Assembly (NCBI GenBank): GCA_964016885.1
Contig: OZ024762.1
Coordinates: 372,001 to 436,000 of the forward strand
DNA: 64,000 bases
Source: Eledone cirrhosa
Taxonomy: Eukaryota
Reading direction: 5' to 3'
Shown here: positions 1 through 64,000 of the stretch, in pieces
Layout of the letters: each line of letters starts with the position of its first letter
How positions within the stretch are numbered: the stretch's first letter is position 1
Position numbers and translations under genes: made by a program
Notes under the pieces: model-generated
The model's input: only the letters and a program-made list of their open reading frames with translations
The model's database searches: none
What the model was told of the DNA's origin: nothing

Positions 1-27316: not shown

Positions 27317-28917
27317 CCCTTAAATTTTGTATACACTCTACTAATGTATTGAGTACTTCACTTACTGCAGTTACCCCCGATTGAACCCGGGACTCACACA
27401 CACACACATATACACACATATATATATATATATACAATTGTCAATATATATCAATACACACGTGTATTGATATATATTTGATAGTCAACAATAGTCATTG
27501 TTCTCCCCCCCCCTCTCCTCCTTTCCATAAACCAATTCTTCTCCTTGGTCAAACTCTATTGATTTCTTCAGCGTCAACTATCAGGACTACCACTACCACC
27601 ACTACTACTGCTACTGCTACTACTACCATTACTACAACTACCACTACTACTACTAGCACTACCAATATAAACAGTCAGTCAGCTGATTGTTAGTCACCAC
27701 TAATCATAAGATTGGTCAATGATGATGATGATGGTGAAGTGGTGATGGTGGTGGTGGCAGTGATGATGATGATGATAATGATAGGGTGATGATGATGGTA
27801 TTGATGGTAGTGATGATGGTGATGTTGCTGCTGAAGGAATCACATGCAGTCAGCTACAGTTGGTGCCGTATTCTACCGATTATCAATCTCTCTCATCTCA
27901 CTAAACAGATTCACTAACTTAACTCTTTCATCACCTCATTTCTAACGAGATACTCTCTACTTGAATTAACTAATGAAGAATTTGGAATGATTTACTAAAA
28001 TTATTTCATTACTAACATAGTAACTTAACATAAGGTCCTTAACCCTTTCAAGACCATATTTCTAATTAAACACCCTATTTCAATTAATGAAGAATTTTGA
28101 GGGATTTACTAAAATTATTAATTATTTCATTACTAAGATAGTAACTTAATGTAGGTTCTTGAAGAGAGTTTCTGGGAGAGGAAACTTTAGGAAGGAGTTT
28201 CTGGGAGACAGGGTTTATGGAGTTTCTGGGAGACGGGGTTTATGAAGGAGTTTCTGGGAGACGGGGTTTATGAAAGGCGATGGCAGTTGAAATTCTTGTG
28301 TTTTGTTTGTTTTTACCTATATTTATTTCTAAATTTCTGTCTTAGAAAATATTTTGTTTGTAAATGTGAAATTTTGGTTTTGAAATTTTTTTTAAGGGTG
28401 GGGTTAATTTTCCTTCCGTTTGGTTTTTCTGGAAAATATTTTAGGAAAATATGGCATTTAGATATGTTGTGTTGATAGTGATGGTAGTGGTTGGGGGGGG
28501 GGGGGGGGGGGGGTGCTTGTGATGGGGGTGTGTGTGCTTTAGTGTGGATGTCATCATCATACTTTGACTTTGATGTCAGGGCACATACCCATGTCATTAA
28601 CACTTTAGCTACCAACCCGTGCAAAACCAACTCTGGTTCTATGAAATAAAGTCACCCATTTTAAAGGGTTTTTAAATTAAAATCTTCCAACATAATTTTA
28701 TATAAGAACCTTACATTAAGTTACTATCTTCGTAATTAAATAATTAATAATTTTAGTAAATCTCTCAAAATTCTTCATTAATTAATTAAAATAGGTGTGA
28801 GCTGTAACAACAACATGGTAAGACTGGGGTCCCTATCATTAAAAACCCAAGAAACCTCTCATGAGATACAGAGCTGTGAGATGTAAATTTCTTTTTCTAG
28901 TACTTAATGCTGACACC

Positions 28918-28949
<32 letters not shown>

Positions 28950-29169
28950 CACCACTACTACTACTACTACCACCACCACTACTCCCACCACTACTACTAC
29001 TACTACCACCACCACCACCACTACTCCCACCACCACTACTACTACTACCACCACCACTACTCCCACCACCACTACCACTACTACCACCACCACCACCACT
29101 ACTACTACCACTACTACCAAAACTTGGCTCAACCAAAGACACCTGCTTTTCTCATAAAATACCCCCCCC

Positions 29170-29205
<36 letters not shown>

Positions 29206-29407
29206 CACACATACAGAGAGAGAGACGGCTCTCTCTCTCTCTCACCCCTCCCCTCACCTTTGATCTATAACAATACAATGGCTATCTCTCTCTGTTATGA
29301 TACCCCCCCCCCCCCACCTCCTCTCTTGTTATTCAACCAACCAAACTTATTCTTCTCCAATCCACTCAAGTAGTTTCTCTCCTCTTTCTCTGTTGAGTTC
29401 TCCAGAA

Positions 29408-30600
29408 GTGTGTATATATATATTTGTCTATGTATATATATATATATGTGTGTGTGAATATATATGTATGTATATATGTATGTGTATATATATATTTGTC
29501 TATGTATATATATATATGTGTGTGTGAATATATATGTATGTATATATGTATGTGTATATATATATTTGTCTATGTATATATATATATGTGTGTGTGAATA
29601 TATATGTATGTATATATGTATGTGTATATATATATTTGTCTATGTATATATATATATGTGTGTGTGAATATATATGTATGTATATATGTATGTGTATATA
29701 TATATTTGTCTATGTATATATATATATGTGTGTGTGAATATATATGTATGTATATATGTATGTGTATATATATATTTGTCTATGTATATATATATATATG
29801 TGTGTGTGAATATATATGTATGTATATATGTATGTGTATATATATATTTGTCTATGTATATATATATATGTGTGTGTGAATATATATGTATGTATATATG
29901 TATGTGTATATATATATTTGTCTATGTATATATATATATGTGTGTGTGAATATATATGTATGTATATATGTATGTGTATATATATATTTGTCTATGTATA
30001 TATATATATGTGTGTGTGAATATATATGTATGTATATATGTATGTGTATATATATATTTGTCTATGTATATATATATATGTGTGTGTGAATATATATGTA
30101 TGTATATATGTATGTGTATATATATATTTGTCTATGTATATATATATATATGTGTGTGTGAATATATATGTATGTATATATGTATGTGTATATATATATT
30201 TGTCTATGTATATATATATATGTGTGTGTGAATATATATGTATGTATATATGTATGTGTATATATATATTTGTCTATGTATATATATATATATGTGTGTG
30301 TGAATATATATGTATGTATATATGTATGTGTATATATATATTTGTCTATGTATATATATATATGTGTGTGTGAATATATATGTATGTATATATGTATGTG
30401 TATATATATATTTGTCTATGTATATATATATATGTGTGTGTGAATATATATGTATGTATATATGTATGTGTATATATATATTTGTCTATGTATATATATA
30501 TATGTGTGTGTGAATATATATGTATGTATATATGTATGTGTATATATATATTTGTCTATGTATATATATATATGTGTGTGTGAATATATATGTATGTGTA
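29408..30600. repeat. Higher-order ~70-bp repeat of a compound TA/TG microsatellite, about 17 copies
   Basis: Landmarks tttgtctatg and gtgtgaat recur every 70-72 bp. Confidence 0.93.
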
Positions 30601-30849
30601 TATATATATATGTTTGTGTGTGCATACATATGTGTGTGTGAAATAATGAAATAAGAAACTGGATGCATATGTCTGTCTGTCTGTCCGTCCGTCCAACCAT
30701 CCATCTATCATATAATCTCTCTCTCTCTCTCTTTCCACCTTGTGACCTTCACTCCCTTCCACACTATAGTACCCAGTGTACACATATATATATAAACATA
30801 TATATATACACACACATATATATATGCATATACACACAAACACACACAC

Positions 30850-30908
<59 letters not shown>

Positions 30909-31037
30909 CTTTTTACAGCAGATGTAAACATAAGTTCAATAGCCATGCAATAAACAGATGTTAAATGGAATAAAGATGGTGGTGGTGGTGGAGGGGGGTG
31001 GAGTAGTGGTAATGGTGTGTGTGTATATATATATATG

Positions 31038-31068
<31 letters not shown>

Positions 31069-31153
31069 TTAACCTCTCACTTCTTATACCAATTCCCATT
31101 GTTTTGTTCTACATAAGTGTGTATGTATATGTGTAAGTATGTGTATATATATG

Positions 31154-31184
<31 letters not shown>

Positions 31185-31904
31185 ATGTGTATGTATTTGT
31201 GTATGTATATGTGCATATATATGTGTATGCATATGCGTATGTACATATGTATGTGTATATATATGTATTTGTGTATGTATATATATATATGTGTGTATGT
31301 ATGTATGTGTACACATCCCTATGCCATTCAGCAGTCCCCCTCACACACTCCTATACACTCTCCCACCACCACTACCAACACCACTACCAACACCACCACC
31401 ACCACCACCAACACCACTACCACCATCACCACCACCACCACCACCAACACCACTACCAACACCACTACCACCACCACTACCACCATCACCACCACTACCA
31501 ACACACACACCATCACCACATGGACACCGTGTTTTGCAGTACAGAGTTACGACCCTTTACGTTCTGAGTTCAAATCCCGTCGAAAGTTAACTTTGCCTTT
31601 CGACGGGGTCAATAAAATAAAGTACCAGTAATCCACTGGGGTAATTGCTGGCCTTGTGCCAGTAGTAGAAACATTGTTATTATCATTGTTGTCATTATTA
31701 TTGTTGGTGGTGTTAATGTGGTTGTTGTTGTTGTCATTGCTGTTATATATATCCATATATATATATTTACCAGTCAGTATCTCCTGCAACAGAAATATAT
31801 TGGAAATAAATCAATCTTTTTTTTTAATTATTTTTATTATTTCCAATTTTATTCTTTTTAAACTTGTTCCGGTTCAGTGAACTGGAACAAGTTCTAGGAA
31901 CCCC

Positions 31905-32195
31905 TCCTCCCCTGTCACTCCCTCCACCACTGACACTGTCTCTACCCCCCCCCCCCCATGTCACTCCCTCCACCACCTCCACCACCCCTGTCACTCCCTC
32001 CACCACTGACACTGTCTCTACCCCCCCCATGTCACTCCCTCCACCACTGACACTGTCTCTACCCCCCCCCATGTCACTCCCTCCACCACCTCCACCACTG
32101 ACACTGTCTCTACCCCCCCCCCCCCCTGTCACTCCCTCCACCACCTCCACCACCCCTGTCACTCCCTCCACCACTGACACTGTCTCTACCTCTCC
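31905..32195. repeat. C-rich minisatellite
   Basis: Recurring tgtcactccctccaccactgacactgtctctacccccc units. Confidence 0.88.
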
Positions 32196-32602
32196 CCCAC
32201 CACTCCCCCATCTCCATTCAATCCCATTCCTTTGAAATAAATCTTTCGATTCTAAACAATATTTCAAAATATTTCATAAAAATAAAATTTTTTAAATGAT
32301 AAACAAATCTATTTCAAACAACAACAACAACAACAACACTACAGATATGAAGGGAAGGGCTAGTGTTCTGGGGTCACAGAATAACGGTTGGTTGAGGGTG
32401 GTGGTGGTGTCGGGGCTGCCCCACCCCGCGGGCAACACCACAAAAGCTTCTGCCTTATATTTTTATCATCTTTTCATCTTGTCTTTCAACAAAGCAACAT
32501 CTGTACATCTGTCAGAGGAAATCTTCTAAACCTAAACTAAAAACATTTAATCACAGCTCCGTTGATTCTCTTCGGCTGCCTATATATATATTACCACATC
32601 TT

Positions 32603-32676
<74 letters not shown>

Positions 32677-33645
32677 ATGTGGTAAGATACCAGGCGGACC
32701 ATAACGCACCAGAGTACTCGATACTGAGAATAGTAGAGTGGGTAATAGTCGAAACGGGCCGGAGCTCAGCCGTCAGAGTCCTGACTCTTTTTGCTACACA
32801 CACACACACACATATATATATCATCATCATCATCATCATATACACACACACACATATATATACACATGTATTTATATATATATACTTATATAAATGTGTA
32901 TATATATCATCATCATCATCATCGTTTAACGTCCATCCTCCACGCTTGCATGGGTTTGGACGGGAATTTTCCCACTTGAGGCAAGATTGGTTGGTTGTCT
33001 TGCTCGTATAGGACTGTCTGGCGGGTTTTCTACGGCTGGATGCCCTTCCTAACACCAACCACGTTTACAGTGTGGGACTGGGAGGTTTTTACCGTGTTAC
33101 CTACACGGCCACATTACAGCGTGACACCTACACGACCTCGTTTATTTCGGACTGGATGTTGTGGTACCAACATATCTTTACATCGAAAGGGGTGGTGTGG
33201 ATGTGCGGGGGTGTATTTTTGTTAGAGGTGCCTACTGACTGTAGGTTTCGCTTTGTACTTAGGCAAGGCGGGTCTTCTGTATTACTGTGTTTATATATAT
33301 TTATTTATGTGTGTGCCTGCCTATATATATATATATATATATATAGATAGATATAGATATAATATATAATCTCCATTTCCGATGGAAGGGAAAAAATTCC
33401 AGACGCATTTTGTGTTGTAAGGGAGATAACTCAGCATATTTTAATCTCCCCTCGATGATTTCACTTTACGATGAATGAGAAAATACTTTTGGGATAAACA
33501 TCTTACTATGACTAACATGGATTATACAGCGATGGGTTTAGTTAGATCTCTCTCTCTCTATATATATATATATACATAGAGAGAGAGAGAGAGATCTAAC
33601 TAACCCATGCTAGCGTGGAAAATGGACGTTAAACGAAGATGATGA

Positions 33646-33712
<67 letters not shown>

Positions 33713-34097
33713 CACACACTGGGTGTTCCCAAAAATGTATACACACTTCAACAGCATTCTAATAAATGTGTATACATTTTTGGGGGACACTGTGGACTTC
33801 TACAGGACTAGAACTGTTTTATTTGTATGAAAATCATCAAAATCTACGTATTGAGTACTCTTATTAACTGTGGTTACACCCCAACGCAACTCGGGAGTTT
33901 ACATGATATATACATATATATTATGTACCATACACACACTCATACATGCATGAATATGTTCATGCAAGCATACAAACACACACACACTTACTTTCATGTA
34001 ATATGGCAAATACTTACACACAATGTTTATGATCACAGGTCAGTTTGACCAGAGATGACTTGGGGCTAACCAACTAACCCCCACCTCCGTGATCTCT

Positions 34098-34315
34098 CAA
34101 TTCAGAGATTCTCTCCCGAGACATTCTACCCACATGTCCATAGTATCAGAGCTGTGATCCCTCAATTCAGAGAAGTAGCAGCTCTACCTGGAGTGACTCT
34201 CTCATCTCCGAGCTACGGACTTTATCGAGTAACGTTACTCCAAAGACCCTTCGGAGGAACCCCATTTCGGCCGCTTGTATTTGCAGTTGTATTCTTTTGG
34301 CCATTACCCAAGACA
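34098..34315 (-). mobile_element. Second fragment of the same RTE LINE family
   Basis: Reverse complement of about 12925-13130 (tcttgggtaatggcc...gccgaaatggggttcc...catgtgggtagaatgtctc). Confidence 0.85.
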
Positions 34316-34935
34316 TTAACCCCTGAGCTACCGTACAACACTGAATATTTCAGTTACTGTTTTCTATTGCCGGGTTTATATCTGTTTTCTATTTCTGTTT
34401 TATTTATAATTGAATTTATTTCTGTTTTATTTGAATAATTAGCAGCCACTTTAATATTGTGGCCAAATTTGTGTTGGCCAGTGGCCATTGTTTACAGTAA
34501 CAGTGGGTAGTGGACATTGGTGGGGAGAATGGTGGAGGAAGAGGAAGGGGAGAATGGTGGTGGACATTGGTGGGTAGGGTGGGGTGGTCATTGCTGGGGT
34601 AAGGGTGGGGTGGGCATTGGTGTGGGTGAGGTAGTGGAGGGGTAGGACAGAGTGAGGAGAGAAAGCGGAGGTAGTGGAGAGAGAGGGAGAGATAGATGTC
34701 TCTCTCTCTCTATTTTCTCATCATTCCACTCCCACCATCACCACTACTTGCATTTTCTCCTACCTTTCTCTCCTCTCCCCACCACCACCATCCTCCCCCT
34801 CTTCCTCCCCTTCCTCTCCCCACCACTACAACAGCAGCTGATGCTATTTTCTGCTGTCATCCATTTGTCGGCTTTTCTTGTCTTCTCCTCTCATCTCTTT
34901 TGTAATTTATATACCTTTATATAACACCTCTTATG

Positions 34936-35345
34936 CCTGATGTCGTTTGGAAGGCCATGAACACCACCACATCACACCATCACAGTGTTGTGACTGTCAC
35001 ACCTACATAGAAATATCTTCTCTGGACTCTGATGTTGTTTGGAAGGCCATGAACACCACCACATCACACCATCACAGTGTTGTGACAGCGTCACACCTAC
35101 ATAGAAATATCTTCTCTGGACTCTGATGTTGTTTGGAAGGCCATGAACACCACCACATCACATCATCACACTATTCTGAGACTACCTCACCTACATAGAT
35201 GTATGTTTTCTGGTGTCTGATATTTAGAAAGCCATGAACACCACCACATCACATCATCACACATTTGTGACATCACCACACCTATATATATGTCTGGTCT
35301 CTGACATTGGGAAAGCCATGAACGCCACCACATCACACCATTCTA
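34936..35345. repeat. Diverged ~95-bp tandem repeat, 5 copies
   Basis: ctgatg...ggaaggccatgaacaccaccacatcacaccatcaca recurs. Confidence 0.88.
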
Positions 35346-35679
35346 CTGGTGTGGTATCAGTGCTACAATGTTTCCTACGTAGGAATTCTCTATCGGCTCC
35401 CATATAGACATATACACATATATATATACTCTTTATATACACATATATACACTATACACACATATATATACATATACCATATACACACGACACATATATA
35501 TATATTTTATATACACATATATATACACAATAAGCTAAACACACACATAACATACCCACACTATCATCCACACACATATATATATATATACACACACACA
35601 CATATATATATATATATAATTATATACACACACACATATATATATATATATACACACATATATATATATATACACACAC

Positions 35680-35870
<191 letters not shown>

Positions 35871-35936
35871 TATATATGACAGGAGGGGGATTGTGGTTGT
35901 TGTGTGTTGTTATTGATCAGTTGGATTGGTGGGAGT

Positions 35937-36470
35937 TCGGACACTACACCACATCCTCGGACACTACACCACATCCTCGGACACTACATCACATCCTCAG
36001 ACACTACACCACATCCTCGGACACTACATCACATCCTCAGACACTACACCACAGCCTTGGACACTACATCACATCCTCAGACACTACACCACATCCTCGG
36101 ACACTACATCACATCCTCAGACACTACACCACATCCTTGGACACTACATCACATCCTCAGACACTACACCACATCCTCGGACACTACATCACATCCTCAG
36201 ACACTACATCACATCCTCAGACACTACACCACATCCTCGGACACTACATCACATCCTCAGACACTACATCACATCCTCGGACACTACATCACATCCTCAG
36301 ACACTACACCACACCTCGGACACTACATCACATCTTCAGACACTACACCACATCCTTGGACACTACATCACATCCTCAGACACTACACCACATCCTCGGA
36401 CACTACACCACATCCTCGGACACTACATCACATCCTCGGACACTACACCACATCCTCGGACACTACACCC
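35937..36470. repeat. 20-bp minisatellite, about 27 copies
   Basis: Unit acactaca(c/t)cacatcctc(g/a)g. Confidence 0.96.
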
Positions 36471-36750
36471 TGATCAGTCAGTTCTATTAGGGGGTCAAAT
36501 CTGCCAGGCAGTTTGGACAATATAATTTCTCTGACCATACAAAGTATTGGTGTGGACAAAATACTGACCCCCCCCTCCTTGGATAACATTATTGTACAAC
36601 AACAACAATGTTGGGTAGATTGTGGGTAAGTAGGAAATTACTGTTGTTGTTATTGTTGTTGTTACTGTTGTTATTGTTGTTGTTACCTCTATATTACTGA
36701 AATATGTGTGTGTAGGTTTAGATATGTTTATACACACACACACATATATA

Positions 36751-36789
<39 letters not shown>

Positions 36790-36806
36790 TTGTGTGTGTG
36801 TGTATG

Positions 36807-36863
<57 letters not shown>

Positions 36864-36868
36864 GTGTG

Positions 36869-36919
<51 letters not shown>

Positions 36920-37312
36920 GTGTGTGTATATATATGTGTGTGTGTGTTTGAGGTTTTAGCAAAAATAGATTCAAAATAGGAATCTTATTTTGAGAAATGA
37001 CTTCATGTTGTTGTTGTTACTGCTGTTGTTGTAGTTCCAGGAAGTCAGATTTGTCTGAAAGTGCATTTTCCATGCCAACACCTTTCTATTGATATGATAG
37101 TGTGTGTGGGGGGAGGTATATATCTAAATGTGTGTACAGTATGATGATGATGGTAGTGGTGGTGATGGTGAGGGGTGGGGGTGATCGTGGGAGAGGTGAT
37201 GGTGGTAGTGGTGGTGCTGATGGGGGGGGGGGGGTAGTTCCTTCCCTCAACATCACACATTTCCTTTTGTTTAACCCCCCCCCATTATTTAATGGTTGGT
37301 AGTGTGTGTATG

Positions 37313-37350
<38 letters not shown>

Positions 37351-38241
37351 TCTGTGTGCATGTTTATATGGTGTGTGTACGTGTGACTGAACTATTGTCA
37401 CCCATCACTCATACATGTGTATGTATGTGTGTGTATATATCCACCAGATCTCTCTATATATACATATATATATATATATATCCACCAGATCTATATCAAC
37501 AGTTCAATAATCCAATAAGAGATCTAAACCTGGAAAAGAATAGAAAACTAAATAAATTATCACTTACATACACACATATATATATACACATATACACATA
37601 TATACATATACATACATATATACACATACACACACCATATATATACATACACATACACACACATATACATACATATACACACACATATACATATACACAC
37701 ACATACATACATATACATACACAGACATACACACACATACATATACATACATACATATACACACACCCTTCGTGCACAGAAATATCTTTCCCAGTGTTAA
37801 ATTTACAATAATTAATAATTGTTCTTCAGTGTTTGAAGTCTTAACGATCTCTCTTAATGATTTATCTAATTATCAGTCTTAACAATCAGTCTTAACGATC
37901 AGTCCTAATGATCAGTCTTAACGATCAGTCCTTAACGATCAGTCTTAACTATTTGTGTTAATGATCTATCTTAACGGCATATATACACGCATACCTATAC
38001 ACTTGTATGTATACACATGTATATACACACATGTATATAGACACATGTATATATACACATGTATATATACATGTGTGTATATATACGGTTACAGCCGGTT
38101 TAAATGCTACAGGGTTAAAGTGGTTGTGTAGGTGTCACAACAAAAAGCACCTAGTCCACTCTGTAAAGTGGTTGGTGTTAGGAAGGTCATCCAGCTGTAG
38201 AAATCTTAACCAGAAGCAGTGTGTGTATATATATATGTATG

Positions 38242-38298
<57 letters not shown>

Positions 38299-39355
38299 TT
38301 ATGTATAGTGTCTGTGTCAGGGATAACATTTTTCTATTGATTATTTTCAGTTAATCAATAACCTTTCACTTATTAATAGTTTCCCCGCTACTAATGTCTG
38401 TTGATGAGGGGTGGGGGCGTGGTGGTATGGGTGGTCAGAAGGGGGGGGGGGGGGTCATGGTCTGATAGTTGCTGTAGATATTGTGGTGGTGATGGTGGTG
38501 GTGTTGATGTTGATGATGATGGTGTTTGTGGTGTTGCTGGTGGCGGTTGTCAGGGTGGTGGAGTTGATGATGAAATGGTTGCTAGGTTACCATTCTTTCA
38601 AGATCCAACTCAAATCCATTTCATTCTGGAAATACTTTGGAAGTTTTATTTTTTTTAATTCAGGAATCCAGTGATGTTTCAATCATCATCAATATCATCA
38701 TCACCACCACCATCATCATTATCACCATCATCATCACCACCACCATCATCACCACCATCATTATCCCCATCATCATCAACATTGCCATCATCATCATCAT
38801 CATCATCACTACTAAGCAAGGTAGTTTCTCATGATAGGACTGGGGTCCCTATCATTAAAACACCCTAGAAACCTCCTATGAGATACAACCATGTAGGAGG
38901 CCAGCTAAACCTACATCACACTGAGCTGTAACAACATAAGCCAGTACAATGTCGTAGAAATATATAAAGGGCAAATATTGCCAAGTATAACAAAACAAAG
39001 TAATGTTATTCCCAAATATTTCAACATAATATTTCAGGGTTATGATCCTCTGTTCAAAGGAAAAAAACCCCACAAAAATGGTGCAAAACAAAACTGAATG
39101 ATTGATGTGTTCTTCCTTCGCTGGTTCAAGTGTGTGAATTGGCCTTTCTGAAATATTTATTAATCTGTTGTTGTTGTTGTTGATTGTTAATGTTGTTGTT
39201 ACTGTTGTTGTTGTTACTGTTGTTGTTGTTACTGTTGTTGTTGTTACTGTTGTGGTTGTTACTGTTATTGTTGTTACTGTTGTTGTGACTGCAGTGTTAC
39301 TACTACTGCTGTTGTTATTACCGCAGTGCTAATGAAGTTGTTATTGTCATTTCAG

Positions 39356-39742
39356 AGGCAGAGCTCTCTAGGAAAAGAGTTACAATTGCAGCTGGAGCAG
39401 AGCAGGCAGAGCGTGAACAAGAGAACGGTCAGCGAGGAAGAGATGGACAATATGAAACAAGAACAGGAGAAACAAAACAAAGAATTGGTCATCTTACGAA
39501 AGACCGTTGAAGAAATGGAGATCAGGATAGCCACACAGAAACAGACTTTGTCCGCTCGGGACGAAAGTATTAAAAAACTGTTAGAAATGTTACAAAGTAA
39601 AGGACTTATGGTGAAACAGATTGATGCTGACCGCGAAGAGATGGAATCTTTACGTAATACCGCCTTAGAAGAGGAGACGAAGAGGAGACAATTGGAATCA
39701 GTTTTAGAAGAAAAAGCCAAAGAACTTTCGAAGAAGAATGAG
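39356..39742 (+). CDS. ERC1: ELKS/ERC/CAST active-zone protein, first visible coding exon (A)
   Basis: ttcag|AGG...GAG|gtgagt, 387 nt, phase 0/0. Encodes KELVILRKTVEEMEIRIATQKQTLSARDESIKKLLEMLQSKG, close to recalled vertebrate ERC1 KELFLLRKTLEEMELRIETQKQTLNARDESIKKLLEMLQSKG. Symbol denotes the ERC1/ERC2 family. Confidence 0.95.
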
Positions 39743-40692
39743 GTGAGTACAATATCTGTTCTTAACACTTTCGTTCTCCATTTTCTTTTTGTTCTGTAAC
39801 TCCTGAAGGATTTTTTAGAGGCGCCGTATTGACATACGGTGTTTCTTTGGGCATTTTTCTTTTAAAACCTTGCAGAACCCATCTCCAGGTCGGAATACCA
39901 CAGATTTCTTCTAGAGAAGGATAGAAAGAGTGAGAAAATGGAAATAAGAAATATAGAGGAAGAATCAACCCCAGTACTTGACTGGTACTTTTTTTATTGA
40001 CCTCAAAGGGATGAAAGGCAAAGTTGACCTCAGCGGGATTTGAACTCAGAGAGCAGAGAACCAGAAGGAATACCATAAAATATTCTATCTGGTGTTCTAG
40101 TGTGTATGTTAGTTAGTGTGTGTGTGTGTATGTTAGTTAGTATGTGTGTGTGTATGTTAGTTAGTGTGTGTGTGTATGTTAGTTAGTGTGTGTGTATGTG
40201 TGTTAGTATGTGCGTGTCTGTTGATGTGTTAGTTAGTATGTGTGTGAGTTTGAATTAAGTAGCAATGTCAATAAAATCAAGTTTCATTGGAAATTGTGTC
40301 AAACAGGAATATTGGTGTAGATAGTAGTGGGGGGGGGGGTTAGATTGTAGTAATGTGGTGCTGGTGGGGGAGGGGGAAAACAGGTAGGGTGAGTGGGGAG
40401 CAGAGCAGGGACATGTGTGTGGGGGGGGAGGTAGGTAGGGAGACAGGTAAATCTTTGAAGACACCCCCCCCAACCTTCCAAGGAAAGGAGAAAGGAAACA
40501 AATGTTATGACATTGAATGAAAATAGCAACAGATTTACTGATTTTATACACAGACATGTATATATATATACATGTGTGTGTGTATGTATATATACAGGGG
40601 TGTCCCCAAAAATGTATACACACTTTGATTACTTGTACATGCAATATTTATTAGAATGCTGTTGAAGTGTGTATATATATTTTTGGTGACAT

Positions 40693-40778
<86 letters not shown>

Positions 40779-41364
40779 CACACACACATGGTGACATGGC
40801 AAAGAGAGGGAGAAAGAGAGAGATGACAGAGAAAAAGAGAGAGAGATATGAGAGAGAGAGGGGGGAGGGAGAAACCAACTAAGATGTCTTTACCTCTTTA
40901 CAATATAACAGACAATCTGTTGCTATAGATGATGATGGTGGTGGTGGTGGAGATGGTAGTGGTGGAGATGATGATGGTGGTGGTGGTAGTGGTGGAGATG
41001 ATGATGGTGGTGGTGGTAGTGGTGGAGATGATGATGATTGTGGTGGTGGAGATGGTGGTAGTGGTGGAGATGATGATGGTGGTGGTGGTGGTGGAGATGA
41101 TGATGGTGGTGGTGGTGGTGGAGATGATGATGATTGTGGTGGTGGAGATGGTGGTAGTGGTGGTGGTGGTGGTGGAGATGATGATGGTGGTGGTGGTGGT
41201 GGTGGAGATGATGATTGTGGTGGTGGAGATGGTGGTAGTGGTGGTGGTGGTGGTGGTGGAGATGATGATGATGTTACAAGCTGGTTGTTTTATATCAAAC
41301 TCTCATCATTTCCTCTGCTGTTCTAGGTGGTATCATTCACACATATATACACTTGTATATATGA

Positions 41365-41402
<38 letters not shown>

Positions 41403-41695
41403 CTTCGTTCACATACTACTTATATATATATATATATACTTTAGCATCATTCACACACACTCATATATATATATATATATATGTGTATATGTATGTATAG
41501 CTTCATTCACACACATACACATGTATATATATGTACTTAGCATCATTCATATGCTATATATATATGTGTGTGTGTGTGTGTATATATATATCTTGTGATG
41601 TTTAGTGACACCTATAAACAGTGCTGGACAATATTACACACTTATGTATTATTGATAAAATACACACCTGTATATATCTACATAATTGCATAACA

Positions 41696-41822
<127 letters not shown>

Positions 41823-42649
41823 GTAATAATAATAATAAATATATATATATATATATATAGTAATAATAATAATAAATATATATATATATATAGTTACAAC
41901 AGTGACATATACAGCTACTTAAGTTTTCTTGGGTTATACACCCCAACTCATTCAGCCTCTTATATAAAGAAAGAAGGTCACTAATGGTTGAAATATATAT
42001 ATATATATGTATATATATGTATATATATATATAAGAGAGAGAGAGAGGGGGGGATGTTATGTCAGTGAGAGACATCAGAAGATTTCTTTTGTTGTGATCA
42101 GGTGGTTTAGTGCCTCTATATATTTATGATGTCATAAGTACCTCTATATATTTATGATGTCATAAGTACCTCTATATATTTGTCTTAAGTACCTCTATAT
42201 GTTTATGATGTCATAAGTACCTCTATATATTTATGATGTCATAAGTAGCTCTGTATATTTGTCTTAAGTACCTCTGTATGTTTATGATGTCTTAAGCAGC
42301 TCTATATATTTATGATGTTACAAGTAGCTACATATTTATGTCTTAAGTACCTCTATATATTTATAAGACAAGACAACCTGTGTCCCCTTCCAATTGCTGG
42401 CCTCGTATCTAACATAGAACCCATTCTTATGACATCTTACATTATCAGAAAACTGTTCTTAATTTATCAGGTTTTGTTGTTTTTACATATTTTTCTTATT
42501 TTTTTCACAATTTGATGTTTTTTTATTTTTATATTTGTTTTTTTTGTTTGTTTGTTTTTTTTCTTATCGTTTTTTTTTTTTAGATTTTATAATTTTCTCA
42601 GATGTGTTATAATTACTAAAAGGTTTCTTACATCTATATGCATGCACAG

Positions 42650-42680
<31 letters not shown>

Positions 42681-42945
42681 CACACACGCATATATATATT
42701 ATACATATATAGATATACACATATATATATATATATACACATATATATATACACATATATATATACACATATATATATATATATATATATATGTGTGTAA
42801 CAAAGTGTTGTTGTTTGCTTGAGTCATTGTGGAATAGGGAATACAAATTTAAATAAGTTTGAAAGCCCTACAATGCATAGTAGGGCATCTAAATTTCTGT
42901 ACACACACACACACACACATACATGCACACACACATTTATGTATA

Positions 42946-43045
42946 CAGGGTGTCCCGAAAAATATATACACACTTCAACAGCATTCTAATAAATATTGCC
43001 TGTACAAGTAATCAAAGTGTGTATACATTTTTTGGGGACACCCTG
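42946..43045. mobile_element. 100-bp Tc1/mariner-type MITE (inverted copy 40595-40696; partial copies near 7744-7825 and 33719-33792)
   Basis: TA|CAGGGTGTCCCGAAAAA...TTTTTGGGGACACCCTG|TA with TIRs of about 30 bp. Confidence 0.88.
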
Positions 43046-43390
43046 TATTTGTATATATATATATGTGCGTGTGTATTGTTGTTAGTGTGTTAGTGAGTAT
43101 GTGTGTGCGTGTGTGTTGTTAGTGAATGTCTATTTCTTGCTTTGTTCATCAGATCAGACCAAGGAAACAATGTTTCCATTGGTCTTTCCATTGCTGATAC
43201 TATCTGGCTGTCACAGCTCCTGGTAAAAGAAAGGCAAGGTTTGAACACACAACACACCATCTACATTTTCACCATCTTCAGCCAAGGAATGTCTGTTGTT
43301 AGACATAGTTCTTCTCCAAACTGTGCCATCTTCTGCCTGACATAATTAACAAAACATATTTTCTGATGGTTTCTCTCTCTGTCTTTTCAG

Positions 43391-43489
43391 GAAAATGGAA
43401 TCCTCACCAACCAACTTAAGAATGCACAATTTCAGATGCAGTCGTTGCCTGCTAATGCACACACAATGCAAGCTATGCTCGAAGCCAAA
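43391..43489 (+). CDS. ERC1: ERC exon B
   Basis: gtcttttcag|GAA...AAA|gtaaat, 99 nt; ENGILTNQLKNAQFQMQSLPANAHTMQAMLEAK (cf. KALQTVIEMK). Confidence 0.88.
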
Positions 43490-44249
43490 GTAAATTTTTC
43501 TTATATTTATTCATTTATTTATTTATATATATGTCATCATCATCATCATGTATTTATAAAAATGAGAAAACTCATCACTAGATCAGCCATTTATCATTTA
43601 CATTATTCTATATTTAATGTATTTTTGTGGTAAAGTCTTTATCTTAGATAAGTATTTCACATTATATCGAATCTATAATGTCAGTATAAGTGGCTAATTA
43701 TGGCCAGTTTTAACAGAAAGAGGTGAGAAAATTCTGGCCGGATTTGGCCGGTTTAAATGCTAAAGGGTTAAAACAGCTAAATGGACAAAAATACCTCAGA
43801 GACCAGCGGCCAATGGTCAACAGAGAGACAATCATGATGTGGGTGACAGGCAGAAGAAATATATATTTCTTCTGTTTGTCACCCACATTGAGGACTGTTT
43901 CTCTGTTAACCACTGACCATTAGTCTCTGTCCTCTGATGTCTTTAACAGCTCTTCTAGTGATGAGTTTTCTCATTTTATATTCAAATACCCTCTCACTTC
44001 GTCTCGATCAGAGACAACATTGTTTTTTCATTTATTTTTTTATAATGAGAATGGGGATGAGAGAGCTAGATCTTGTGTGGGGGCTGTTGGGTGTGGGTGG
44101 AGTGTTAGGGCATGGGTGGGGTGTGAGTGGTGTATGGAAGGGGAAGTGTGAGGAAAGTAGTACATACTATATGTATGTTTACATATATATTTATATACAC
44201 ACATATACACATACAAGCTAAAACTGTTTGATGTTGCGGTCGGGATTTT

Positions 44250-44348
<99 letters not shown>

Positions 44349-44811
44349 GTGTATACACTACTGTTTGTTTACCTGTGGAGAAAATGAGAGTGAGATGGAG
44401 TATCAGTAAGACTAAGAGAGAGGAAGGGGGAAGAGAGAGGGAGGGAGAGGGAAGAGAGAGAGGGAGAGACAGTCTATTGGTGTTATCTGTTTTTACTTTA
44501 GTTTGGTTTCAACTGTAAAAGATAAAGTTGAAGACATATATCATACCAGCATAACCATCATCATCACATCATTATCACCATCATATCACACCAGCATAAC
44601 CATCATCATCACAACATATCATACCATCACTACTGCCACCACCACACCATTGCCACCACCACCATCATCACCTCCACTACTGTCACTATCACCACCAAAT
44701 CATACCATTTTCCTGACTTCCTGCAGCTGAGGCCCTAAAAATATCATGACCTCTGTCCCTCTCCCCCACCCATCTCAAAGGCCCTTAAATGGGTCCAGGA
44801 CACTATCTCAC

Positions 44812-45128
44812 ATCCGTGGACATTCCTACAAAATCAGAAAACAGCACAGCTCCCTTGACTTTTGGAAACATTTTTCCATGCTCAGAGTTGCTGAAGCATG
44901 GAACAAACTACCTGCATCAGTCGTTAGCTGTCGAGACACTGCATCCTTTAAAACCTCCATGTTTCCTGAAAATCTCCAACACTACACCTATGTGTGTGTG
45001 TGTATATCATGACTCATACACTCTTCACTTTCCTGACATTTGTACATTATTCTATGAACTATACATGCACCTTTGATGAGTTGTAGTGCACCTGAGCACT
45101 GTACACAATAATTTCCATTATTATTATT
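44812..45128 (+). mobile_element. CR1-clade LINE 3' end
   Basis: RGHSYKIRKQHSSLDFWKHFSMLRVAEAWNKLPASVVSCRDTASFK fits the CR1 ORF2 C-terminal RGH...RV...WN.LP..VV.....FK motif; (TTA)n tail. Confidence 0.8.
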
Positions 45129-45188
45129 TTAAATAACAAAACCCTTAAAAAAGAAATATTAAGATTTTCTTAACGTTTGTTGTTGTAG

Positions 45189-45353
45189 GATTCTCGAATT
45201 TCTGCCTTGGAAAAAGACATTCAACTTTTGGAAGACAAACTGTTAACGTTACAGGAAGATATTTCAATTGGAGATAAATCAATAAAACACGGTAATATAT
45301 TGGGGAGCAAGGATGTGAAAAATAGTCCAGATGTTCGCACTTTGAAGACTCAG
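45189..45353 (+). CDS. ERC1: ERC exon C
   Basis: ttgtag|GAT...CAG|gtgaga, 165 nt; DSRISALEKDIQLLEDKL... (cf. DSKISSMERGLRDLEEEI). Confidence 0.92.
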
Positions 45354-46187
45354 GTGAGATCTTTAAATTCTTCTGTTTTTAACCTTTTCAGTGCCGTAGA
45401 CAAGATAACTCGTCCTAACATGTTTGAACTCGTTTCCAACAGTTCATAACCTCAAAGCTAGATGGGGTTACTAGTTTATTAATGTGACGTTTGTCAATCA
45501 TTCAGATATGTGTTGTTAATAAATGTTTGTTTAAAAAAATAGTAATTTTACTGGGAAAAAACCCAGCAGAGCAACTGTAGCTGTGTAAAATATATGCAGC
45601 AGTCAATAGGTTAAATGTCTCTACTGTGGTTGGGAGAGAGGGTGGTGGAGTGATGGTTACGGTTAGGAATGGCATCCAACCATAGAAACTATGCTATACG
45701 TATATATAGAGAATGGGTCGGATCAGGATCAGAAAAGACTGATAATTTTTATAAAAGCCGGTCCATTGCAACAGAAATTTACGAAGGGCAAATGATGAGA
45801 AATGAAACAAAACAAAGTAGTGTCTTACCCAGAATATTTTAACATATTTCATGGTTATTACCCTCTTTTCAGATGTGAAGCTGAAACAGTCCAAGACAAA
45901 ACAAAACAAGTGATCTAAGTTTTCTTCCTTAACTGGTTTATGTGTTTGTAAATCACATGCACGGGTTCGCTACAGTAATCATTCTGCTTCGTGTATTTCT
46001 GACCTATTACTTATCCTTGGTTTTCTGCTGATAAAAATGGCCTCTTTAATCTTTAAATTACCTACATTCCTTTCTGTTGCCTCTAAGGTGACCTCATTGT
46101 CTTGGCTGTGGCATCTGAAAAAAGGGTCTTAGCCTGCTACTGACAATTCTGTGACATGTTCACAAAGAAAAAATAGAGTAAAATAAT

Positions 46188-46366
46188 TGTTTCTACTTTT
46201 GGCACAAGGCCAGCAATTACCCAGTGCATTACTGGTACTTTATTTTATCGACCCCGTAAGGATGAAAGCCAAAGTTAACCTCGGCAGGATTTGAACTCAG
46301 AATGGCAAGGGCCGTAACTCTATGCGTCAAAGCATGGCGACCCTCTACCGATACTGCCAATACACC
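46188..46366 (-). mobile_element. tRNA-derived SINE with 19-bp target site duplication
   Basis: TSD aaaaatagagtaaaataat at 46169-46187 and 46367-46385; A/B boxes on the minus strand. Confidence 0.88.
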
Positions 46367-46412
46367 AAAAATAGAGTAAAATAATGTTTTCGTTTCTTTC
46401 TTATCATGGCAG

Positions 46413-46580
46413 ATTGATCGTTTACACGAGAGAATGGGCTCCAAGGAAACAGAACTTTGTGGACTACGACTGCAACTGGATACGTCTGAGAAACAGTATT
46501 CAGAGCAACAGGAGTACACCTTGGTCCTTAAGGAGCAGATTGTAGCCAGGGATCATCAAATTAGTAACATCACCTCTGAG
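46413..46580 (+). CDS. ERC1: ERC exon D
   Basis: ggcag|ATT...GAG|gtaagt, 168 nt; IDRLHERMGSKETELCGLRLQLDTSEKQYSEQQEYTLVLKEQIVARDHQISNITSE. Confidence 0.92.
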
Positions 46581-46759
46581 GTAAGTTGGGGTCTTTCTTT
46601 TGGGGTTTTGTATTTAGTCAGAGAATAGGTCCCTACATGAACCTTTTTTAAGGTTTCTGTGACTAGGGAGTGAGAAGAATGTATTCCCAAGCCATGCTTG
46701 TATATAATATATATAATCAATATATTAATAAATGGAAACTATATTTATAAAACCATAAT

Positions 46760-46825
46760 TATTTTATTATATATATTTCAAGGGCAACCAAGGCAAATTA
46801 TGGTGCGCTTTCATCAGATAAAATA
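46760..46825 (-). ncRNA. Minimal type I hammerhead motif of the 11.2-kb family, in an ERC intron
   Basis: Minus strand: tattttat-CTGATGA-aagcgcacca...tggttgccctt-GAAA-tatata-TA-ataaaata. Confidence 0.72.
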
Positions 46826-47076
46826 AAAATTTGTTTTATAAATAAATATTGACATACCCGCATAAAGACAACCTTAACGGTTGAGGTTTGCTGGATATTG
46901 GAGATAATATTGAGGGTGATACAAAGTTATGAGTGAGTATGCAAATGAGTGTCAGAAAAATTGAAAAAACAACGGTTTATTTAAATTAAACTATTGGAAG
47001 AAAGGATATGTAAAAGGGAGAGATCAGTTATAAAAGGTTTAAGCTTGTTGAATCCCAACAAATTAAATATAACCTC

Positions 47077-47107
<31 letters not shown>

Positions 47108-47271
47108 CAATCTCTCCTCCCCTCTCTCTCTCCAATATAATGTCTCTCTTTCCCTCTCCCTCTCTCTATATATATATCAATCTCTCTCCTCACTCCCTAC
47201 CTCCCTCTCACTCTCTACCTCCCTCTCACTCTCCCTACCTCCCTCTCACTCTCCCTGTCTCTCTATTCTAG

Positions 47272-47439
47272 ATTGATGAACTCCGCAGTCGAATGAAAGA
47301 CAAAGATGTCACCATTGACAAGAAGAGTAAACAGGTTCACTCAACTCAGAGGGAGAAGAAGAAGTTTGAGTGTGAACTCATGGATTTAAAGGACAGCTAC
47401 GACATTAAAGAACGGAAAATTAACGTCTTGCAGCGCAAG
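47272..47439 (+). CDS. ERC1: ERC exon E
   Basis: ttctag|ATT...AAG|gtgact, 168 nt; ends DLKDSYDIKERKINVLQRK (cf. DLKDMLDVKERKVNVLQKK). Confidence 0.94.
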
Positions 47440-47516
47440 GTGACTTACACTGACATCATACATACATACATACATACATATATATATATACATATATACA
47501 CATGTATATACATACA

Positions 47517-47550
<34 letters not shown>

Positions 47551-47567
47551 CATATACATATATATAC

Positions 47568-48205
47568 AAATGTAAAACAAAGATCGAGGATGTAAGCCAC
47601 ATTGTTGCCAGCTGCGAAAGAATGTCATCTCGCTACTACCTCCCCATGAGACACGATGGGATAGCTAGAACCATCTGGAACGCACTTCGGAAAACAAAAT
47701 TAACAACAAACGAGGAAGAGTATATTGAGACAGATGGCACTAAGGAATACTGGTGGAACCTGAAGATAAAAACTGCCACCAAATTAAAGCACAACCGGCC
47801 TGATATTGTAGTTTGGGACCACCCATTGAAAACGTGTTCTGTTGTGGAGATCAGCTGCCCACTTGATGTAAACGTTGTCAGAAAAATACAGGAGAAGGAG
47901 GACATCTACTGACCATTGATGAGGAGTTACAAATCCAGTATACACCTTTAGCTTCATACCCATCATTATTGGAGCTACGGGTTATATACCAACCCGCTTG
48001 GACCAAAGTATGACTGAACTTGGATTTGCGGACAAAAAGCGCAGCGCCCTAATTCATAGTCTACAAATGGCTGCGATAGCTGGCACCTTCAAAATTTGCA
48101 AAACATTCTTGCGATTCAAGGGATGACAATTTCTTTTCTTTTACAACCTTGTCACCAGGAAGGTAGCCGATCAAAAATATACTCGAAATTAAGAGAAAGA
48201 GATAA
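47568..48205 (+). mobile_element. 5'-truncated R4/Dong-type non-LTR retrotransposon (zinc knuckle plus restriction-like endonuclease), decayed
   Basis: CKTKIEDVSHIVASC...RHDGIA...HNRPDIVVWD...CSVVEISCPLDVNVVRKIQEKEDIY* then frameshift to FSFIPIIIGATGYIP...AGTFKICKTFLRFKG*; embedded in CATA/TA microsatellite. Confidence 0.88.
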
Positions 48206-48581
48206 TATACACACATATATATATACATACATAGATACATACATACATATATATACACAGGCACACACATACATATACACACATATACATACATACAGAC
48301 AGGCACTCACACACACACATACACAGGCAAAGACATTACACTCTCTCTATCTAAATATTATCAAAATATGATTTCATAAATATCATTATCTAGATATTAT
48401 CTAAATATTATTATCGATATATCTAATATCATTATTTAAATACCCTTATCTAGATATCTAAATATCATTATCTATTATCTAAATATAATTATCTATTACC
48501 TAAATATCATTATCTATATATCTAAATATAATTATCTATTATCTAAATATAATTACCTAGAAACAATGTCAATATTTTCAG

Positions 48582-48730
48582 ATTGAAAGCCTTGAAGATG
48601 AGCTCCATTCTAAGGAAGTTCAACTAAAATCTAGTCAAACTCGTTTAGCGTCGGTTGTTCCTGATTCTGAGGACAAAGCTTTAACTTCTTTAGAAGAATC
48701 ACTAACAGAGAAAGATCGGATTATTACCAG
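48582..48730 (+). CDS. ERC1: ERC exon F
   Basis: ttttcag|ATT...AG|gtaagg, 149 nt, ends phase 2; IESLEDEL...ALTSLEESLTEKDRIITR (cf. ALTTLEEALAEKERTIER). Confidence 0.93.
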
Positions 48731-49196
48731 GTAAGGTATAGCCAGAGTTACCTGCCCTTGTCGGTGTTGATGATGATGATGATGATGATGGTGGTGGTGA
48801 TGTGGATGATAGTGGAGATGATGATATTGGTGGTGTTGGTGATGATTGTGGTGGTGGTGGTGGTGGTGGTGATGATGATGATGGTTGTGGTGGTGATAAT
48901 GATAATGATGTTGATAAGAATGATTGTAGTTATAATATTGGTGATGGTGATGGCGGTGGTGGTGATGGTGGTGGTGATGATGGTTGTGGTGATGTGGATG
49001 ATAGTGGAGATGATGATATTGGTGGTGTTGGTGATGATTGTGGTGGTGGTGATGATGATGATGATGGTGGTGGTGATAATGATAATGATGTTGATAAGAA
49101 TAATTGTAGTTATAATATTGGTGATGGTGATGGCGGTGGTGGTGGTGGTGGTGGTGGTGGTGATGATGATGATGATGATGTGTAATTGTATTTCAG

Positions 49197-49320
49197 GTTA
49201 CGAGATCAGCGAGAACGCGTAGAAGACGAACTTACAGATGAAAATAACATTCTCAGGGAACAAAACGAGGATTACAAGGGCCAGATTGATCAGCTGAACA
49301 CTGAGGTTAACGATAAACAG
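49197..49320 (+). CDS. ERC1: ERC exon G (first of 16 possible in-frame donors)
   Basis: tttcag|G TTA CGA...CAG|gtgaga, 124 nt, phase 2 to 0; LRDQRERVEDELTDENNILREQNEDYKGQIDQLNTEVNDKQ. Confidence 0.9.
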
Positions 49321-50022
49321 GTGAGACTAATTAATTACCTGAACACTGAGGTTAACGATAAACAGGTGAGACTAATTAATTACCTGAACACTGAGGTTAA
49401 CGATAAACAGGTGAGATTAATTAATTACCTGAGCACTGAGGTTAACGATAAACAGGTGAGATTAATTAATTACCTGAGCACTGAGGTTAACGATAAACAG
49501 GTGAGATTAATTAATTACCTGAACACTGAGGTTAACGATAAACAGGTGAGACTAATCAATTACCTGAACACTGAGGTTAACGATAAACAGGTGAGACTAA
49601 TTAATTACCTGAACACTGAGGTTAACGATAAACAGGTGAGGCTAATTAATTACCTGAACACTGAGGTTAACGATAAACAGGTGAGACTAATCAATTACCT
49701 GAACACTGAGGTTAACGATAAACAGGTGAGGCTAATTAATTACCTGAACACTGAGGTTAACGATAAACAGGTGAGGCTAATTAATTACCTGAACACTGAG
49801 GTTAACGATAAACAGGTGAGACTAATTAATTACCTGAACACTGAGGTTAACGATAAACAGGTGAGGCTAATTAATTACCTGAACACTGAGGCTAACGATA
49901 AACAGGTGAGACTAATCAATTACCTGAACACTGAGGCTAACGATAAACAGGTGAGACTAATCAATTACCTGAACACTGAGGTTAATGATAAACAGGTGAG
50001 GCTAATTAATTACCTGAACACT
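49294..50022 (+). repeat. 45-bp minisatellite (16 copies) spanning the exon G splice donor
   Basis: Unit ctgaacactgaggttaacgataaacag|gtgag(a/g)(c/t)taattaattac = 27 exonic + 18 intronic nt. Confidence 0.97.
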
Positions 50023-50050
50023 ATGTTTAGATGTTATTTTAATTACTAAA

Positions 50051-50228
50051 GGGTAGTGATTGGCAGTATAGGTAGAGCTTTGCAGCATAAAGTTATGGCC
50101 CTTTACATTCTAAGTTCAAATCCCACCGAGGTTAACTTTGCCTTTCATCCTTACGAGGTCAATAAAATGAAGTACCAGTAATGTACTGAGGTAATTGCTG
50201 GCCTTGTACCAAAAGTAGAAACAATTAT
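50051..50228 (+). mobile_element. tRNA-derived SINE (same subfamily as 46188-46366 and about 31530-31675)
   Basis: tggcagtataggtagag...aagttcaaatccc...gcctttcatccttacgaggtcaataaaatgaagtaccag...gtagaaacaattatt. Confidence 0.85.
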
Positions 50229-50270
50229 TTTAATTTCTGTGTCATCTATATTACCATCATATGTTGGTCT

Positions 50271-51130
50271 GGTGTTGATATAGTACTGAACTGACCCTTT
50301 AGTCTCCCCCCCAGTGTTGATATAGTACTGAACTGACCCTTTAGTCTCCCCCCCAGTGTTGATATAGTACTGAACTGACCCTTTAGTCTCCCCCCAGTGT
50401 TGATATAGTACTGAACTGACCCATTAGTCTCCCCCCAGTGTTGATATAGTACTGAACTGACCCTTTAGTCTCCCCCCCCCCCCCCAGTGTTGATATAGTA
50501 CTGAACTGACCCTTTAGTCTCCCCCCCAGTGTTGATATAGTACTGAACTGACCCTTTAGTCTCCCCTCAGTGTTATAGTACTGAACTGACCCTTTAGTCT
50601 CCCCTCAGTGTTATAGTACTGAACTGACCCTTTAGTCTCCCCTCAGTGTTGATATAGTACTGAACTGACCCTTTAGTCCCCCCTCAGTGTTGATATAGTA
50701 CTGAACTGACCCTTTAGTCTCCCCCCCAGTGTTGATATAGTACTGAACTGACCCTTTAGTCTCCCCCCCAGTGTTGATATAGTACTGAACTGACCCTTTA
50801 GTCTCCCCTCAGTGTTATAGTACTGAACTGACCCTTTAGTCTCCCCTCAGTGTTGATATAGTACTGAACTGACCCTTTAGTCCCCCCTCAGTGTTGATAT
50901 AGTACTGAACTGACCCATTAGTCTCCCCCCCAGTGTTGATATAGTACTGAACTGACCCTTTAGTCTCCCCTCAGTGTTATAGTACTGAACTGACCCTTTA
51001 GTCTCCCCTCAGTGTTGATATAGTACTGAACTGACCCTTTAGTCCCCCCTCAGTGTTGATATAGTACTGAACTGACCCATTAGTCTCCCCCCCAGTGTTG
51101 ATATAGTACTGAACTGACCCTTTAGTCCCC
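50271..51130. repeat. ~42-bp minisatellite, about 20 copies
   Basis: Unit cagtgttgatatagtactgaactgaccctttagtctcccc(c)n. Confidence 0.95.
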
Positions 51131-51818
51131 CCCCCCCCCCCCCTCACCTATGTATGTTGTCATGTTTCTACAGGGACATTCTCTACATGCTGTAGACTAC
51201 ATTTCTAGTTTTACAATTTATTTGGGGATTTATTCTACATATTAGACATTTCTTATTACCGCTGTACAGATGAGACAGTGGGGGTGGGGGTGATAGTGGT
51301 GGGGGGTGGCTGTGGTAGAGGTGATGTTATTGTTATGAAGTGTTTGTGAAGAGTCTCCATTTGTAAGCTGACTGATTGATTCATTCATTGATACATTGAT
51401 TATATGTGGGGTGGGGGGGTGACACTGTTGAATCCTCTCTCTCTCTCTCTCTCATTACATACACAAATACACACAGGGCACTCTCTCTCCCCTTTCTCTC
51501 TCCTCTCTCTTTCTCTCTCTCTCCTCTCTCTCTCTCTCTGTCAACCACCTCCACTATCCCCTCCTACTCACCCCTACCACTCTCCTCCTCTGATATAGAT
51601 TTCATTCAATGACAATTCCCATATTGTTTCAATAACAACAACAACTACAATAACAATAACAACAGCTACAACAACAAAAATAACAACAGCTACAACAACA
51701 CTCTACAATCCTTTGAACATCAGACAACATATCCTGTACTATTTACTTTCTGTTCTTCATCTCTGTCTGTCTGTCTGTCTGTCTGTCTATATATTTGTCT
51801 ACCTACAAACCTATTTAC

Positions 51819-51862
<44 letters not shown>

Positions 51863-52125
51863 GTATATATATATATACCTGTATATATATATATATATAT
51901 AACTCTCTATATAATAATTGTTTCTACTTTTGGCACAAGGCCAGCAATTACCCTATATAATATCTATCTGTATGTATGTATATATATATATATATTTATT
52001 TACCTGTCTTTATATATCTACCTATATATAATATATATATATACCTGTCTATTTATATATATATATATATTTACATATATAGTGACGAAACATTGTCAAT
52101 TGCATGAACTCATAATGCTTTATTT

Positions 52126-52181
52126 ACTGCTATATATATTTCGATGATAGCCATTGAATGGCTATGACCTCATCAGGCAGT
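52126..52181 (-). ncRNA. Minimal type I hammerhead motif, second copy of the same element (52080-52246), in an ERC intron
   Basis: Minus strand: actgc-CTGATGA-ggtcatagccat(tca)atggctatcatc-GAAA-tatata-TA-gcagt. Confidence 0.8.
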
Positions 52182-52242
52182 TAGTCAGTTCTTAGATATG
52201 CCATCTCTGTGTGTATAGTGTTGATGGTATCAGAGCCTTGGG

Positions 52243-52273
<31 letters not shown>

Positions 52274-52356
52274 TGTATATATATATATGTCTCTCTATAT
52301 AATATCTACCTGTCTATATATATATAAAACTCTATATAATATCTACCTGTTGACAG

Positions 52357-52503
52357 AGCCAGATGTGTGAGTTGAGAGAAGAAGCTTCTGAACTTCGGTC
52401 ACAGAAAATGATGTCAGAGTCTATGATAAACCAACTAAAGATGGAAATATCGGACACTACCAAGGATCGGGAGATTGAGAAACTTACTAAAGAATTGGAA
52501 AAG
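52357..52503 (+). CDS. ERC1: ERC exon H
   Basis: tgacag|AGC...AAG|gtaatt, 147 nt; SQMCELREEASELRSQKMMSESMINQLKMEI... An alternative in-frame CAG acceptor lies 6 nt downstream. Confidence 0.88.
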
Positions 52504-53271
52504 GTAATTATTGGCTGGGAGGGTTGTGGGGGGACAGGAGGAGGTTTGTGTGTGGGGGACAGGAGCTGTGTGTATCATTAAAGTTAATGGTCCTTGATAA
52601 AATATGTTAGAACATTTTGATGTAAATAGGGACCCTTTAAAATGGGAGATTGTGTTTCAGAGAACTAGAGCTGGTTTTGACTGGCTTGGTTCCAAAAGGG
52701 GTAAATAAGAACCCTTTAAAATGGGTGGTTTTGTTTCATTGAACCAGAGCTGGTTATGGCCAGGTTGGTATCAAAAGGATCCAATCAAACAGTTTCATTT
52801 ATTGAATAACTGGAACACGTAGAGTTGAAAGGAACAGACCTCCATTCCATTCTATTTTATTTCAATAAATGGTCATGTAGGTGTCACAACAAAAACACCC
52901 AGTCCACACTGTAAAGTGGTCATGTAGATGTCACGACAAAAAGCACCTAGTCCACTCTGTAAAGTGGTCATGTAGGTATTACAACAAAAAGCACCTAGTC
53001 CACACTGTAAAGTGGTTGTGTAGGTGTCATGACAAAAGCACCCAGTCCACACTGTAAATGAGGTTGGTATTTGGAAGGACAACCAGCTGTAGAAACCAAG
53101 CCCAAATCAGTTCTGTATGAGCAAGACATGGTCACCCGACCTAACACTGCCCACAACAGGACAACTAGTCTAACTCATGCTAGCGTGGAAAAATATACGT
53201 AAAACGGTGATGATATATATATAATGATGTTGGATGAGTATCTTAATAATGGTTGTTGTTGTTGTTGTAAG

Positions 53272-53441
53272 GTGAAAGAAGAACTGAGTGAGATGAAGAG
53301 TTCCTCCAGATTTGCGAATGGTAAGATCGGTGAAGACAACCTGGACGACACTCAGCTGAAAGTCCAAGAATTAGAGGCAGCAATAGAAGAAGCTAACAAG
53401 GAGAAGGAACAGAGGGATGTACAAATGAAAGAACAACAAGA
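53272..53441 (+). CDS. ERC1: ERC exon I
   Basis: (gtt)n gtaag|GTG...GA|gtgagt, 170 nt, phase 0 to 2; VKEELSEMKSSSRFANG...KVQELEAAIEEANKEKEQRDVQMKEQQ. The AAG acceptor is weak, so the 5' boundary is less sure. Confidence 0.8.
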
Positions 53442-53696
53442 GTGAGTTTTATTAGGGTCTTTTTCTTGTCTTTGGTTGTTACTGGGTCCTTAACCCCCTT
53501 GATTGAGTCGTGGGGGGTTGCCATGGGGGTATACTTGGGTATTAAAGCCTGGTCAGGGGCCCGTCTCTGTCTCCATGGAGTCTTGGGGGCCTCATTTTAA
53601 ACATTTAAACCTGGTTTATGAACATTTTGGGTGACGAACAGCCTTTAGAAATGAACTGTGAACCGAGGTTCCACTGTATGTGACTATTGTAGCTTG

Positions 53697-53900
53697 TATT
53701 TCTAGTATTAAAACTTAACCAGTCTCTTTGTAAGGTTTACCTCGGTAAAAGTTAGTATATTCCTAGTGTTAAAACTTAACCAGTCTCTTTGTAAGGTTTA
53801 CCACGGTAAAAGTTAGTATATTCCTAGTGTTAAAACTTAACCAGCCTCTTTGTAAGGTTTACCGTGGTAAAGGTTAGTATATTTCTAGTGTTAAAACTTT
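53697..53900. repeat. ~61-bp tandem repeat, about 3 copies
   Basis: tattcctagtgttaaaacttaaccagtctctttgtaaggtttacc.cggtaaaagttagta. Confidence 0.88.
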
Positions 53901-53960
53901 GTGAATTTCTTTGTAAAATTAATCAATTTATTTCTTCAATATTGTCCGTGTGTCTGGCAG

Positions 53961-54096
53961 CCAAATTAAGGAATATCGACAGAAGATGGGAACACTGAAA
54001 AGGAACCAACAGACTGAAAAGAAGAAGAATGCTCAGATGTTAGAAGAAGCTAGAAAACGTGAAGTATTGATGGATGGAGATGCTTCACATCTGAAG
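53961..54096 (+). CDS. ERC1: ERC exon J
   Basis: ctggcag|C CAA...AAG|gtatta, 136 nt; LKRNQQTEKKKNAQMLEEARKRE (cf. EQVEKKKSAQMLEEARRRE). Confidence 0.94.
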
Positions 54097-54684
54097 GTAT
54101 TACATCTATTTAAAACTTTATATATCTTTCAAACCTTATATTTTTCTATCTATAAGTTAACACAGTTTTACTCCCATCTGAAGGTATTATACTTATTTAA
54201 AACCTTATATATCTTTCAAACATTACTGTATGTTCCCTTATATACGATACACTACTTCCATCTCAATGGCAGTAACTTTGAAGACCTTTGTCCATAAGTG
54301 GGTGACACTGAGGGTCGAAGATCCTGTACCGTATAGTATAATGGTTTCGATTGTAACTTTGACCCTTTAGCATTTAAACTGGCCAGAATTCTCTCACCTT
54401 TTTCTGTTTAGACCAGCAGTAACCGGCCACTCATACTGATGTTAAGGTATTGTTCTCAACATAAATAATATCAAAATATCATAGAGTCGATATTATGTGT
54501 GATATTATGTGAGGTAAAGCCTTTACCTATAAAATACAACAGTATATATAGAGTAATGTAAATGGTTGAAGAATTTGCTCTTCGTAAATCTTGTGATGGG
54601 AACTTTCCAGACTTTTTGTATAGAATGTATTGCCCTCCGTGCTGGGCCAATTCTGTTGAACGCCAAACATCTCTTCTTCTTCAG

Positions 54685-54816
54685 AATGCCATCAAACATA
54701 TGGATGACCGAGTTGAAGAATTACAAGAAGCTCTTCGAGAGAGTGTAACAATTACAGCAGAACGAGAAATGGTTATGGCGGAACAAGTAAACAAGATTGA
54801 ACAAACTGAGGCTAAA
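54685..54816 (+). CDS. ERC1: ERC exon K
   Basis: cttcttcag|AAT...AAA|gtgagt, 132 nt; DDRVEELQEALRESVTITAEREMVMAEQ (cf. DDRIEELEEALRESVQITAEREMVLAQE). Confidence 0.95.

Positions 54817-64000: not shown

Follow-up and report, generated by a model that had tools for sequence, protein, structure and literature searches.

Does an array that repeats an exon end, its splice donor and the start of its intron sixteen times over, in frame and without a stop, let a synaptic scaffold be made at different lengths, or does it leave with the intron like any other repeat? The question is raised by a locus of Eledone cirrhosa within a window of 64,000 nucleotides (the whole stretch of DNA analysed here; contig OZ024762.1, positions 372,001 to 436,000), where the array lies across the end of an exon of the gene for the active-zone protein ELKS. 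The evidence leads us to regard it, with considerable confidence, as an ordinary junction repeat, silent or nearly silent, and not as a protein-length switch.

Results

The host gene and its exon frame

The Pfam model Cast (PF10174) matched seven of the 12 reading frames scanned, six of them above the cut-off, and the closest protein was Octopus bimaculoides ELKS, at 92% over the query exon. With the O. bimaculoides protein as query, tblastn aligned 14 segments collinearly inside the window, plus two close by on its downstream side. Judged by these matches, the host gene is a true ERC/ELKS gene, the octopod orthologue, and the identity and exon anatomy given in the preliminary description are supported. 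Residues 1-328 of the orthologue gave no tblastn match in the window, 1-39350 included, or in the 120 kb upstream (C23:252001-372000); the 5' exons may lie further away, may be too diverged or of too low complexity, or may be absent from the assembly, which has a 200-N gap at 3185-3384. The most diverged ELKS exon, at 53272-53441, is 47% identical to O. bimaculoides, with a gap, in a region whose length differs between octopods and squids. Frames at 47460-48110, in an ELKS intron, resemble a fragment of a non-LTR retrotransposon protein when their translation is read by eye. The features around the array are as follows.

48582..48730, plus strand: ELKS exon F, 149 nt, ending in phase 2 (Pfam Cast; tblastn; its 3' end precedes exon G in the contig of sequencing run X4)
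49197..49320, plus strand: ELKS exon G, 124 nt, of which the final 27 nt form the exonic portion of unit 1; the authentic donor lies between 49320 and 49321 (tblastn; X4 contig aligned over 49194-49320 without differences, its splice falling at 49320)
49294..50022, plus strand: 45-bp minisatellite, 16 units and a 9-nt partial unit, with 15 extra CAG/GTGAG donors at 49365...49995 (sequence, TRF, genome search, contigs of runs X1-X3)
50047..50049, plus strand: stop codon of the read-through frame (ORF 49186-50049)
50050..50235, strand unassigned: very high-copy interspersed repeat, putatively SINE-like, holding the intron's sole AATAAA (50161) (tens of thousands of reads or contigs in all four runs)
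50272..51135, strand unassigned: second, unrelated minisatellite of 41-42 bp, about 21 copies, in the array's intron (TRF)
52357..52503, plus strand: ELKS exon H, 147 nt, with a phase-0 start; acceptor joined to donor 1 (first 30 nt equal the X4 contig sequence past 49320; tblastn)

Because the lengths of exons F and G sum to a multiple of three, every donor of the array is in phase 0, and the frame through F, G and H was open from each of the four donors tested (1, 2, 5 and 16), so the claim of phase-0 donors matching exon H was borne out by frame arithmetic and by these trials. The read-through frame does end at 50049, as had been proposed. Exons ending at donors 2-4 would measure 169-259 nt, inside the size range of the exons of this gene.

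Structure and variation of the array

The array consists of 45-bp tandem units, 16 of them complete (49294-50013), followed by the 9-nt partial unit (50014-50022), the copy number of 16 being the figure of the assembly, with no single contig or read seen across the whole array. TRF describes it as period 45, 16.2 copies and 97% matches, and as a tandem array it is far beyond chance. Unit 1 is made of the 27 nt from the end of exon G and 18 nt of intron. The motif CAGGTGAG occurs in 16 copies, its last exonic base falling at 49320 + 45k and ending at 49995; CAG/GTGAG is kept in all 16 units, the donors being identical from -3 to +5, with A at position +6 in 11 units and G in five. The 16-copy donor array of the preliminary description was thus found as claimed, with donors from 49320 to 49995. 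Identity between units is 91-100% (mean 96%), with six variant sites defining seven distinct unit types, and neighbouring units share variants in blocks, so that the types run block-wise along the array. Two of the six variant sites alter residues and four are synonymous (P=0.13); four units differ in translation, with N>S in units 4-5 and V>A in units 14-15. Of the uniform repeated peptide that had been described, the stop-free, in-frame part stands and the identical translation does not.

Queried with exon G and the first part of the array, the genome gave 15 matches, all of them at the ELKS locus (these counts being lower bounds), and the unit is, as far as such a search can tell, of local origin from unique sequence. 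Every unit carries V, or A derived from V, where Octopus and squid sequences have I. Since this holds for all units, the array either postdates the change from I to V or has been homogenised with the exon. We infer a local duplication after the lineage's own exon sequence had been fixed, the copies then multiplying through slippage or unequal exchange, and the blocks of shared variants would be as expected of repeat turnover. Between the 9 nt ahead of every later unit and the 9 exon bases ahead of unit 1, 6/9 positions agree (P ~0.015). Slippage may have been seeded by an imperfect direct repeat at 45-bp spacing, or the first duplication may have comprised 36 exon and 9 intron bases, three sites having changed before amplification.

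Donor use in transcripts and in related species

In run X4 a single contig of 3,350 nt (depth 20.7) joins exons F, G and H through 49320; it matches exon G with 0 differences, flanked on one side by the 3' end of exon F and on the other by the opening 30 nt of exon H. The run shares its organism label with X1-X3; tissue and kind are unrecorded, and we take it to be RNA because its contig is spliced. Contig depth in X4 was 0 on the intronic units examined, 49326-49400 and 49950-50048, in this one run and with contigs that drop rare variants. The alignment threshold was 90%, against a unit identity of at least 91%, and contigs from other units should mostly have aligned. An abundant form made from a downstream donor would be expected as a contig of its own, because the exon piece common to the units, at 27 nt, does not fill one 31-letter index word. 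The mRNA in X4 is mainly cut at the authentic, most upstream donor, in one run and at contig level. Transcripts with extra units or with read-through were absent among the X4 contigs. The preliminary description had held that donor choice could insert 0-15 copies of the unit, and this finds no support, the sole spliced form seen being the one through 49320; its fallback, a neutral minisatellite in which only the first donor is used, agrees with the X4 contig. That all junction reads use 49320, which it had set against its own proposal, applies here at contig level and to one run of unrecorded tissue.

Further outcomes were considered and rejected. A read-through, truncated isoform had also been proposed, and no X4 contig lies over 49326-49400 or 49950-50048, an absence that is weak evidence by itself; the intron's only AATAAA sits inside the high-copy repeat. 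Recursive splicing between CAG/GT sites, and a role of the units as micro-exons, were set aside on inspection of the sequence: the AG is not preceded by a pyrimidine tract, and the exon pieces are a mere 18 nt apart. The putatively SINE-like repeat itself starts about 30 bases past the end of the array, and it is abundant in the spliced-contig run X4 too. Runs X5-X20 (share 0.17-0.25), which come from other organisms and metagenomes, were left out, their share being attributed to a GGT/GAT microsatellite in the query.

The comparison with related species that the preliminary description had suggested lends no support to insertion either. Among 35 cephalopod ELKS sequences, 25 span the junction and all 25 are single-copy, without the insert, the other 10 having no match to the junction motif; the peptides VRLIN and INYLN were found in none of 150 proteins. 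Since every junction-spanning relative is single-copy, donor 1 is the ancestral one. The single-copy form of the relatives says nothing on donor use here, as those species may lack the array.

The best placed of the alternatives is an unregulated leak, with human CBS and 6-16 as precedents (Borensztajn et al. 2006, PMC1557585): a sizeable minority of transcripts would be cut at donors 2-3 and would encode 15 or 30 additional residues that have no selected function. Because the frame is kept, such a longer ELKS would escape nonsense-mediated decay; positions -3 to +5 do not vary among the donors, a helical insert is predicted (see below), and minor forms can hide from contigs. Against this stand the X4 contig, unbroken across the junction, the lack of any X4 contig on the intronic units, the expectation that an abundant second form would appear separately, and the exclusive use of the first donor in F7, LMNB2 and PDGF. 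We consider a leak on this scale unlikely.

Is the in-frame, stop-free unit special?

A unit that is both in frame and stop-free has a chance of about 1/3 x 0.77 = 0.26, five intronic codons being stop-free 77% of the time, and the period was divisible by three in 14 of 38 minisatellites sampled. The in-frame length is most probably accidental; it also means that a rare slip to donor 2 or 3 would cost little, as the reading frame survives. Nor do the intact donors need selection, to judge from the variant sites: an 8-nt donor core free of variants has a chance P=0.29 given six such sites. The sole hint of coding constraint comes from the 18 intron-derived nucleotides, where 3/3 variant sites are synonymous (P=0.04, for a subset chosen post hoc).

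An AlphaFold2 model of exon G with nine units gave one continuous helix, with pLDDT 94.9 in two of five models and 63-77 in the other three; it was built from a single sequence, with no control fold, and is weak evidence. The helical prediction favours tolerance of an insert. The hydrophobic amplitude of the repeat is 0.012 at period 3.5, 0.144 at 3.75 and 0.183 at 2.5, and since the repeat has no heptad signal, an insert would be expected to break the canonical coiled-coil register.

These data bear on the proposal that donor choice in neurons, among all 16 sites, lengthens the coiled coil in steps of 15 residues, or that read-through truncates it, with selection keeping the frame. It can draw on donors that are all intact and in phase, on the synonymous lean of the intron-derived part, on the single-helix models, and on the nature of ELKS, which forms a coiled-coil scaffold at the active zone and whose internal exons may be alternative (PMC5830537). 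It has to contend with the absence of extra-unit and read-through transcripts among the X4 contigs, with 25 of 25 junction-spanning cephalopod proteins that have no insertion, with the missing heptad signal, and with donors whose integrity is expected without selection in an array where two of six variants change residues. We give a regulated length tuner very little credence.

The array against the minisatellite background of the genome

TRF annotates 37% of the window as tandem repeat and finds in it seven minisatellites with a period of at least 20 and at least five copies, the second one in the array's intron included. Elsewhere, 15 were counted in 190 kb from 19 contigs (19 of the 20 stretches requested) and 23 in the 199.6 kb adjoining the window, 10 of these 38 being dropped by eye as recurring families. 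From such densities chance alone would place roughly 300-600 donors inside such arrays, of which some 80-170 would keep the frame without a stop, a rough expectation that assumes 100,000-200,000 introns (a number not measured) and ignores selection. A screen of exon edges found a junction array at none of 30 myosin loci (30 of 72 matches) and none of 30 HECT loci (30 of 43); about 0.4 would be expected in these 60 loci, and the result neither supports nor contradicts the estimate. Further along the ELKS gene, a 48-bp minisatellite of about 10 copies (56744-57210) starts 7 bases past the donor of a later exon, the donor itself being excluded; its unit keeps an open frame and belongs to a dispersed family, since it recurs in two other loci (L029 and L040).

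The same genome has another exon end and donor in tandem, in the gene for ECM29.

L108, G000:C9:10597710-10600958, minus strand: ECM29 donor array, 41-bp unit (motif count in the locus)

The locus contains 36 donor motifs, the array running past its edge, and the unit shifts the frame, with a stop right after the donor. This array was found in one of four loci and in a preselected gene, which is no unbiased sample. Because its unit shifts the frame, donor arrays evidently persist in the E. cirrhosa genome regardless of frame.

Short contigs from runs X1-X3 cross unit-to-unit junctions of the ELKS array and carry its variants, so that neither the unit nor its tandem order is confined to the assembly, with the qualification that X1-X3 may be the assembly's own sample. 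Two of the three RAD runs of the set were tried for copy-number differences at the array end, where X21 had depth 0 and X22 depth 1 over some 49 bases, both being swamped by the high-copy repeat at 50050-50235. An assembly artefact, which an uncalibrated copy number and the lack of any contig or read across the whole array might suggest, is barely credible given these junction-crossing contigs, seven unit types arranged in blocks and no N within or near the array.

Discussion

The best account of these results is that the transcript is cut at the first donor, the 15 other copies probably leave with the intron, and a protein of normal length is made. The spliceosome would pair the acceptor of exon G with the nearest downstream donor, and identical donors located 3' would lose by position. 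This mechanism is borrowed from mammalian cells, where it was described for human F7, and in molluscs it is a candidate only. The positional reading of ELKS is weakened by human CBS and 6-16, which use downstream copies, and by perfect pseudo-sites that can compete; the donor of the ELKS array is one base short of the perfect consensus.

As it stands, the array matters little, being an additional minisatellite across a splice junction in a genome already rich in repeats. It would be of modest use for testing, in a natural molluscan setting, how a 5' splice site is chosen: slips could be counted in RNA-seq, unlike those in frameshifting arrays, because 16 equally strong, in-frame donors let them survive decay. 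Real interest would follow if downstream donors were used in neurons, as this would amount to a repeat-encoded length ladder in a synaptic scaffold, a VNTR read by splicing that resizes the active zone's scaffold. That neurons splice at the near-consensus downstream donors, so that ELKS comes in a series of isoforms whose central coiled coil gains helical inserts of 15 residues each, over a length range set by the repeat number of the allele, seems to us very improbable.

Relation to known junction-spanning arrays

Searches of the literature for a VNTR combining an alternative splice donor with an in-frame repeat unit found nothing, and those on ELKS, octopus and the active zone returned no title or abstract opening that names this array. 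ELKS is a coiled-coil active-zone scaffold whose isoforms arise from alternative starts and C-termini, with internal exons that are potentially alternative (PMC5830537); the part of this review consulted describes no repeat-based length ladder of the kind proposed for the ELKS array. What a coding VNTR with a regulated 5' splice site would display, transcripts with extra units, is absent from the X4 contigs (one run, with rare forms dropped). The array does show the features of a junction-spanning minisatellite: a first copy spanning the boundary, a reiterated donor, a local origin and, in one run at contig level, use of the upstream donor.

The closest relative of this arrangement is the 37-bp VNTR in intron 7 (IVS7) of human F7, where, in the portion of the paper available (Borensztajn et al. 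2006, PMC1557585), the most upstream of the identical donors alone is used, in-frame pseudo-sites are likewise unused, and the downstream copies become functional once the first donor is knocked out. In the F7 constructs perfect-consensus pseudo-sites did compete, the first site being weaker there. The same text reports that CBS intron 13 and 6-16 intron 2 use two downstream copies too, and that LMNB2 and PDGF intron 4 use the first donor only. As in F7, the first ELKS unit lies across the exon-intron boundary, identical donors extend into the intron and the most upstream one is used in mRNA. Unlike F7, the ELKS unit includes 27 exon bases (four in F7) and is present in 16 copies (five to nine in F7), none of the 15 extra donors shifts the frame or brings in a stop, and the donor is nearer to consensus.

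Among invertebrates, the amphioxus "mirage" minisatellites of Adh3 and of the globins BflGb6 and BflGb9 are tandem duplications of exon-intron boundaries that undergo concerted evolution and, as far as the text at hand states, leave normal splicing undisturbed (PMC3087553). The ELKS array resembles them as an invertebrate exon-intron boundary in tandem; the length instability is a result from amphioxus, another lineage. In the chicken, "exon stuttering" expands the lateral part of an exon and its splice site into the adjacent intron, with 1-44 copies in 236 introns of 115 genes; it is concentrated on dot chromosomes, and the sections consulted present alternative transcripts as potential only (bioRxiv 10.1101/2025.09.16.676548). 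As in the chicken, an independent, intron-only repeat lies beside the ELKS array, here at 50272-51135. The class is thus already described, in the junction minisatellites of human F7 and CBS, the mirages of amphioxus and the exon stuttering of the chicken, and the ELKS array of E. cirrhosa is a further case.
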